A stretch of 64,000 bases of DNA from Nitrososphaeria archaeon (GTDB lineage Archaea > Thermoproteota > Nitrososphaeria > JACIWG01). Positions within the stretch are counted from its first letter, which is position 1. Each line of letters begins with the position of its first letter. Location of the stretch: positions 120,203-184,202 of the forward strand of contig CAVXDT010000014.1 in assembly GCA_963760525.1 (NCBI GenBank). Reading direction: 5' to 3'. The notes under the pieces are model-generated. The model was not told the DNA's origin and did not search any database. It was given only the letters and a program-made list of their open reading frames with translations. Positions 1 to 64,000 of the stretch are shown here, piece by piece. The position numbers and the translations under genes were made by a program.

Positions 1-141
1 AAAGGCAGTTCTCTCTGCAATGAAACGAGACACTGCTACGGGAGACAGTTTTGACGTGAGTATAATTGACTCTAATGGATACCACGAACTTGATGAGAAA
101 GCGAAGGATGACTTGGTGAAAGGGATATGGTAGACTAGAAA

Positions 142-2058
142 TTGCAGCATAAAAATAGTTCTGAAAAGTCTTCAGGGTCAATTTTCTTACAAAGCATTCC
201 TAAAGAAGCAGAAATAACAAAAATAGAATATGAGGGTCCCAGATTCGCGATACATACGAAGAACCCTAAATTCTTTGTGGAAAACAACTACATGATCTCT
301 GAAATTGTATCAAATCTTAAAAAGAGAGTTGTAATACGTGCTGATAAGTCAATAAGAAAAGATGAAGAAGAAGCAAGAAAAATCATTCTTCAAAAAGTAC
401 AACAAGAATGTGGAGTGGAAAGGTTTGTTTTCGATAAAGTACTTGGAGAAGTTTATATCGAATTAAGAAATCTTCACAAAATCTATTCTACGATCGCAGA
501 ACTTAATCAGAACATTTTTTCTGAGACGGGGTGGAGACCAAAGTTCAGAAAAACATCGATGTTAAAATCTGAAGGTCTTGAGCAGGTATATCGTGTACTT
601 CAAACAGACTCGAATGATCGAGAGAGAATCTTAAAAGATGTAGGTGAGTATATATTTAGACCCAAACTCACAGACAGGATAGAAGTTGCGGTCTGCTTCC
701 TTGGTGGTTTCCAAGAGGTAGGGCGATCATGTACATATGTAAAAACTAATGAGAGTAACATTTTGGTAGATTGTGGTATAAATCCTGGCGCGAAGAATTC
801 ATTAGACGCATACCCGAGACTGGACATGTATTTACAAAACTTAGAAGATCTTGATGCGGTCATAATTAGTCATGCGCACCTAGACCATTGTGGTTTCCTT
901 CCAGTCCTCTTTAAGCATGGTTACGACGGTCCAGTATACTGCTCAGAACCGACCCTAAATTTGATGGCGCTCCTTCTGGCTGATTGCATAAAAATATCTT
1001 CATCAGAAAATGCAATATCTCTTTTCGACATAAAAGACTTGAGGGATACAATACAACATTGTATTCCTTTACCCTATGGATCAGTTACAGACATATCCCC
1101 TGATACAAAGCTGATTCTTAACAACGCAGGCCATATACTGGGGTCTTCCTCGGTTCATCTCCATTTTGGAGAGGGAACATATAACCTAGTTTATACGGGT
1201 GATTTCAAATTTGAGAAGACACAACTACTTGATGCTGCCCAGTATAGCTTTCCACGGGTAGAAACTCTGATGATTGAAAGCACGTATGGTGCGAAGGAAG
1301 ACATAATGCCCTCAAGGCAGGAAGTAGAAAGATATTTTGTAGATTCGATAAATAAAACACTATCTAAAGGTGGGAAGGTCCTCATTCCGGTTCCAGCTGT
1401 TGGTCGTGCACAAGAGATTATGTTAGTCTTAGACTCATCTCTGAAATCTAAAGTAATGATAGAGAGTCCAGTGTTTATTGAAGGAATGATTACAGATGCT
1501 ACAGAGATTCATGTTGCTTTTCTAGATTATCTTTCCTCTGAAATAAGATCTTCAATAGTTGACAGAGGAATTAATCCATTTGAATCAGAATACTTCACGA
1601 CGATAAGCAAACCAGATGGAAGAGAAGAAGCCCTCCAACAGGGTCCTGCGATAATTATGGCAACGTCAGGTATGCTTGAAGGTGGTCCGTCAGTAAGATA
1701 TTTCGAGGAGCTTGCTGAAAATGAACTCAATAAAGTGCTCTTTGTCTCTTATCAGATAGGAGGGACTATGGGCAGAAGAGTCCTTGATGGAGCGAAGCAG
1801 ATAAGTGTGATCGATGACGACGGTAAAATAAAGATAATAGATATTAAATGCGAAGTAGATAAAGTGGTTGGATTTAGCGGGCACAGTGATTATAATCAGA
1901 TTATGCGATTCATTTCAAAGCTTAGACCCAAGCTGAAGAATATTATAGTAGAACATGGCGAAAAAGCAAAGACCATAAACGTATCAGCAAGCGCCAGTAG
2001 ACTTTTTCACATATCCTCGGTGGCACCTACCGTTTTAGAAGCAATTAGCCTTGTTTAA
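142..2058 (+). CDS. aCPSF1/FttA-type ribonuclease (KH-KH + metallo-beta-lactamase + beta-CASP)
   Basis: N-terminal KH-like region (EAEITKIEYEGPRFAIHTKNP). MBL motif HAHLDHCG and a beta-CASP C-terminal region, 638 aa. First in-frame start is TTG at 142. Confidence 0.88.
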   Translation: MQHKNSSEKSSGSIFLQSIPKEAEITKIEYEGPRFAIHTKNPKFFVENNYMISEIVSNLKKRVVIRADKSIRKDEEEARKIILQKVQQECGVERFVFDKVLGEVYIELRNLHKIYSTIAELNQNIFSETGWRPKFRKTSMLKSEGLEQVYRVLQTDSNDRERILKDVGEYIFRPKLTDRIEVAVCFLGGFQEVGRSCTYVKTNESNILVDCGINPGAKNSLDAYPRLDMYLQNLEDLDAVIISHAHLDHCGFLPVLFKHGYDGPVYCSEPTLNLMALLLADCIKISSSENAISLFDIKDLRDTIQHCIPLPYGSVTDISPDTKLILNNAGHILGSSSVHLHFGEGTYNLVYTGDFKFEKTQLLDAAQYSFPRVETLMIESTYGAKEDIMPSRQEVERYFVDSINKTLSKGGKVLIPVPAVGRAQEIMLVLDSSLKSKVMIESPVFIEGMITDATEIHVAFLDYLSSEIRSSIVDRGINPFESEYFTTISKPDGREEALQQGPAIIMATSGMLEGGPSVRYFEELAENELNKVLFVSYQIGGTMGRRVLDGAKQISVIDDDGKIKIIDIKCEVDKVVGFSGHSDYNQIMRFISKLRPKLKNIIVEHGEKAKTINVSASASRLFHISSVAPTVLEAISLV

Positions 2059-2342
2059 CCTCTCCATATACTTACAGAAGATGGAGTAATTATTATTCTG
2101 TCTTCTCCTAATCTTGCGATGTCACCACCATGAGTTGTCGCAATTTCAAAGAGCTTACTTACAGCTTCCCGAAGTTCCTCTAAGTTCCTTTGAGCAAGAG
2201 GTGTTATCCTCAGGATAACTATAGTATTGTTCTCGATGTCTTCCTTTACTTTTTCAATCTCATCTATAGATCGAAAAGGATATGCCTTTAACACCATTTT
2301 GGCACTTTCGCTACGATTCTTATTTATCAGTTCACTGGACAA
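2055..2342 (-). CDS. sepF: SepF-like cell-division protein (DUF552)
   Basis: 95 aa. Matches the SepF/DUF552 core: IVILRITPL..EELREAVSKL..IATTHGGDIARLGEDRIIITPSSVSI. Confidence 0.7.
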   Translation of the reverse strand: MSSELINKNRSESAKMVLKAYPFRSIDEIEKVKEDIENNTIVILRITPLAQRNLEELREAVSKLFEIATTHGGDIARLGEDRIIITPSSVSIWRG

Positions 2343-2460
2343 TGTACTAACGCTTAGATGTATAACTTTAGAGTCCTTGTTCTTAAATGTTAGTTTAAGT
2401 TAATCATTTTGATAAAAAAATTTGAGAAAAGCATAGATAGAATAAAGCTATTATTTTAGT

Positions 2461-3024
2461 ATGCAAAATCGTTTGCTGATGGAAAGCAATGTGGATAATT
2501 TTCTAGTGGTATTCTGTGGACCATCTGGTGTCGGGAAAACAACTGTGGCTAAGTTGCTCTCTAAGGAACTGGCAAGGACTCATCCAACTATACATGTTCA
2601 AACAGACACAATAAGGAGAATGATTGTAATCCCTTCCCATGATAAGAAAGAAAGCCGATTTGTATATTCTGTTCTTTACGAGATAACAAGAAAGTTACTT
2701 CCATTTGGTTATGATGTTATTCTAGATGGCACTTTCCTAAGAAATAGTTTTAGAGAGACCGCTATCAGAATTGCGGAATTCTATCGAAGGAACTACATTG
2801 TAGTGGCTTTAAATGCTGATTTGACTACTCTTATTGAAAGGAATAAAACGCGTTCTATAGAAGACTTTGTTCCAGAAACTACGATTGCCAAGTTTTGGGT
2901 GAAATTTCAATATCCAGTCAATGGGATTATTATTAACATGGACCTCCAATCACCGGAAGGTTGTGTAAATATTATCCTTGAGAGAATGTCGGATATAATA
3001 ATAAAGAAGCATAAACTAGCCTAA
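2461..3024 (+). CDS. P-loop kinase/NTPase (AAA_33-like; PSTK/zeta-toxin-like fold)
   Basis: Walker A GPSGVGKTT near the N-terminus; small 187-aa kinase-like architecture. Confidence 0.5.
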   Translation: MQNRLLMESNVDNFLVVFCGPSGVGKTTVAKLLSKELARTHPTIHVQTDTIRRMIVIPSHDKKESRFVYSVLYEITRKLLPFGYDVILDGTFLRNSFRETAIRIAEFYRRNYIVVALNADLTTLIERNKTRSIEDFVPETTIAKFWVKFQYPVNGIIINMDLQSPEGCVNIILERMSDIIIKKHKLA

Positions 3025-3507
3025 GTTATAATCCTTTAGAGCCTTCCAATGTTTATCTCCTATATAATGTAAGTTTTCTAATGTAGCTCCTTTTTCGCTT
3101 TTTTCTGCCTCACTTTTTTCAATCAGCGCTTTACCTACAGTAATGAATTTATTATGAACGGAATCCTTCACCAATACTATATCATCTTTTTTGAAGTCTT
3201 TCTCGAAACCGATTATTCCTGGTCTCATGATTTTTGCTCCATTGCATATATAGGGTATTGCTCCCTTGTCGACATTGACACTGGGGAACCTCTCTAAAAA
3301 ATCCTTTGTGCATGAAAGTGCAGGGAAGATGTTTTCACCTTCTCTTATGAAGATCAAATTTTCTAAGACAAAGAATCTAACCTCTTTTTCTAGTTCAATT
3401 ACTTTGTTCCCTTTGTCTTTTATTTCGCTTAAATCGGCCTTCAGTTTACTCTTTATTTCTTCCACCAACGATCTGGTTTCTTTCTTTGATATGTAAAATT
3501 CACGCAC
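3016..3507 (-). CDS. PUA-domain RNA-binding protein
   Basis: C-terminal PUA-like segment (DKGAIPYICNGAKIMRPGIIGF...DDIVLV); 163 aa. Confidence 0.55.
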   Translation of the reverse strand: MREFYISKKETRSLVEEIKSKLKADLSEIKDKGNKVIELEKEVRFFVLENLIFIREGENIFPALSCTKDFLERFPSVNVDKGAIPYICNGAKIMRPGIIGFEKDFKKDDIVLVKDSVHNKFITVGKALIEKSEAEKSEKGATLENLHYIGDKHWKALKDYNLG

Positions 3508-3601
3508 GCTTATGTTTTTCCTTAACTTCGTTCTTAAACTTTGTCAAAAAAGTAAGGTAAATAAATAGGCTCTTTGGAGTTAGTATCACTAGGCGATTAA
3601 C

Positions 3602-3829
3602 TTGTCCATTGATCTAGCCGTAAAGATGTTAGAAAAGAGCTTAAGCAAGATTGTGCTGATTAAGTTAAAGGGCGGACGTGCCATTCGTGGTGTGCTGAAA
3701 GGTTACGATCAGCATATGAATTTTCTCCTTGAGCAATCTGAAGAAATTATGGATGATGGTAAGACTCTACCACTGGGTACAATTGTTGTGAGAGGAGATA
3801 ACGTTATATTGATTTCTCCGTCCCCATAG
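3602..3829 (+). CDS. Sm-like (LSm/SmAP) protein
   Basis: 75 aa. Sm1/Sm2 motifs: [24 protein letters not shown]...[11 protein letters not shown]. Confidence 0.85.
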
Positions 3830-3839
3830 GTGAAATATA

Positions 3840-4010
3840 ATGAAAGGTACAACTTCATTTGGGCCGAAAGGGAAACATCCGAGGGTGCACACTATATGCA
3901 GGAGATGTGGCAGTCCTTCATTCCACGCAAGAAAGAAAAGATGCTCATATTGTGGTTTCGGAGCATCGAAGAAGCTTAGAGAGAGAAGAATTAAAGCAAG
4001 TTACATATAA
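3840..4010 (+). CDS. rpl37e: 50S ribosomal protein L37e
   Basis: 56-aa ORF missed by the >=60-aa ORF track. MKGTTSFGPKGKHPRVHTICRRCGSPSFHARKKRCSYCGFGASKKLRER carries the C4 zinc ribbon typical of L37e. Sits immediately downstream of LSm, which is the conserved archaeal arrangement. Confidence 0.85.
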   Translation: MKGTTSFGPKGKHPRVHTICRRCGSPSFHARKKRCSYCGFGASKKLRERRIKASYI

Positions 4011-4034
4011 CAATACATTTATTATATATGAAGT

Positions 4035-4697
4035 GTGGAATGCCAAAGGATGTCAACTAGTGATATACTTGTGGGCATAGCATTTGGTCTGTCCGCAGGT
4101 TCTATTTTCGGGTTTTATTGGTCAAAGTATAGGATAAAATCCTCTGCAAAAAACGCCGTCCCAGTAGAGCTTAAGAGTAAACCGCCCACTATTCAATCAG
4201 AACAGGCTAGGAATTCCAAACAGGAGGTAAAGATGTTATTGTTGGAGAAGGATTTCCTAAGCAGTGCCATAACTCGAGTATTCGAATTAGAAGCTCAAGG
4301 ACAGATTACAAAAGATGAACGGGACGCTATAGTTAAGAAGTATAAAGACCGTTTAATGGAAGTTGACAAGAAGCTTGATAGTATGGAGTTAATCATAGAA
4401 GTTAGTGAGCTAGAAAATCTCAGAAACGAGCTAGTCTTCCTCCTCACAAGAAAGATCGAAGATGTCGATAGAAAGCTTGAGAAAGCGTTAGCTCGTTTAG
4501 ACATACAAAAGTTGAAAGCTCCAAGTTTGCAAGGTGAAGAGAAAATTCCAACCCTTTCTCAGCCAAATCCTCAAAAGATTGGGAAGAAATCACCACGACC
4601 ATTGGAATCCTCAATAGATAGGGAGCTTAAGCAATATAGAGAAGAAATAATGAAAGCTTTAGAAAAGTTGGAGCAAATAGACTTAGAAGAGGCATGA
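4035..4697 (+). CDS. Hypothetical membrane-anchored coiled-coil protein
   Basis: N-terminal TM helix (ILVGIAFGLSAGSIFGFYW) followed by a charged, coiled-coil-like region. The ATG at 4050 is the likelier start. Confidence 0.4.
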   Translation: MECQRMSTSDILVGIAFGLSAGSIFGFYWSKYRIKSSAKNAVPVELKSKPPTIQSEQARNSKQEVKMLLLEKDFLSSAITRVFELEAQGQITKDERDAIVKKYKDRLMEVDKKLDSMELIIEVSELENLRNELVFLLTRKIEDVDRKLEKALARLDIQKLKAPSLQGEEKIPTLSQPNPQKIGKKSPRPLESSIDRELKQYREEIMKALEKLEQIDLEEA

Positions 4698-4701
4698 TAA
4701 A

Positions 4702-5376
4702 TTGAGTTCTCCAATTATGCACAAGATTGCAGAAGACCTGATTGGGGAAATAAATTCATCTTCATATGTGGGGGTTGGTAGTGGGAGGACAATATCAGAT
4801 CTAATAGAGGAATTATCAACACTTGAAGTGAATCGAAGCATATGGTTTGTTCCATCATCATCCCAAATTATGTTGAAAATGGAGGAAAAGGAATTCGCAA
4901 CCAAAATGTTTCCAGACCAAGATTCGATCCAATTGTACATTGACAGCTTGGATCAGATAGAAGAGGGAAGTTATCACATTATAAAAGGTGGTGGTGGTGC
5001 CCTGCTAAGAGAAAAAATTCTTATGTACAGTTCAGAGAAAGTTGTCATACTTGCACAGGAAAAAAAGTTCGCAGAAAGACTTGGCATCAGCTGTCCAGTT
5101 CCTGTAGAAGTATCGCCTTTCGCAAGATGGCCTGTTATAAAGTATCTGGAGCGTTTAGGCGGAAATCCAGCGATTAGAAAGGATAGCCGTGGCTTCCCAG
5201 TTTTCACAGAAAATGGCAATTTGGTCTTAGACGTCTATTTCGATAACATTGCTGATGCAAAAAGTCTAGAAATAGAAGTAAAAGCTCAGCCAGGAGTAAT
5301 TGAAGTAGGCTTGTTTACAAAAAAACCTTCTCTAATCTATAGGATCAGAACTGACTCCTTCGAAAAGCTCGTCTGA
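4702..5376 (+). CDS. rpiA: Ribose-5-phosphate isomerase A
   Basis: GVGSGRT phosphate-binding motif; C-terminal EVGLF; 224 aa, typical RpiA length. Confidence 0.8.
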   Translation: MSSPIMHKIAEDLIGEINSSSYVGVGSGRTISDLIEELSTLEVNRSIWFVPSSSQIMLKMEEKEFATKMFPDQDSIQLYIDSLDQIEEGSYHIIKGGGGALLREKILMYSSEKVVILAQEKKFAERLGISCPVPVEVSPFARWPVIKYLERLGGNPAIRKDSRGFPVFTENGNLVLDVYFDNIADAKSLEIEVKAQPGVIEVGLFTKKPSLIYRIRTDSFEKLV

Positions 5377-5380
5377 AAAT

Positions 5381-5436
5381 CATATAATAGAAGCCTAAGC
5401 TGACTTCACATATAATAGAAGCCTAAGCTGACTTCA
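5381..5436. repeat. Perfect tandem direct repeat, 2 x 28 bp (catataatagaagcctaagctgacttca)
   Basis: Exact duplication at 5381..5408 and 5409..5436. Lies directly downstream of the rpiA stop, between rpiA and tRNA-Ala. Confidence 0.9.
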
Positions 5437-5585
5437 ATTTACACTTTGCCTTTAGGTAGACAGGGCTGGACTTGAACCGAGAGAGAAGACAAAGCTTATT
5501 TACTCAGCGAGCTCAAAACAATAAATTGTAAAGACAAAAAATAACTTACTACGCTGAATTCAGGAATCAATATTGTGCATAGTAG

Positions 5586-5660
5586 TGGACCGAGCGGGAT
5601 TTGAACCCGCGGTCTCTCGCGTGCGAGGCGAGCGTAACTACCGAACTGTACCATCGGCCC
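5586..5660 (-). tRNA. tRNA-Ala (anticodon CGC)
   Basis: Cloverleaf on the minus strand: acceptor GGGCCGA/TCGGTCC with the G3:U70 alanine identity pair; anticodon stem CTCGC/GCGAG with loop CTCGCAC; T-arm GCGGG-TTCAAAT-CCCGC. No encoded CCA. Confidence 0.85.
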
Positions 5661-6028
5661 ATGTTTTCTCGGCATACGGCAATATCTTCTTCATTCCCAC
5701 CCAAGGTCAGTTCGCCCGTCAACTAAAGCCGCATGCCTTTAAGCCACCCCCATAAACAACCAATACATAAATTAAGTTTTATTGAAAGATGAAGAAATTT
5801 AACTTGGACGCAGTTGTATTGCATCCTGTGAGTTTGGTAACGATAAGAAATTGCGTGTAATTCCATTTATTTCGGATCAACATGATTGATTGAAAGAAAC
5901 GCCAGATATCTCTGGAAATAAGTAAGGTAATCACAGTTAGAAAACAGGAAGAACAGTTGGTCGATAGTTCTTATCCTCTGGGCTCACGCGAAAATTACCA
6001 ATTTACAAAACCTATTTAAAGTTTATGT

Positions 6029-7354
6029 TTGCTATTAGTGAATAGAATGATAGGAAATCAACGCGAGTATATGTTTGTGGTAAGGAAAAACCCCGAACTT
6101 TCTGTTAATGAAATTATTTCTTATCTAAAAGCAAGGGGTATAGACCACTATCTTAGAAATTATACAAATGAATATTTTATTTTTGACACTGTTAACCTTG
6201 ATCCCAAAAAAATGAGTGATCAAATTGGTGAAACATTAAAAATAGGTAGAATATTGGGTAAAGTAGAAACTGATTGTTTAAAAAAAGCATTTGGCCTGCA
6301 GAAAAAAAGAATGAATATGAAAATAATTGAAGAAATCCTTGAATCTTCTTTAAAACTCCCTCAAGAAGTTGTCAATCATGCTTCCGAAGCAAATTTGATT
6401 GGTGTTAGTGTTTATCCTAGAAATGTAGCCGATATTAAATTTATTGATTTCAACGAATTAGGAGAAGTTGTTGGAGAAGTCGTAGCCAATAGGCTAAAAG
6501 AGGATGCTGGACTGAAAAGAGAACCTAGTATTGTGACTGCAAAAAATTTCAAATATAAAGAAAGTGCTGATATAAGACCAACTGAAGCTAGAAAGGAAAA
6601 ATTCCACAATCAAAATTTAGAATTACTAATTGGCTTAGAGAATCGTTTTTCTTATATTGCAGCCACTCTTGGAATATGCGATCAAGAAGCGTTTAATAAA
6701 CGCGGTATCTATAGACCAAACAGACCTGAAGGTTGGATATATGGAATGGCTCCTAATTATGCGAAAGCTTTGGTTAATCTTTCTGAGGTGAAAAAAGGCG
6801 ATGTACTTTTAGATCCATTTTGTGGTGTTGGAACTATCTTGCAGGAAGCTGTATTGAATGGAATCAAGGTATTTGGGGTCGACATAAATAAAGAATGTGT
6901 AGATACATCAAGACAGAACTTAAAATACGTCTCGAAAGAATATGGTTTGGGATGGAATAATATAGATGAAAGAATAATTGTTGGGGATGCTAGAAAACTA
7001 GGTGAATATTTTAAGGAAGATTCGTTTGACGCAATTGTAACAGAACCTTATTTAGGGCCAGCTTTTAAGATGAGACCAGAACATAACGATGCTAAAAGGG
7101 TTATCAGCGAACTCAAATCACTCTTCAAAGAAACATTACCTGAGATGAACGAAATCATAAGACCAGGTAAAAGAGCGGTTATCATCAGCCCAAGTATTAA
7201 ATCTTCAACTGGTTCCTTGTCTTTAGATCTAAGAGAAATGGCAGAACAAAATAATTTCAAAATCTTAAAATCTATTCTTGATGAAAGGCCTCATCAGTTA
7301 GTTTCAAGAGAAATAAACATATTGTATAAACCTAACGATATAGTAAAATGCTAA
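6029..7354 (+). CDS. RNA (guanine-N2)-methyltransferase-like, Trm11/TrmG10 family (THUMP-type N-terminus + SAM MTase)
   Basis: SAM-binding LLDPFCGVGTILQEA and catalytic VTEPYLGP (DPPY-like) motifs. Large N-terminal RNA-binding region. True start probably downstream of 6029. Confidence 0.55.
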   Translation: MLLVNRMIGNQREYMFVVRKNPELSVNEIISYLKARGIDHYLRNYTNEYFIFDTVNLDPKKMSDQIGETLKIGRILGKVETDCLKKAFGLQKKRMNMKIIEEILESSLKLPQEVVNHASEANLIGVSVYPRNVADIKFIDFNELGEVVGEVVANRLKEDAGLKREPSIVTAKNFKYKESADIRPTEARKEKFHNQNLELLIGLENRFSYIAATLGICDQEAFNKRGIYRPNRPEGWIYGMAPNYAKALVNLSEVKKGDVLLDPFCGVGTILQEAVLNGIKVFGVDINKECVDTSRQNLKYVSKEYGLGWNNIDERIIVGDARKLGEYFKEDSFDAIVTEPYLGPAFKMRPEHNDAKRVISELKSLFKETLPEMNEIIRPGKRAVIISPSIKSSTGSLSLDLREMAEQNNFKILKSILDERPHQLVSREINILYKPNDIVKC

Positions 7355-7403
7355 AGGCCGATTATCTGTTTTTCAATTTAATTAAATTTGGCACGGAAAG
7401 AGG

Positions 7404-7477
7404 TGCCGAGGGCCGGGTTTGAACCGGCGACGGCCCGGTCTTCAGCCGGGTGCTCTCCCAGGCTGAGCTACCTCGGC
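7404..7477 (-). tRNA. tRNA-Phe (anticodon GAA)
   Basis: Minus-strand cloverleaf: GCCGAGG acceptor; D-arm GCTC-AGCCTGGGA-GAGC; anticodon loop CTGAAGA; T-arm GCCGG-TTCAAAC-CCGGC. Confidence 0.85.
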
Positions 7478-7568
7478 GTTCCTGCGCAAGTTATGTTCAA
7501 GACCAACATGTTATAACTTTTATGGCTTAGAGAATTTCAGTTTTTCCCTTTCTAAAAATAGAACTAAA

Positions 7569-7643
7569 TGCGACCGCCGGGATTTGAACCCGGGTTACCA
7601 GCTTGGAGGGCTGATGTCCTAGACCAGGCTGGACGACGATCGC
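7569..7643 (-). tRNA. tRNA-Gly (anticodon TCC)
   Basis: Minus-strand cloverleaf: acceptor GCGATCG/CGGTCGC; D-arm GTCC-AGCCTGGTCTA-GGAC; anticodon loop CCTCCAA; T-arm CCGGG-TTCAAAT-CCCGG. Confidence 0.85.
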
Positions 7644-7730
7644 ACATCCGTTTTTTTATCATCTAGGTTTTTATGCTTTGCCTTCTTTCCACAAATCGGG
7701 CTTCTGCATAATTTCAATTTATGTGTCAAG

Positions 7731-8411
7731 TCAGGCTAACACAATCTTTTCTGCTTCATAAAGGATTCTCGCGGTTACTACATGCGCGTCAAGGGAGTAT
7801 CTGCTTATGGAAAAGAGGTTGTCCATCAGTTTTCTTTTGTCAGGTCTAAAATGTCCTTTTGCAAAGCCTCCTACAATAAAGACTGGGTTTTCGAATCTAA
7901 GAGCATAGCTGGCAACTTTCTCATTGCTGGTCTCTTTACCAATACTGGAAAGGCCGATCACTGTTGATGGTCTTATTTTATTTAAGAGATCTTCCAAAGA
8001 ACCTTTTGACAGCGTTAAGAGCCTTTCTTTTTTATAACTAATGATTTTTTCTACATATAGTTTCTCCACAAGTCCAACAAACCTCTCATACACTCTGGGC
8101 AGTCTGACATTTTTTTCGACCTTTATGATCTTATCATCTAATGTATGTGCATAAACATCAAGTTGTCCTTTGAAGTACATTGGTGTTGAAGTTGCTTCAA
8201 GGAGACAAAAGTGGACTATGTCTGGTCTACCCCTTTTCTCATGGTTTGCTAACTTCAAAATAGCCTTATGGTGATAACTCTGATCTAACAGCACTTCTTC
8301 TGGATGCTTTCCCCTCTTTAGGCAAAACTGCCTGATCATCCTGTCATCCCTAATTTCCCTTGGTATAACCTCGATGGCGGATTCCTCAAGAACATATGTT
8401 ATTCTACTCAT
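7731..8411 (-). CDS. nep1: rRNA small-subunit pseudouridine methyltransferase Nep1/Emg1
   Basis: SPOUT-fold motifs: RGRPDIVHFCLL, VGGFAKGHF, and the C-terminal SLDAHVV. Confidence 0.8.
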   Translation of the reverse strand: MSRITYVLEESAIEVIPREIRDDRMIRQFCLKRGKHPEEVLLDQSYHHKAILKLANHEKRGRPDIVHFCLLEATSTPMYFKGQLDVYAHTLDDKIIKVEKNVRLPRVYERFVGLVEKLYVEKIISYKKERLLTLSKGSLEDLLNKIRPSTVIGLSSIGKETSNEKVASYALRFENPVFIVGGFAKGHFRPDKRKLMDNLFSISRYSLDAHVVTARILYEAEKIVLA

Positions 8412-8479
8412 CCCGCAAATCAGCTGTTTCTTACACCATCTTTGGTTACATTTTTATTTAACATTATCGAATCCATAAT

Positions 8480-8788
8480 GTGGCTCGGAACAAGAGACTG
8501 CAAAAGAAGCTTGGGTTAGAGAGAATACAGATTTTGTTTGCTAACGCTACAGAATATGCTTCAAAAAATCAAGATATTAGTAGGCAGCAGTTGGAAGTGG
8601 CTAGACGCATCTTTCTAAAGTTCAACATACGCTTGCCATATCAATACAAGATCTTCTTCTGCAAAAAGTGTAAATCTATAATACTTCCTGGTATAGATTC
8701 TAAAATAAGAGTGGTCAGTCTTCCTAAGTTACATATTAAGATCACTTGCCTTAGATGTGGAAAGGCTTACAGAAAAATCATCGGTTAA
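8480..8788 (+). CDS. rnp4: RNase P protein subunit Rpp21 (Rpr2)
   Basis: N-terminal helical LERIQILFANA... followed by a zinc ribbon CKKCKS...CLRCG; 102 aa. Confidence 0.8.
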   Translation: MARNKRLQKKLGLERIQILFANATEYASKNQDISRQQLEVARRIFLKFNIRLPYQYKIFFCKKCKSIILPGIDSKIRVVSLPKLHIKITCLRCGKAYRKIIG

Positions 8789-9054
8789 GGCAAGCTAACA
8801 ATAGTCTTTCCGTCTTCTCCTTTTTTGATCTTAACAGTAATTCTTTTCGGAGGATTCTTAATTCCCCTTGCCCAGATATATTCGTTAAGTTGAGTATCTA
8901 TTAAGAAATCTTCGTCTCTAACTATCTTGGCTACTTCCTCTCTTAAAACACTCATAGCTTTGTGTGTCTGCCTATATCGGCCTGTCTTCTGAGATTTCCA
9001 AAGTGGAATGACAACCGTTTTCTCTTCTAAATTCTTCTCGGGCATAGATCTCAT
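8785..9054 (-). CDS. rpl31e: 50S ribosomal protein L31e
   Basis: LNEYIWARGIKNPPKRITVKI matches the L31e signature; 89 aa. Confidence 0.85.
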   Translation of the reverse strand: MRSMPEKNLEEKTVVIPLWKSQKTGRYRQTHKAMSVLREEVAKIVRDEDFLIDTQLNEYIWARGIKNPPKRITVKIKKGEDGKTIVSLP

Positions 9055-9057
9055 CTT

Positions 9058-9216
9058 CTAGAGCTTAAGTTTATTTCTTCTCCAATTTCTCCTCTGCGGG
9101 TTTGTTCTCACTTTCATTTTAGTTCTGAGTACAACCCATGTTGGAACTCCCTCAGAGATTTTACTTTCAACCATAAGTCTTCTTTTCTTTCCTCTGTCTT
9201 TTGCTGATCCCATCAT
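9058..9216 (-). CDS. rpl39e: 50S ribosomal protein L39e
   Basis: 52-aa ORF missed by the ORF track: MMGSAKDRGKKRRLMVESKISEGVPTWVVLRTKMKVRTNPQRRNWRRNKLKL. Its start overlaps the upstream stop as TGATG. Confidence 0.8.
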   Translation of the reverse strand: MMGSAKDRGKKRRLMVESKISEGVPTWVVLRTKMKVRTNPQRRNWRRNKLKL

Positions 9217-9503
9217 CACACTCTCCGTATCTTAAATTCCCGCTTCTCCTTTTGTGCCATGTTTATTAATATTTCTTTAACTTCGTCGTCTGTTATCTGT
9301 CTTCTAAGTTTGCCTGATGCTGCTAACTGGAAGATCTGATTTTCGACAAAATCAGCAACCTCAGGCTTGACCATTCTCAAATTTGCAATTCTCAGTCTCG
9401 CTTCAGGCGTTAGACACATTCTAAGAGTCTGTGCTTTAAGAGCCTTTTTGTCTTCCTCTTCTTTGGATGAACGTGTTGGTTCATAAGAACTCAATTGCTT
9501 CAC
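9216..9503 (-). CDS. PDCD5-like dsDNA-binding protein
   Basis: RIANLRMVKPEVADFVENQIFQLAASGKL matches the PDCD5/TFAR19 family core. Conserved neighbour of L39e/L31e. Confidence 0.7.
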   Translation of the reverse strand: MKQLSSYEPTRSSKEEEDKKALKAQTLRMCLTPEARLRIANLRMVKPEVADFVENQIFQLAASGKLRRQITDDEVKEILINMAQKEKREFKIRRV

Positions 9504-9970
9504 CGTGTGTATTTCTTTAGCGTAGGTTGACTCTTGACTAATTCTTCCAATATTTCTTTGCTCATCCTGTCAACTAAGCTTCTTCCTTTACTCGTCAAAA
9601 CCCGCCCTTTTTTATCAAGCTTAGTGACAAAGCCAGCACTCTCAAGCTGTTGAAGAACTTTTCGTATCGAAGATCCACCCGCATCTCTATGGCGTCTAAA
9701 CGAATATCCCACACTTTTACCTCCGCCGTAGGCTGATCTTAAATCGCTCATTCCAATGGGGCCGTGCATGTAAACTTTTCTTAAGAGCGAAGCAGCTCTA
9801 ACGTACCACCAACCTTTATCTTGAGGCTGCCTTTCTGCATGCGAACCCGTCTTGACATAAAACGCCCATTCTGGAGGCATAACCTGTGTAGCATTATTTT
9901 TAATATGCTCAGCTAACCTAGCTATAAGCAGATTCTCTGGAACTTCGTGAGCTGTCGTCATTTTAATCAC
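9500..9970 (-). CDS. rps19e: 30S ribosomal protein S19e
   Basis: WYVRAASLLRKVY...GGSSIRKVLQQLE is characteristic of S19e; 156 aa. Confidence 0.85.
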   Translation of the reverse strand: MIKMTTAHEVPENLLIARLAEHIKNNATQVMPPEWAFYVKTGSHAERQPQDKGWWYVRAASLLRKVYMHGPIGMSDLRSAYGGGKSVGYSFRRHRDAGGSSIRKVLQQLESAGFVTKLDKKGRVLTSKGRSLVDRMSKEILEELVKSQPTLKKYTR

Positions 9971-10118
9971 TAGGCATTAAAGCCCTTGCTTATCTAATAT
10001 TTAGACTTTTGATTCGCAGTCTTTTGTTTATTAGTTTACTACTCGTGTAATTCCTTTATTGTATTGTAGTTTCGCTAGAAAAGCTCCATAAACTTATAGA
10101 AAAGCAAATAGCTAATAC

Positions 10119-10892
10119 ATGCGCAAAGACTATATGAAATATAATCGACATTTTGGTCAGAATCTCATGAAGAGCTATTATTTCATAGAACGCATCTTAG
10201 ATATTTCAGATATAAAACATGAGGACACAATATTAGAAATAGGAGCAGGGGAGGGGGACCTTACAGAAGGTCTTTGCGAAAGGGCAGGTAAAGTTATATC
10301 ATACGAAGTTGATGAACGTCTGTTTCTTCTAGCCAAAAAGAGACTCTCAAAATATAAAAACTTGGTCTTATTGAACGAAAATGGCTTTAAGTCGACTTCT
10401 TGTTTTAACAAAATAAAAATAGTATCAAATTTGCCTTATTCGCAGTCAAGAAATTTCGTCTTCTGGCTTACGGAAAGGGATTTCGAGACCGCAACTGTAG
10501 TATTGCAGAAGGAATTTGTTGAAAAACTCATATCGCAGCCTGGAGTAAAAAGTTACCGTGCGATATCAGTGATATCACAACTTTCGTTCAAAATGTCCAC
10601 TTTCGACCAGATTCCTCCTGACGCATTCTTTCCCCCTCCCAAGGTTTATTCTTACATTGTGAAGTTTGAGGCTTTAAAGTCTTCTCTTCTGGATTATAGG
10701 AGTAGAAACCTATTGCGTTTATGCTTCTCTTTTAAGCGAAAGAAAATCTATAGTATTATCAAGTATTTCTCAAAAGATGTCTCTTCCCTACCTGACGAAA
10801 TTAAATCTATGAAAGAGAAGAGGATAGATCATCTTTCTCCTAGAGACTGTTTGGCTCTTTTAGGTTTTTTATCATCTTTTGAGGCGCAATAG
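10119..10892 (+). CDS. ksgA: 16S rRNA (adenine1518/1519-N6)-dimethyltransferase KsgA/Dim1
   Basis: HFGQNLM (QHFL-type) motif; SAM motif ILEIGAGEGDLT; NLPY catalytic motif. Confidence 0.85.
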   Translation: MRKDYMKYNRHFGQNLMKSYYFIERILDISDIKHEDTILEIGAGEGDLTEGLCERAGKVISYEVDERLFLLAKKRLSKYKNLVLLNENGFKSTSCFNKIKIVSNLPYSQSRNFVFWLTERDFETATVVLQKEFVEKLISQPGVKSYRAISVISQLSFKMSTFDQIPPDAFFPPPKVYSYIVKFEALKSSLLDYRSRNLLRLCFSFKRKKIYSIIKYFSKDVSSLPDEIKSMKEKRIDHLSPRDCLALLGFLSSFEAQ

Positions 10893-10895
10893 ATC

Positions 10896-11423
10896 ATGTA
10901 CCTTCCTTCAGAGGACACTTTTCTCCTAATAAAATGTCTCGAATCTGCTAAACTTGAAGGCAAAATTCTTGAGATAGGAGTAGGTTCTGGTGAAGTCATA
11001 AAGACGGTGCTCTCGAAGGCTGAATTTTGTGCAGGATGTGATATGGAACTTGAAACCTTGAAACAAATCAGAAGCGAACTTCCAGATGAAATTGAATTGG
11101 TTTGCTGTGATTCAGGCAAATGCTTTATGTCAAATTCTTACGATGTAATAATGTTTAATCCACCATATTTACCATCAAAAAAAATAATTGATCACACGAT
11201 TGATGGAGGCAGAGTTGGAAATGAGGTTATATTGAAGTTCTTGGACGTCTCATTACGACTTGTCAAATCAACCGGCTCTATATTCTTTGTTACCTCTTCA
11301 TTGGCTGATGTAAGACATATCATAGATTTTGTCGAGAAAAGAGGGTTTATCTGTGATGAAGTTGCGAAAGAACATTATATGTTTGAGGTTATCTCGGTTT
11401 TCCGTTGTAGGCAATCATCTTGA
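10896..11423 (+). CDS. Protein-(glutamine-N5) methyltransferase, Mtq2/HemK-like
   Basis: SAM motif LEIGVGSG and the NPPY catalytic tetrad; 175 aa, as for archaeal Mtq2. Confidence 0.7.
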   Translation: MYLPSEDTFLLIKCLESAKLEGKILEIGVGSGEVIKTVLSKAEFCAGCDMELETLKQIRSELPDEIELVCCDSGKCFMSNSYDVIMFNPPYLPSKKIIDHTIDGGRVGNEVILKFLDVSLRLVKSTGSIFFVTSSLADVRHIIDFVEKRGFICDEVAKEHYMFEVISVFRCRQSS

Positions 11424-12506
11424 CCTTATCTCAATAACGTCATTGTCATCCAGAACAAAATACCTGCCGACTTTTATCTCGTTATCATTTCTTAAGAGTT
11501 TTGCATAAAGGAAGTTCTTTGCCAGATCTTTATGTATTATCTCTGCAACTTCGATAACAGTCGCTTTTTTTCGGATTAAGATTGGTTTTTCCGCTATTCC
11601 TTTGCTGCGACTTCTTGTATAAATTCTTATTAAACCCAAGATTTTCAGTATCCTATCCAGTAGTTCATGTTTGTCAATAGTCAGTGAACCTGTGGGAAGA
11701 TTTTTGAAATTCAACTTCAATTGCCTCTCTTGTTCATCATTCCTGCATAGTACGATAGCTGGTCTGCTTATTTGGCCGAATAAAGTGGCCTCTATATCCT
11801 CTAATGTTGTTTCTTCAGATATCTTCACAATCGCATTGACTATTTTATATTCAAACAAGAATTGTCTAATCTCTTCTTCTGTACAAAATCTTGATTTTCC
11901 AGCAATCCTCAGCCCTCCAGTGCCCGTTTGCTCGATCCTAGCTTCTTTCTTTCTTAACGTTAATACAATATTGTACTGTGTAAGCCAGTTAATAAGAACA
12001 GAAAAATACTCTATGAAATCTTTTGAAGGGAACATCACAATTAAGAAGTCTGCATTGTATAAGAGTGCCCCAAACTTCTTTTGTTTTTCCTCACCCATTA
12101 TTGGATCAAAGGGACATAAAACGACTTGAAAAACTATGGAATCCGATTTAGAGGCGCCAACAGTAGGCTGAGTATAAACTGCGAACGGTTCCATTTCCTT
12201 TTTAGTGACTTTACTGAAGAATTGTATAGCATCATCCAGTTTGCCTATTACAGCTATTTGAAGTTCCTCACTTTTCCTTATACTCCAAATACTAACAATT
12301 GTGCCATGTTTTTTCTTTTTTCTTTCAATCTCTTCTTCTAGTCCCTTTATTTGTCTCTTTATTTGCATCTCAAGCTTTTCGGTAGACTTATGCTTTGGAA
12401 AAGAACTGTAAAATTGTCTAAGGAGTTCAAGCTTATCCTTCGGCTCCTTAGAAAACATCGCCTTTGCCCAAATAGCCTTCGCTTTAGCAGGTAGATTTGT
12501 TACCAT
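11415..12506 (-). CDS. DRG-family protein with C-terminal TGS domain but degenerate GTPase motifs (pseudo-GTPase)
   Basis: N-terminal helical lead-in and C-terminal TGS domain (LIRIYTRSRS...VGRYFVLDDNDVIEI) align with DRG. The G1 position reads IAVIGKLDDA instead of GxxxxGKS, and the G4 position reads CRND instead of NKxD. Confidence 0.6.
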   Translation of the reverse strand: MVTNLPAKAKAIWAKAMFSKEPKDKLELLRQFYSSFPKHKSTEKLEMQIKRQIKGLEEEIERKKKKHGTIVSIWSIRKSEELQIAVIGKLDDAIQFFSKVTKKEMEPFAVYTQPTVGASKSDSIVFQVVLCPFDPIMGEEKQKKFGALLYNADFLIVMFPSKDFIEYFSVLINWLTQYNIVLTLRKKEARIEQTGTGGLRIAGKSRFCTEEEIRQFLFEYKIVNAIVKISEETTLEDIEATLFGQISRPAIVLCRNDEQERQLKLNFKNLPTGSLTIDKHELLDRILKILGLIRIYTRSRSKGIAEKPILIRKKATVIEVAEIIHKDLAKNFLYAKLLRNDNEIKVGRYFVLDDNDVIEIRSR

Positions 12507-13235
12507 TCATTTGTCATCTTTTTCCAAAAGTTCTATCTTCTTCTCTATTCTATTTAATGCTGTTAGGACTAGCCCCGCTTCTTTCTGTGTAACAGCTCCT
12601 TTGCCAATCACATTCCTAAACGCGCGTTCTATCATTCTTCTCTTATAAGCTGGAAGATTAGTTTTGAAAGTCAAACTTTTGAATTTAGAAATTAGCATAA
12701 ATTTTGTTGCCTTATCCATCGCAGTAAAGGATGTAGCATTAATTTTAACCTTACTTAGCTCATAAAATATTATTACACCAGCCATTGCCACATTGAGTGT
12801 CGGATACTCCTGATTTGATGGAATGGTTATGACTGCGTCGCACGCTTCCAACTCCCGATTCGACAGTCCAGTGCTCTCTCGCCCAAACAGTACTGCAATT
12901 CTACCCTTAGTGGATGACGCTAACTCTGCAAACTGAGAAGGCGATATTGCGTTTCTGGTAAGATTTCCAGGTCTTTTTGCAGCTATAGCTGTTGTCCCAT
13001 AGAGAAGGCCAATTTCGTTTTTTAGGTCGTCGAAAGTCTGAAATATTTTCACATTATCAAGAAGGTTCTGAGCGTGAACAGCCATCTTCCTTGCCTCATC
13101 ACCTAGGCTATCTTTTGGATTAACCAGATAGAGTTCTTTCAAACCAAAGTTCTTCATCGCTCTGGCTATTGCACCTATGTTACCTTGACTTTCTGGTTCT
13201 ATCATGGCTACGACTATATCCGTCATAAGGCACAC
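12507..13235 (-). CDS. SpoU/TrmH-family RNA 2'-O-methyltransferase
   Basis: SPOUT motifs GNIGAIARAMKNFG and AVLFGRESTGLSNRELEACD...ITIP. Confidence 0.75.
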   Translation of the reverse strand: MCLMTDIVVAMIEPESQGNIGAIARAMKNFGLKELYLVNPKDSLGDEARKMAVHAQNLLDNVKIFQTFDDLKNEIGLLYGTTAIAAKRPGNLTRNAISPSQFAELASSTKGRIAVLFGRESTGLSNRELEACDAVITIPSNQEYPTLNVAMAGVIIFYELSKVKINATSFTAMDKATKFMLISKFKSLTFKTNLPAYKRRMIERAFRNVIGKGAVTQKEAGLVLTALNRIEKKIELLEKDDK

Positions 13236-13295
13236 CTTTCCTTCAACTCATGACTTTAGTAAAAACGATTTAAATATTAGGGTATAACTGGGGAG

Positions 13296-13814
13296 GTGAA
13301 CGCTATGCAAGGTAGGAACTATCGTCATTCAGCAGGAATGCCATATACAAGAAAAGATTACATAGGTGGGAATCCACAATCTAAAATTGCAAAATTTTCT
13401 ACTGGGCAAGCTAGTGGTAATTATGATGTCGAACTGCAACTTGTGTCAGCTCGCAAAATTCAAATTAGGTCCAATGCTCTAGAAGCAGCACGTGTTGCTG
13501 CAAACAAAAAACTTCAAGAGATTGGAGAAGCCAACTATTATCTACTATTGAAACCATATCCTCACATTGTTCTAAAAGAAAACAGGATGATTGCTACAGC
13601 TGGTGCGGATCGTCTATCAATGGGTATGAGGCTGTCTTTTGGAAAGCCTGTAGGTCGAGGTGCACGTGTAAATATTAACGATGTGATAATGCTGTTAAGG
13701 TTGAGTAGAGCAAATATCGAGAAAGCAAGAGAAGCGCTTAAGACTGCTTCTTCGAAGCTTCCGATGGAAACCAGAATAAATGAAGTTGTATTGCAGAGAC
13801 CAGCCTCAGAATAA
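13296..13814 (+). CDS. rpl10e: 50S ribosomal protein L10e (uL16)
   Basis: ADRLSMGMRLSFGKPVGRGARV and an N-terminal YRHSAGMPYTRKDY are characteristic of L10e. Confidence 0.85.
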   Translation: MNAMQGRNYRHSAGMPYTRKDYIGGNPQSKIAKFSTGQASGNYDVELQLVSARKIQIRSNALEAARVAANKKLQEIGEANYYLLLKPYPHIVLKENRMIATAGADRLSMGMRLSFGKPVGRGARVNINDVIMLLRLSRANIEKAREALKTASSKLPMETRINEVVLQRPASE

Positions 13815-13972
13815 TTCCAGTTCTTTCAAGAAAGCATTTTGTTTATGATTCAAGCTCTCCTTCAGCAGTCGTACCCGCTAAGCCTACGCCAATAACCACA
13901 ATTCTTTCAATAATCCGATTTTCTCTTGCTAGGATTAAACCTTTTTGTATTTTATTCTTCTAAGATGTATGG

Positions 13973-15160
13973 ATGCTAGTAGGTGTTATAGGCAAAACCA
14001 ATGTTGGCAAAAGCACATTTTTCAGTGCTGCCACAATGTTAAATGTTCCAATAGCAAACTACCCGTTCACAACTATAAATCCCAATGTAGGAGTAGCGTA
14101 TTTCAAGACTCAATGTATATGTAGGGAAATGGGGGTTCAAGATACCCCTACAAATTCCGTTTGCGTAAACGGTACAAGGCTTATCCCTGTTAAACTCATG
14201 GATGTCGCCGGCCTTGTTCCTGGAGCTTCAAGCGGCAGAGGTCTCGGTAACAAATTCTTAGATGACCTACGCCAGGCAGACGCGCTTGTTCATGTTGTTG
14301 ATGCTTCTGGATCCACTGATATCGAAGGAAGGCCAGTAGTACCGGGATTACATGATCCGATGGAAGATGTACAGTTTGTGGAAAATGAGCTTGATCTTTG
14401 GTTCTTTAATATCTTAAAGAGCGATTGGTTGAAGGTCTCCAAATCCAGCGATGCAGGCTTTGATGCTGGGGTAGTCCAGCTACATCAGAAGGTGTCTGGA
14501 CTTTCTATCTCGAAAGCTCACATTCTGAAGGCAATCGAATCTGTCGGATTGATGAATAAGAAACTGTCATCATGGACAGAGCAAAATCTCTTTGAATTTG
14601 TAAAGCATGTTCGCAGGATTTCAAAGCCTACAATTATTGCAGCTAACAAGATCGATCTTTTCCCAGCTCCTGTAAATTATGAGAAGTTAAAGTCAACAGA
14701 AAAGCTATGTATTCCATGTTCTGCGGAATCTGAGCTCGTATTAAGACGTGCTTCTGAAAAAAAGCTAATAGAATATTTACCCGGAGATAGCGATTTTAAG
14801 ATCGTTTCTGAATTAAATGATCAGCAGAAGAAAGCTTTAGATCTCATAAGAGAAAGAGTATTGAGTAAATGGAAGTCGACAGGGGTTCAAGAGGTTATAA
14901 ATTACACTTTCAGAGAATTACTCGAGTTAATAACAGTCTATCCTGTAGAAGACGAACATAAATTATCAGATAAAAAAGGAAATATTCTCCCAGAAGCGTA
15001 TTTGATCAAAAAGGGTTCCACTGCAAAAGACCTAGCTTACAAAATACACACTGACCTCGGTGAAGGTTTTCTCTATGCCATGGATGTGAAAAAGGGAGTA
15101 AGGGTCGGCGCTGATCATGACTCCTCGATAATGAGACGTCATAAAAATTGTTTCAGCTAA
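13973..15160 (+). CDS. Obg/DRG/YchF-like GTPase with C-terminal TGS domain
   Basis: G1 [10 protein letters not shown]3 DVAGLVPGA and G4 ANKID motifs, plus a C-terminal TGS domain (ITVYPVED...VGADH). Confidence 0.75.
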
Positions 15161-15268
15161 GGCTAGGGGTTAATTCTTTCTTCTTCGTTCGTTTGATAAC
15201 TTATACACCTTGAGCTTTCTTATGCTCGTATATCGTATCTTAATATCTTCTTTGAATTATCGAATATT

Positions 15269-15785
15269 TCAGAAGCAATCTTTCCTAAAACTGATTCCAG
15301 CACGAACTGGTCGAAAGTAAGCTTCTTTGCCTTCTCTTCCACTATTTTGTCCGCTATCCTTCCTTATAGCCTTCTTCCTAGAAGCGTTTATTTTAGTTGA
15401 AGTATAGATTATGACAAATACCCGGAGTCCAGCTCCATCTTTTGTTTCGATATTGCTAAAGAAATCAATAATTGATGTTCCTTTTCGAATTATACTCTTT
15501 AGGGCCTCCCTTGCCAGCTCAAATTGTTTGAAGTTGGTTTTGGCTACGTCGCCCTGAACCTCCCTTATTTGAAACTTCAAGCTTCATAGCATGTTGCTCT
15601 TCTTCTTCTCCAACTAAATCAAAAAGTGTAGTTTCTATAATTCTCCCTATTGCGTTTTTAACTTCAGTAATTGGTACCTTTACAATTATCTTGTTTCCAA
15701 ATATTGCTGGAGCTTCCACTTGAACCCAAGTCTTTTCCTTCCACTTATCCTTGACTTTTATCACTCTTCTCGGCATCTTATTCAC
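15269..15785 (-). CDS. rps3ae: 30S ribosomal protein S3Ae (S1e), reading frame broken by a +1 frameshift near 15578
   Basis: The N-terminal part (15519..15785) and C-terminal part (15269..15580) are both clearly S3Ae. The mRNA reads atgaagctt-g-aagtttcaa; removing one nucleotide gives ...HAMKLKFQIREV..., the expected S3Ae sequence. Confidence 0.75.
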
Positions 15786-17301
15786 CTAAAATTTCGTAAT
15801 ATTTTTCTCTTACCTTTGCTGGCCAATCTTCCACTTTAAAACCTTTCTCCGCCAGAAAAGCAGCTACCCATCTGGATTCTCCTAAACCTGTACACCCTGT
15901 CCAAATGTCACTGTTATCACTACCTTTTATCTTAAATGCATCAACGAATTTCTTCTTGTGCACAAAGCATCCTGCGACTTCAAGCCACTCAGATTTTTCT
16001 CGAAGTCCTCTATAGGGAAGGTATATTTCTATGTCGTAAGCTGGGACTTCCACGCTATTAAGAGGATCAAATTGTGTTGATGCCTGCTTGACATAGAATG
16101 GTGCTGCTGCGGTTATTCTCCATTCTAAGTCCAGTATTCTATCTGCCACGTGGATTCCTCTCTCAACGATCTTATCACGGATTTCTACTACCTGTTCTGG
16201 CAGACCAACATAAGTCATTTCTATTCTCTGAAACTCTGTTACTCTAACAAGCCCTTCCACACCCCCTCCTTCCCATCTGTATGTATAACCGGAAGCATCA
16301 TAGTATTTCAATGGATATGCAGAAGAATCGTGTGCTACTTGGCTATAATATTGCCAGAATGGCTCACACTGTGCAGGGGCTAATACATAGGCTGGATCTT
16401 TTAGCACACTCTTAAGTTCTCCTATAGGAATTTCCTTTCTGATCTTATATTCTTCTTTAAAGTTCTCAAAGGCCTCTGGCTCACGAGGTGGAGGTGAAAC
16501 ATAAAACATTCCTTCTGGAATGCTGTCAAAATATCCTGGCATTTTCTTCATAACTTCAAATGGTATCAGTTTAGGAAGGAGGAATGGTTTGAACCCTAAC
16601 TTTTGAGCGATTTCTTTGAGCAAGATAGACTTTATTGTCTCGAAAAGTGCACCGTATTTGCTTGCGTAAATGAACTGACCTCGGCCTGGAAAGTTTACGA
16701 TCCATCCAAGTTCCAGACCAGTGATAAGTGGATCACCTGAATAAGTCATCTGCTTTTTTTCAGAGGTTTTAACTATTGGTTGTGTCTGATCGAAAGCGAC
16801 GTGCTTTTCCCTAGACACTTCTTCTATAAGAGTTATTAGTCTGTCTATGATGTTTCCTCTTAAATCTTGTTCTTCTAAGGTTTCAAGTTCGATTACTGTG
16901 TCTCCTTTTTCTGTGGAAACTGTTGTAATCTTAGGAATTGATTTGATCTTGTTTAGGGCAATTTCGTCGAGTTCATTTTCTAATTGTATTTCAAATTTCT
17001 TTGCACTGATATCTCTTATGCCAATTCTTAGCTTTTCTCCTAAATGCTTCGATAGGATCTTATTTAACCTAAGTAATCCAACATGTGCCCTCACAAGATT
17101 TCCAGAGGTGACACTGACCTTCAATATGTTTTCTGATATTGTCCAGTCAGAAACATAACAGGCATTTTCTAGGTCTTTCTCTGCTCCTCTAATCAGAGCA
17201 CTCTTGGATTCTTCAAAAGCTTCTCTCAAAACTTCTGCAACATTCCCATGTGTCTTGCTAAGGACGAAGTATCCTTCTGTCTTTATTCTAATTTTTTCCA
17301 T
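15778..17301 (-). CDS. serS: Seryl-tRNA synthetase, methanogen-type (atypical class II SerRS)
   Basis: N-terminal domain (NLVRAHVGLLRLNKILSKHLG) resembles the atypical SerRS of methanogens such as M. barkeri. Class II motif 2 present: YTYRWEGGG...VTEFQRIE. 507 aa. Confidence 0.65.
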   Translation of the reverse strand: MEKIRIKTEGYFVLSKTHGNVAEVLREAFEESKSALIRGAEKDLENACYVSDWTISENILKVSVTSGNLVRAHVGLLRLNKILSKHLGEKLRIGIRDISAKKFEIQLENELDEIALNKIKSIPKITTVSTEKGDTVIELETLEEQDLRGNIIDRLITLIEEVSREKHVAFDQTQPIVKTSEKKQMTYSGDPLITGLELGWIVNFPGRGQFIYASKYGALFETIKSILLKEIAQKLGFKPFLLPKLIPFEVMKKMPGYFDSIPEGMFYVSPPPREPEAFENFKEEYKIRKEIPIGELKSVLKDPAYVLAPAQCEPFWQYYSQVAHDSSAYPLKYYDASGYTYRWEGGGVEGLVRVTEFQRIEMTYVGLPEQVVEIRDKIVERGIHVADRILDLEWRITAAAPFYVKQASTQFDPLNSVEVPAYDIEIYLPYRGLREKSEWLEVAGCFVHKKKFVDAFKIKGSDNSDIWTGCTGLGESRWVAAFLAEKGFKVEDWPAKVREKYYEILGE

Positions 17302-17476
17302 TTTCAGTCACCAAAACAGTTTGTATGCACAAGTTTATGTTATCGAGTACCTCTCGAACTGTGGATATTAAAGTTTCTGGGTTCTGCTGGGAGGCCACCT
17401 TTAAAAGAATCTTGCCTTCTTGAATTATACATTCGAATAATATCTTATTGGGAATGTTTACGTTGTCTGGATTCAA
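17288..17476 (-). CDS. Small hypothetical protein (62 aa) upstream of serS
   Basis: ORF only. Overlaps the serS start by 14 nt. No recognisable motif. Confidence 0.2.
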   Translation of the reverse strand: MNPDNVNIPNKILFECIIQEGKILLKVASQQNPETLISTVREVLDNINLCIQTVLVTENGKN

Positions 17477-17523
17477 AGCTTTTAAAATGGTTTCAATTAG
17501 TTTCTTATCCTCTGAATCAAGCG

Positions 17524-18947
17524 TTAGAGTGATCTACTGTTTTTCTCATCCCTTACCTTTTTTGTTATTTCCTCAATAAACTTTGCATATGATTCTAAAG
17601 GTATTTTTGCGCCAGCTGCAACTGCATGTCCTCCGCCTATTCCACCCAATTCTTTTGCGGTTTCCTTTAGTATTAAGCCAAAGTTAAGTCCTTCGAATCC
17701 CTCCCCTCTTCTGACCGAGATTTTCAGATCATTATCCTTGGTTTTTGTTTTCAATATTATTACTTTGTCTTTGAATGCCAGTGAGCTTGAAAGTATTGAA
17801 GAAACCGCTCCTAGCATTTTCTCATCTATCAAGTCATCGCCTATTACCTGCACAATTCGTTCTCCATTAAGAATCCTATTAGCATCTGTATTTATGATCT
17901 GAAGGTACTGTGATAATGTTCGCCTATAATTTTGGAGTATCTTTCTCCTTCTAAACAGCCTTCGTCACGTTCTCCAAGACATATTAGAATTCCTATGCTA
18001 GCTTTCCCACTTCTTCCACACGCGTTAAGTAAAGACCCAAATTCTCTTGCATCTCTCAAATTAGATCTCTCTTCTTCTTTTATTAGAGTGTAAACATTAC
18101 CAAAAAGTTCTTCCACTACATCACTCTTCGCTCCTCCCTTTGTTATGTATGGAATTAGTATCTCGATGAGTTTCATTTTTTCCTCATAAGACAGTTCAGA
18201 TATGGTTCTCCATCTTTCTCCTTCCTTGACCTTAAAGTCAGATGAAACAAGAGCAGCTAAGCATGCATCGTAGTTGCCAGTTAGTAACGGTATAAAAGGA
18301 GTGTTTGTTGATGCAATAGCATCATGGATAGGTTTAGTTTCTCTGCCATAGAAAATCAAATCCTTTTCTTCTTTTATTAAATCAGAATCTTTAGCGTCCT
18401 TCAGTATTACCTTTTGATTAACTCCAATAAGGCTTCTTGACGGACCTTGGTCTTGTCTGTCGGCAAGTGCGCCTACAATAGCAAGTGCTGAAAGATCCTT
18501 GTTCGAGCTATTTAACTTCTTAGACACAAGGTATGCTACGCCAGATCCAGAAATTTCTGTTCCTCCTTCTATCGCATAAGCATGAGGATTAATGACTCTG
18601 GAATGTTCCAGCTCTTCTTGGGAACTCTGGTGATGATCTAGTATAACCCAGTGTTCGTCAAGTTCTTTGTCTAGTAAGCCTACAAATCCCATCCCAATAT
18701 CTACAAAAACATAATAATCATATTCTTGTTTCTTTAAGTTGAAGATTGAGTTTGAGCTCAGATCGCTCACTGTTCTTATCAAAGCTCTGCCTTCTTCTTT
18801 GAAAATACTTTTCCCGATTATGCTTCCAGCTGTTAGACCGTCAGCATCTAGGTGGCATATTACAATAATTTGTTTCTTTTCTTCAATAGCATTTTCAATA
18901 ATCTCACATATGCTTTCTGACTTCTCCCTAAGCTCTTTAATGCCCAT
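17524..18947 (-). CDS. DHH/DHHA1 phosphoesterase, RecJ/GAN-like (Cdc45 homologue), split by a 1-nt frame change
   Basis: 17892..18947 encodes the DHH domain (motifs ICHLDADG, DHH). 17524..17853 encodes DHHA1 (GGGHAVAAGA). Both frames overlap and are open across 17860..17960. Adding one base to the T4 run at 17930..17933 yields a continuous protein. Confidence 0.65.
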
Positions 18948-18958
18948 AAACTTGGCAC

Positions 18959-19408
18959 TTACTTTAGCTGCGCAATCTTAGCAGAGTATTTCCATTTTCC
19001 GTCAATCATGCCTTCTTCCTTGTAATGTTTCGAAAGTCGATGAATCCTTGCTTCGACAAGTTCAAGAGATCTAACATTCTTGCCATCCTTCTTATGTGTT
19101 TTCAAATGGTCATTCAACTTTTGCGCCTTTCTAATAAGGTTTTCAAGGTCATTGGGCATTTTTGAAGCTAATTTATTCTCTTTTAGAATTGCCGTTATCG
19201 TCTTTCCAGTTATTTGCTTTTGCAAGGGTATACCATATTGATCCCTTAGGTTAACTCCAATTTTACTAGTCGTTAATCCCTCATTGGCCATCTTAATTAT
19301 CAAAGAAACTATTTCCTCTTGTGTATACGTTACCCAAGGTGGGTTGAGTTTGTAGACTGGCCTAATCGAATGTGCCTTTCCCCTCATATGTGAATATTGT
19401 CTTGCCAT
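18959..19408 (-). CDS. rps15: 30S ribosomal protein S15 (uS15/S13e)
   Basis: 149 aa. N-terminal S13e-type extension followed by the S15 fold (LKENKLASKMPNDLENLIRKAQKLNDHL). Confidence 0.85.
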   Translation of the reverse strand: MARQYSHMRGKAHSIRPVYKLNPPWVTYTQEEIVSLIIKMANEGLTTSKIGVNLRDQYGIPLQKQITGKTITAILKENKLASKMPNDLENLIRKAQKLNDHLKTHKKDGKNVRSLELVEARIHRLSKHYKEEGMIDGKWKYSAKIAQLK

Positions 19409-19423
19409 ATGCGAACATACTCT

Positions 19424-20020
19424 CTACGTACTTGCTTTAAATATATTTTGTTGACAGTCTTTCATCCATTCCCCCCACTTTTTAAAAGCCTTTCCTCTAT
19501 GAGAAAAACTATTCTTTTCTTCTATGTTCATTTGAGCAAAAGTCTTGTCATTCCCATCAGGCACAAAGATAGGGTCAAACCCGAAGCCTCCTTTGCCAAT
19601 AGTGCTAGATAAGATATTCCCATAGATTTCGCCTCTAAATAGGAATATTCTTTTTTCTTTACTCTTATAACCTACCACTGAAATAAACATGGCTTTTCTT
19701 TCCTGTCTTCCTTCCATTAGCTTGATGACTCCCTCGCATTGAATCTTTTTGTATACAAAGGAAGAGTAGGGTCCTGGGAACCCATTTAATGCATCAATAA
19801 ACAGTCCAGAGTCTTCGATAATTATTGGTAATGCGTCATCAGGAATCATATTAAGAGCAAATGTTACTATTTCTTCTAATTGCTCGGCTTGAATTTCCAT
19901 TTTCTTGACATTTGCCTGTTCCAAATTTATTTTGAATTCCGAAAGTATCTGGTTTGCCTCTGATATCTTGTCAAGGTTTTCCGTTGCAAAACTGATTCGA
20001 CTCTTAGTCTGAGGCAGCAT
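19424..20020 (-). CDS. Non-canonical purine NTP pyrophosphatase (Ham1/RdgB/ITPase)
   Basis: Motifs ISFATEN...KLEE, GFGFDPIFVPDG, KTFAQM and SHRGKAF. The ATG at 20020 is the likely start; the ORF track starts at an upstream TTG at 20056. Confidence 0.75.
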   Translation of the reverse strand: MLPQTKSRISFATENLDKISEANQILSEFKINLEQANVKKMEIQAEQLEEIVTFALNMIPDDALPIIIEDSGLFIDALNGFPGPYSSFVYKKIQCEGVIKLMEGRQERKAMFISVVGYKSKEKRIFLFRGEIYGNILSSTIGKGGFGFDPIFVPDGNDKTFAQMNIEEKNSFSHRGKAFKKWGEWMKDCQQNIFKAST

Positions 20021-20636
20021 ATCTACCTCTCTTCTCAATTTCACGTATGTTATCAAGTGTCTTCTCTAGTTGGATGTTCCCGCAAACGCTCCCATAACCC
20101 TCTATAATTTCACCGAATCCTTTGTCGAAGATGTCTGAATGAGCGCTTTTCATTACTTGTTTTAGCAGGTGGACATCAACAGATTTGTCTTCTAACCTTG
20201 TTGAACGGAAGGCAAGTCCAAAATCAATAAAGTAAAGCTTCCCATCTCTTACTATAAAGTTCGACGTCGTAGGGTCTCCATGAAGTATGTTATGTGCATG
20301 CATTCTCGCAAGACTCCTTCCAGCCTCATTAAGCATAAGAAGTGCCTTTCTTAGGTCTATTTCAAAGAGGTCTTTCATTCTTGTTCCATTTACATATTCC
20401 ATTATTATCTCTCCATTAAATGGATCAACGTAGTAGATTATAGGAGTAAGAACACCATATCTTTTAACGATGCTCATATACTCTGCCTCTTTGATAGTTC
20501 TGCTTCTTCTTATCTTCTTGTCTAACTCCCCCCTCCAATAAGGCTTCGGTCTCCGTATTTTTCTGATGACTTCTATATCATTCCAGTAATCCAGGTAGAT
20601 GTTGGCTTCAGCGCCCATCTTGATTAGTTTCTCCAA
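20004..20636 (-). CDS. bud32: KEOPS subunit Bud32 (Kae1-associated kinase)
   Basis: Small RIO-like kinase: HGDPTTSNFIV and YFIDFGLA. Immediately downstream of kae1. Confidence 0.8.
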   Translation of the reverse strand: MEKLIKMGAEANIYLDYWNDIEVIRKIRRPKPYWRGELDKKIRRSRTIKEAEYMSIVKRYGVLTPIIYYVDPFNGEIIMEYVNGTRMKDLFEIDLRKALLMLNEAGRSLARMHAHNILHGDPTTSNFIVRDGKLYFIDFGLAFRSTRLEDKSVDVHLLKQVMKSAHSDIFDKGFGEIIEGYGSVCGNIQLEKTLDNIREIEKRGRYAASD

Positions 20637-21619
20637 GTTACTTCAACCTCATCTATTCTCCAAGACTGTCTTACTGTGCTCTTTTCGATAGGTGTCAAGT
20701 CGTTTGATAAATATTGCAGAAGGCCGACGAGCGCTATTTGTGCTCCGCAATCTCCACTATACTCTTTCGGTATAACATGGAAACTCGAACCATGTACGCC
20801 ACACAGGCTTCCCATCATCTCTTGTAATCTTTTGTTAGCTGCAACTCCTCCTGTCAAAACTATCTCGTTTTTCTCGGAAAATGCAAGTAGTCTTTCTGTC
20901 ACTTCAGTAAGCATCGCAAACGCCGTTTCTTGAACTGAAAAGCACACATCATTCTTGCTCGCTTCTTTCTTTAGAAGGTTCTTAGCAGAAGTCAGTAAAC
21001 CTGAATATGAGACGTCATTTCCCTTAACAGTATAGGGCATATCAATGTAATTCTCTCCTCCTGCTGCCAAAGATTCAATTTGCTTCCCTGCTGGGGAATG
21101 ATATCCGAGTTCTCTACCAAGCTGATCAAAAAGCTGACCCAACGTGATATCAAGTGTTTCACCGAATATTCTCCACCTTTTGGCAAGATAAGTAGAGACA
21201 AGCGTGTGTCCTCCTGAAACCAGCACAATAACGGGATCTCTTACCTTAGCGAAGAAATTTGCGAGTTCAATATGCCCTATTGCATGGTTAACAGCAATAA
21301 GTGGTATCTCATAGTAGCTTGCCAGACTTCTTGCGACAACCGCTCCGATTCTTAAACATGGCCCTAATCCTGGTCCCTTTGAATAAGCTACTGCATCGAT
21401 GTCTTCTATCTTTCTACCGCTTTTTCTGAGTGCATCTTGAAGGACTCTTTTCGCGACTCTAAGATGGTGCTGTGCCGCTTCATAAGGGTGAATTCCTTGG
21501 CCAGGTGGCGGGACGAATGTGTCCTTTATATTCGAAATAATTTCTTTTTCTGAGACTACTGATACTGAAAATGTATGTGCTGTTGATTCTATGCCAAGGC
21601 ATATTTTGTCTTTTTCCAC
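20624..21619 (-). CDS. kae1: tRNA N6-adenosine threonylcarbamoyltransferase Kae1
   Basis: ASKHA fold: CLGIESTAHT, HxxGH-type motif AVNHAIGHIE, GGVAANKRL; 331 aa. Confidence 0.88.
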   Translation of the reverse strand: MEKDKICLGIESTAHTFSVSVVSEKEIISNIKDTFVPPPGQGIHPYEAAQHHLRVAKRVLQDALRKSGRKIEDIDAVAYSKGPGLGPCLRIGAVVARSLASYYEIPLIAVNHAIGHIELANFFAKVRDPVIVLVSGGHTLVSTYLAKRWRIFGETLDITLGQLFDQLGRELGYHSPAGKQIESLAAGGENYIDMPYTVKGNDVSYSGLLTSAKNLLKKEASKNDVCFSVQETAFAMLTEVTERLLAFSEKNEIVLTGGVAANKRLQEMMGSLCGVHGSSFHVIPKEYSGDCGAQIALVGLLQYLSNDLTPIEKSTVRQSWRIDEVEVTWRN

Positions 21620-21670
21620 GCCTTTAGTATAATCAAAAATTTATTTATTTATGTTTATGATATCCAATGA

Positions 21671-22135
21671 ATGAGCCAAAGAAATTCCATCAAGTTGGAG
21701 GTGGAATTATCCTTCAATGTTCATGCAACAGAGGATGAACGTAAGATAATGAATTCTCTGAAGAAGAATCTTGATCTGGACGAATCTCTGCTATTCAGGA
21801 CGAACTTCGAAGGATATTATGGTAATCCTATTTCGAAATTTGAAGTCTCAGTGAAGGATGTTACTGCACAGAAGATCTTTGAAACCGTGTTCAAGAGCTT
21901 AGAATCGACTGTAATGGAAGATTTCCTAAAGCATATTGACAATCATATCGATTCCTCCAAGGGTCTTTACATTAGAATAAGCAAGGAAAGTTTGTGTGAA
22001 GACAAGTTTAGAGTTCAAGAAAGTAACGCGTTTCGTTTTAGGTTCAGGCCCAAAATAGGCTATTTGAAAAACGCGCGAGAATTCTATAAAAACGCTATAT
22101 CGCAGTGCATCCAGAAAGAAAGATTTAAATCGTAG
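21671..22135 (+). CDS. Conserved hypothetical protein at the head of the exosome superoperon (possibly UPF0201/DUF54-like RNA-binding)
   Basis: 154 aa, no catalytic motif. Assigned mainly from its position upstream of psmA. Confidence 0.3.
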   Translation: MSQRNSIKLEVELSFNVHATEDERKIMNSLKKNLDLDESLLFRTNFEGYYGNPISKFEVSVKDVTAQKIFETVFKSLESTVMEDFLKHIDNHIDSSKGLYIRISKESLCEDKFRVQESNAFRFRFRPKIGYLKNAREFYKNAISQCIQKERFKS

Positions 22136-22289
22136 GCAAAACGCCTAACTCTTGGGATGAAGTACAAGCCGTCCCAGACTGAGCCAAACTGGCTTTGAAG
22201 AACTCGCGACGAAACTGACCAAATATTACAATTTCTTTAACAGTAACGTTAAAAATAAAAAGGTTTAAACATGTGACTTAGAAGACTAA

Positions 22290-23048
22290 TGTTTAGAAAA
22301 GAGAGGTGAAAGGGGTATTTTCGGTCCATCAGCAGGCTACGATCGGGCGTTAACAATATTTTCGCCGGACGGACGCCTATATCAAGTAGAATATGCGTTA
22401 GAAACAGTTAGAAGAGGTACTGTTGCCCTAGGTTTGCGAGTAACAAACGGTGTCGTGCTAGCAGTAGAAGAGAGGGTTCGTAAACTTCAAACGCCATCAT
22501 TATCGCAGAAAATCTTTCAAGTGGACGATCACGTTGGAATTGCAGCAGCTGGATATGTTCCAGATGCGAGAGTTCTAGTTGATAAAGCTAGAGTTTTTTC
22601 TCAATACAATCGTCTTCTTTATGATGAAATAGCGGACGTGGAGTCTGTTTCCAAATATTTAGGCGACCTTACACAAGAGTATACTCAGTATGCCGGCGTC
22701 CGCCCTTTCGGCGTTTCCTTAATTATCGCCGGTGTGGATAAGAAAGGGTCTTCTGTCTTTCTGGTTGACCCAAGTGGAAGCTACCTGCAATATGAGGCGG
22801 TCGCAATAGGATCTGGCTCGGATCAAGTTACGCAGTTCTTAGAAAACAATTTCAACTCCTCGATGACAATCGATGAAGCCTCAGTTCTGGCTGTGAAGTC
22901 GATCTATTTAGTCAGTGAGGATAAAACTGGTGTCAGCCATATACGAATGGCTATTATTGATACTGACGCCAAGAAGCTCAGAAGATATACTGAGGAAGAA
23001 GTAACGAAGTTCGCGTCTCTGTCCAAGGAGAAGTTTGGCAGTTCATAA
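22290..23048 (+). CDS. psmA: Proteasome alpha subunit
   Basis: Reading frame open from 22290: GIFGPSAGYDRALTIFSPDGRLYQVEYA... No canonical start lies in frame before the TTG at 22434. An ATG at 22289 is out of frame by 1 nt, within a TTT run. Confidence 0.85.
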   Translation, partial: CLEKRGERGIFGPSAGYDRALTIFSPDGRLYQVEYALETVRRGTVALGLRVTNGVVLAVEERVRKLQTPSLSQKIFQVDDHVGIAAAGYVPDARVLVDKARVFSQYNRLLYDEIADVESVSKYLGDLTQEYTQYAGVRPFGVSLIIAGVDKKGSSVFLVDPSGSYLQYEAVAIGSGSDQVTQFLENNFNSSMTIDEASVLAVKSIYLVSEDKTGVSHIRMAIIDTDAKKLRRYTEEEVTKFASLSKEKFGSS

Positions 23049-23062
23049 AGAGATGTATAGAA

Positions 23063-23758
23063 TTGAGTAGCAAATTCACAACTGTGCGTTTGACAGTGGA
23101 AGGAGAGCACTTCGAACTTTTAGTTCATCCAGATCCTGCTTTAAACTACAGAAGGGGCAAGGCCATGGAAATATCGCAGATTACAGCTGTTGAGGAGGTT
23201 TTTTCGGATTCTTCAAAAGGTCTGCGTGTTTCTCAAGAGAAGCTCAAGAAATCTTTTCATACGACCGATTTTTACACTATTGCAGAAACTATACTGAAGA
23301 AGGGTGAACTTCAACTGACCTTAGAGCAACGCAGAAGGCTTACTGAAGAGAAGAGGAAAGCTATCATAGCTGTTCTGTCAAAGAATTTCATAGATCCTAG
23401 GACAAATTCACCTTTTCCTCCAACAAGACTAGAGCAAGCTATGGAGCAAGCTCGTATCTCGATTGACCCATTTCGTCCAGCTGAAGAGCAGCTACAAAAT
23501 ATAATAGACGCGCTTCGCCCGATTATTCCACTCAAATCACAGAATGTAATTCTACAGATCAAAATACCCGCGCAGTATTCGTCAAAATCGATAGGCTTAC
23601 TGAAGTCCTTTGGCAAGCTTTCTAACGAACGATGGCTTTCTGACGGCTCCTACCTTACTGAGCTAGAAATACCAACAGGTTTGCATTCAAATCTCGTTGA
23701 AAGACTTGGTTCACTGACCAAAGGAGAGACAGAGATTTCAGTCATATCCAGAAAATAA
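23063..23758 (+). CDS. sdo1: SBDS (Shwachman-Bodian-Diamond) ribosome maturation protein
   Basis: N-terminal FYSH-type domain (VRLTVEGEHFELLVHPDPALNYRRG); 231 aa. Conserved position in the superoperon. Confidence 0.8.
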   Translation: MSSKFTTVRLTVEGEHFELLVHPDPALNYRRGKAMEISQITAVEEVFSDSSKGLRVSQEKLKKSFHTTDFYTIAETILKKGELQLTLEQRRRLTEEKRKAIIAVLSKNFIDPRTNSPFPPTRLEQAMEQARISIDPFRPAEEQLQNIIDALRPIIPLKSQNVILQIKIPAQYSSKSIGLLKSFGKLSNERWLSDGSYLTELEIPTGLHSNLVERLGSLTKGETEISVISRK

Positions 23759-23772
23759 GGTGATTATGAAAA

Positions 23773-24450
23773 ATGGTTCATTCAAAAGTTCTTCCTGGTG
23801 ATGAATTGGGTGTAGCACCTCCAGGTCCACTACCTCCGAATACATACAAAATCGGGAACAAACTTTATTCTCTAAAAATAGGCCTGGCTGAAATTGAGGA
23901 AAAAGAAGTGAAAGTCATTCCACTTTCAGGTCCTTATGTTCCAAGGGTGAACGATTTCGTTGTAGGAAAAATAATAGACGTAAGTGCGTTCACTTGGGAA
24001 GTAGACATAGACTCTATATTCACTGCGCACCTCCCAGCACAAGATGTTTACGGAAGAGATTTCTCTTCAATAACAGATTCCCTAAATGACCAATTCAAGG
24101 TAGGAGACATGATAACTTGCAATATCATAGCATATGATAGGACCAGAGATCCGCTCCTAACAATACGCGAGCATGGTCTTGGCAAAGTTATGCGTGGAGA
24201 GACAGTGAAAATTTCACCCTCTAAAATACCTAGACTTATCGGCAAAAAAGGGTCTATGGCAAAAATTATAGAATCCAAAACGAAGACAAACCTTATTATA
24301 GGCCAAAATGGGGTGATTATTGTTCAGGGTCCTCCTGAAGGAATAGTGATGGCTATTAAGGCAATTCATTTGATAGAAGAAAAAGCGCATGTCTCCTTCC
24401 TTACTAGTATGATTAGTGAATTATTATCTAAAGAAGAATCAGGTGCATAA
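23773..24450 (+). CDS. rrp4: Exosome RNA-binding subunit Rrp4 (S1 + KH)
   Basis: N-terminal domain, S1 domain (PRVNDFVVGKIIDV), C-terminal KH (IGKKGSMAKIIESKTKTNLIIGQNG). Confidence 0.8.
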   Translation: MVHSKVLPGDELGVAPPGPLPPNTYKIGNKLYSLKIGLAEIEEKEVKVIPLSGPYVPRVNDFVVGKIIDVSAFTWEVDIDSIFTAHLPAQDVYGRDFSSITDSLNDQFKVGDMITCNIIAYDRTRDPLLTIREHGLGKVMRGETVKISPSKIPRLIGKKGSMAKIIESKTKTNLIIGQNGVIIVQGPPEGIVMAIKAIHLIEEKAHVSFLTSMISELLSKEESGA

Positions 24451-24452
24451 TT

Positions 24453-25172
24453 ATGGATAAATTGATTGATGAAAATGGTATTCGATTAGATGGGCGCAAA
24501 TGGGATGAACTAAGACCTGTGAAAATAGAGGTTGGTGTACTAAAGAACGCTGACGGGTCTGCTTATATCGAATTTGGAAACAACAAGATAATTGCGGCAG
24601 TATTTGGGCCAAGGGAAGCGCATCCCAAGCATCTTTCTTTACCTGACAGAGCAATTCTAAGATGCAGGTATCATATGTCGCCTTTTTCGGTTGAAGAGAG
24701 GAAACCTCCTCAGCCAAATCGCAGAGAAATAGAGATCTCGCTGGTTATCCGAAGGGCTCTTGAGACATCTGTTTTTGTAGAAGAGTTTCCGAGAACAGTC
24801 ATCGATGTTTACATCGAAGTGTTGCAGTCAGATGGTGGTTCACGTTGTGCAAGCATCACTGCGGCTTCTGCTGCTTTAGCGGATAGTGGTATACCTATGC
24901 GTGATCTAGTCGTTGGTTGTGCAGTAGGCAAAGTCGGCGGTCAGATAGTTCTTGACTTGAGCGATAAAGAAGACAAAGAAGGTGATTGCGATATGCCAAT
25001 TGCGTACATGCCTAATCTCGACAGGATTACGCTACTCCAGTTTGACGGAGAGTTCACTGTAGATGAATATATGAAGGCAGTGGATTTGGGTATAGAAGGA
25101 AACAAGAAAGTATATGGAATATTAAGGAAGGCTTTAATGGAAAAATACTTCAAGGTGGAGGATGAGAAATAA
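24453..25172 (+). CDS. rrp41: Exosome catalytic subunit Rrp41 (RNase PH-like)
   Basis: DGRKWDELRPVKIEVGVLKNADGSAYIEFGNNKIIAAV and phosphate-site GPRE; 239 aa. Confidence 0.85.
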   Translation: MDKLIDENGIRLDGRKWDELRPVKIEVGVLKNADGSAYIEFGNNKIIAAVFGPREAHPKHLSLPDRAILRCRYHMSPFSVEERKPPQPNRREIEISLVIRRALETSVFVEEFPRTVIDVYIEVLQSDGGSRCASITAASAALADSGIPMRDLVVGCAVGKVGGQIVLDLSDKEDKEGDCDMPIAYMPNLDRITLLQFDGEFTVDEYMKAVDLGIEGNKKVYGILRKALMEKYFKVEDEK

Positions 25173-25988
25173 TTGTCGCTTCGGAAATCTCCTATAATGG
25201 AAACCATGAGAAAAGCACAAACGCTAGATTTACTGTCAAAGCAAAAGCGGGTTGATGGTAGAGCTTTAGACCAATATCGCCCAATATTGATAAGAACAGG
25301 GTTGATACAGAAGGCAAATGGTTCCTCAGAAGTTTCAATTGGAAATTCAAAAGTGATAGCAGGTGTAAAAATACAAACAGGGGCACCTTTCCCAGACACT
25401 CCTAATCAAGGCCTACTTGTAGTAAACGCCGAGTTCTTACCTCTTTCCTCAGCTCAGATTGAACCAGGTCCTCCTGACGAAGACTCAATAGAATTATCAA
25501 GGGTAGTCGATCGCGGAATTAGGGAATCCCAAATGATAGACCTTAAAGCTCTCGTAATAGAACCTGGAAAATCTGTATATTGCGTATTTGTTGATATAGA
25601 CGTACTGAATATGGATGGTAACCTCTTTGACACTTTATCGATGTCAGCTACGACAGCAATAGCTTCTGCCAAATTCGATAAGAAGGTAATAAAAGAAGAT
25701 GGGACTGAAGAAAATCAAAAAGTGTCATTACCCGTCCGTCTCATTCCTGTTTCCGTCACATCCATCATCGTAGGCGATAACATTATACTCGACCCGACAG
25801 AAGAAGAAGAATCGTTATTCGACGTTAGATTGACTTTAGTTTTTAATGAAGAAGGTAACTTGACAGCTGGTCAAAAGGGCGGTCCAATTGGAATATCTAG
25901 GGAGCAATTGTCTAAGATAGTGGATATTTCTAGGGCTAAGGCAGAAGAAATAAGATCCATTGTTAAAAAGGCGGTAGAGAATGCCTAA
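25173..25988 (+). CDS. rrp42: Exosome subunit Rrp42 (RNase PH-like, non-catalytic)
   Basis: RVDGRALDQYRPILIRTGLIQKANGSSEVSIGNSKVIAGV; 271 aa. Directly follows rrp41. Confidence 0.85.
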   Translation: MSLRKSPIMETMRKAQTLDLLSKQKRVDGRALDQYRPILIRTGLIQKANGSSEVSIGNSKVIAGVKIQTGAPFPDTPNQGLLVVNAEFLPLSSAQIEPGPPDEDSIELSRVVDRGIRESQMIDLKALVIEPGKSVYCVFVDIDVLNMDGNLFDTLSMSATTAIASAKFDKKVIKEDGTEENQKVSLPVRLIPVSVTSIIVGDNIILDPTEEEESLFDVRLTLVFNEEGNLTAGQKGGPIGISREQLSKIVDISRAKAEEIRSIVKKAVENA

Positions 25989-26199
25989 GAAGAAAGCTAA
26001 AGGCTCAGCCGCGACAAAAGGTTTGGGTGGACGTTATGGTTCCACAGTTAGGAAAAGGGCATCGAAAGTGCTGGCGGTTGTCAGGCAGAGAAGACAATGT
26101 CCCTCTTGTGGCTCTTCGAGGTATAAGAGATCCGCTGCTGGGATATGGGCTTGCAGGAAATGCGGCCATACAGTTGCAGGAGGAGCTTACGAGCCGTAG
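25981..26199 (+). CDS. rpl37ae: 50S ribosomal protein L37ae
   Basis: Zinc ribbon CPSCGS...CRKCGHTVAGGAY; 72 aa. Confidence 0.85.
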   Translation: MPKKKAKGSAATKGLGGRYGSTVRKRASKVLAVVRQRRQCPSCGSSRYKRSAAGIWACRKCGHTVAGGAYEP

Positions 26200-26213
26200 A
26201 CTTGGTGAGTTTT

Positions 26214-26585
26214 ATGAGCGAAGAAATTCCAGCATGGCTGAAGGAAAGAATAGCTAGGTTTGAAGAGCTGCAGAGAAGTCTTCAAGCAGTTCTGCTCCAA
26301 AAACGACAAGTCGAACTTGAAGTTAGCGAAGTTGACCACTCGCTCAGTGAGCTTAAGAAAGCTTCAGTTGAAGATACAGTCTACAAGTTCTCAGGTCAGA
26401 TTCTAATTAAAGTCAAGAAAGACGAAATACTTAAGGAACTCGAGGAAAAACTTGATCTTGATAAAGCCAGAACCACAATTCTAGCAAAGCAAGAAGAAAA
26501 ACTTAAACAGAGTATGACTGAGCTCCAAAGCAAGATTAATAGCGCTCTGACCAGTCAGACTGGCCAACAACTGAAAGAAAGTTAA
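26214..26585 (+). CDS. pfdB: Prefoldin beta subunit
   Basis: Coiled-coil, beta hairpin, coiled-coil layout (MSEEIPAWLKERIARFEELQ...KFSGQILIKV...). ATG at 26214 sits inside the longer ORF that starts at 26145. Confidence 0.75.
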   Translation: MSEEIPAWLKERIARFEELQRSLQAVLLQKRQVELEVSEVDHSLSELKKASVEDTVYKFSGQILIKVKKDEILKELEEKLDLDKARTTILAKQEEKLKQSMTELQSKINSALTSQTGQQLKES

Positions 26586-27605
26586 TTGAAAAATTCAGCG
26601 GTTTTCTCCAATATTGACGATTTAGATCTATCCAAAGTTAAGAATGTCTGTATTATTACTCATAGGTTCGGAGATATAGACGCGTTAAGTTCTTCGTACG
26701 CTTTAGAAGCAGTCATTTATGGAAACAATCCAAACGTGTCGGTCAAGCATGTCTTCCCTGACGGTCTAAATTCAGTTGCAGAAAAATTAAGAGGGTATGT
26801 CAACTTGGAATCTAGCAAGATAGAGGATTTCAAAGACTTCGACTTGATTGCTGTTGTCGATGTGGGTTCGCCTAAGCTTCTAAACGAATATTTTGGCATT
26901 GTGGATAACGCAGTCTGCCCTAAGCTACTGGTAGATCATCATCCCTTGCAAGAGGAGAGCAAACTATTCTACAATTACTTCTTCGTCAGTCATGATGTGA
27001 CTTCCTCCTCTGAACTTGTCCTTTCCCTCCTAGAGAAATACAATGTAACTCCGACGAAACTACTTTCTAACTTGTTGCTCTTGGGGATCCTCGCCGACAC
27101 GAGACATCTCTCAGCTGCAAACGAAAACACGGTGAAGAATGTCTGTCTATTGATAGATTTGGGTGCGAGTTTAAGATGGAGCGATAATATTCTTTTCCAA
27201 AGAAGAGAACCTTCAGAGGTTATCGCTAGGCTCAAAGCTTTGTCGAGAATCAATCTATATGAATCAGACGATACAATAATCTCCACCGTAAAGGTAGGTT
27301 CTTTTCACGCGTCAGTAGCTAAGTTCTTAATCGATGCTGGATGTGATATTGCGTTAGCATATGGAGAGGAAGACAATGTATTGAGAGGAAGCCTAAGATG
27401 TTCCAATCAGATAGGGCAAAAGGAAACTTTCTCCTTAAGTACTCTTTCAGAATCTCTTGCCAAGGTCTTTGATGGCGTAGGTGGTGGTCATAGGCTTGCA
27501 GCTTCATTCAACGTAAAATGCAAAGATGAGCAACTGATATCAGAATTCTTAAAGTCGCTAGAGAACATGCTCTCGACTAAAGTGGAAAAACTATCGCTAA
27601 AATAG
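26586..27605 (+). CDS. DHH-family phosphoesterase with DHHA1 domain (NrnA-like nanoRNase/pAp phosphatase)
   Basis: DHH motifs ITHRFGDIDALSS, VDVG, VDHH and DHHA1 motif GGGHRLAA. Confidence 0.65.
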   Translation: MKNSAVFSNIDDLDLSKVKNVCIITHRFGDIDALSSSYALEAVIYGNNPNVSVKHVFPDGLNSVAEKLRGYVNLESSKIEDFKDFDLIAVVDVGSPKLLNEYFGIVDNAVCPKLLVDHHPLQEESKLFYNYFFVSHDVTSSSELVLSLLEKYNVTPTKLLSNLLLLGILADTRHLSAANENTVKNVCLLIDLGASLRWSDNILFQRREPSEVIARLKALSRINLYESDDTIISTVKVGSFHASVAKFLIDAGCDIALAYGEEDNVLRGSLRCSNQIGQKETFSLSTLSESLAKVFDGVGGGHRLAASFNVKCKDEQLISEFLKSLENMLSTKVEKLSLK

Positions 27606-27647
27606 TAATATCCTTTTATATCATATTTTTGTCTGCGTTGTGGAAAA

Positions 27648-28499
27648 TTGCCACCGCTAATACAGTTCGTCAACCTAAGCTTCTCATATTCGGGTTCTTC
27701 ATCGCCTATTTTGAAAAATATAAACTTGTCTATTGAGGAAGGGGAATTTGTTTTACTGGTTGGCCCGTCTGGTTGTGGGAAATCAACATTGTTAAGATGC
27801 ATTAATGGGCTAATTCCCAATCTATACAATGGCGTCTATGAAGGGAAAGTGATAGTTGATGGTGAAATTGTAAAAGATAAAAACGTCAGCTTTTTAGCGA
27901 CAAAGGTAGGATTCGTCTTTCAGAATCCAGAAAACCAGATCTTTATGTTCACTGTGGAGAAAGACATCGTTTTTGGCTTAGAGAACATTGGTCTGGAAAA
28001 AGAGGAGATTCGAGAGAGACTCGAATGGGTTCTTAAAACATTGGATATTCAACATCTAAGGTACAAGGCTCCATACGAGCTTTCGGATGGCCAAAAGCAG
28101 AGAGTCGCCATTGCAGGAGTACTGGCGATGCATCCGAAAATCATAATATTAGATGAGCCAACTTCACTTTTGGATCCTAAGACCGCTTCTGAATTTATTC
28201 AAGTGTTAAAGGAATTGAACAGAAGCCTTGGGATAACAGTATTAGTTGTGGAACATAGGATAGATCTGTTATGTGAAGTAGCTGACAGGATTATCGTAAT
28301 GGGTGAAGAAAGAATTGAATTCGACGGTCCTCCTAGAAAGGTTCTACAGGAGAAGAGCCTTCACCTTTACGGTGTCACCATCCCACCAGTTATTGGTCTG
28401 CAGAATTCACTTTCCGAGTCGAATGTTAAGATAAATGGTTTTCACTTGAGTGTTGAAGGAATTTCAGAGGAAATCAAGAAAGAGGCTCATTTAGAATGA
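27648..28499 (+). CDS. ecfA1: ECF transporter ATPase EcfA1
   Basis: Walker A GPSGCGKST, signature LSDGQKQRVAIA, Walker B ILDEPTS. Confidence 0.8.
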   Translation: MPPLIQFVNLSFSYSGSSSPILKNINLSIEEGEFVLLVGPSGCGKSTLLRCINGLIPNLYNGVYEGKVIVDGEIVKDKNVSFLATKVGFVFQNPENQIFMFTVEKDIVFGLENIGLEKEEIRERLEWVLKTLDIQHLRYKAPYELSDGQKQRVAIAGVLAMHPKIIILDEPTSLLDPKTASEFIQVLKELNRSLGITVLVVEHRIDLLCEVADRIIVMGEERIEFDGPPRKVLQEKSLHLYGVTIPPVIGLQNSLSESNVKINGFHLSVEGISEEIKKEAHLE

Positions 28500-29314
28500 T
28501 TAAGACTGATTCATTATATTTCAAATACCCTACAACGGATTATGTGCTAAAAAATGTCAATCTAGAGATTGGCCTAGGCGAAATTGTCGCTATAATGGGA
28601 GGAAACGGTTCAGGAAAAACCACATTGATAAAGCACTTCAACGGCTTACTTAAGCCCACAAAAGGCACAGTCAAAGTCTTCGACAAGGACACACGCGATG
28701 ATTCAGTGGCTTCGCTGTCAAAAAGGATTGGTGTAGTATTCCAAAACCCTGACCATCAGATCTTCTCTGATACAGTATCAAACGAAGTGTCATTTGCTTT
28801 GAAGAACTTTGGGTTTGGGGAAGAAATAACAAAGAAAAGAGTCAAATGGGCATTAGAATTTTTCAACCTCGCAAAGTATGAAAATACTTCTCCTCTGCTC
28901 TTAAGTGGTGGAGAGAAGAAGAGACTATGCTTAGCCTCAGTATTGGCGTGGAATCCTGACTACGTGATACTTGATGAGCCGACTGTAGGTCAAGACTTCC
29001 TTCAGAAAGAGAAGCTCAGAGAAATTGCCAAAATGCTGGCTACACAGAGCAAAACAGTTGTTGTTGTATCGCATGACGTAGAGTTTGTCTGGCTTCTGCA
29101 GCCGAGAGTCATTCTGTTGTCAGATGGTGAAATTGTCTGCGATGGTCAATGCACGAGCGTCTTTAGGAATGAACAAGCTCTTCAAAGATGCGGTGTGATA
29201 AAACCTCAATTCGTAAAATTGTATGAAACGCTTCCTTCGTTAATGGATCATCCGCCTATAGATGTCTTCGAAGCTAGATCCATGCTTTTGAAATATCTTA
29301 AAGAGGATATTTGA
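28496..29314 (+). CDS. ecfA2: ECF transporter ATPase EcfA2
   Basis: Walker A GGNGSGKTT, signature LSGGEKKRLCLA, Walker B ILDEPT. Start overlaps the ecfA1 stop. Confidence 0.8.
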   Translation: MIKTDSLYFKYPTTDYVLKNVNLEIGLGEIVAIMGGNGSGKTTLIKHFNGLLKPTKGTVKVFDKDTRDDSVASLSKRIGVVFQNPDHQIFSDTVSNEVSFALKNFGFGEEITKKRVKWALEFFNLAKYENTSPLLLSGGEKKRLCLASVLAWNPDYVILDEPTVGQDFLQKEKLREIAKMLATQSKTVVVVSHDVEFVWLLQPRVILLSDGEIVCDGQCTSVFRNEQALQRCGVIKPQFVKLYETLPSLMDHPPIDVFEARSMLLKYLKEDI

Positions 29315-29315
29315 A

Positions 29316-30047
29316 TTGTTCTGGTTAGCTGAAGGACTAATATATAGGCGTCAAGAAGGTTTCTTTTACACTTTGGATCCTAGGGTTAAATTGTTTATTT
29401 CCCTAATACTCTTCTCTCTTTCGCTTTTAAGTAGCACGATACTGGAATTCGTGATAATCTTGCTTATTATTGTGTTGATCGGTTCAATATCCAAGGTTCT
29501 GAAACGAATGGGGAAAACTGTGGCCTTCTCATTTTCTTTTTTAGCTTTGGTTTTCGTAATAAACATCTTGGTAGGGTACGACTTGCTCTTTTCAGTAATG
29601 ATCTTGATGCGATTCATTTCCGTTGTATCTTCTACTTCCATATTCTTCTTGACTTCATCACCGGACGAGCTCGAACTTGTAATGAAGTCGTTCCATTTAC
29701 CCTATGATATCATCTTCGCTTTTACAACTGCCGTGCGTTTTGTGCCTGTTATAATGCTGGATGCGATACAAATACTGGATTCTCAACGCTCTAGAGGTCT
29801 TGAAATAGAAAAAGGGAACCTTGTCAAAAGAATAAGGAATTATATTCCAGTCTTGGTTCCCTTGATCGTACAGGCTATAATACGAAGTGAAGAACTCGCT
29901 GAGGCAATGGAGTCACGGGCATATGGGCTTTCCAAGAAGACCTCTTATTACTCTCTGAGATTGAGGAAGAGAGACTACCTTATCATGGTCCTGAGCATAT
30001 CTCCCACAATATTGTTTATATTCATCAAGTATATCCTACATATTTAG
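29316..30047 (+). CDS. ecfT: ECF transporter transmembrane component EcfT (CbiQ family)
   Basis: Multi-TM protein with the conserved ARG motif region (SRAYGL). No S-component adjacent. Confidence 0.75.
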   Translation: MFWLAEGLIYRRQEGFFYTLDPRVKLFISLILFSLSLLSSTILEFVIILLIIVLIGSISKVLKRMGKTVAFSFSFLALVFVINILVGYDLLFSVMILMRFISVVSSTSIFFLTSSPDELELVMKSFHLPYDIIFAFTTAVRFVPVIMLDAIQILDSQRSRGLEIEKGNLVKRIRNYIPVLVPLIVQAIIRSEELAEAMESRAYGLSKKTSYYSLRLRKRDYLIMVLSISPTILFIFIKYILHI

Positions 30048-30058
30048 TCGAATCAAAC

Positions 30059-30724
30059 ATGGTCTACATACTTGTCGATCATAGAGAATCAAAATCTTCG
30101 GTGCCCGCGTTTTTGAGGGAGATGGGTATGGAGATCAAGTTCAGGGCTTTAGAGGTAGGCGACTATGTGATAAGCCCGGAAATCGCCGTTGAAAGGAAAT
30201 CATTACACGATTTTGTTGCATCTCTTTTTGACGGTCGCCTATTTGTGCAAATAGATCGCCTTTCCTCCAGCTATTCCACCCCTTTCATGATTGTGGAAGG
30301 AAAATACGAAGATGTAGAGAAGTATGTTCAAAATCCCAAAGCAGTATACGGTGCTTTAGTGTCCGTGCTCTTGAATTACAGAATTAACCTTATCAACGTC
30401 CCATCAGCAAAAGAAACAGCCATCGTGTTGACTTCTCTAACTAGGCAATTTCCTCACAAACCCCCTCCAATAGTAAAACACGTCAAGAGAGAAAGTTTCC
30501 TAGATAAGCAAGTATATGTTGTCTCTTCCCTCCCAAATGTCGGTAACACGATTGCCTTAAGGCTCTTGGAGAAATTTGGAACGCCAAAACACATCTTACT
30601 TTCCTCAACAAAAGAGCTTGCTGAAATTAAAGGCTTAGGATTAAAGAAGGCTCGAGGAATCCGGTTACTGCTCGACACTCCATGGAAAAAGAACAATGCT
30701 TACTTCGAAGAAAGCATTGAATAA
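30059..30724 (+). CDS. xpf: Short XPF/ERCC4-type nuclease with C-terminal HhH2
   Basis: ERCC4 nuclease motif AVERKSLHDFVASLFDGRLFVQ; C-terminal (HhH)2 LSSLPNVGNTIALRLLEKFGT...LAEIKGLGLKKA. 221 aa, no helicase domain (crenarchaeal-type short XPF). Confidence 0.75.
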   Translation: MVYILVDHRESKSSVPAFLREMGMEIKFRALEVGDYVISPEIAVERKSLHDFVASLFDGRLFVQIDRLSSSYSTPFMIVEGKYEDVEKYVQNPKAVYGALVSVLLNYRINLINVPSAKETAIVLTSLTRQFPHKPPPIVKHVKRESFLDKQVYVVSSLPNVGNTIALRLLEKFGTPKHILLSSTKELAEIKGLGLKKARGIRLLLDTPWKKNNAYFEESIE

Positions 30725-30755
30725 CTTTTTATCCTGTTCTATTCAACCTCAAAAC

Positions 30756-31358
30756 ATGAGCAATAATAGTGCTCATATTAAAGAAAACGCCTTCATGCTC
30801 ATAGACCTTATAAAAGAAAACCTGTCTGATTTGAACGAAAATGAACTTGAAATTCTTGTTCAAATTCTGAATTCCCACAAAGACAATAAAATCCTTGTTA
30901 TGGGCGCAGGGAGGAGTGGTCTTGTAGGGCGATGTTTCGCATTGAGATTGCAACATCTGGGTTTCAATGCTTACGTTCTAGGAGACACTATTGTGCCTTC
31001 CGTTACGAAAGATGATTTAGTAGTGGCTATATCAGGTTCAGGTTCTACAAAGTTAGTTGTTACTGCTGCAGAAGCAGCGAAACAGGCGGGAACTGAAATC
31101 ATAGCGATAACCTCTTATCCTAACTCTCCTTTGGGAAAACTTTCGACGCATACCGTGACAGTGGGGGGGCGTGTTGACGTCTCGACAAGAGACTACTTTG
31201 CTAGACAAATACTTGGGCTACATGAGACACTAGCTCCGCTAGGAACCGTTTACGAGGATAGCGCATCAATTTTACTAGATTCAATCATCGCCACACTAAT
31301 GTCCCAATTGCACGTAGCAGAATCGGAAATGCGTAAAAGGCATGCGAACATCGAGTAG
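30756..31358 (+). CDS. SIS-domain sugar-phosphate isomerase (6-phospho-3-hexuloisomerase-like)
   Basis: SIS motifs ILVMGAGRSG...VVAISGSGSTKLVV...IIAITS. ATG at 30756 is the likelier start than the ORF-track start at 30696. Confidence 0.6.
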   Translation: MSNNSAHIKENAFMLIDLIKENLSDLNENELEILVQILNSHKDNKILVMGAGRSGLVGRCFALRLQHLGFNAYVLGDTIVPSVTKDDLVVAISGSGSTKLVVTAAEAAKQAGTEIIAITSYPNSPLGKLSTHTVTVGGRVDVSTRDYFARQILGLHETLAPLGTVYEDSASILLDSIIATLMSQLHVAESEMRKRHANIE

Positions 31359-31413
31359 TCTTCCCAAAATCTTTTAAAAGAGTCAATTAAGAGGTTTAGT
31401 GTCTGATGCAAAT

Positions 31414-33632
31414 ATGCCAAGATATAAGACTACTAGTGAAGCGTTAAGGATTATAGGCAACAAGAACCAGATTCGAAAGGCTTAGGATAAACTAGCCCGA
31501 ATTATCTTGGTGTTGTTGCCCATGTAGATCATGGGAAAACTACAATGAGTGATAGCCTTCTTGCTGCTTGTGGAATGCTCAATCCTTCTCTTGCTGGGCA
31601 AGCTTTAGCCTTGGACTATATGGATTTGGAGCAGCAAAGACAGATGACAATTAAGGCTGCTAATGTCACCCTATATTACGAATATGAGGGTACGCCTTAT
31701 GTTATAAACCTGATTGACACGCCTGGCCACATCGATTTTACTGGAAGAGTCACAAGGAGTTTACGTGCTATCGACGGCGCCGTCGTCGTGTCGGACGCGG
31801 TAGAAGGAATTATGACTCAAACCGAGACCGTAACACGACAGGCACTAGAGGAAAGAGTTCGACCAGTGCTTTATATCAACAAAATTGACAGACTGATCAA
31901 AGAACTTAAGCTTGGTCCAGAAAAGATGCAGGCTTGGCTTGCGAATATTGTAACTGATTTCAACAATCTAATTGACATTTACGCTGAGCCAGAGTACAAG
32001 GAAAAATGGAAAGTCAGCATACAAAACAGTAGTGTCGCATTCGGTTCAGCAAAAGACCGTTGGGGGTTCAATTACATCGTTGCGCAGAAGAAAGGTGTCA
32101 AGTTTAGTGACATTTACAAAGGATACGAAGAAGGCAACATAAAACTCTTAGCTGAGAACTTTCCGCTTCACGAAGCCGTACTATCAATGGTAGTTACCCA
32201 CCATCCTTCCCCTATAGTGGCACAAAGATACCGTATTCCAAAGATATGGAAAGGCGATCTCGAGTCAGAGGTTGGGAAGTCATTAATGAACTGCGATGAA
32301 ACAGGGCCTATTGTCATGATGATTACAAATATTGTCGTAGACCCTCAAGCCGGACTGGTTGCTGTTGGGAGACTGTTCTCAGGAACTGTCAGAGATGGTG
32401 ACACCGTATATCTGCACAATGCCAGAACGCAAGCTAGAATTCAGTCCGTGAACATGTTCATGGGCATCTTCCGTGAAGTTGTGGGTGTACTAGGATCAGG
32501 AAACATTCCAGCGCTATTAGGACTTGATGCAGCACGCGCTGGAGAAACAATTTCGTCTGTCAAAGAAGTAGCGCCCTTTGAACAGATCAAGTATGTATCA
32601 GAGCCAGTTGTGACGATTGCAGTCGAGCCCAAATATCCACGCGACCTGCCGAAATTGATTGAAACACTGAGAAAACTGTCTATTGAAGATCCAAACCTAA
32701 TCATAAAGATCAATGAGGAAACTGGAGAACAACTGATAGCAGGCATGGGCGTCCTACATTTAGAAATTGCCACAACGCTCATCGCACAAGCTGGACTTGA
32801 AATCGTGCAGACGCCTCCGCTCGTAAACTATCGTGAAACTGTCAGGGGTTCAGCGGGCCCTGTCATGTCTAAATCGCCGAACAAACATAACCGTATCTTC
32901 ATGAAAGTGGAGCCGTTGACTCCTGAAATTGTTGAACTGATCAGGAACGGTACGATTAATGAGCAACTCGACAAGAAATCTGTAGCAAAGATCTTAAGAG
33001 AAAAAGGCTGGGAGGCTGACGAAGCCAGGAACGTTATTAGTGTGGACAACAGAGGAAACCTGTTTATTGATGAAACCAAAGGCGTCCAAGACATGCAAGA
33101 ATCAATCGATTCAATAAAAGTTGGGTTTTTCGATGTAATGGAGAACGGTCCGCTATCGCAAGAATCATGTAGAGGAATAAAGGTGATTTTGCATCATGCA
33201 GAATTCCACGAAGATCCTGCTCATCGAACTTACGCTCAACTCTTGCCAGCATCAAGGAGAGCAATATTGGGCGCAATGCTCTTGGCAAACCCAGTTTTGC
33301 TTGAGCCAATTCTGGGCATAGAAGTTAAAGCGAACAGCGAATTGATCGGTGCAGTTGCCGGTGTAATATCTTCAAGAAGAGGAAAGATGCTTGACGTACA
33401 ACAAAAGGGAATTTTGACAATCATAGAAGGCGTAATTCCCACTTCAGAAACATTCGACCTCAGCGAAGCGATGAGAGGTGCTACTGCAGGAAAAGCCATG
33501 TGGAACACGCATTTCAAGGAATGGAACATTGTTCCAACAAGCTTGTTAATGCAGCTCATAACATCTATAAGAAAGAGAAAAGGCTTGGGAGAAAATCCTC
33601 CAGCTCCAGAAGAATTCATAGACAGAGACTAG
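31414..33632 (+). CDS. fusA: Translation elongation factor 2 (aEF-2). Two exons, 31414..31477 and 31504..33632, interrupted by a 26-nt BHB intron
   Basis: Exon 1 in frame 1 encodes MPRYKTTSEALRIIGNKNQIR. Exon 2 (frame 0) continues LGVVAHVDHGKTTMSDSLLA.... The junction codon a|at gives N, so the spliced product reads IRNLGVVAHVDHGKTT, the conserved G1 region. Unspliced, an in-frame TAA at 31488 separates the two parts. Confidence 0.85.
31478..31503 (+). other. Putative bulge-helix-bulge (BHB) intron within the EF-2 coding sequence
   Basis: Canonical h-B-H-B-h' fold. Outer helix h: ACCAGA (31466-71) with TCT(T)GGT (31505-11). Central helix H: TTCG (31472-75) with CGAA (31498-501). Bulge AAA (31476-78). 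Inner hairpin h': GGCT (31479-82) with AGCC (31494-97) and an 11-nt loop. Second bulge TTA (31502-04). Cut after the 2nd nucleotide of each bulge. Confidence 0.75.
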
Positions 33633-33890
33633 TCATCCAAAAACCTTTTCCTTCTTTCTTCTTTTTTGTTTTCCGATTCTTTAAGAAAATTAAGTGGCCA
33701 CGTTAACCTATTGTCAACAAGCTTGATTATTCCCATTCCACCAGGACTTCTTCTGTTGGCCTGGCCCAAGGTTAGCTCTGATGAGATTTGTTGAATATGG
33801 GAATATGAAAAAACGATAGGAGCGATTGAAATTTCCAACAAAAGTGGGCTTCTTAAATATTCTTAAATTTTAGGAGTTCAATGAGTTGCG

Positions 33891-34388
33891 TTGTCTATGG
33901 AAAAAGAAGAAAGACAGCATTTGGCAAGAATCAGAAAAAGCAGAGGGCACAGTTTCGAAAGGGATATTGTAAAAAGATTTCGCGATGTTGGATGGTGGGC
34001 GTATAGAACAGGCGGAAATAGCGCTTATTTGCCTGATGTGATGGCGACAGACGATGCCAAAGGTGAATTGGCTGTTATTGAAGCCAAGTCCGGGGCAAAG
34101 GACCATTTGTATGTCAAATGGGACCAAATCTCTCACGATATATTTCTGATGGATGGCTTTAAAAGATATCCTGTGAGAAGCATGGTCCTTGCGTTCAAGT
34201 TCATTTCGAAAAAAAGAAATAGTAAAAAGGAATATGAGAGGAGAGAGTTAAAGGAATACTTCAAGCTGTTTCCTAAAGAGCTTTATAAGAAGTTGGAAGG
34301 AAAAAGCATGTCATGTCATTATGTAAGAGGCTGTCCAGAGCTTCCAGATTATCTCCCACCTTTCCAAATCAAAAGAAGAAACGGCTAG
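33891..34388 (+). CDS. hjc: Holliday junction resolvase Hjc-like, with a ~35-aa Cys-containing C-terminal extension
   Basis: Core aligns with Hjc: GHSFERDIVKRFRDVGWWAYRTGGN...PDVMATDD..LAVIEAKSGAKDHLYV. Extra C-terminal tail CHYVRGCPELPDY. Confidence 0.6.
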   Translation: MSMEKEERQHLARIRKSRGHSFERDIVKRFRDVGWWAYRTGGNSAYLPDVMATDDAKGELAVIEAKSGAKDHLYVKWDQISHDIFLMDGFKRYPVRSMVLAFKFISKKRNSKKEYERRELKEYFKLFPKELYKKLEGKSMSCHYVRGCPELPDYLPPFQIKRRNG

Positions 34389-34666
34389 ATTAGCGAAGAT
34401 ATCTACACGTATTTTCTATTCAAGTAAGTGACAGGTTATTAGAATATTGAGCTATCCATAATAAAAGGATAATTGTGAATGAATTGGAGTTGGCAAGGCA
34501 TTCTCAGGCTTAGAATTCCTTATTCCAAAAATATCAGGGAGGGCTCGGTACTCAAGATCTATCTCATGATATTTCGATACGGTCTATTTCTTCATCGCCC
34601 CATAAACACGTTTTAAAAACTAATTAATAGTCATTTATCATATGAGCGAGTAGAGAAGGCGGTCGC

Positions 34667-35095
34667 ATGGTAGAAATAAGCCTGACAGTTCATTTGGATA
34701 GGATTCGGCGTTTCCTCATCAATAGCACTTGCCGTTCCTTTGTGCCAATGAGTTACTACAAAGACCCAGAAGTATTCCCAGAAAAGGAAGATGGGCCCGG
34801 TTCAATTTACATAGAAGCGGTTGACAAGGTCACCTTGACCAAAATTCGTGATATTACATTTGTAAACGCAAGAGACATTCTGGGGATCATATACTCTTCG
34901 AAGAGTGGCAATACTAAGCTAAAGTGGAGACAGATAAGAGGTAGAATGGGGAAGATGACTGGAAACGCTTCGACGAACTCCCTAGTGAACCTAGTGGAAT
35001 CAGGAATATTGAGCATAGACCAAGTAAAGGAAATGACTATTAAACAGGAGAAAACGCCGTCCTCTGAACCTCAGAAGGAAGTTGAACCCACATAG
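34667..35095 (+). CDS. Hypothetical protein (possible winged-HTH)
   Basis: 142 aa. Central segment TKIRDITFVNARDILGII...LVNLVESGIL is HTH-like. Weak call. Confidence 0.3.
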   Translation: MVEISLTVHLDRIRRFLINSTCRSFVPMSYYKDPEVFPEKEDGPGSIYIEAVDKVTLTKIRDITFVNARDILGIIYSSKSGNTKLKWRQIRGRMGKMTGNASTNSLVNLVESGILSIDQVKEMTIKQEKTPSSEPQKEVEPT

Positions 35096-35291
35096 CATAT
35101 TCATCGCATGGATCCTTAACATAGAATTCTTTCCGCCGTGCTTCAAACAGAAGATTGGTTATTCTTTGGAATTCAGCAAAGGTATTAACTCTATTTCCTG
35201 TAGCTTTGAATTTTTCACCGAATTTCTCCAAATTTCTTAAGGATTTAAAGAGTGCAAAATTAATTTTTATTTCTGTCCACATAGAATACTA

Positions 35292-35633
35292 TTGGAGCAA
35301 GACATGGTATTAGTAAAAGTGTTTAGAATAACAAGTTTCACAGCTCCAGATACAGGAGAACCTGGAAAACAGATTGAAATGGTGGAAGTTAAGAGACAAC
35401 AGGTGATGGGCCAACAATATGGCGGCGATGACACAGCGCGTTTCACTCAGACCGTCATCTCTCAGATACAGTCAATGGGCATTCTGCCTCCGATGGCGAA
35501 GGAGATAAACTATCCGAAGATCATATTATTTCTGACAGAAAAGGAGTTTGACCAACTAGAAGTGCCGATGAACGTCAACGATACATACGAATTGACGTTC
35601 GAAAAAGGAAAGATATCGTTTAGTATTCCATAA
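35292..35633 (+). CDS. Hypothetical protein
   Basis: 113-aa ORF ending 14 bp before tRNA-Gly(CCC). No recognisable motif. Confidence 0.3.
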   Translation: MEQDMVLVKVFRITSFTAPDTGEPGKQIEMVEVKRQQVMGQQYGGDDTARFTQTVISQIQSMGILPPMAKEINYPKIILFLTEKEFDQLEVPMNVNDTYELTFEKGKISFSIP

Positions 35634-35647
35634 TATTCGCGAATAAT

Positions 35648-35721
35648 GCGGCGTTGATCTAGTGGCCTATGATGCCAGCCTCCCAAGCTGGATATCCCGG
35701 GTTCAAATCCCGGACGCCGCA
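35648..35721 (+). tRNA. tRNA-Gly (anticodon CCC)
   Basis: Acceptor GCGGCGT/ACGCCGC; anticodon stem CCAGC/GCTGG with loop CTCCCAA; T-arm CCGGG-TTCAAAT-CCCGG; 74 nt. Confidence 0.85.
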
Positions 35722-35992
35722 TCCTTCTCGTATTAGGTGTTTGGAGGTTGAATTGTTGAGTTCAGGAAGGGCATCTTTGCTGGTAAATTGCACATTTTCG
35801 ATGATTATGTTCTTTGAAACCTTTAAAATATGATTCCTATTAGCCTAATCAAAACGTTCTTCTACTAGCTTTGGTAGACATTTCTATTCTTCTTTTTTAA
35901 TATATAGAGGTTTTCTTAGAATTTCAAATCTGTCCAGTCGTTAGGACAAAACTATTTATCAAGACAGTGGAGAACCTAATATTGAAATTAAA

Positions 35993-37621
35993 TTGGTTAA
36001 AGCATCTCAAGGGATTCTAATTCTACTATTCACCTTTGTAATAATAAATTCGGCAGCTGTATCACTCACTGCCAACTGTATGGTAACTTCAATTATTGAC
36101 GAGAATAATGTTGTAATTTCCGAAGTGTTACCTTCGGACTATAGATTAGCTGTGGAACTCTGGCTTGAGGAACGATCTGCTTGGTGTAGCTTATACATGG
36201 AGCATACGTCTTGGTCGAATCAAAGCCAAGCCATCGAAGCTGTTCAGAAAGAGATCAGCAGCAGATTGGCATCTTACAATCTTACATTCAATATTGAGTA
36301 TGTCAAATTTGCCGTAAACGCCTCTATGGATGTTGACTTTACGGTTTCCAACTTACCAGTCAATGGAGGGCCTTTGAACTTTGGTTACAACGACTATTCC
36401 GTTGAATTGGGTTGGTTGGTAGATTGGGCTGAGGCACCTTTTACACAATGGGAAAAGACAATAACGTCGACAGAATACTTCTTGGAGGAAGCGGAGCTAG
36501 AGCATTCAAGGGAAGTGGAAGGTAAGACTTACAGGTTCAATCTTGAGCGTATTATTCGATTACAGGGATTCACCAGCATATCCGAGCTCACGGATACAAG
36601 CGTTTCCTATTCGATCTTCATACCTAAAACCATCCTCAAACTCGACATCTCCCAGGACAAAATCAAGGTAGTCAACATAACCAACTTTTCAAATAAAACC
36701 GAATTTTACAGACTGTACGTTTTGGGCGAGCAGTATCGGGATGAGGTCTTGAAGAATGCTATAGCAGAGGAGGCAACAAGGTTGAACCCGTATAACTTTA
36801 CTGCAGACAACTTTGAAATCTATATGAGCGAGCCATCGGATTTTTACCTGGCCTTGATGGTTCACTACGTTGTACAGGGTGCTGTTGAAAATATTGGTGG
36901 CGATGGGTATAAGGTAGACTTGAGATTCCTTAGCATGCCACTATCGGAGTTCACCATATCGTTAAATCCTCGGACTAAAACAGTTCTGGGATACATGGGA
37001 GATTTGGGTGAAGAGAAAATATTGGTCGCAATACACATGGAATCTATTCAGAAGGTAGAGGATAATATTATATTTGGATTGCCTGTGCAGACTGCTACGA
37101 CCACCGCGACAACTACCGCAACAACAACGACTACTACTGCAACTTCAACGACGACCACACCGACTACAACTATGACAACAGCGACGACAACCACACAGAA
37201 ACCAGGAAACCCTCTAGTCACTGTGATAGCTGAAAATTATATCGCTATTGGGCTCACTTCACTGACTATTTTAGCAGGTGCACTGATCTGGAGAGGCCAC
37301 GTGAGGTCGGTGTGGAACAGGGGCAGCTTCGACTACGATACTTTCAGACTGCTCGTGAGGATGAGGGGTGGAGGAGTGAGGGTGAACCTTCTAAGATCTC
37401 TGGGTGAGCAGAAGAATAAGCTGCAGCTGGCTAAGGAGCTTGATATGGACTGGAAGGCTGTCGACCGTAACATAAGGATATTGTTGAAGTATGGCTTGAT
37501 CATGGAAACAGAGTCCGTGGGCAAGGTAAAATTCTATTCTCTCACACCTGATGGTAAAAAGGTCCTCGAGCTGTTGGAAGAATTGAATAGTGCAGAAGTT
37601 TCAGGGGGGACAGACATATAG
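35993..37621 (+). CDS. Membrane-tethered winged-HTH protein. Signal peptide, large extracytoplasmic domain, Thr-rich linker, one TM helix, cytoplasmic wHTH
   Basis: N-terminal signal/anchor (ILILLFTFVIINSAAVSL). Extracellular domain of about 360 aa. Thr-rich linker TATTTATTTATTTTTTATSTTTTPTTTMTTATTTTQKPG, a likely O-glycosylated stalk. TM helix LVTVIAENYIAIGLTSLTILAGALIW. C-terminal wHTH VNLLRSLGEQKNKLQLAKELDMDWKAVDRNIRILLKYGLI...GKVKFYSLTPDGKKVLELL. Confidence 0.6.
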   Translation: MVKASQGILILLFTFVIINSAAVSLTANCMVTSIIDENNVVISEVLPSDYRLAVELWLEERSAWCSLYMEHTSWSNQSQAIEAVQKEISSRLASYNLTFNIEYVKFAVNASMDVDFTVSNLPVNGGPLNFGYNDYSVELGWLVDWAEAPFTQWEKTITSTEYFLEEAELEHSREVEGKTYRFNLERIIRLQGFTSISELTDTSVSYSIFIPKTILKLDISQDKIKVVNITNFSNKTEFYRLYVLGEQYRDEVLKNAIAEEATRLNPYNFTADNFEIYMSEPSDFYLALMVHYVVQGAVENIGGDGYKVDLRFLSMPLSEFTISLNPRTKTVLGYMGDLGEEKILVAIHMESIQKVEDNIIFGLPVQTATTTATTTATTTTTTATSTTTTPTTTMTTATTTTQKPGNPLVTVIAENYIAIGLTSLTILAGALIWRGHVRSVWNRGSFDYDTFRLLVRMRGGGVRVNLLRSLGEQKNKLQLAKELDMDWKAVDRNIRILLKYGLIMETESVGKVKFYSLTPDGKKVLELLEELNSAEVSGGTDI

Positions 37622-39088
37622 ATGGCCACAAATCACTGGAAATATCTTTCAATAGCACTGGCCATAGTTCTTGTAGCATCTTCTCTCCTGTCAATCCAGA
37701 TAGTTGGCTCATTGGATGAACAACTTGACTCAATGGGAGGGAAATTAAACAGAATTGATAGCGAATACGACGATCTTAAAGCGAAATATGACATGTTGAA
37801 GGATTATTTCGGCTTGGACTATTACACTTCGAACCTCGTATATCTGCAGCTCGGATTTCCCAAGATCACCTCTGGAGGGCTCCCGTATTCCCCGAGCCTT
37901 CCAAACTACACGGTCTACATTAGTGGGAGTAACATACCAAATTTCAAACTTGGGACGATACCCGTGCCCGTAATAAATCTGAAGGACGCCCTCAAGATAG
38001 CGACATCCCCTGCAAACTTGGATCCTACAGAATACTGTCTGATTTCAGCGGACTTTAGCGATGGAACAGTTTTGAATAACACTCTGGAATGGAGTCCAAG
38101 CTGGTCCTTCTACTTTGCAAGGACCTATCAGGACTTTTGGCTCTACGGATTTGGGCTGGACTATAGTTCTGGAGCGATAACTGTCAACGCGTTCAACGGA
38201 AGCATAATGAGAATTTACGGTTTCGGAGAAAATGACATGTATCTGCCAACGTCAGGCGAGAATTTCGAGCTGAAGGTGAACATGACGCAGGCTCTCAAAA
38301 TCGTCAGAAAGAGCAGTTTGAACGGTGTCCCAAGGGAGCTGACAGAGGATGGAAAGATGCAGATGGCGGAGCCAAGAATAGTGCTTTTTGGCCCCGACTC
38401 AAGATACGGATACCTTGAGAGCCCACTTGATCCCTTGCTCTCAGGCAAAAAGAAACTTTGCTGGATCATACAGCTGCATTCACCAGTTCCAGGATACGGT
38501 TATTCTGGTACTTTCGCAGTTGACGCGGAGACTGGAGAGATTGTCGTAGGATATGCTCAAGCAAGTTATCCCTCACTTAATTACCCGTTCTTGAGCGGTG
38601 CCATAGATGGTTCATCAGTATGCAATTTGAAAGTATTGCAGTTGAACTTCTCCATAGATGGAAAGATTATCGGCATGGAAGGAAAACTGCCTCTCATAGT
38701 TCCCAACGTCGTAGTAGTGAGGCCGGGAGCCAGCGGAAGCATTGGCCTGAACATTACGTCTAACCACAGCCAAGATGTAATTGTAAACCTGACCATGGCC
38801 AACCCTCTACCGGGCCTGCAGAGTTTAGGTTCGGACAGCAGTCCTGAAGGAGTGTCAATGCAGTTCATGAGACAGCAGATGGTTGTACAGGCTAACGGAA
38901 CATCGCAGGCTACACTGCTTATTTCAGTACAGAACGATGTTCTGCAGAGGACGTATCTGCTGGAGGTGGACCTTGAATATATGTATCCGCAGTGGAATCA
39001 GCCTTCGAAACAGTCGTTCGTGTTTCTTCTGACCATATGGGATGGAAAAGGGTATATACCCCCATTGCCTATAATAGGTAATGGATGA
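37622..39088 (+). CDS. N-terminally membrane-anchored extracytoplasmic protein (coiled-coil stalk + large beta-rich domain)
   Basis: Start overlaps the previous stop (TAGATG). TM anchor KYLSIALAIVLVASSLLSIQIV, then a coiled-coil, then about 400 aa with many N-x-S/T sequons. Confidence 0.5.
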   Translation: MATNHWKYLSIALAIVLVASSLLSIQIVGSLDEQLDSMGGKLNRIDSEYDDLKAKYDMLKDYFGLDYYTSNLVYLQLGFPKITSGGLPYSPSLPNYTVYISGSNIPNFKLGTIPVPVINLKDALKIATSPANLDPTEYCLISADFSDGTVLNNTLEWSPSWSFYFARTYQDFWLYGFGLDYSSGAITVNAFNGSIMRIYGFGENDMYLPTSGENFELKVNMTQALKIVRKSSLNGVPRELTEDGKMQMAEPRIVLFGPDSRYGYLESPLDPLLSGKKKLCWIIQLHSPVPGYGYSGTFAVDAETGEIVVGYAQASYPSLNYPFLSGAIDGSSVCNLKVLQLNFSIDGKIIGMEGKLPLIVPNVVVVRPGASGSIGLNITSNHSQDVIVNLTMANPLPGLQSLGSDSSPEGVSMQFMRQQMVVQANGTSQATLLISVQNDVLQRTYLLEVDLEYMYPQWNQPSKQSFVFLLTIWDGKGYIPPLPIIGNG

Positions 39089-39285
39089 TCATAAGCCAAT
39101 AGGAGTAGATTGTAGGCTCAAACATAGTATGCAAGATAGAACTTCTTAGACAGAACACTGTAATTAGACAAGATGGGAAGCAGTCGCTCTTCATTGAATT
39201 CATCGGATTAGCATTGCAGGTCCTGAACAAAGGTAAGGCTAACAGGGTGATTTTTGCCAGTGAAATAGGTATTTCTGGTGACCTG

Positions 39286-39409
39286 CGTAGTAATATTGCA
39301 TACTTTTATAGTATAACAATATTATGTATTTGCAATTGCGTTCATATACAGTATTACAAAGTTATATACCTGTTAGTAATATTACTTTGTAGTGTAATAT
39401 ATGCAATAT
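39286..39409. promoter_or_regulatory. AT-rich intergenic region with palindromic AATATT-core motifs upstream of a small wHTH gene (putative operator/promoter)
   Basis: Perfect 12-bp palindrome AGTAATATTACT at 39375..39386. Related copies: GTAGTAATATTGCA (39287..39300), CAATATTATG (39317..39326), TGCAATATAGCA (39401..39412, covering the ATG). Confidence 0.4.
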
Positions 39410-39676
39410 AGCAGTGGTTCGGCCAAGAAACGTAATATTACTATTGGAGGCGATGACAAAGTAGAGAGGTACTTGGAAATTTCCAAAGGAAGGGATAGCA
39501 AGACGAACCTGAGGATCTTGAAGATTCTGTTTGAGAGGCCAAATCTAACATACGTTCAAGTCGCCAAAGAGATTGTTAAGAGAAAACCCAAATTAAATGA
39601 ATTAAGCGAATTGGATGAGTATAAACATTCCAAGAGTTTAGAAACTGTAACATATTTTTTATTGCGTATCTTATAA
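39401..39676 (+). CDS. Small winged-HTH protein (putative transcription regulator)
   Basis: 91 aa. HTH-like segment TNLRILKILFERPNLTYVQVAKEIVK. Confidence 0.45.
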   Translation: MQYSSGSAKKRNITIGGDDKVERYLEISKGRDSKTNLRILKILFERPNLTYVQVAKEIVKRKPKLNELSELDEYKHSKSLETVTYFLLRIL

Positions 39677-39771
39677 GACGTCAAAGAACAATAGTTAAAT
39701 ATGAAGTGGAAAACTCCCCATTAGAGTTTGTCAACTGTGCAAGACAATTTAAATGTGGGATGTGAGAATCA

Positions 39772-41001
39772 TTGAAGAATAAGACTGATGATGCTATGAC
39801 AGAGCAAAGGCAAGAATCGTCAGCGAGCGCGACATTTTATCAGCTCGCTAAGGTACTTTACGCGCCCTTCAAGGCATTTAAAGAAATAACTCAGAACCCG
39901 AAGTACCTTGGGCCGATCCTTATACTGATTCTTTTCGTAGCAGCGAACACCGGTTACGGCTATGCCATTCTGTCACGAAGCTACATCGAGAGAACTTTGC
40001 CAAGCTTCGATCCGTCAATCGAGCAGTTTGACGTGTGGACAGAAAACGCAACCCTGTGGGCCTCCGTTCCAAGAACTAACATCACAGAAGACTTTAGCGA
40101 CTTCATAAACAGCAGCTACTATGGGAACAGAAGTATCGCATTTTCAATCGCTGACAGTTCTAAAATCTCCATGGAACTAATGAACATAGGACCTGCGAAT
40201 TGTTCCAGTTTAGATGGTTACAAGAATATGTCTCTGAAGATAAAGGTCGTCCATCCAACGATAGCTCCTTCCAACGCATCCATCTACCTATTCTCAGGAA
40301 ATAACTCAAGCTACTTCTATTATGACCTAAAAGGTGTTCTTTCAGATAATGCTACAAACATCTGGAACAACCTAACGATTCCCCTTGCAACTGAAAGTTG
40401 GGTTAACAAAGATGCAGACTGGAGCGATATCACGGGAATCAAACTGGAGTTCAGCTTGCCCGAAAATTCTAACATAACGATACTTGTTGATGGCTTATTC
40501 TTCCGCGGTGTATTCCAGACTCCCCTTGACACTGACGCAACAGTCTATTTGTCAGTTTACGCATTAACTAGCTTAGTTCAATTCGTATTCCGATGGCTTT
40601 TAATGAGTGGAATAATTTTGATAGTAACAAGAGCTTTTGGAACACAAACAGCTAGGAAACCAATACTTGTTTCGGTTGGCTTCGCTTTTATCCTCTTTGT
40701 CGTGCAGACGCTGGTAAACACAGTCATTCTCCCATCAACCTTGCCAAATCTGTACTATTCACTAGAGTCACTCGGGGGGACTCCAACGGAAATGGAAATC
40801 GCTGCCACCAAGATGAGCGACTTAACTGGGCTCTATTTCAGCATAACAGGTCTTATTCAGTTGGGAATATTCGTTTGGATCGACATCCTATGTGCAATTG
40901 CCACCCGTTTAACGACTGGGTCATCATGGGCCAAAAGTATGATCGCCAGTGCGGTAGCTTTACTTGTCGCCTATTTGATCGGTTTATTTTTCGGTTTCTA
41001 A
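39772..41001 (+). CDS. Yip1-domain-like integral membrane protein with a large extracytoplasmic insertion
   Basis: N-terminus typical of Yip1/DUF1282 (FYQLAKVLYAPFKAFKEITQNPKYLGPILILILFV). About 200-aa extracellular insert rich in N-x-S/T. Four to five C-terminal TM helices. Confidence 0.5.
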   Translation: MKNKTDDAMTEQRQESSASATFYQLAKVLYAPFKAFKEITQNPKYLGPILILILFVAANTGYGYAILSRSYIERTLPSFDPSIEQFDVWTENATLWASVPRTNITEDFSDFINSSYYGNRSIAFSIADSSKISMELMNIGPANCSSLDGYKNMSLKIKVVHPTIAPSNASIYLFSGNNSSYFYYDLKGVLSDNATNIWNNLTIPLATESWVNKDADWSDITGIKLEFSLPENSNITILVDGLFFRGVFQTPLDTDATVYLSVYALTSLVQFVFRWLLMSGIILIVTRAFGTQTARKPILVSVGFAFILFVVQTLVNTVILPSTLPNLYYSLESLGGTPTEMEIAATKMSDLTGLYFSITGLIQLGIFVWIDILCAIATRLTTGSSWAKSMIASAVALLVAYLIGLFFGF

Positions 41002-41123
41002 GAAAGCCACAATAAATTGAATTTGCAACGGCATCTATCTTTTCAAACCAAAGACAGAAACAAGCTATCTATTGACAGACTTGAACACCTATATTCTTCT
41101 AGGTCCCAGAATACAAATGTTTT

Positions 41124-42035
41124 CTATTTTATCTTTCTGAACGAGAACATCTTGTCAAAGTTATCAACCCTATATTTCCTAAGGAGCTTATTGGCCTGGC
41201 TTCTTATCCTTTTAGCAAAGTCTTTATCACAGTAGCTTGTCTCATAGAGTTCCTCATATTTCGGTATTAGATTCTGATCGTATGTTTTAAGGAAAATCAT
41301 GAACCTATCTCTTGTCTGTCCACGAAAATTGAGTAGGTCTACGACAGCGTAATCTGCACCCTTGTCTGATACAGTTTTCAGGAGTTCATCCACATCTTCT
41401 TCCCTGTCAGAAATGAATGGCAACAATGGAACTGCGATAACCCCAACCGTGATTCCTGCTTCGTGGAGTTTCTGGATTGTGTTTAGTCGGTCTTCTACAG
41501 TGGCTGCTCGCGGTTCTATCTTCTTCCGTAATTCTTCATCTAAGGTTGGTAAGGTGATTGCAACATTCAGGAAACCTTCCCGTGAAATTTCCGTAAGGAC
41601 ATCGATATCTCTTAATACGAGATTTGATTTTGTAGTAAGTAATAGAGAGTTCTGATGTTTCAAGAATACGTTTAGCAGCTCTCTGGTGATTCTAAATCTA
41701 TTCTCAGCTGGCTGATAGGGATCCGTAACGGTTGCCAGATTAACAGTCAATTTCGTGTTCCATGTCTTTTTAGAAAATTCTCTATCGAGAACTTCAGCTG
41801 CATTATCCTTGATAACGATCCTGTTAGCGAATTCGCCAGTTGAAAGCCCAAGATATTCATGAGTGTATCTTGCGTTACAATACACACAGTTGTGCTCGCA
41901 TCCTCTGTAAGAATTGGTGCCCCATCTAAATGGCAAGAAACAAACGTTGACATAATGTAACATCTTCTTGACTTGAGCGTGTTCGTATACAACTTGGTTC
42001 ACTTTTCCCACGTCTCCGATTAGAATAGGTACCAA
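41124..42035 (-). CDS. Radical SAM protein, SplB-like (DNA-repair photolyase family)
   Basis: CEHNCVYCNA (CxxxCxxC) cluster near the N-terminus; 303 aa. Family-level call only. Confidence 0.65.
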   Translation of the reverse strand: MVPILIGDVGKVNQVVYEHAQVKKMLHYVNVCFLPFRWGTNSYRGCEHNCVYCNARYTHEYLGLSTGEFANRIVIKDNAAEVLDREFSKKTWNTKLTVNLATVTDPYQPAENRFRITRELLNVFLKHQNSLLLTTKSNLVLRDIDVLTEISREGFLNVAITLPTLDEELRKKIEPRAATVEDRLNTIQKLHEAGITVGVIAVPLLPFISDREEDVDELLKTVSDKGADYAVVDLLNFRGQTRDRFMIFLKTYDQNLIPKYEELYETSYCDKDFAKRIRSQANKLLRKYRVDNFDKMFSFRKIK

Positions 42036-42233
42036 ATTCTCCTGGCTTTTAATAACCTTTAAGCAGTAACATGAATCCTTCTACACATCTTCCATTTGGG
42101 AGGGGGGGAATTTGTCTCTCGACTAATCCTCCCTTTATGATTAAATTACATAACGTAATTATGTTATTAATTCTTCGACAATAGCATGTAATTTTTATAC
42201 TCCTACAACGGTCTGCTAGGAATAGGATATGCT

Positions 42234-42668
42234 ATGGGAATGGTCGATATCAGCGGGAAGCCGATTGTGGAAAGGGAAGCTGTCGCTAAGGGGACAATAC
42301 TGCTGAAGCATGAAACGGTTTCTTTGATCAAAGAAGGTAAAGTTGAAAAGGGCGACCCATTTACTATATCAAGAATCTCAGCTATTAATGCTGTCAAGAT
42401 GACATCGAATCTTGTGCCATTTTGTCACCAGATCCCGATAGACAGCGTGAACGTTGATTTCGATGTTAAAGGTTCGTCCATAACAGTTGTAGTTGAAGTC
42501 AAGTCAATTTCTAAGACTGGTGTAGAGATGGAAGCACTTTCTGGAGTCCTTAATGCTTTGCTCAACATATGGGATGTAGTCAAGAAGTATGAAAAAGATT
42601 CATCTGGAAACTATCCGACAACATTGATAGAAAATGTTAAGATAACTAGTAAGGTGAAGCGTCAATGA
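42234..42668 (+). CDS. moaC: Cyclic pyranopterin monophosphate synthase accessory protein MoaC
   Basis: MVDISGKPIVEREAVA...TISRISAINAVKMTSNLVPFCHQIPI...GVEMEALSGV is characteristic of MoaC. Confidence 0.85.
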   Translation: MGMVDISGKPIVEREAVAKGTILLKHETVSLIKEGKVEKGDPFTISRISAINAVKMTSNLVPFCHQIPIDSVNVDFDVKGSSITVVVEVKSISKTGVEMEALSGVLNALLNIWDVVKKYEKDSSGNYPTTLIENVKITSKVKRQ

Positions 42669-43189
42669 AAAGTTATGAAATTCACAGGTCTTCTTCTGAC
42701 TTCAATCTAAAATGCTCGGTTATAACGGTTAGCACGTCAAGATTCTCTGAAGCCTCTAAGGGGCACAGAATAGATGATATCTCAGGAGTCAAGATTGTGG
42801 AATCGCTTACTAAAAAAGGATATTCGATAGTATCTAGAAAACTAGTTTCAGACGATGTCAGCATGGTCAGAAAGGAGACCCTAAGGTCGATCTATGAAGA
42901 GAAGTGTGATGTGGTCATTCTGACTGGAGGAACAGGCCTAACACATTCTGATGTGACAATAGAGGCGCTTTCACCATTATTTGATAAGGAGCTGGTAGGC
43001 TTCGGGGAGATTTTTAGACTTCAAACTTTTTCTAAGGCAAAGGGGATAGCTCTTATTTCTAGAGCTACAGCAGGAATAATTTCAAAATGTGCGGTTTTTT
43101 GCCTGCCAGGCTCACCTGATGCCATAGAAACAGCGATGGATATAATGATCGACGAATTACCACATATTATAAAACACGCGCGTGAATGA
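42665..43189 (+). CDS. moaB: Molybdopterin adenylyltransferase MoaB/MogA
   Basis: MogA/MoaB motifs VVILTGGTGLTHSDVT and GSPDA. Start overlaps the moaC stop. Confidence 0.8.
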   Translation: MKSYEIHRSSSDFNLKCSVITVSTSRFSEASKGHRIDDISGVKIVESLTKKGYSIVSRKLVSDDVSMVRKETLRSIYEEKCDVVILTGGTGLTHSDVTIEALSPLFDKELVGFGEIFRLQTFSKAKGIALISRATAGIISKCAVFCLPGSPDAIETAMDIMIDELPHIIKHARE

Positions 43190-44106
43190 AAATGCTATTA
43201 GATTTGTACAATCGCCCCATACACAACCTACGAATATCAGTAACATCAAAATGCAATCTGAAATGTTTCTACTGCCATTCAGAAGGTGTCAAAAATAAGG
43301 ATAATAGGCTAATGTCTATTGACGAAATAACTACACTAGCCCGACTCGCGGTCTCATACGGTGTTAAAACCATCAAACTAACTGGCGGTGAGCCTCTTTG
43401 CAGAGAAGATATAACTGACATCGTCAAAGCTCTCTTCTCGATAGAAGGTTTAGCTGAAATATCTATGGTGACGAATGGATACTATCTTGATAAGTATGCT
43501 CAACGTCTTAAAGATGCAGGGCTAAAGCGTGTAAACGTCAGCCTTCCTACATTAGACCCTGAGAAGTTTAAGAAGATAACAGGAGGTGAACTACAGCCTG
43601 TTATGACCGGAATAAAAAGTGCTGTAGCTGTTGGATTGAATCCAGTCAAAATTAACATGGTTTTGCTAAAAGGAATAAACGATGATGAAGTTGATTCTAT
43701 GATAAGTTTTTCAGCGAAAGCTGGGGTTATGCTTCAGCTAATCGAGCTTGAACCTATCCGAGTCTCTTCAAGGACTTACCGAAAATATCATGAGCAAGTA
43801 GATTCCCTAGAGGAGAAGCTAGCCAGAAGTTCTAAAGCCATCTATTTGAGAGGTGATATGCATAAACGAAAGATCTTCGAAATGGATTCTACCAAAGTAG
43901 AAGTTGTTCACCCGATTGAAAATACGGAATTCTGTTATAATTGTAGTCGTTTAAGGATAACGTATGACGGTCATTTCAAACCGTGTTTAATGAAATCAGA
44001 CGATGATGTTGACGCAAGGAAGTATTTGGAAGATGGTGACTATGATGGGCTGAGAAATGTTTTCTTACAAGCTGTTCTGAACAGGAGACCATTTTGCATG
44101 CGTTAG
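43186..44106 (+). CDS. moaA: GTP 3',8-cyclase MoaA (radical SAM)
   Basis: N-terminal CNLKCFYC cluster; TGGEPL; second-cluster cysteines near the C-terminus (CYNCSRLRITYDGHFKPC). Confidence 0.85.
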   Translation: MKMLLDLYNRPIHNLRISVTSKCNLKCFYCHSEGVKNKDNRLMSIDEITTLARLAVSYGVKTIKLTGGEPLCREDITDIVKALFSIEGLAEISMVTNGYYLDKYAQRLKDAGLKRVNVSLPTLDPEKFKKITGGELQPVMTGIKSAVAVGLNPVKINMVLLKGINDDEVDSMISFSAKAGVMLQLIELEPIRVSSRTYRKYHEQVDSLEEKLARSSKAIYLRGDMHKRKIFEMDSTKVEVVHPIENTEFCYNCSRLRITYDGHFKPCLMKSDDDVDARKYLEDGDYDGLRNVFLQAVLNRRPFCMR

Positions 44107-44117
44107 AAATTAGGCTT

Positions 44118-44459
44118 CTACTCTATTTGGCTCGCTATATAGAATGCATAGTTTTCTTCTCGTCCTAGACAATTGTTGCAAATGCACAGTGAAGAAGAAT
44201 TATGATAATCGCATTCACTACTGTATTCGCAAATTCTGCAGTCGATATTTGTTTCACAGATTGCACACATCTTGTATATTATCACGTCTTGTTTAATAAC
44301 CTCTGACAGGAATGGGATTAGAAGACTTTTGTTTGTTTCTTCATCTACAAGCATTCCTTTTGACTTGTCATATTTGACTCCAAGGGACATGAGCGTTCTG
44401 AAGTTATCGGTTCCCAATAAAGGAAGCTTGAACCATTTTCCTTCGATGATCTCCATCAT
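44118..44459 (-). CDS. Hypothetical Cys-rich small protein
   Basis: 113 aa. C-terminal half carries CAICETNIDCRICEYSSECDYHNSSSLCICNNC. Convergent with moaA. No family assigned. Confidence 0.3.
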   Translation of the reverse strand: MMEIIEGKWFKLPLLGTDNFRTLMSLGVKYDKSKGMLVDEETNKSLLIPFLSEVIKQDVIIYKMCAICETNIDCRICEYSSECDYHNSSSLCICNNCLGREENYAFYIASQIE

Positions 44460-45670
44460 GATTTCACCTTTTTTTCTATGAACGTGCTCAGACTATCATC
44501 AAATCCAGCATACCTCAGATAGTCAGCCACATTCTCTTTTTCTTTTCTGGCCAGGCTAACTAGTAAAGGTAAGTAGAACAACGCGAACTCTCCGACCCCC
44601 ACATGATATTTCTGAAAAACTCTCTCTTTGATCATCCTAAAAACTCTTAATTCAGTCCAATACTTCAGTTTCAAATCCCACAACGGTTCCTCTTCGCTAT
44701 ATCTTAGTCTTTGCCCAAGATTCAAACAATGGATTTTCTCGACGACAGTTCTATCGAACCATCTTAGCATGCGCCATTCTTGGGTGCTTTCCAGCCTTCT
44801 TTCATAGAGAGCTATTTCTGATACAGCTCTTAATGCTCTCCTTCTCTGTTCTCCCTCAAAGTCTGACGCTAAAATGGAATAGAACAAGATCTGCACCTTT
44901 TCTCTCGCATTAGAGTCCATCTTGGAAAATATCTCGTAGACTTTATCCTCGTCTCTTTCACTGAAAAGTGTTAAGATGGCATCTTGTTTTGATATGGTTG
45001 TATCCTTTATTATTTTCAGTTGTTCTATAACATTAGGGATCTCTACTATACTTTGAAGCAGATTTATCGCTGACCTGACATCTCCTCTGCTTTTCTTTGA
45101 GATTTCACCTAATATCTTACGGTGGATTTTCTTTTTCTCCAGTTCAGAGATGTGCTCCAAATATATGAGAATGATTTTTATTGGAACCTTCCTAAAACAT
45201 ATGACATTAGCCCTTCGAGATAGCTTGACAACACTCCCATTAGTTTCGTCGTTTGCAGTAAGTATTATGGGCACAGTAGGTTTTTCCAGTAATTCGTTTA
45301 TGTATTCTGTGCCTCCATAATCGTTCCTTCCATAAATCCCATCTACTTCATCGAAAAGAACCATTCTCTTCTCGTCGAAGAGGTCTGAGCTGCTCAGCGT
45401 TTTTCCTAGCTTTCTTGTAAGGGCTTCCTTTGTGCGAAAGTCGCTTGCATTCAATTCGATTAAAAAGTATCCGAGCTCTTTCGCAGCAGCATATACAGAC
45501 GTGTTCTTTCCAACGCCAGGCGGGCCTACAAGTAGAACGGCCTTGCTTCCCTTTTTCCAATTCTTCATCCACTGGTATAGAGTCCTCCGAGCGTTCTCGT
45601 TGCCTATGATTTTGTTGAACTTGATATCTCTATATTTTTCTGCCCACATTTCTGTTTCCATGGTAATCAC
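44456..45670 (-). CDS. rfc: Replication factor C subunit (AAA+ clamp loader)
   Basis: Walker A LLVGPPGVGKNT, Walker B DEVD, SRC-like region; 404 aa. Confidence 0.8.
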   Translation of the reverse strand: MITMETEMWAEKYRDIKFNKIIGNENARRTLYQWMKNWKKGSKAVLLVGPPGVGKNTSVYAAAKELGYFLIELNASDFRTKEALTRKLGKTLSSSDLFDEKRMVLFDEVDGIYGRNDYGGTEYINELLEKPTVPIILTANDETNGSVVKLSRRANVICFRKVPIKIILIYLEHISELEKKKIHRKILGEISKKSRGDVRSAINLLQSIVEIPNVIEQLKIIKDTTISKQDAILTLFSERDEDKVYEIFSKMDSNAREKVQILFYSILASDFEGEQRRRALRAVSEIALYERRLESTQEWRMLRWFDRTVVEKIHCLNLGQRLRYSEEEPLWDLKLKYWTELRVFRMIKERVFQKYHVGVGEFALFYLPLLVSLARKEKENVADYLRYAGFDDSLSTFIEKKVKS

Positions 45671-46593
45671 GTTACCACGATTTTTTCTGCGACAAAGGCT
45701 AGAAGTCCCAGAAACATTCCTGCTAAAGCCAACTTTTTAACCTTTAGAGCGTTTCTGACAGAACAATCTTTCAATATCAAATATGAAAGGTATATGAAAA
45801 TAGCGTCAGGTAGAAGTACCATAATTAAGTAGATGTTACCTGCTTGCTTTAAGACATATGGTCCTATGGTACATATTACTGAAAGCGCAAACAAAAAAGC
45901 CCCTATTCTCGCAGCGTTCAGTTCTCCAATGGTGCGTGCTACAGACTTCACATTCCTTATTCGGTCTCCCTTTACATCAACTATTGTCTTTATGACTTCT
46001 CTTCCAGTCACGGCTAGAAAGGATATGGCAGAGAACCAAAGTACTAAAGGAGAGATTCCTTTTAAAATCGCCCACCCTCGTATTCCCATATTTCCTGTCA
46101 AAGATACGATACTGCCATAGATGTAAGGTATGGCCGTTGAAAGTGCAACGGTGGCGTTGCCTATTATTCCATGTTTTTTTAGGTCATAATTGTAAAGCCA
46201 AGATATAAAAGCAAAGGTTGTTGCAATCACAAAACACTCTAAACCAGTTAATATAGAGAAGAATAAGCCTGGGAAAAGCATTGAGAAGGCGTAGATCCAC
46301 GCTACCGTCTTCTTTATGTCACCTGTAACAAGAGGTCTATCCAGCTGATTTATTTTGTCCACTTCAACATCATATATGTCATTAACAATCATTGAGAAAC
46401 CTGAAATAAGAAATCCTGTGAGGAAACCGAAAAGAGTTCCCCATGAAAGGACATAATTTGTAGATGTGAGGATGACCCCTGATATGACTGCTATGCCCAC
46501 AATAGTACTATTCACTGGTCTAATTATTCCAAGATACGCTTTGCTACTTTTTCTTTGCACTAAAGATCGCCTCTGACAGCTGATAGTAAACAA
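45667..46593 (-). CDS. UbiA-family prenyltransferase (digeranylgeranylglyceryl phosphate synthase-like)
   Basis: Multi-TM protein with Asp-rich motifs NDIYDVEVDKIN and a second D-rich region; 308 aa. Confidence 0.7.
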   Translation of the reverse strand: MFTISCQRRSLVQRKSSKAYLGIIRPVNSTIVGIAVISGVILTSTNYVLSWGTLFGFLTGFLISGFSMIVNDIYDVEVDKINQLDRPLVTGDIKKTVAWIYAFSMLFPGLFFSILTGLECFVIATTFAFISWLYNYDLKKHGIIGNATVALSTAIPYIYGSIVSLTGNMGIRGWAILKGISPLVLWFSAISFLAVTGREVIKTIVDVKGDRIRNVKSVARTIGELNAARIGAFLFALSVICTIGPYVLKQAGNIYLIMVLLPDAIFIYLSYLILKDCSVRNALKVKKLALAGMFLGLLAFVAEKIVVT

Positions 46594-47083
46594 GTTCTCC
46601 CCTCCTATCTACTACTGCGACGATTGCTTCCTTTCCCATTTTCTTGATATCTATAATATCGTCGAAAACCTTCTTTACTACAGCATCACTTCCCTCATTC
46701 AGCACAAAGACAACATATTTGGCTATCTTATCCTCATATTGCCCTCTCCCGTAAACTCTAAAATCAACACCAAATCCAAATCCGTCCTTCACTACAAAGC
46801 CTCGGCTTCTTAGATCGCGGTAAACTAGAAACTTGGTCAAAATATTCTTATCTCTACTATGAATAGTCTCCATTAACTGGTCAAAAGACAAAACTCTTCT
46901 CCTACTAAATACATCCAACTTGTTGACATTACACAAATATAACCCCTCACAAAAATTCAGGACGAGCTTTTTTTCTTCCTTATCTCCAAAACCGCTCCCA
47001 TGAAGTTCCTGAGCCAGCTCAAAATCCTCTATAACTATGTTGTCTCTACTTATTGTCCCATGCAACCTCTCTTCTTTTTCCAT
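46544..47083 (-). CDS. endA: tRNA-splicing endonuclease EndA (catalytic-type subunit)
   Basis: 179 aa. C-terminal catalytic domain: VYRDLRSRGFVVKDGFGFGVDFRVY...KYVVFVL. Confidence 0.8.
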   Translation of the reverse strand: MEKEERLHGTISRDNIVIEDFELAQELHGSGFGDKEEKKLVLNFCEGLYLCNVNKLDVFSRRRVLSFDQLMETIHSRDKNILTKFLVYRDLRSRGFVVKDGFGFGVDFRVYGRGQYEDKIAKYVVFVLNEGSDAVVKKVFDDIIDIKKMGKEAIVAVVDRRGELVYYQLSEAIFSAKKK

Positions 47084-47334
47084 TAATGATTCTCAACACC
47101 ATCGCAGCGCTCTTATAAAAGTTCTCGAATAGGATATATTAAGGAGCAGGGCTTCAGGTGTTCACGAGAGCATTCATTGCCATTTTGGCTCTCAAACTGA
47201 AGAAAAAAAATATGAATTCACTTAAATGTAGCCTGTCATTTTTATTATCTAGGAGACATTTCCAAAAAGTCTATGTCTCGAACGCTCCATAAGAAATAAA
47301 GCTTTTAAAGCGTATTTAGTAAGATTCGGTGTGA

Positions 47335-47637
47335 TTGGTTTTGAAGATTTCTCAGATAAGAGATGGCATGCGAAAAGTTGAAGTTGTTGGGCGGGTTACA
47401 GATAAGCCTGAGCCTCGTGAAGTGATACTTAGAACAATGCAGAAAGCCAGAGTAGCCGATCTGACCATAGCAGACGATACTGGCAAAATTAAGCTAACGC
47501 TATGGGATGACCAAATAGACAAAGTTGATCTAGAAGATACAGTAAAAATAGAAAACGGATATGTGAATAGTTACAAAGGAGAAATACGCCTAAACGTTGG
47601 AAGATATGGGACGATGGAAATCATAGAAAAAGAATAA
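47335..47637 (+). CDS. Single OB-fold nucleic-acid-binding protein (SSB/RPA-like)
   Basis: 100 aa. OB-fold pattern VEVVGRVTDKPEPREV...ADDTGKIKLTLWDDQ. Confidence 0.55.
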   Translation: MVLKISQIRDGMRKVEVVGRVTDKPEPREVILRTMQKARVADLTIADDTGKIKLTLWDDQIDKVDLEDTVKIENGYVNSYKGEIRLNVGRYGTMEIIEKE

Positions 47638-47663
47638 AGAGAGAATACAATTCGTAAGTCTAA

Positions 47664-49733
47664 TTACACATTTATTATAGATGCTGAGCCGCATTTAGGG
47701 CATCTTGACGCAGGTGGACTCTTAGCATTACATGTGCCACAAGAAACAAGGTCCTTTCTGATCTTGAACAAACTGAGTTTAGATAAAGCCTGCTGAATAG
47801 TATCTCCGATTTCATGCGTATCCGTCAGCGATGAGATATCCAGAACCACATGGTATCCGCCCTTTGTCCTATCTATTCTAGCCTGCATTCTCCGAAGCAT
47901 ACCATCGTCATTCAAAGCCTTCATGTTCATGACTGGAATCTGAGAATATCTACCTATACCTGTTAAAACTCTATCCTGAGATGTCTTGGAGAAGATTTCT
48001 TTATCAAGTTCATAGAATCTTTCAGCAGACCCATCAACATAAACTGCTGGGCACATCTTTAATCCTATCTTACTCCCTTCATCCTCTACCATCTTTTGCG
48101 TGAAATCAATGAATTTTATCCACATCTTGTTCTGCTCATCTAGGTCCTGCGGAGCAAGATGTCTAGCAACCTCTTCAAGGCCAACCATATTCAATACTAT
48201 CTCCATACTGTTCTTTGGAAAAAGGTCACTATTATACTCGTAAACATAAAGCAGTTTCTTCTCCATCAAATCTATCAGGATGTTCTTACGTGTTTCCATT
48301 ACACCCGATACTTTCTGAAGGGTGACTTTCAGCAGACTCTTAATATATGACTCTTCAGAACCACTATGAAGTAGACGCGGTAAATTTATGGCTAAGGACT
48401 GCAGGACTATCGTACCTGCCGGCTGAATATCATTTTCGTCAAAATACTTTCTTATCCCATGATAAGATGTCGGCTTATCAATTCGGGATCCGAACATAAC
48501 ATTTCCTCCGTTATTAATCGCTTCCAGAAAAAGATCAAGCTTATCATTGAACTTACCTTTATCAAGAACGTTTACCAGAAGATTTATTCTAGGCTTCAAT
48601 GCTCTCTTAAGATAGAGTACGTACGCTTCCATTACTGCTTCTAAGATATCATCCCTAACACCATCTCCAACATTTATCTGAAAACTCAGAGATTTGGTTG
48701 AACCCGGATCTATATTAGAGACAATATTAACTATCATATTGTAAAATATCTTCTTGCTTATTTCCCTCCATTCTTCCTTTCCTCCTGCCGAGGAAACAAA
48801 CTCCAGAAAGTTTTCGATAACAATCTCATCAGATGCCTCATGAAGCATCTTCCTACCAAGCAAACTAAGCTTAGCAAAAGCGGAATCCAAATCACCGACC
48901 TTGTCAAACCTGATCATAGCAGGATCCTTTACCCCAAACTTGGTTTCAGAGCCAATAATCGATGAAGCATCAAAGAACACACTATCAGGCATAATGCCCC
49001 AGCATCCGGAATTAACAATGCTGATATCACCAGAAAGATGCATATCCAAAGCCTCCGAACCGATCTGCGTCAACAAAAGATAATCTGTAAAAACCGCGTC
49101 AGCCGCAGCAAACCTCAAAGAAACAACATCACCCTCAGAAAGACCCGTCTGGTAAATCTTTTCAGTTACATCCTTCACTGGCAAACCCATCCGAGTAAGC
49201 TTATTCCGATACTCGTCCAAACCTTTCTCTACTAAAACAGAATTAACAAGCTCACGAATCAAGGGCGCAGTCAAATGTACGTTCTCCAACTTACTGATCC
49301 TAGACTCAGCCTCAGCAGTAATCTTTGAGGCTAAATCCCGTGGAACATTAGCCTCCCTAATCAGTGACTGATAAATCCTATTAACATCAAACTCTTCAAT
49401 TTTATGCCTGGATGTCCTCACATATATCTTGCCTGAAGACTGCAAAGCCACATCTCTCAACTCACCCGTAACAGATAAAACCATCCTACCAAGAGGCGAT
49501 AGAGAATATTTTCTAGTATTCTTATTCAAACTCATCAAATTAACAGAACACAATAATCTTAAATGGTAAGCAAAACGACCAGACTCTCTTTTTTTGACAA
49601 AGCCACAATTATTCTTCAATTCAGTATAAGACAACGAACCACTCTTGTTCAACTCCCGTAAAATTGACAAACGCTCATTGGAACCTAAAGCCGAATAAAC
49701 TTTCTCGAAATCTACTGGGTCTTCAGACATCAA
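47664..49733 (-). CDS. wHTH + ATP-cone + NrdD-like (class III ribonucleotide reductase-like) protein with C-terminal Zn ribbon; no glycyl-radical motif seen
   Basis: N-terminal ArsR-like wHTH (LSILRELNKSGSLSYTELKNNCGFVKKRESGRFAYHLRLL). ATP-cone (KIYVRTSRHKIEEFDVNRIYQSLIREANVP...). About 450-aa core. C-terminal CGTCNAKSPPASRCPKCGS, and the protein ends 10 aa later with no RVCGY-type Gly-radical loop. Confidence 0.45.
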   Translation of the reverse strand: MMSEDPVDFEKVYSALGSNERLSILRELNKSGSLSYTELKNNCGFVKKRESGRFAYHLRLLCSVNLMSLNKNTRKYSLSPLGRMVLSVTGELRDVALQSSGKIYVRTSRHKIEEFDVNRIYQSLIREANVPRDLASKITAEAESRISKLENVHLTAPLIRELVNSVLVEKGLDEYRNKLTRMGLPVKDVTEKIYQTGLSEGDVVSLRFAAADAVFTDYLLLTQIGSEALDMHLSGDISIVNSGCWGIMPDSVFFDASSIIGSETKFGVKDPAMIRFDKVGDLDSAFAKLSLLGRKMLHEASDEIVIENFLEFVSSAGGKEEWREISKKIFYNMIVNIVSNIDPGSTKSLSFQINVGDGVRDDILEAVMEAYVLYLKRALKPRINLLVNVLDKGKFNDKLDLFLEAINNGGNVMFGSRIDKPTSYHGIRKYFDENDIQPAGTIVLQSLAINLPRLLHSGSEESYIKSLLKVTLQKVSGVMETRKNILIDLMEKKLLYVYEYNSDLFPKNSMEIVLNMVGLEEVARHLAPQDLDEQNKMWIKFIDFTQKMVEDEGSKIGLKMCPAVYVDGSAERFYELDKEIFSKTSQDRVLTGIGRYSQIPVMNMKALNDDGMLRRMQARIDRTKGGYHVVLDISSLTDTHEIGDTIQQALSKLSLFKIRKDLVSCGTCNAKSPPASRCPKCGSASIINV

Positions 49734-49887
49734 ACCTCACCAATCGACATCCCTGCACTCAACCAATGGCATACAACCAAACAACTAAAAAACTTTAAAC
49801 CAAAATCTCAACTCAAAGACCTAACACCAATGACCACAACAAGTGAACCAAAAAATAAATACACACAAAACACAAGCTCATACCAAC

Positions 49888-49963
49888 GGGGTCGTCAGCT
49901 AGCATGGCTTAGGCTACGTGGCTTGGGCCCACGCAATCGTGAGTTCAAATCTCACCGACCCCA
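49888..49963 (+). tRNA. tRNA-Pro (anticodon TGG)
   Basis: Acceptor GGGGTCG/CGACCCC; anticodon stem CGTGG/CCACG with loop CTTGGGC; T-arm GTGAG-TTCAAAT-CTCAC; 76 nt without CCA. Confidence 0.8.
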
Positions 49964-50155
49964 TCTTCATTGATACTTTTAGACGAACATCATATTAATC
50001 GGTATTATTGTTGAACCTAGCGAAAGCTCGTTCTGGTACCTGTTCTCTATTCGCAAAACGTATTCGCTGATTTCACGTTAAGATTTTTGAGCTATTAAGA
50101 GGTGAAAATTGGCTCTTATATCATTCAAACATGTGGGACATTTGTTATACACTTG

Positions 50156-50947
50156 TCATATGCTGTGTGATAGGTAGTCGAACCTTCCTCCGTCTACGAC
50201 TATCAGCTGTCCTGTTATGAAGCTTGACTCGTCGGATGCTAGAAAGAGTGCTGCATTGGCGATGTCTTGTGGCTGTCCGTTTCTTCTCAAAGCAGAAAAC
50301 CTCGCTTTCTCTTCGAATATCTCCTGAACTTCCTTCTCTGTCCTTCCTATTCGATGAACATCTGTCTCGATTAGTCCGGGTGCGATTGCGTTGACGTTTA
50401 TGTTGTATGGTCCTAGTTCGTATGCTAGTCTTTTTGTTAGGGTGTTGAGGGCTGCTTTGGCTGGTGCGTAGGCTACTGCTCTCCCGCTTGTTCTGCCAAT
50501 AGTGCCCAGTGAAGCGTTGGATGAAATGTTGATTATCTTCCCATACCTGCGCTTTGTCATTTGGGGTGCGATGGCTTGTACGCAGTAGTATGGGGCATAC
50601 AGTGTGCCTTCTACTGTTGTGCGGAGGTCTTCTTCAGTCGCCTCTAGGATGCTTGGGCTCATCGCGCCCTGTGTCACATTATTCACTAGGACATCTATTC
50701 TCTTGAACTCGTTTATAGCTTGGTTGACCATTTTGAAAACGTCGGCTTTTTTCGACATGTCTGCTTGTATTGTTATGGAATGACGTCCGAGTTTGGTGAT
50801 TTCTTCTGCTACTTCTTCTGCTTTCTGTTTGTTTTTGAGATAGTTTATTATGACGTCCGCTCCTTCTTTGGCGAAGGTTAGTGTGGTAGCTCTTCCTATT
50901 CCTCGGGACGAGCCTGTCACAAGACAAATCTTATCTTTTAACTTCAT
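50156..50947 (-). CDS. Short-chain dehydrogenase/reductase (FabG-like)
   Basis: TGSSRGIGRA cofactor motif, NNV, and catalytic YAPAKAA (YxxxK). Confidence 0.8.
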   Translation of the reverse strand: MKLKDKICLVTGSSRGIGRATTLTFAKEGADVIINYLKNKQKAEEVAEEITKLGRHSITIQADMSKKADVFKMVNQAINEFKRIDVLVNNVTQGAMSPSILEATEEDLRTTVEGTLYAPYYCVQAIAPQMTKRRYGKIINISSNASLGTIGRTSGRAVAYAPAKAALNTLTKRLAYELGPYNINVNAIAPGLIETDVHRIGRTEKEVQEIFEEKARFSALRRNGQPQDIANAALFLASDESSFITGQLIVVDGGRFDYLSHSI

Positions 50948-51116
50948 CAGAACAACACTTTCTTCAGCGTTAATTTAAACCTTAAAGAATCAAATCTATT
51001 CTCCATTAGTCATATTCTATCATCTTATCTATGACTTTGACCTATATCTATTGGCTGACTAAAATATGTGCGCATTAACTGAGAACTAAAATTGCATTAA
51101 GGATTTGTCAAATAAA

Positions 51117-51572
51117 TTATTCTACATGTTGCTCGCTTCTATTTTCCCCAGTACCTATTTTCTGTATCATCTTTTCTAATGTCTGCATTAACTTCTCAGG
51201 TTCTTTGGTATATAACCTCAATACTTCTCCTCTTCTAGGATGTTTTATTGAAACGAACATTCTCTTTGTGTTACTTTTTATTTTAAATTTAGGCGAAATG
51301 TTACTGACCGTTCTATCGTTGTAAGTAAGCGCTCCGTTAGACACGTTATATTTTGTCGGAATAGTTGGGTAAGGTGTTGGAAAGAAAAAGAAGGCAAGCA
51401 CAAACATGATTATGAGTCCAATATAGCCTAAAAGGAAAAACATCAAAAACATCCCTATGAATTCTAGAGCCATTAGGCCCACGGTGTAGGTAAGGCTCCT
51501 CATCCTATCCGCTCTCTTTAACTCTCCTGCATCAAAGTCGCCTAAGGTTTCTTCCATGGTCACGTTTTCCAT
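51117..51572 (-). CDS. Hypothetical membrane protein (2 TM)
   Basis: Two hydrophobic helices (LTYTVGLMALEFIGMFLMFFLLGYIGLIIMFVLAFFFF), then a soluble C-terminal region. Confidence 0.35.
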   Translation of the reverse strand: MENVTMEETLGDFDAGELKRADRMRSLTYTVGLMALEFIGMFLMFFLLGYIGLIIMFVLAFFFFPTPYPTIPTKYNVSNGALTYNDRTVSNISPKFKIKSNTKRMFVSIKHPRRGEVLRLYTKEPEKLMQTLEKMIQKIGTGENRSEQHVE

Positions 51573-51742
51573 TTAAATCTATTAATACTTTAGTATGACA
51601 AGACCTTGATAGTTTCTCCCCCTCAAGAAGACATAATAGCATCTCCCTGCTTTTACCAACCAGAAATCCTATACTGTCTTGTTGTATAATAATCAATACT
51701 GATTCTGAGGAATCATCGCACATAACTGGGTACTGTGCTATT

Positions 51743-51949
51743 TTAATTGCTAAAGAGCCTGTGCATGAGAGCAAGTACAAAGCCAGCAATGAAGCCACCA
51801 ATATGCGCCCAGTAAGCCACCCCACCGGTCTTTGCTGTAGTAATACCCAATGACGCGATCCCGCTAAAGAATTGTAAGACGAACCACAAACCAATGAACA
51901 AAAGTACCTGCACCCTCGTTATGGTGGCAAACAATCCTAAGAAGACGAA
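51743..51949 (-). pseudogene. Rhomboid-protease C-terminal fragment (TM5-6 with AHIGG motif), probable gene remnant
   Basis: GGVAYWAHIGGFIAGFVLAL matches the rhomboid catalytic-His helix. No upstream GxSG helix; only about 75 bp of upstream space before cysK. An in-frame TAG lies just upstream. Confidence 0.3.
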
Positions 51950-52010
51950 TATCTTCTATTTTTATGAAACGATTATTATTGAAATGGGAATAAGTAGCAG
52001 TGACTAGGTT

Positions 52011-53109
52011 CTACTGAATCATTTCCCATTTTGCCTGATATTTGTTTAGTTCTGTTATCGTGTACTTATCCAGTGGATGCTCTCGAACAGGTACCTCAAG
52101 GTCTTTTTCTTCTCCACAGAGTCCTGTTGAGAAATATCGTTGGCCTGAATCGTTTATCATTGTCACAATCGATTTGAATTCTTGGTGCTTATTGGAGATT
52201 TTGATTGCTGCAGCTACATTGCAGCCTGACGATATCCCACAAAATATTCCCTCTTCCAAGGCAAGTCTTTTTGCCATCTCTATTGCCTCTTCGGAGGTGG
52301 TTGTGATGATTCCAGTGATGAGGCTTAGATCCGTGTTCTTTGGAACAAAACCATCACCAATACCTTCGATTCGGTGGGAACCCCACGTTCTTTTCGACAA
52401 GAGGGGGCCTTCAGTTGGTTCAACTGCATAAATACGGATGTCAGTTTTCTTTTCTTTAAGGAATTTGCCAACGCCTGTTAAAGTTCCCCCTGTACCTGTA
52501 GATGCTAAGAAGCAATCTATGTCTCCATTTGTCTGTTCCCAAATTTCCCTGGCAGTGGTCCCATAGTGTATGTCTGGATTGATGCGATTTGAAAACTGAT
52601 CTGGCCACCAGTATCTACCAGGATCTGCTTCTATTATCTTCTTTATTTTTTCCATACCCAAATCCACATCGCTTTCTCCACCTTCTGTGAATATCACATT
52701 GCCCCCGTATGAGCAGGATCATTTTTACCCTTTCTTGACTCATCCCCTTTGGCATGACAATTATGACCTTGTAACCAAGTAGGTGCCCGATGAAAGAACA
52801 TGAAATCCCTGCATTTCCTGTTGAGGCCTCTATGATTTCCATACCTGGTCTTAGTTCGCCAGATTCAATTGCCTTCTTCAGCATTCCATAGTAGATCCTG
52901 TCCTTCAAGCTGCCTGTAGGATTATAAAATTCCAATTTTCCAAATATATCCGCTGACACGCCGTTCTTCTTGGATATTCTCTCCAATTTTACAAGGGGCG
53001 TTCTGCCTATTAATTCGAGAATGCTTTCAGAAGCCTTCTTATTAACGTCCCATTCGATCTTATCTGAATCTGATCTTCCCATGCCCTTCCACTTTCTGGT
53101 GAAAGGCAT
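52011..53109 (-). CDS. cysK: Cysteine synthase/PLP-dependent CysK-CysM-like enzyme; frame broken by a 1-nt indel in a C5 run (52702..52706)
   Basis: N-terminal part 52615..53109 (PLP-lysine region NPTGSLKDRI, ASTGNAGIS). C-terminal part 52011..52697 (GTGGTLTGVGKFLKE...IEGIGDGFVP...ISSGCNVAAA). With one G fewer in the mRNA GGGGG run, the joined sequence reads ...ERVKMILLIRGNVIFTEGGE..., matching CysK spacing exactly. Confidence 0.75.
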
Positions 53110-53306
53110 GCGTTATTTATTTCTTTTTTCAATGTTTTCCTGTCTATTAATATTTCAGAGCGACCAGTAGTATATAACAGCAAATCCCTAATGTGGGGAT
53201 TATTTTATCAGAGTAGACAATGTAAGGGGGTTGCTGTTCATCAATCTGTTCCACCAGATGACTCTTCTTGTCTTGAATTTCAATAGAATATCCGAGTGAG
53301 TTGCAG

Positions 53307-54461
53307 CTACCACATTAATTCGATCGCTCTTGTGGGACACCATGCTTTACATAGACCGCATCCGTCACACTTTTCTGGATTGGTCCGCGCCTTGCTGTCC
53401 ACCATTTGGATCGCATCGTACGAGCAACTCGTTACGCAAATCCTGCATCCGTTGCACAGGGTTTCGTCAACGGATGCCTTCATTGGCTCTCTTGCCGCCA
53501 GCTCCTCTACTGTGGTTAAATATCTTAATGCTATTCCCTTGAAATCTTCGATCTTTTCGTACCCTTTTCTTTCCATGAAAGATTTAAGACCACTATTCAA
53601 TTCTTCAAAAACTCTTAACCCCCTCCACATGACAGCAGTACACGTTTGTACCGTAGTAGCGCCTACCATGATATATTCTACAACATCCCTCCAATTGGAG
53701 ACGCCTCCTATCGCAGATATCGGTATCCTGACTGCTTGGGCTACCTGTGCAACACATCTTAGCGTAATTGGTTTTATCCCCGGGCCTGAGTAACCTCCAA
53801 AAGCAGGCAGTATAGGTTTTCCTGTCTCAACATCGACTCCATACAGTGCTTGCACTGAATTAGTGGCTGATATGGCATCAGCGCCTCCTTCTTCAGCTGC
53901 CCTAGCTATCTCCCCAATATACGCAAAGTTCGGTGACAGTTTTACAGTCACAGGCACATCGACAGCTTCCTTAACTGCCTTAGTCTGTTCCATAGTCAAT
54001 TTCGGGTCTCTCCCAATGTGCATTCCGACTTTTTCGACAGGCATGGGGCAGGAGACGTTTATTTCGACCATCGACACATAACCCGTTTTCACGACTGCTG
54101 ACGCTGTCTTTTGAGTGTTAGAAGGATCGGGGTCTGCCACAATACTCGCTATGATAGGTACTCCGCCTTGGGCGGCGATCTTCAGTTCCTTCTCAAGCCA
54201 ACTTTGCAATGGAAGAGTTGAAAACAGTTCGAGGTTGATCATGCCAAAAGGAGTTTTTTGAACTTTGAAAAGGCCCATCCTTCCGACACGAGGATGATGA
54301 AGCCACCTAGAAGGTGGACCTATTGACTTGGGGATCACCGCACCTGCTCCAGCCAGTCCCACCCTCTTCAAATGCTCTCCATCCCAACCTGGACCGCCAG
54401 ACGCCAAGATTATGGGATTTGCAAGGTTAACACCTGCAAAATTTACACTTATGTCCACCAT
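53307..54461 (-). CDS. Dihydroorotate dehydrogenase-family flavoprotein with C-terminal 2x[4Fe-4S] ferredoxin domain (PreA/DHOD-1B-like)
   Basis: TIM-barrel DHOD-like core (GGADAISATNS..., IGGVSNWRD). C-terminal CNGCRICVTSC...CDGCGLCKAWCP. Confidence 0.7.
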   Translation of the reverse strand: MVDISVNFAGVNLANPIILASGGPGWDGEHLKRVGLAGAGAVIPKSIGPPSRWLHHPRVGRMGLFKVQKTPFGMINLELFSTLPLQSWLEKELKIAAQGGVPIIASIVADPDPSNTQKTASAVVKTGYVSMVEINVSCPMPVEKVGMHIGRDPKLTMEQTKAVKEAVDVPVTVKLSPNFAYIGEIARAAEEGGADAISATNSVQALYGVDVETGKPILPAFGGYSGPGIKPITLRCVAQVAQAVRIPISAIGGVSNWRDVVEYIMVGATTVQTCTAVMWRGLRVFEELNSGLKSFMERKGYEKIEDFKGIALRYLTTVEELAAREPMKASVDETLCNGCRICVTSCSYDAIQMVDSKARTNPEKCDGCGLCKAWCPTRAIELMW

Positions 54462-54525
54462 CTAAATCAACTCTTTCATGCTCTAGCAAAGCATACGTAT
54501 TTCAATCTTGCTTTTTTTACTGTAA

Positions 54526-55797
54526 CTATGGAACTCCTCCGCACCAGTCAAGAATTGTTAGCGCCAGCACCTTCGTAGCTGTAGTAAGGCTGTCAATATC
54601 GACCCATTCATTTACAGCATGCATCTGTTCCGTTAGGCCGGGCCCGAAAATGACTGTTGGAGTTTTACCATAATTGTTAAGGAATCGTGTGTCTGCAGCG
54701 CCTATCCTGCCTGATATTATCGGATTCCTTCTTGTAACTTCCTTGAAATTTGATGAGACGGTCTTGACTATTTGGTGTTCAACAGGAATCTCTGACGGTT
54801 CAGCAAAGTAACCTGTAAACTTGATTTTAGGGAGATGGTCTTTTAGCCATGAGTCTTTCCGAGCTACTTTGAATATGTAACTGACAAAATTACGTTTTAC
54901 CTCTTCAGAGTCTTCTCCTGGAAGAGTTGCAATGCTGCCTTTAAGGAGACATGTGCTGGGGAAAGCGCTAGGATAAGAGCCGCCTTGAAAAACGCACACC
55001 ATGCACGGTAAAGCCTCCCTAGTGTCAGGGTACAGAGGGTGACTTAGCTTGGCGACTCTCAGTTCCTCTAGGGCGGAAACAGCTTCGACGATCTTATATC
55101 CTTCCACAATAGCGTTCACGCCTTCCCATCTTCTCTGTATTCCAGCTGGTTTGCCCTCTACGGAAATCTCGAACCAGATACGTCCAATGGAGGCAGGCTG
55201 TACTCTGAGACTGCTAGTTTCACAACATATGCCGGCGTCTGCTTTATAGCCTCTTAAGATGCACGCCAAGGTTCCATTTCCGCTCAGTTCTTCGTCTACT
55301 GTAGACTCCAAAATAACATCGCCCTTCAACCTGACTTTAGATTTTATGATCGCATCTAATGCTGTTGTCATGGCAACTAGGCCGCTTTTCATGTCAGAGG
55401 CGCCGCATCCGTAGACTCTGCCATTTTCCACCTTGCCGCTCCATGGGCCGTATTCCCAAGCGTCAGGTGGTCCTGGTGGGATGACATCTACGTGCCCATT
55501 AAACAGAAGAGATTTCCCTTCACCTTCTCCATTTAGCACGCCCACAACGTTGGGTCTGTTCCTATAGTCACCTGCTGTAGGGACATGCCCAGAATGACCT
55601 TTCAGTTCGTCAATCTTAGGCTCCCACACGTCTACTGACAGTCCCATACGATTCAGCTTTTCAGTTATGAACTCTTGCGCCTCCTTCTCGTTTCCAGTTA
55701 CGCTTGGAATAGAAATGAGCTTTTGTAGGAACCTCACGGTTTCCTCTTGATTTTTTTCAATATGTCTTAAGACTTTTTCTCTAAGTTCAGCGGTCAT
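54526..55797 (-). CDS. M20-family metallopeptidase (ArgE/DapE-like deacylase)
   Basis: M20 motifs HVDVIPPG, GASDMKSG, EELSGNG. ATG at 55797 (MTAELREKV...) is the likely start; the ORF track extends to 55932. Confidence 0.75.
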   Translation of the reverse strand: MTAELREKVLRHIEKNQEETVRFLQKLISIPSVTGNEKEAQEFITEKLNRMGLSVDVWEPKIDELKGHSGHVPTAGDYRNRPNVVGVLNGEGEGKSLLFNGHVDVIPPGPPDAWEYGPWSGKVENGRVYGCGASDMKSGLVAMTTALDAIIKSKVRLKGDVILESTVDEELSGNGTLACILRGYKADAGICCETSSLRVQPASIGRIWFEISVEGKPAGIQRRWEGVNAIVEGYKIVEAVSALEELRVAKLSHPLYPDTREALPCMVCVFQGGSYPSAFPSTCLLKGSIATLPGEDSEEVKRNFVSYIFKVARKDSWLKDHLPKIKFTGYFAEPSEIPVEHQIVKTVSSNFKEVTRRNPIISGRIGAADTRFLNNYGKTPTVIFGPGLTEQMHAVNEWVDIDSLTTATKVLALTILDWCGGVP

Positions 55798-56764
55798 ATC
55801 TAAATCTCTCTGGCACGTGCAAGTCATCCTTCCGTCTCCTGTCCGCCCACTTCTCATACGGCTTTCCCAGTCTTTTGTCCCATGGGATGTATCCTGGCTC
55901 TGTCTCGTCAGGAAAATCATGCTGTCCATCATATGGAGCTTTTATGAATTCGCATTCCTCGTTTGGCAGTCCTTCTTGGAACATCAGCTTTCCCCTCTCA
56001 TGCCATAATTCGAGGTTTTGGCAGAGGGTTGGCATCTGTTCGCCAGGGATGGATAAACAGATTTCATTTGGTGCTATATGCATCGCTCCAAAAGCACCGT
56101 GGCAACCAAGGGTGTAACGAGCTTCTCCCTTTAGAAAGGCAGCTGCCCAACTGGACGAACAAGTACCGGGGCCAGTCTCACTTTTAGGTGTTAATCCATT
56201 AAAGTATTGAAGCGCTCTACAAACCATAGTACATTGTCTTGCATCACCAACGACTACAACAACATCTGGGTCAAACGGGCAATTGCTCAATGGCGATATT
56301 CCCAAATATTGAATGTCTGGAGAAACTATGGAATAATCGTGAATGAGGTTTCTTCTACTGGCTATTGGTGATCCATAGATTCCAAGGCTAGAGCCGACTC
56401 CTAAATCAGGGTCCGTTCTAGTATGTGAAGCTCCTGACATTAAATTGTAAGATACCGGAGCAAGACCAACATACCCTTCTCCACTGCATGCAGGCTGAGC
56501 CGGTCTACTCTTAACCCCATCGAGAATATAGACTTCTCTCCTGAATCGAGCTCTCTGCATAAATTGGCAGTGAAGTAATTTTAGAGGTCCTCTATAGACG
56601 TATTTGTTCAATTTTGGTGGCATCGTCTTGTGAGGCCACCAAGCCAATGCTATAGGGTCTCCATATAAGCGTAATTCTCTGATTAAAATCTCACCTTGTT
56701 TTTTTGGAGGATACCCATGCCAGTCACGGTCATATATAGACCAATCATATTCTTTGGGCATCAC
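55787..56764 (-). CDS. Conserved hypothetical protein (Cys/His-rich; possibly DUF169/COG2043-like)
   Basis: 325 aa, no assignable catalytic motif. Sits in the GC-richer block. Confidence 0.3.
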   Translation of the reverse strand: MMPKEYDWSIYDRDWHGYPPKKQGEILIRELRLYGDPIALAWWPHKTMPPKLNKYVYRGPLKLLHCQFMQRARFRREVYILDGVKSRPAQPACSGEGYVGLAPVSYNLMSGASHTRTDPDLGVGSSLGIYGSPIASRRNLIHDYSIVSPDIQYLGISPLSNCPFDPDVVVVVGDARQCTMVCRALQYFNGLTPKSETGPGTCSSSWAAAFLKGEARYTLGCHGAFGAMHIAPNEICLSIPGEQMPTLCQNLELWHERGKLMFQEGLPNEECEFIKAPYDGQHDFPDETEPGYIPWDKRLGKPYEKWADRRRKDDLHVPERFRYDR

Positions 56765-56913
56765 TGCAATAAAGGGAAATGAGTATTAATATCTTTTTGA
56801 CTGAAATCTATCTTACGAAAAACAAACAGATATTTCAAATTGTACGATTAACTTCCAAATGAACTAATAAAGACTTATAAACTCCTGACAAATCACGTTT
56901 TGAGTGATGTATT

Positions 56914-58584
56914 ATGGCAACAGCAATACCGGCAGTTACCCAAAGTGGTCAACAAGTGTTGATTCTGCGGGAGGGCGCTACCAAATCAACTGGTAGAGAA
57001 GCGCAAAAAAATAATATAGCAGCTGCGAAAATAGTGGCTGAACTCGTCAGATCATGTTTAGGCCCACGTGGCATGGACAAAATGTTAGTGGACACCCTAG
57101 GAGATGTTACTATCACCGATGACGGAGCAACCATACTAAAGGAGATAGATGTAAACCATCCTGCAGCTAAAGCGATAGTGGAAATCTCAAAAGTAACGGA
57201 TAGCGAAGTGGGTGATGGAACCACATCAGCTGTGGTTTTAGCAGGTGCACTTCTCGAAAAAGCAGAAGAGTTGCTGGATAAAGGTGTTCATCCTATGATC
57301 ATAATTGATGGTTACAAGAAAGCGGAAGCCAAGGCAAAAGAAATTCTCAATTCAGTGGCTATAAAGGTTGACCCCAAAGACAAAGATTGGCTTACTAAAG
57401 TTGCCAAAACCAGCATAGCTACAAAGATGATTTCTTTAGAAGGAGATTATGTGGCTTCACTTGCTGTCAAAAGTTTGCTTTCAGTCGCCGAAGAATATGA
57501 TGGAAAGATAAGAGTAGACATAGATAACGTTAAGGTGGAGAAGAAAGCTGGAGGCTCTACAAGAGACAGTCAATTAATATATGGTATAGCCTTGGACAAA
57601 GAGGTTGTTCACAGTGGTATGCCCAAGAGTGTTAGTGAGGCCAAGATAGCATTAGTTAATTCTCCACTAGAAATTGAAAAAACAGAGTATGATACCAAAA
57701 TTACCATTAACAATCCAGAACAGATTAAGATGTTTCTGGATGAGGAAAACACAATGCTTAAGGACATGGTGAACAATGTTGCAAAGACAGGCGCGAATGT
57801 TCTAATCTGCCAAAAAGGGATAGATGATGTAGCTCAGCAGTATTTAGCTAAGGCAGGAATACTTTCTGTCAGAAGAGTGAGTGAGAGTGACATGAACAGG
57901 CTTGCAAGAGCTACTGGAGGCAAAGTTGTAACAATCATAGAACAAATTAGTTCTAGCGACCTCGGTCATGCAAAACATGTTGAAGAAAGAAAGATTGAAG
58001 ATGGCAAATGGGTGTTCGTTGAAGGATGCAAGGATCCAAAAGCTGTAACACTATTCCTTAGAGGCGGAACCCAAAGAGTAGTGGAAGAATCAGTGAGATC
58101 TATACATGATGCCTTGTGTGTTGTGAGGGATGTCATGTTGAAGCCTTTAATTGTTCTAGGTGCAGGTGCTCCAGAAGCTGAAATCGCTTCAAAACTCTTC
58201 GATTACGCTCAGACATTGTCTGGCAGAGAACAGCTTGCTGTACAGAAGTTTGCTGAAGCCATGGAAGCCATTCCTTTGGCGCTAGCTGAAAACGCGGGAA
58301 TGAACCCGATAGATGTACTAGTTGAACTTAGGTCAAGGCATAATAAAGGCGGTAAAACCGTCGGTGTAAATGCTATCGCTGGAAAAATCGACGATGTCGC
58401 AAACTTTGGAGTTTATGAGCCACTGGCAGTCAAAGAGCAGATACTCTCAGCGGCTACAGAAACAACGGCAATGATTCTCAGAATAGATGACGTCATAGCA
58501 TCTAAGAGGCCAGCAGGCGGCCCGCCACCAGGTGGTGGAGGAGGAGGCGGCTATGGTGGGATGCCCGGTGGGATGGGTTACTAA
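56914..58584 (+). CDS. ths: Thermosome (group II chaperonin) subunit
   Basis: GPRGMDKMLVD, ITDDGATIL, VGDGTTSAVVLAG, and a C-terminal GGM-type tail (GGGGGGYGGMPGGMGY). Confidence 0.9.
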   Translation: MATAIPAVTQSGQQVLILREGATKSTGREAQKNNIAAAKIVAELVRSCLGPRGMDKMLVDTLGDVTITDDGATILKEIDVNHPAAKAIVEISKVTDSEVGDGTTSAVVLAGALLEKAEELLDKGVHPMIIIDGYKKAEAKAKEILNSVAIKVDPKDKDWLTKVAKTSIATKMISLEGDYVASLAVKSLLSVAEEYDGKIRVDIDNVKVEKKAGGSTRDSQLIYGIALDKEVVHSGMPKSVSEAKIALVNSPLEIEKTEYDTKITINNPEQIKMFLDEENTMLKDMVNNVAKTGANVLICQKGIDDVAQQYLAKAGILSVRRVSESDMNRLARATGGKVVTIIEQISSSDLGHAKHVEERKIEDGKWVFVEGCKDPKAVTLFLRGGTQRVVEESVRSIHDALCVVRDVMLKPLIVLGAGAPEAEIASKLFDYAQTLSGREQLAVQKFAEAMEAIPLALAENAGMNPIDVLVELRSRHNKGGKTVGVNAIAGKIDDVANFGVYEPLAVKEQILSAATETTAMILRIDDVIASKRPAGGPPPGGGGGGGYGGMPGGMGY

Positions 58585-58769
58585 CCCAAACTAGAAAACT
58601 CCGTGTACGTCCTAGAAATGATAGGATCAAAGGATGCTATACTCGCTCCTTGAAAATGTAGCCTCCTTTTTTCCGTGAGCTATGGCAATTACATCTTTAG
58701 CCTAATTTTCAAGTAGTATACGATTAGCTTTTTAACAAACTGTTCACTAGAAGAGAACCGCGTGGGAAA

Positions 58770-59678
58770 TTGGAAGACCGCACTTTGACTGATAAAATAA
58801 GGGGCTTTAAGAAGCTAAGAAATGCGGTTATAGTCGCCCATAATTATCAACGTGATGAAGTACAAGATATTGCTGACTATGTCGGCGATTCATTAGGATT
58901 AAGTCAGGAAGCTGCCAAGAGCCACGCGGATGTAATCGTGTTCTGTGGAGTACATTTTATGGCTGAAACAGCCTCAATACTTTCTCCATCTAAAACAGTT
59001 CTGATGCCAGACGTAGGTGCAGGTTGTCCTATGGCCAACATGATCACAGCAGAAAGCCTACGCGCTCTCAAGAAGGAACATCCGCAGGCAACAGTAGTAT
59101 GCTATGTCAACACAACTGCAGAAGTCAAGGCAGAAAGTGACATATGCTGCACATCATCGAATGCCGTGAAAGTCGTAGAATCAGTTGAAGGATCTGAAGT
59201 TATTTTTGTTCCTGATAAATATTTGGCTCACTATGTATCCACCAAGACTAAAAAGAAGATCATTCCGTGGAATGGCTATTGCCCAACACATTTTAGGATC
59301 TTACCTGACCATATCTTAGCGCAAAAAAGGCTGCACCCAGAAGCTGAGGTAATGGTTCACCCAGAATGTACACCACCAGTGATTGCTTTAGCAGATAAGG
59401 TGCTATCGACAGGGGGAATGTGTAAGTATGCAAAAGAATCAAAAGCTAGCGAAATCATTGTAGGTACGGAAATTGGCATACTGCATCGGTTGAGAAAGGA
59501 AAATCCCGATAAGAAGTTTTATCCTGCTTCAGAGTCAGCGATATGTCCTAATATGAAATTGACAACTGTCGAAAAAGTCTTTTGGTCGTTAGAGAATATG
59601 AAATATGTAATTAAAGTCCCCGATGATATCCGTATTAGTGCTAGAAGTGCTGTAGACAAAATGTTAACAGTTCTCTAA
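58770..59678 (+). CDS. nadA: Quinolinate synthase NadA
   Basis: AHNYQ, VHFMAETA, CPMA, and cysteines for the 4Fe-4S cluster; 302 aa. Confidence 0.85.
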   Translation: MEDRTLTDKIRGFKKLRNAVIVAHNYQRDEVQDIADYVGDSLGLSQEAAKSHADVIVFCGVHFMAETASILSPSKTVLMPDVGAGCPMANMITAESLRALKKEHPQATVVCYVNTTAEVKAESDICCTSSNAVKVVESVEGSEVIFVPDKYLAHYVSTKTKKKIIPWNGYCPTHFRILPDHILAQKRLHPEAEVMVHPECTPPVIALADKVLSTGGMCKYAKESKASEIIVGTEIGILHRLRKENPDKKFYPASESAICPNMKLTTVEKVFWSLENMKYVIKVPDDIRISARSAVDKMLTVL

Positions 59679-59966
59679 CATTCTAACAACCCAATTTAGT
59701 ATTCTTCGCTATGAATCGTTGTATTCAAGGGGTATAGTTTGTGATTTAGGTGAAGCCTTCTAATATTCTTCGATGGTACGTTCTACCTTTTAGTCAGTGC
59801 CTCTTAACAAACATACTAACTCTGTGATTTACAATACATAATAAACTACTAGAACTGGATAGGAAAAGATGACGTGCAGACAATAGGCCCCCCCTCCCTC
59901 TCCCCTTAGGGTCCTCCATTCAATAAATATCGTCTAGGACAGCGTATTTTCGGAGGTTTAAGGAAG

Positions 59967-60959
59967 ATGGTTGAAACCGTGCTCGATTTGGAGCTCCACG
60001 ACTTAGACGGCATTGGGCCGTCTACCGAAAAGAAGCTTAAGGATGCAGGGATAGAATCCGTCCTCGACCTAGCTGTCGCCTTACCGGATGAAGTGGCAGA
60101 AAAGATTGGTGGAGCGAAAGAGAACGCGAGCGCAATGATCTTCATAGCCCAGAGGTCGCTGATGGAAAGCGGTTTAATCGATAAGGAGTTTGTTCCAGCG
60201 CTTGAGACGTTTGAAAAGCGCAAGACTATGGTCAAGTGCACGACAGGTTCGAAGAACCTCGACATCTTGCTCAAAGGGGGGATAGAGACTCAAGCTATCA
60301 CAGAATTTTGGGGTGATTTCGGTTCTGGCAAGAGCCAGCTCTGTCACACGCTCTGCATTATGGCCCAGGCTCCCATAGAAAGTGGTGGGTTTGGAGGGGG
60401 TGTGATCTTCATCGACACTGAAAGCACTTTTCGCCCTGAAAGGATATATCAGATAGCTGAGTCAAGGGGGTTGGACCCTATTCAGATACTAAAGGGCACG
60501 ATAGTCTGCAAGGTCTACAATAGCAGCCATTTGGAGTTGGCTATAAGGAGGCTTGGGAAGTACATTGAACAATCCAACGTCAAGCTCGTTATAGTGGACA
60601 GCATAATATCACTTCACAGGTCCGAGTTCGCGGGTAGGGGAACACTGGCCGAAAGACAGCAGAAGCTGAACGGGCTCATACACCGACTTCTAAGGATGGC
60701 TGAAATCTATAACGTGGCGGTTGTGGTAACAAATCAGGTTCAATCGCAGCCAGACGTGTTCTTCGGAGACCCGACAAAGCCCGCTGGAGGCAATGTGATT
60801 GCGCATGCCTGTACGTACAGGGTCTACCTTAAGAAGGCTGGTCAAGAGAGAATAGCCACTATTGTGGACAGCCCATATCATCCATATTCGGATACCAGGT
60901 TCATGATTTCTGAGAGGGGGGTGGAGGATCCGGAGCCGAAGAAGGGCAGGGAAGGCTAG
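59967..60959 (+). CDS. radA: DNA repair and recombination protein RadA
   Basis: N-terminal HhH (LHDLDGIGPSTEKKLKDAG), Walker A GDFGSGKSQLCHTL, Walker B VIVDSI, L2 region VVVTNQV. Confidence 0.9.
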   Translation: MVETVLDLELHDLDGIGPSTEKKLKDAGIESVLDLAVALPDEVAEKIGGAKENASAMIFIAQRSLMESGLIDKEFVPALETFEKRKTMVKCTTGSKNLDILLKGGIETQAITEFWGDFGSGKSQLCHTLCIMAQAPIESGGFGGGVIFIDTESTFRPERIYQIAESRGLDPIQILKGTIVCKVYNSSHLELAIRRLGKYIEQSNVKLVIVDSIISLHRSEFAGRGTLAERQQKLNGLIHRLLRMAEIYNVAVVVTNQVQSQPDVFFGDPTKPAGGNVIAHACTYRVYLKKAGQERIATIVDSPYHPYSDTRFMISERGVEDPEPKKGREG

Positions 60960-60984
60960 TTTGTTCTAAGGTGGTGATACGTAG

Positions 60985-62706
60985 TTGAGCCTTGCCCTTA
61001 GAGGCGACCAGATATCGCCTGAGCCCAGACTTCTCCCCACACCATCACCCACTGAACCCCGTCCCATTCTCACGCTATCTGAGCTGGTTTCTGGCAGATA
61101 TGTCGATACGGTCGCTAGGATAGCGTCTGTAAGAGTTTCCGAAAGGGTTGATCAGATGGGGTGCAAGTTTGTTTCCACAGGTGTACTTGAGGATAGGACC
61201 TTCAAGCTGCCCTTCCTATGTCATAAGGTTTCCCTTCCTCTGACTTTGAACTCCATTTTCAAGCTTAAGTCGGTTTACGTTCACGAGTTCAAGGACAAGT
61301 CATTGATTGTTATTCTCACGGAATACAGCAGAGCTGAACCGAGAGAAGTTGAAGATTTCAAGGATTTTCTCTGGGTCCCGAAGATAGGAGCCATCAGGAG
61401 ACCTGTTTTAGATATCACACTAACTGGGATAATAGCGGCCATCTACAGTTCGTCTGGGCTCGTAAAGAGATGTAACCGTTGCAAGAAGCTTGTAGTCGAC
61501 ACTTGTCCAGAAGGCTGTGCTGAAGGCTGGAGTTGGGACTTGCGAATCTCATCTAAACTGTACGATGGAACGGGGTCGATCAGAACTATATTCACTAGAC
61601 ATCTTACAGCAAAGGTGCTTCAGAGAAGCCTTGGAGAAATCCTCTACTTGGCCAACACACCGAAGGCTCGAACTGAAAATTGCTTCGAAACGATGTCCTT
61701 TAAGCTAAGACTGCCTCATGACATTGATATTGTCGAGGGCGTAGTCGAAGACGCTTTATCGTTCAGGCGAACCGACAAGTTGCTCGTGCCAGACGGGTTC
61801 ACGCTACTATATTTTCCAAAGGGGTTGAAGATGCCATCATTACCGTTTAATGGAACTTCCGAGAAGAGGCTTGACGCATGCAATCCTGATGACTCGAGAA
61901 TTCTTCGAAAGTTTGTGGAGAAAGCTTTGGACATCAAGATACGAGAAATCACAGGAATGTCTAAAGTTCATGACATGTACCTGCTGGAAGAGCCTAGCCA
62001 AATCTATTCCTGCGAGCTTGCAAAGCTTTACGTCGGATTCTCAGTGAAGACTGCGATAGGCCAAGATATTGCCGACGTGGAATCGACCCCTGAAGCCTTT
62101 CTACGGGAGAACGTCTGGAACTATGTGAAATGGAGGAGGACTAGAGGGGCGTCAGCCAACTCCATAAAACATGCGCTTCTAACACAAAGGTCGAACGTCG
62201 TCCTAGCTCCATCAAACCGATACGGGCACATTGAAGAACTGATCTTCAAGAGGGCAGGAGACCAGAAGGTGTCTGAACACGATTCAAGAAGTTTGGTGGA
62301 GTTCTGGAAGGAAGTTTATGATATAGACATCTCGCCTGATGAAATGCCATTGCTCAGGGTTAAGCCAGCTGACTCGGAAACGCTTTTCACGTATCCGCCG
62401 AGCACGCTTTTCTACGATGGTAACGTTTTGTTCGTTTCAGGTAGGGCGCAGAACTTTATTGCCAGTAGAAAGGCTACTCTGACCCCTCGAGTTCACGCTG
62501 TAATGGATAAGGCGCTGAGAGCGTTAAATATCGGAGGGAAAGCCCTTGAGCTTCAAGAAGATGGTACTGGAAGAGCTGACATCCAAAGGGTCCTGTTGCA
62601 GGAAACCCATCAGAAGCTTTTTGGGAAGACCGTTAAAGCCAGAGGCTCAATAATCCAGCTCGGAAACCAACTTTACTTCTTCCCAAATAATGTCGTGGTG
62701 AGTTAA
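60985..62706 (+). CDS. RPA-like OB-fold/zinc-ribbon protein fused to a ~340-aa domain of unknown function
   Basis: The first ~230 aa contain OB-fold segments and a C4 ribbon (CNRCKKLVVDTCPEGC), as in archaeal RPA. The remainder has no recognisable motif. Confidence 0.4.
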   Translation: MSLALRGDQISPEPRLLPTPSPTEPRPILTLSELVSGRYVDTVARIASVRVSERVDQMGCKFVSTGVLEDRTFKLPFLCHKVSLPLTLNSIFKLKSVYVHEFKDKSLIVILTEYSRAEPREVEDFKDFLWVPKIGAIRRPVLDITLTGIIAAIYSSSGLVKRCNRCKKLVVDTCPEGCAEGWSWDLRISSKLYDGTGSIRTIFTRHLTAKVLQRSLGEILYLANTPKARTENCFETMSFKLRLPHDIDIVEGVVEDALSFRRTDKLLVPDGFTLLYFPKGLKMPSLPFNGTSEKRLDACNPDDSRILRKFVEKALDIKIREITGMSKVHDMYLLEEPSQIYSCELAKLYVGFSVKTAIGQDIADVESTPEAFLRENVWNYVKWRRTRGASANSIKHALLTQRSNVVLAPSNRYGHIEELIFKRAGDQKVSEHDSRSLVEFWKEVYDIDISPDEMPLLRVKPADSETLFTYPPSTLFYDGNVLFVSGRAQNFIASRKATLTPRVHAVMDKALRALNIGGKALELQEDGTGRADIQRVLLQETHQKLFGKTVKARGSIIQLGNQLYFFPNNVVVS

Positions 62707-63833
62707 TGGAGATGGCCAGCAACTCTTCGCCGGTCATACAAACCGCGTTGGAGGACTTTAACGAACATAGTAAGAGGCTGAAACTGACCACAGGTTCCGG
62801 GGACCTGGACAGCCTGATAGGTGGGATCGAGAAAGGATCCTTCTACCTGTTCTACGGTGAGCCGGAGATACTCGACCTCATCATACACCGTCTTCTAGTG
62901 AACTGTGTAATGTCAGCTGAAAGGGGAGGTTTAGACGCGAAAGCCATCTACTTTAACAATACTGACTACTACGTGGGCAAGACCATAATTGACCCCTCTA
63001 AGCTCGGTATGCTCGCAAAGCGTGCTGGCATAGATCCTGCTCTCGTCTTCAAAGATGTTGAGGTAGCATTGGCGTTTAATGAAGCTAGACAATGGTTTGT
63101 AGCAAGGGAAGTCGCGGATCTGATAAGGGAAGACAAGGGATTCAAGCTTCTTGCAATTCACAACATAACGCGTTTCCTAGCGAATTTCAAGAGCACTAAA
63201 GAGTCACGGGAGGTTTTGAAGAAGGTCGTGGGAAGCCTCTGGAGGGCAGCATCCGAAAACCATGTCGCCTTCGTCATGACCGTTGACACTCCAAGCTCGG
63301 CCAGAGGGCTGGTGCCAAAGCCTTTCGGTGGCATTTTCATAAGGCAAGCAGCCTCGATCCTCGTTCATTTTAAGAAGTTAAGTGAAGGGCCGATATCATC
63401 CTATAAGGTAACACTTGTGAAGCATCCGTATAAGAGAGCTCCAGAGTCGATAGTGCTATACGTAAGCCAAACCGGCTCCATGGACCTGATGACAGGAAGA
63501 AACGTTCCATCATTCCAGCAACTTTACGGTGAGCAGGTGGACTACCTGAAAAGGTCATTCCAAAACAGCCTAGTGGACCTAGGAAACAGAACCGCGTTCG
63601 ATGTCCTCCTCAGGGAAGCTTGGAACGTGGAACAGAAGGCGTTAAGCAATCTGAAGGAGCTCACGCTTTTAGATGGATTAAACCTGACAGCGTCGGTTGA
63701 CAGCCGCGGCCTTATAGAATCCATCCAAAACCGCCTCTCCAACATGGACGACGAAATCAAAAAACTCGCAGGGGGCATTGAATCAATAGCGAGCAGAGGT
63801 AAGGAAATGATTGAAGGTGACAGACTTGGGTAG
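62706..63833 (+). CDS. RadA/RadB-like RecA-superfamily paralog with degenerate Walker A and a duplicated C-terminal module
   Basis: RecA-fold alignment but the P-loop position reads LFYGEPEILDLIIHRL (no GxxxxGKT). The C-terminal ~50-aa module (RTAFDVLLREAWNVEQKALSN) recurs in the next ORF. Confidence 0.55.
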   Translation: MEMASNSSPVIQTALEDFNEHSKRLKLTTGSGDLDSLIGGIEKGSFYLFYGEPEILDLIIHRLLVNCVMSAERGGLDAKAIYFNNTDYYVGKTIIDPSKLGMLAKRAGIDPALVFKDVEVALAFNEARQWFVAREVADLIREDKGFKLLAIHNITRFLANFKSTKESREVLKKVVGSLWRAASENHVAFVMTVDTPSSARGLVPKPFGGIFIRQAASILVHFKKLSEGPISSYKVTLVKHPYKRAPESIVLYVSQTGSMDLMTGRNVPSFQQLYGEQVDYLKRSFQNSLVDLGNRTAFDVLLREAWNVEQKALSNLKELTLLDGLNLTASVDSRGLIESIQNRLSNMDDEIKKLAGGIESIASRGKEMIEGDRLG

Positions 63834-64000
63834 GATAACACCGTCTGCACGCGTCCTTTACGAAGAAACTGTTAACGAGCTCAAATCACATTATAGGGGT
63901 AGTCTAGTAGACCAAGGCCATAGACAGGCCTTCGACCTCCTGCTAAAACAGGCTTGGGAGACCGAGCAGGCGGCGATGTCCAACTCTAACATTCCTGTCG
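63819..64000 (+). CDS. Partial ORF (runs off the window end) encoding a paralogous copy of the C-terminal module of the preceding gene
   Basis: Frame +1 relative to the preceding gene. Translation ...PSARVLYEETVNELKSHYRGSLVDQGHRQAFDLLLKQAWETEQAAMSN parallels ...PSFQQLYGEQVDYLKRSFQNSLVDLGNRTAFDVLLREAWNVEQKALSN. Confidence 0.35.

Follow-up and report, generated by a model that had tools for sequence, protein, structure and literature searches.

We identified, in a Nitrososphaeria archaeon (JACIWG01), a gene whose product is homologous to NrdD, the catalytic subunit of class III ribonucleotide reductase (RNR), has lost the NrdD catalytic residues and carries an additional N-terminal winged helix-turn-helix (wHTH). 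We favour, at a probability of roughly 0.6, the view that this NrdD-derived pseudoenzyme serves as a transcription factor that senses nucleotides and controls dNTP supply, although there are no experimental data on its DNA binding, its nucleotide binding or any regulation that it exerts. A regulator is preferred over an enzyme because the catalytic residues are lost, because the wHTH and ATP-cone are conserved over the barrel, and because related clades show tight linkage of the gene to nrdJ. The stretch of DNA analysed, hereafter the window, comprises 64,000 nt of contig CAVXDT010000014.1 (GCA_963760525.1; positions 120,203-184,202 of the forward strand). The gene and its domains lie at the following window positions:

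47664..49733, reverse strand: whole gene, 689 aa, encoding wHTH, ATP-cone, catalytically dead NrdD-like core and Zn ribbon
49476..49703, reverse strand: ArsR/DUF7347-type winged helix-turn-helix, residues 11-86, presumed DNA-binding module (Pfam DUF7347)
49188..49427, reverse strand: ATP-cone, residues 103-182, better conserved than any other part (Pfam and alignment to the E. coli NrdD ATP-cone)
47769..49178, reverse strand: NrdD-like helical region and alpha/beta barrel, residues 186-655, a poorly conserved homologue of the class III RNR core
48375..48386, reverse strand: NLPR motif, N450-L-P-R453, common to canonical NrdD (E. coli 412-415) and invariant in the family
47691..47741, reverse strand: NrdD-type Zn ribbon, CxxC-x9-CxxC (C665/C668/C678/C681), invariant in the family

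Three Pfam domains were matched above their gathering cut-offs (GA): the DUF7347 wHTH (39.5 bits, GA 27.6, E = 7e-10, residues 11-86), the ATP-cone (residues 103-175, 31.0 bits, GA 25.8, E = 4e-7) and NRDD (PF13597; residues 402-685, 42.7 bits, GA 26.2, E = 4e-11). The NRDD match spans profile positions 228-531 of 562, and thus does not reach the C-terminal end of the profile. In the AF2 model the wHTH is made up of helices 19-31, 36-42 and 48-63 and a hairpin at 67-78. Matches to HTH_5 and HTH_20 were seen in homologues, and structures of the ArsR/SmtB family (NmtR, ArsR and HlyU) were weak PDB matches of the family profile; the NCBIfam model HTH_metalloreg gave 18.5 bits on the window protein, below its cut-off of 55.

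Class III NrdD is represented by PF13597, TIGR02487 and structures from T4 (1H78), T. maritima (4COI), P. copri (8P23) and S. thermophilus (9D3X). A single-sequence phmmer search of the PDB found no NrdD, and a family profile was needed to see the homology; with it, solved NrdDs were matched at E = 2e-32 to 3e-23. Alignment to E. coli (Ec) NrdD by hhalign gave 99.9% probability, with window residues 107-689 laid over Ec 1-673 and the ribbon cysteines C665/C668/C678/C681 matched to Ec C644/647/662/665. The top 34 Foldseek matches of the AF2 model (pLDDT 81.7) were all class III RNRs, with E-values down to 1e-18, and class I/II RNRs were matched at a TM of only ~0.3. The protein is thus homologous to NrdD and has an NrdD-like fold, the latter as seen in the AF2 model. 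An initial annotation, made from sequence alone, had described a fusion of an ArsR-like wHTH, an ATP-cone, an NrdD-like core and a Zn ribbon, to be refuted if the central region proved not to be NrdD-like. The fusion was upheld by Pfam, hhalign and Foldseek, and the profile searches confirm the NrdD homology of the central region.

The ATP-cone departs from the canonical type in one respect. Its family signature is V-R-T-S-R in place of V-x-K-R-D-G, a K-R to T-S swap seen in comparison with both the E. coli NrdD cone and the cone of the adjacent NrdJ. Since the canonical dipeptide is replaced, binding of ATP/dATP is not assured. Positions V105, R106, S108, E113, F115 and I120 of the cone are invariant in the family.

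The regions corresponding to the NrdD active site are located as follows:

47667..47690, reverse strand: C-terminal tail GSASIINV, 8 residues followed by the TAA stop, at the place of the canonical glycyl-radical loop
48396..48482, reverse strand: finger-loop equivalent, residues 418-446 (IDKPTSYHGIRKYFDENDIQPAGTIVLQS), without Cys (alignment)
48966..48998, reverse strand: strand P-D-S251-V-F-F-D, equivalent to E. coli F-N-C175-M-L-I-D (hhalign)

Besides lacking the glycyl-radical loop, the protein has other residues in place of the thiyl Cys, the second catalytic Cys and M382. In the hhalign alignment the protein ends at Ec position 673, five aligned positions before R678VCG681Y, and contains no RVxGY loop, so that E. 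coli G681 is without a counterpart. The thiyl cysteine (Ec C384, T4 C290) is matched to Y424 by hhalign and to an I by MAFFT, and Ec M382 is matched to T422 by hhalign. The second active-site cysteine (Ec C175, T4 C79) is S251, in a column that holds Cys in none of 68 aligned family members. The same 68 sequences show Cys in the C384 column in 6 of 60 long forms and 0 of 8 short forms; none has the full catalytic set, and all retain the ribbon cysteines and NLPR. The only cysteines of the window protein are at 43, 62, 244, 561, 665, 668, 678 and 681, leaving residues 245-560 with none. C244 was considered as a displaced catalytic cysteine and ruled out: it matches Ec Y166, in a column that varies between V, Y, C, S, A, F and N across the family. 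The NCBIfam equivalog model for NrdD, TIGR02487, scored 29.1 bits against a cut-off of 326.35.

The glycyl-radical loop could have been encoded separately or removed by an assembly error, both of which the initial annotation had raised as possible refutations; neither is supported. A six-frame regular-expression search found no separate glycyl-radical ORF in the 64 kb, and we reject this possibility because the only hits were fragments of 14-34 codons in non-coding frames. An assembly artefact is rejected because 145 homologues show the same 5-14-residue tail. A tblastn search of the window with E. coli NrdG found only MoaA (E = 0.16), which is the sole radical-SAM gene there, and across 89 loci the same query reached E = 0.003 at best. 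Neither Pfam searches of the ten largest ORFs nor tblastn with E. coli NrdD, E. coli NrdG and an NrdJ of the type found in aerobic ammonia-oxidising archaea (AOA) detected a canonical NrdD, NrdG or RNR in the window. The initial annotation was therefore right that the glycyl-radical motif is missing and that no nrdG activase lies nearby, as far as the window extends, and the loss has proved larger than it claimed, with the C384, C175 and M382 equivalents replaced as well. It was wrong in placing the terminus 10 residues after the ribbon; the distance is eight.

The protein belongs to a family found in at least 589 species genomes, a count that is a lower bound, from Nitrososphaeria, including AOA genera, and from Bathyarchaeia. 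Copies are often named "anaerobic ribonucleoside-triphosphate reductase" in databases, and the suggestion in the initial annotation of a mis-assigned large family is thus also true. We found no description of the family in the literature searched; most subscription journals were outside the scope of that search, and an earlier mention is not excluded. Many of the 774 homologues match over the N-terminal ~250 aa only. Across the family, identity to the window protein falls from 94 to 57% in the ATP-cone, from 84 to 30-45% in the wHTH, and from 45-66 to 10-17% in the barrel of distant members; the ATP-cone remains 57-63% identical even where overall identity is ~27%. Constraint on the wHTH and ATP-cone thus far exceeds that on the barrel. 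Some 40 positions are invariant in addition to the ribbon cysteines. Lineages differ in which catalytic residues were lost, and the pattern therefore resembles decay after a change of function.

The Bathyarchaeia and Baldrarchaeia wHTH-NrdD long forms (for example P0045, P0099 and P0120) share the family and domain order of the window protein at ~27% identity, but they are 730-800 aa in length and retain a vestige of the glycyl-radical loop with the pattern R-x-x-[G/A/S]-x-[Y/F/L]-x-P. Bathyarchaeia-type long forms score 153-317 bits with Pfam NRDD and reach profile positions 538-560 of 562. A few of the long forms keep the finger-loop Cys, members of the P0120/P0200 type have both Cys and Gly, none keeps the C175 equivalent, and nrdJ was not a neighbour in the loci examined.

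An RNR gene adjoins the family gene in 78 of 89 fetched loci, 76 of them with the RNR gene in tandem downstream and two convergent. The remaining 11 comprise three truncated contigs, three Bathyarchaeia loci and five loci of the clade to which the window belongs. The adjoining gene encodes the class II, B12-dependent NrdJ (717-737 bits with TIGR02504, cut-off 400). Direct adjacency is seen in genomes of Nitrososphaerales, Nitrosopumilales-type and Conexivisphaerales lineages, and without exception among the evaluable loci of Nitrososphaerales or Conexivisphaerales type. The gaps between the two genes are mostly ~170-230 bp and contain a TATA-like box, so the family gene and nrdJ look like separate transcription units. 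The two convergent loci display linkage with nrdJ, yet not co-regulation.

In AOA, the DNA between the family gene and nrdJ contains three invariant GATC sites, with spacings of 21 and ~19-20 bp, together with a conserved palindrome. GATC density reaches 15.7/kb and 10.2/kb in the two upstream regions, compared with 3.0/kb in other intergenic DNA, and GATC clusters are 22-fold enriched in the upstream regions; these statistics are not independent, since the AOA loci are phylogenetically related. The triplet and palindrome could represent an operator, for which no binding data exist, but GATC could instead serve another factor or a methylation system. Deeper lineages (L002, L016, L018, L022 and L041) have only 0-1 sites each, and because the motif does not transfer to them we regard it as a clade-specific lead only.

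The locus in the window differs from those of the nrdJ-linked clades. Its flanking features are:

47335..47637, forward strand: OB-fold SSB/RPA-like gene, 100 aa, convergent, conserved next to the gene in the window clade (listed for context)
49734..49887, reverse strand: upstream (promoter) region, ~155 bp, G+T-rich on the coding strand, with no GATC and no recognisable operator
49888..49963, forward strand: tRNA-Pro(TGG), divergent, conserved in position in the window clade (locus alignment)

A spacer of 26 bp separates the stop codon from the convergent SSB gene. Here and in the five nearest relatives (L009-L013), the gene is surrounded by tRNA-Pro, SSB, EndA, UbiA and RFC-L and not by nrdJ, which was found neither in the 64-kb window nor within +/-10 kb in the five relatives. 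An alignment of the six upstream regions shows conservation of only the tRNA-Pro gene and a T-rich, promoter-like block, with no dyad and no GATC that could mark an operator. The wHTH of the window protein is 43-47% identical to those of nrdJ-linked clades, and operators therefore probably differ between clades. Because the gene does not adjoin nrdJ here, its target in the window clade is inferred by orthology only.

We propose that a class III RNR alpha subunit, consisting of ATP-cone, barrel and Zn ribbon, gained an N-terminal ArsR-like wHTH, and that radical chemistry would have been lost after this fusion. In this model the wHTH would contact DNA, and the NrdD-like core would hold the protein together as a dimer or oligomer. 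ATP/dATP or other (d)NTPs may be sensed by the ATP-cone and perhaps by vestigial effector sites of the helical region, and a nucleotide-driven shift in oligomer state or domain arrangement would toggle nrdJ transcription. The regulator's own gene would probably also be controlled by this nucleotide-dependent switch.

Comparison with known systems sets out what is new in this arrangement. The window protein shares with class III NrdD the ATP-cone, helical region, 10-stranded alpha/beta barrel and four-Cys Zn ribbon, in the same order, and NLPR. It differs in its extra wHTH and in lacking the glycyl-radical loop, the thiyl and second catalytic cysteines and an NrdG partner. The barrel is the least conserved part of the family but the most conserved part of NrdD, and the family occurs in obligate aerobes. 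The N-terminal ~80 aa are like those of ArsR/SmtB- and HxlR-type regulators (PF01022, PF12840, DUF7347), but the presumed sensor part is an ATP-cone with an RNR-derived domain and not a metal site. Like NrdR, the bacterial RNR repressor, the family joins a DNA-binding module to an ATP-cone, is associated with RNR genes and, as we propose, exerts nucleotide-dependent control over RNR transcription. The DNA-binding domain of NrdR is, however, an N-terminal Zn ribbon and not a wHTH, and NrdR lacks the ~500-aa NrdD-derived domain. The ribbon of our family is C-terminal and of NrdD origin, leaving the ATP-cone as the only homologous part; this cone is without the canonical K-R, and no NrdR-box-like sites were identified. 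By analogy, the family would embody NrdR-like logic built from different parts and unrelated to NrdR save for the ATP-cone. An allosteric regulator of this kind was among the readings offered by the initial annotation, and it is the one that the evidence favours.

Among the alternatives, the protein may instead partner class II RNR or the replication machinery at the protein level, for example as an allosteric chaperone, scaffold or nucleotide buffer, with the wHTH used for protein contacts or non-specific DNA tethering. Strict adjacency to nrdJ fits a physical partnership equally well, the arrangement is convergent in two clades, the replication proteins SSB and RFC-L are encoded next to the gene in the window clade, and no operator was found in the upstream regions of that clade. 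We nevertheless consider this unlikely: the wHTH, one of the protein's best conserved parts, is a DNA-binding fold of the ArsR/HxlR type; in AOA the gene is flanked by GATC and palindrome elements that are non-coding yet conserved; and the cores of NrdJ and NrdD have diverged too far (TM ~0.3) to suggest an obvious heterodimer.

A second alternative, which we also doubt, accepts a nucleotide-sensing transcription factor but holds that its regulon in the window clade is not RNR, being instead replication/repair or a broader growth-state programme, with nrdJ linkage a feature of other clades only. In its favour are the lack of nrdJ throughout the window and, in five relatives, over +/-10 kb, the conserved synteny with SSB, EndA, UbiA and RFC-L, and the modest identity of the wHTH to those of nrdJ-linked clades. 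Against it, the architecture, length and signature motifs match those of nrdJ-linked orthologues, and regulators need not adjoin their targets.

It is very unlikely that the protein is still a ribonucleotide reductase, working with an unconventional radical source, with a glycyl-radical subunit supplied in trans or without radicals. The NrdD fold, NLPR motif and Zn ribbon are kept and databases label it an anaerobic RNR, but Ec C384, C175 and M382 are replaced, G681 has no counterpart, the barrel is the least conserved part, the equivalog score is 29 bits against a 326-bit cut-off, and the window has neither NrdG nor a separate glycyl-radical ORF. The family is moreover universal in aerobic ammonia oxidisers, whose nrdJ already adjoins it. 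The radical-independent enzyme suggested by the initial annotation falls with this alternative, because both the thiyl and second catalytic cysteines are missing besides the glycine loop. A decaying, functionless nrdD relic would account for the missing catalytic residues and fast-diverging barrel, but is equally hard to sustain given an intact full-length ORF in at least 589 species, the invariant ribbon cysteines and about 40 other positions, an ATP-cone 57-63% identical at ~27% overall, and conserved length and synteny, which together are strong evidence of purifying selection.

The regulator reading bears on a gap in archaeal biology. NrdR is rare in archaea (PMC9110341), which leaves the role of RNR regulator open there, and with this bacterial master regulator so rare the control of RNR expression in most archaea is poorly understood. 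The family offers a concrete, testable candidate. Ammonia-oxidising archaea are globally abundant and dominate marine and soil nitrification. If the reading is true, it would also present an exaptation of enzyme to regulator with visible intermediates, in which Bathyarchaeia forms retain the thiyl Cys or traces of the radical loop and those of Nitrososphaeria mark the fully stripped end of the series. A bolder version, which could as readily prove wrong as right, is that a whole class III RNR catalytic subunit was exapted, Nitrososphaeria-wide, as the ligand-sensing body of the factor governing nrdJ and through it dNTP supply, AOA included, that nucleotide pools are read by its non-canonical ATP-cone and perhaps relic NrdD effector sites, and that archaea thereby invented the NrdR function independently, from RNR itself.

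The findings also have consequences for annotation. Carried over into metabolic reconstructions and surveys of RNR classes, the anaerobic RNR label would falsely credit aerobic archaea with a class III enzyme. Within the window, the long apparent intergenic gap of 423 bp upstream of the gene is explained by the tRNA-Pro gene. The true start of the gene is likely to be the ATG at 49730 and not the TTG at 49733, since homologues start with MSDD.

The window protein combines three domains above their Pfam gathering cut-offs with a C-terminal Zn ribbon:

47664..49733, minus strand: wHTH/ATP-cone/NrdD-like ORF encoding 689 aa
Residues 11-86: DUF7347 winged helix (39.5 bits)
Residues 103-175: ATP-cone (31.0 bits)
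Residues 402-685: NRDD, PF13597 (42.7 bits, E 4e-11)

The listed start is a TTG (49733) directly followed by an ATG (49730); because homologues open with MSDD... or MYGD..., the ATG is likely the better candidate, giving a protein of 688 aa that begins MSEDP. The NRDD match spans only profile positions 228-531 of 562, leaving the C-terminal end of the profile unreached. As a single query the window protein found no match in the PDB; a family profile built from 15 sequences matched class III RNR structures from S. thermophilus (9D3X, 2e-32), T. maritima (4COI, 7e-29), P. copri (8P23, 1e-27) and phage T4 (1H78, 3e-23). Using hhalign, the family was aligned to E. coli NrdD with 99.9% probability, with window residues 107-689 corresponding to E. 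coli residues 1-673, ATP-cone paired with ATP-cone and ribbon with ribbon. The AlphaFold2 model (mean pLDDT 81.7) consists of three modules split by low-confidence linkers (93-99 and 183-188), and class III RNRs made up all of its top 34 Foldseek matches (best E 1e-18; TM up to 0.68, on T4 NrdD). The architecture proposed in the initial annotation (wHTH, ATP-cone, NrdD-like core and C-terminal ribbon) therefore held in the Pfam scan, which supported both the ATP-cone and NRDD, and in the profile, hhalign and Foldseek comparisons.

The window protein is very likely non-catalytic. In the hhalign alignment it stops five aligned positions short of E. coli R678-V-C-G681-Y, and its tail beyond the last ribbon cysteine is GSASIINV. 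The positions of the thiyl-radical cysteine C384, of M382 and of the second catalytic cysteine C175 are occupied by Y424, T422 and S251, respectively. Its eight cysteines are residues 43, 62, 244 and 561 plus the four of the ribbon, with none between residues 245 and 560. Although homologous to NrdD, the protein lacks the catalytic features by which that family is defined, and it scores 29 bits against the NCBIfam NrdD equivalog cut-off of 326. The initial annotation had reported that the glycyl-radical loop was absent, that no nrdG was nearby and that the conserved active-site residues remained to be checked. The first claim held, and the losses extend to the equivalents of C384, C175 and M382, both catalytic cysteines being replaced. 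The second held within the 64 kb, where the sole tblastn match to E. coli NrdG and NrdD was a MoaA radical-SAM gene (E 0.16). Neither of the trivial explanations that it had allowed for was borne out: no glycyl-radical motif was found elsewhere in the 64-kb window, the stop codon lying 26 bp from a convergent SSB gene, and an assembly error is ruled out by 145 homologues that likewise end in a 5-14-residue tail.

A word-indexed search recovered 62 relatives, all in archaeal MAGs (Nitrososphaeria, Conexivisphaerales, Bathyarchaeia, Baldrarchaeia and Caldarchaeum). An exhaustive search of 50%-identity cluster representatives gave 774 matches at E<=1e-3, many limited to the N-terminal ~250 residues, and 132 at E<=1e-30. 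At least 589 species-representative genomes encode a relative, including those of Nitrosopumilus, Nitrosarchaeum, Nitrosotenuis, Nitrosopelagicus and Nitrososphaera. Database names conflict, ranging over "anaerobic ribonucleoside-triphosphate reductase", "ArsR family transcriptional regulator", "HxlR family regulator" and "ATP cone domain-containing protein".

Loss of catalytic residues is family-wide. When 60 long and eight short members were aligned to E. coli NrdD, no cysteine was found in the C175 column (0/68), and the C384 column held one in six long forms and no short form. A glycine occupied the radical position in roughly 17 of the 60 long forms, allowing a one-column register shift, and in none of the short ones; no member combined all three residues (0/68). 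All 68 members share the NLPR asparagine and the four ribbon cysteines. Long forms of the Bathyarchaeia type, at 730-800 aa, still score 153-317 bits against NRDD, with matches reaching profile positions 538-560 of 562, and traces of the radical loop, R-x-x-[G/A/S]-x-[Y/F/L]-x-P, persist in their tails. The residues lost differ from lineage to lineage, as expected if a new role for a wHTH-bearing protein released selection on the chemistry. Two Bathyarchaeia-type long forms, P0120 and P0200, keep both the finger-loop cysteine (GCR) and the C-terminal-loop glycine, with Glu at the C175 position; they may be intermediates, or could conceivably still be active through different reductant chemistry. 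Two further proteins, P0061 and P0062, match the ATP-cone in two stretches and NRDD at profile positions 5-479 of 562, without wHTH, Zn ribbon or glycyl-radical end. This truncated NrdD-like lineage might represent a second, independent non-catalytic derivative.

Sequence constraint is concentrated in the N-terminal modules:

Identity to the window protein by region, from close to distant relatives
ATP-cone: 94 to 57%
wHTH: 84 to 30-45%
Helical linker (residues 179-260): 89 to ~35%
Barrel, N-terminal half: 45 to 10-15%
Barrel, C-terminal half: 66 to ~15%

This gradient fits a regulator; in a functional RNR the reverse would be expected. In the Caldarchaeum proteins P0055 and P0056, the wHTH and ATP-cone are present and NRDD is undetectable. 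The K-R dipeptide of canonical ATP-cones touches nucleotide phosphates. As a caveat for nucleotide binding, it is substituted in the family, with basic residues on either side (V105-R-T-S-R, compared with V-M-K-R-D-G in E. coli NrdD and I-Q-K-R-S-G in the neighbouring NrdJ).

The family travels with class II RNR. In locus L002, on a 2.2-Mb contig, an 883-aa protein with ATP-cone, Ribonuc_red_lgN and lgC domains is encoded 386 bp past the family gene on the same strand, and in two further lineages, one of them Conexivisphaerales, an RNR gene of the same kind is convergent with and abuts the family gene. These neighbours are adenosylcobalamin-dependent NrdJ by NCBIfam TIGR02504 (717 and 737 bits; cut-off 400). 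By tblastn, 78 of the 89 fetched loci have an RNR gene as the immediate neighbour of the family gene (76 tandem downstream, two convergent), mostly across gaps of ~170-230 bp. Of the remaining 11, five are window-clade loci and three are Bathyarchaeia loci, and in the other three the contig ends within 400 bp. The hosts, many of them obligate aerobes, would gain little from an oxygen-sensitive glycyl-radical enzyme. Two IS605 OrfB/Cas12f-like TnpB copies (L002:15325-16465 and L002:5453-6377), accompanied by the same small ORFs, flank the L002 gene pair.

Among 19 Nitrosopumilaceae loci, the spacer between regulator and nrdJ opens, directly after the regulator stop codon, with three invariant GATC sites at intervals of 21 and ~19-20 bp (for example L049:12017-12232, and likewise L050, L058, L063, L066, L069 and others). 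They are followed by a conserved palindrome, TATGAAnTTCATA, also given as TATGAAnTTCATAGTA, and by a TATA-like box, TTTATACC, ~40 nt ahead of the nrdJ start. Within the conserved 80-nt block, GATC columns are 96.5% identical, compared with 80% for the block's other columns.

GATC sites per kb
Upstream of regulator: 15.7
Upstream of nrdJ: 10.2
Other intergenic DNA, same loci: 3.0
Coding sequence: 4.2

Clusters of at least three GATC in 60 bp are 22-fold denser upstream of the regulator and nrdJ than elsewhere in these loci. The loci are related, so the observations are not independent, and both deeper lineages and the window lack the motif. The triplet and palindrome could be an operator or a methylation-related element, a lead rather than proof. 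In four Nitrosarchaeum loci (L068, L075, L079 and L087), the entire spacer module, GATC boxes and promoter-like block, seems duplicated between regulator stop and nrdJ start, with a few hundred bp of inserted sequence separating the copies.

We favour, at a probability of about 0.6, the reading that this NrdD-derived pseudoenzyme is a winged-helix transcription factor that senses nucleotides and serves dNTP supply. By analogy only, the NrdD-like core would serve as a dimerisation body and the ATP-cone would bind nucleotide, whose state may switch DNA binding. These steps are modelled on NrdR (PMC9110341) and, among the structural matches, P. copri NrdD, which has an ATP-cone and dATP/ATP-dependent tetramer and dimer states. 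The working logic resembles that of NrdR, but the protein lies outside that family and shares only the ATP-cone. Nucleotide-sensing RNR regulators are already known; the novel element would be one made by exaptation of an RNR. In the literature searched, which leaves out most subscription journals, the architecture, DUF7347 and an archaeal NrdD-like regulator were all undescribed.

In the window and five relatives (L009-L013; proteins 56-70% identical), the family gene lies between a tRNA gene and an SSB-like gene, beyond which follow EndA, UbiA prenyltransferase and the RFC large subunit:

49888-49963, plus strand: tRNA-Pro(TGG), divergent from the family gene; same place in 5/5 relatives
SSB-like OB-fold gene, 100 aa, convergent with the family gene

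The tRNA takes up most of an apparent 423-bp intergenic gap, leaving a true upstream region of ~155 bp, G+T-rich on the coding strand. Because no nrdJ was found within the 64-kb window and no recognisable dyad in this upstream region, RNR as the target of the window protein is an orthology inference only; some other or wider regulon, such as replication genes, remains possible. Over the gene and its upstream region (48001-50000), GC skew is -0.31 on the plus strand and much weaker in neighbouring 2-kb bins.

Elsewhere in the window, three large, adjacent or nearby plus-strand ORFs (35993-37621, 542 aa; 37622-39088, 488 aa; 60985-62706, 573 aa) had no Pfam match at E<=1e-5. Two overlapping minus-strand ORFs (52011-52697 and 52615-53109) look, by eye only, as if a single PLP-dependent cysteine-synthase/CBS-type enzyme were divided between them, the first covering its C-terminal and the second its N-terminal part (GKLEFYNPTGSLKDR...; ...GTGGTLTGVGKFLKE...); a frameshift, a pseudogene or a sequencing error might lie behind this split.
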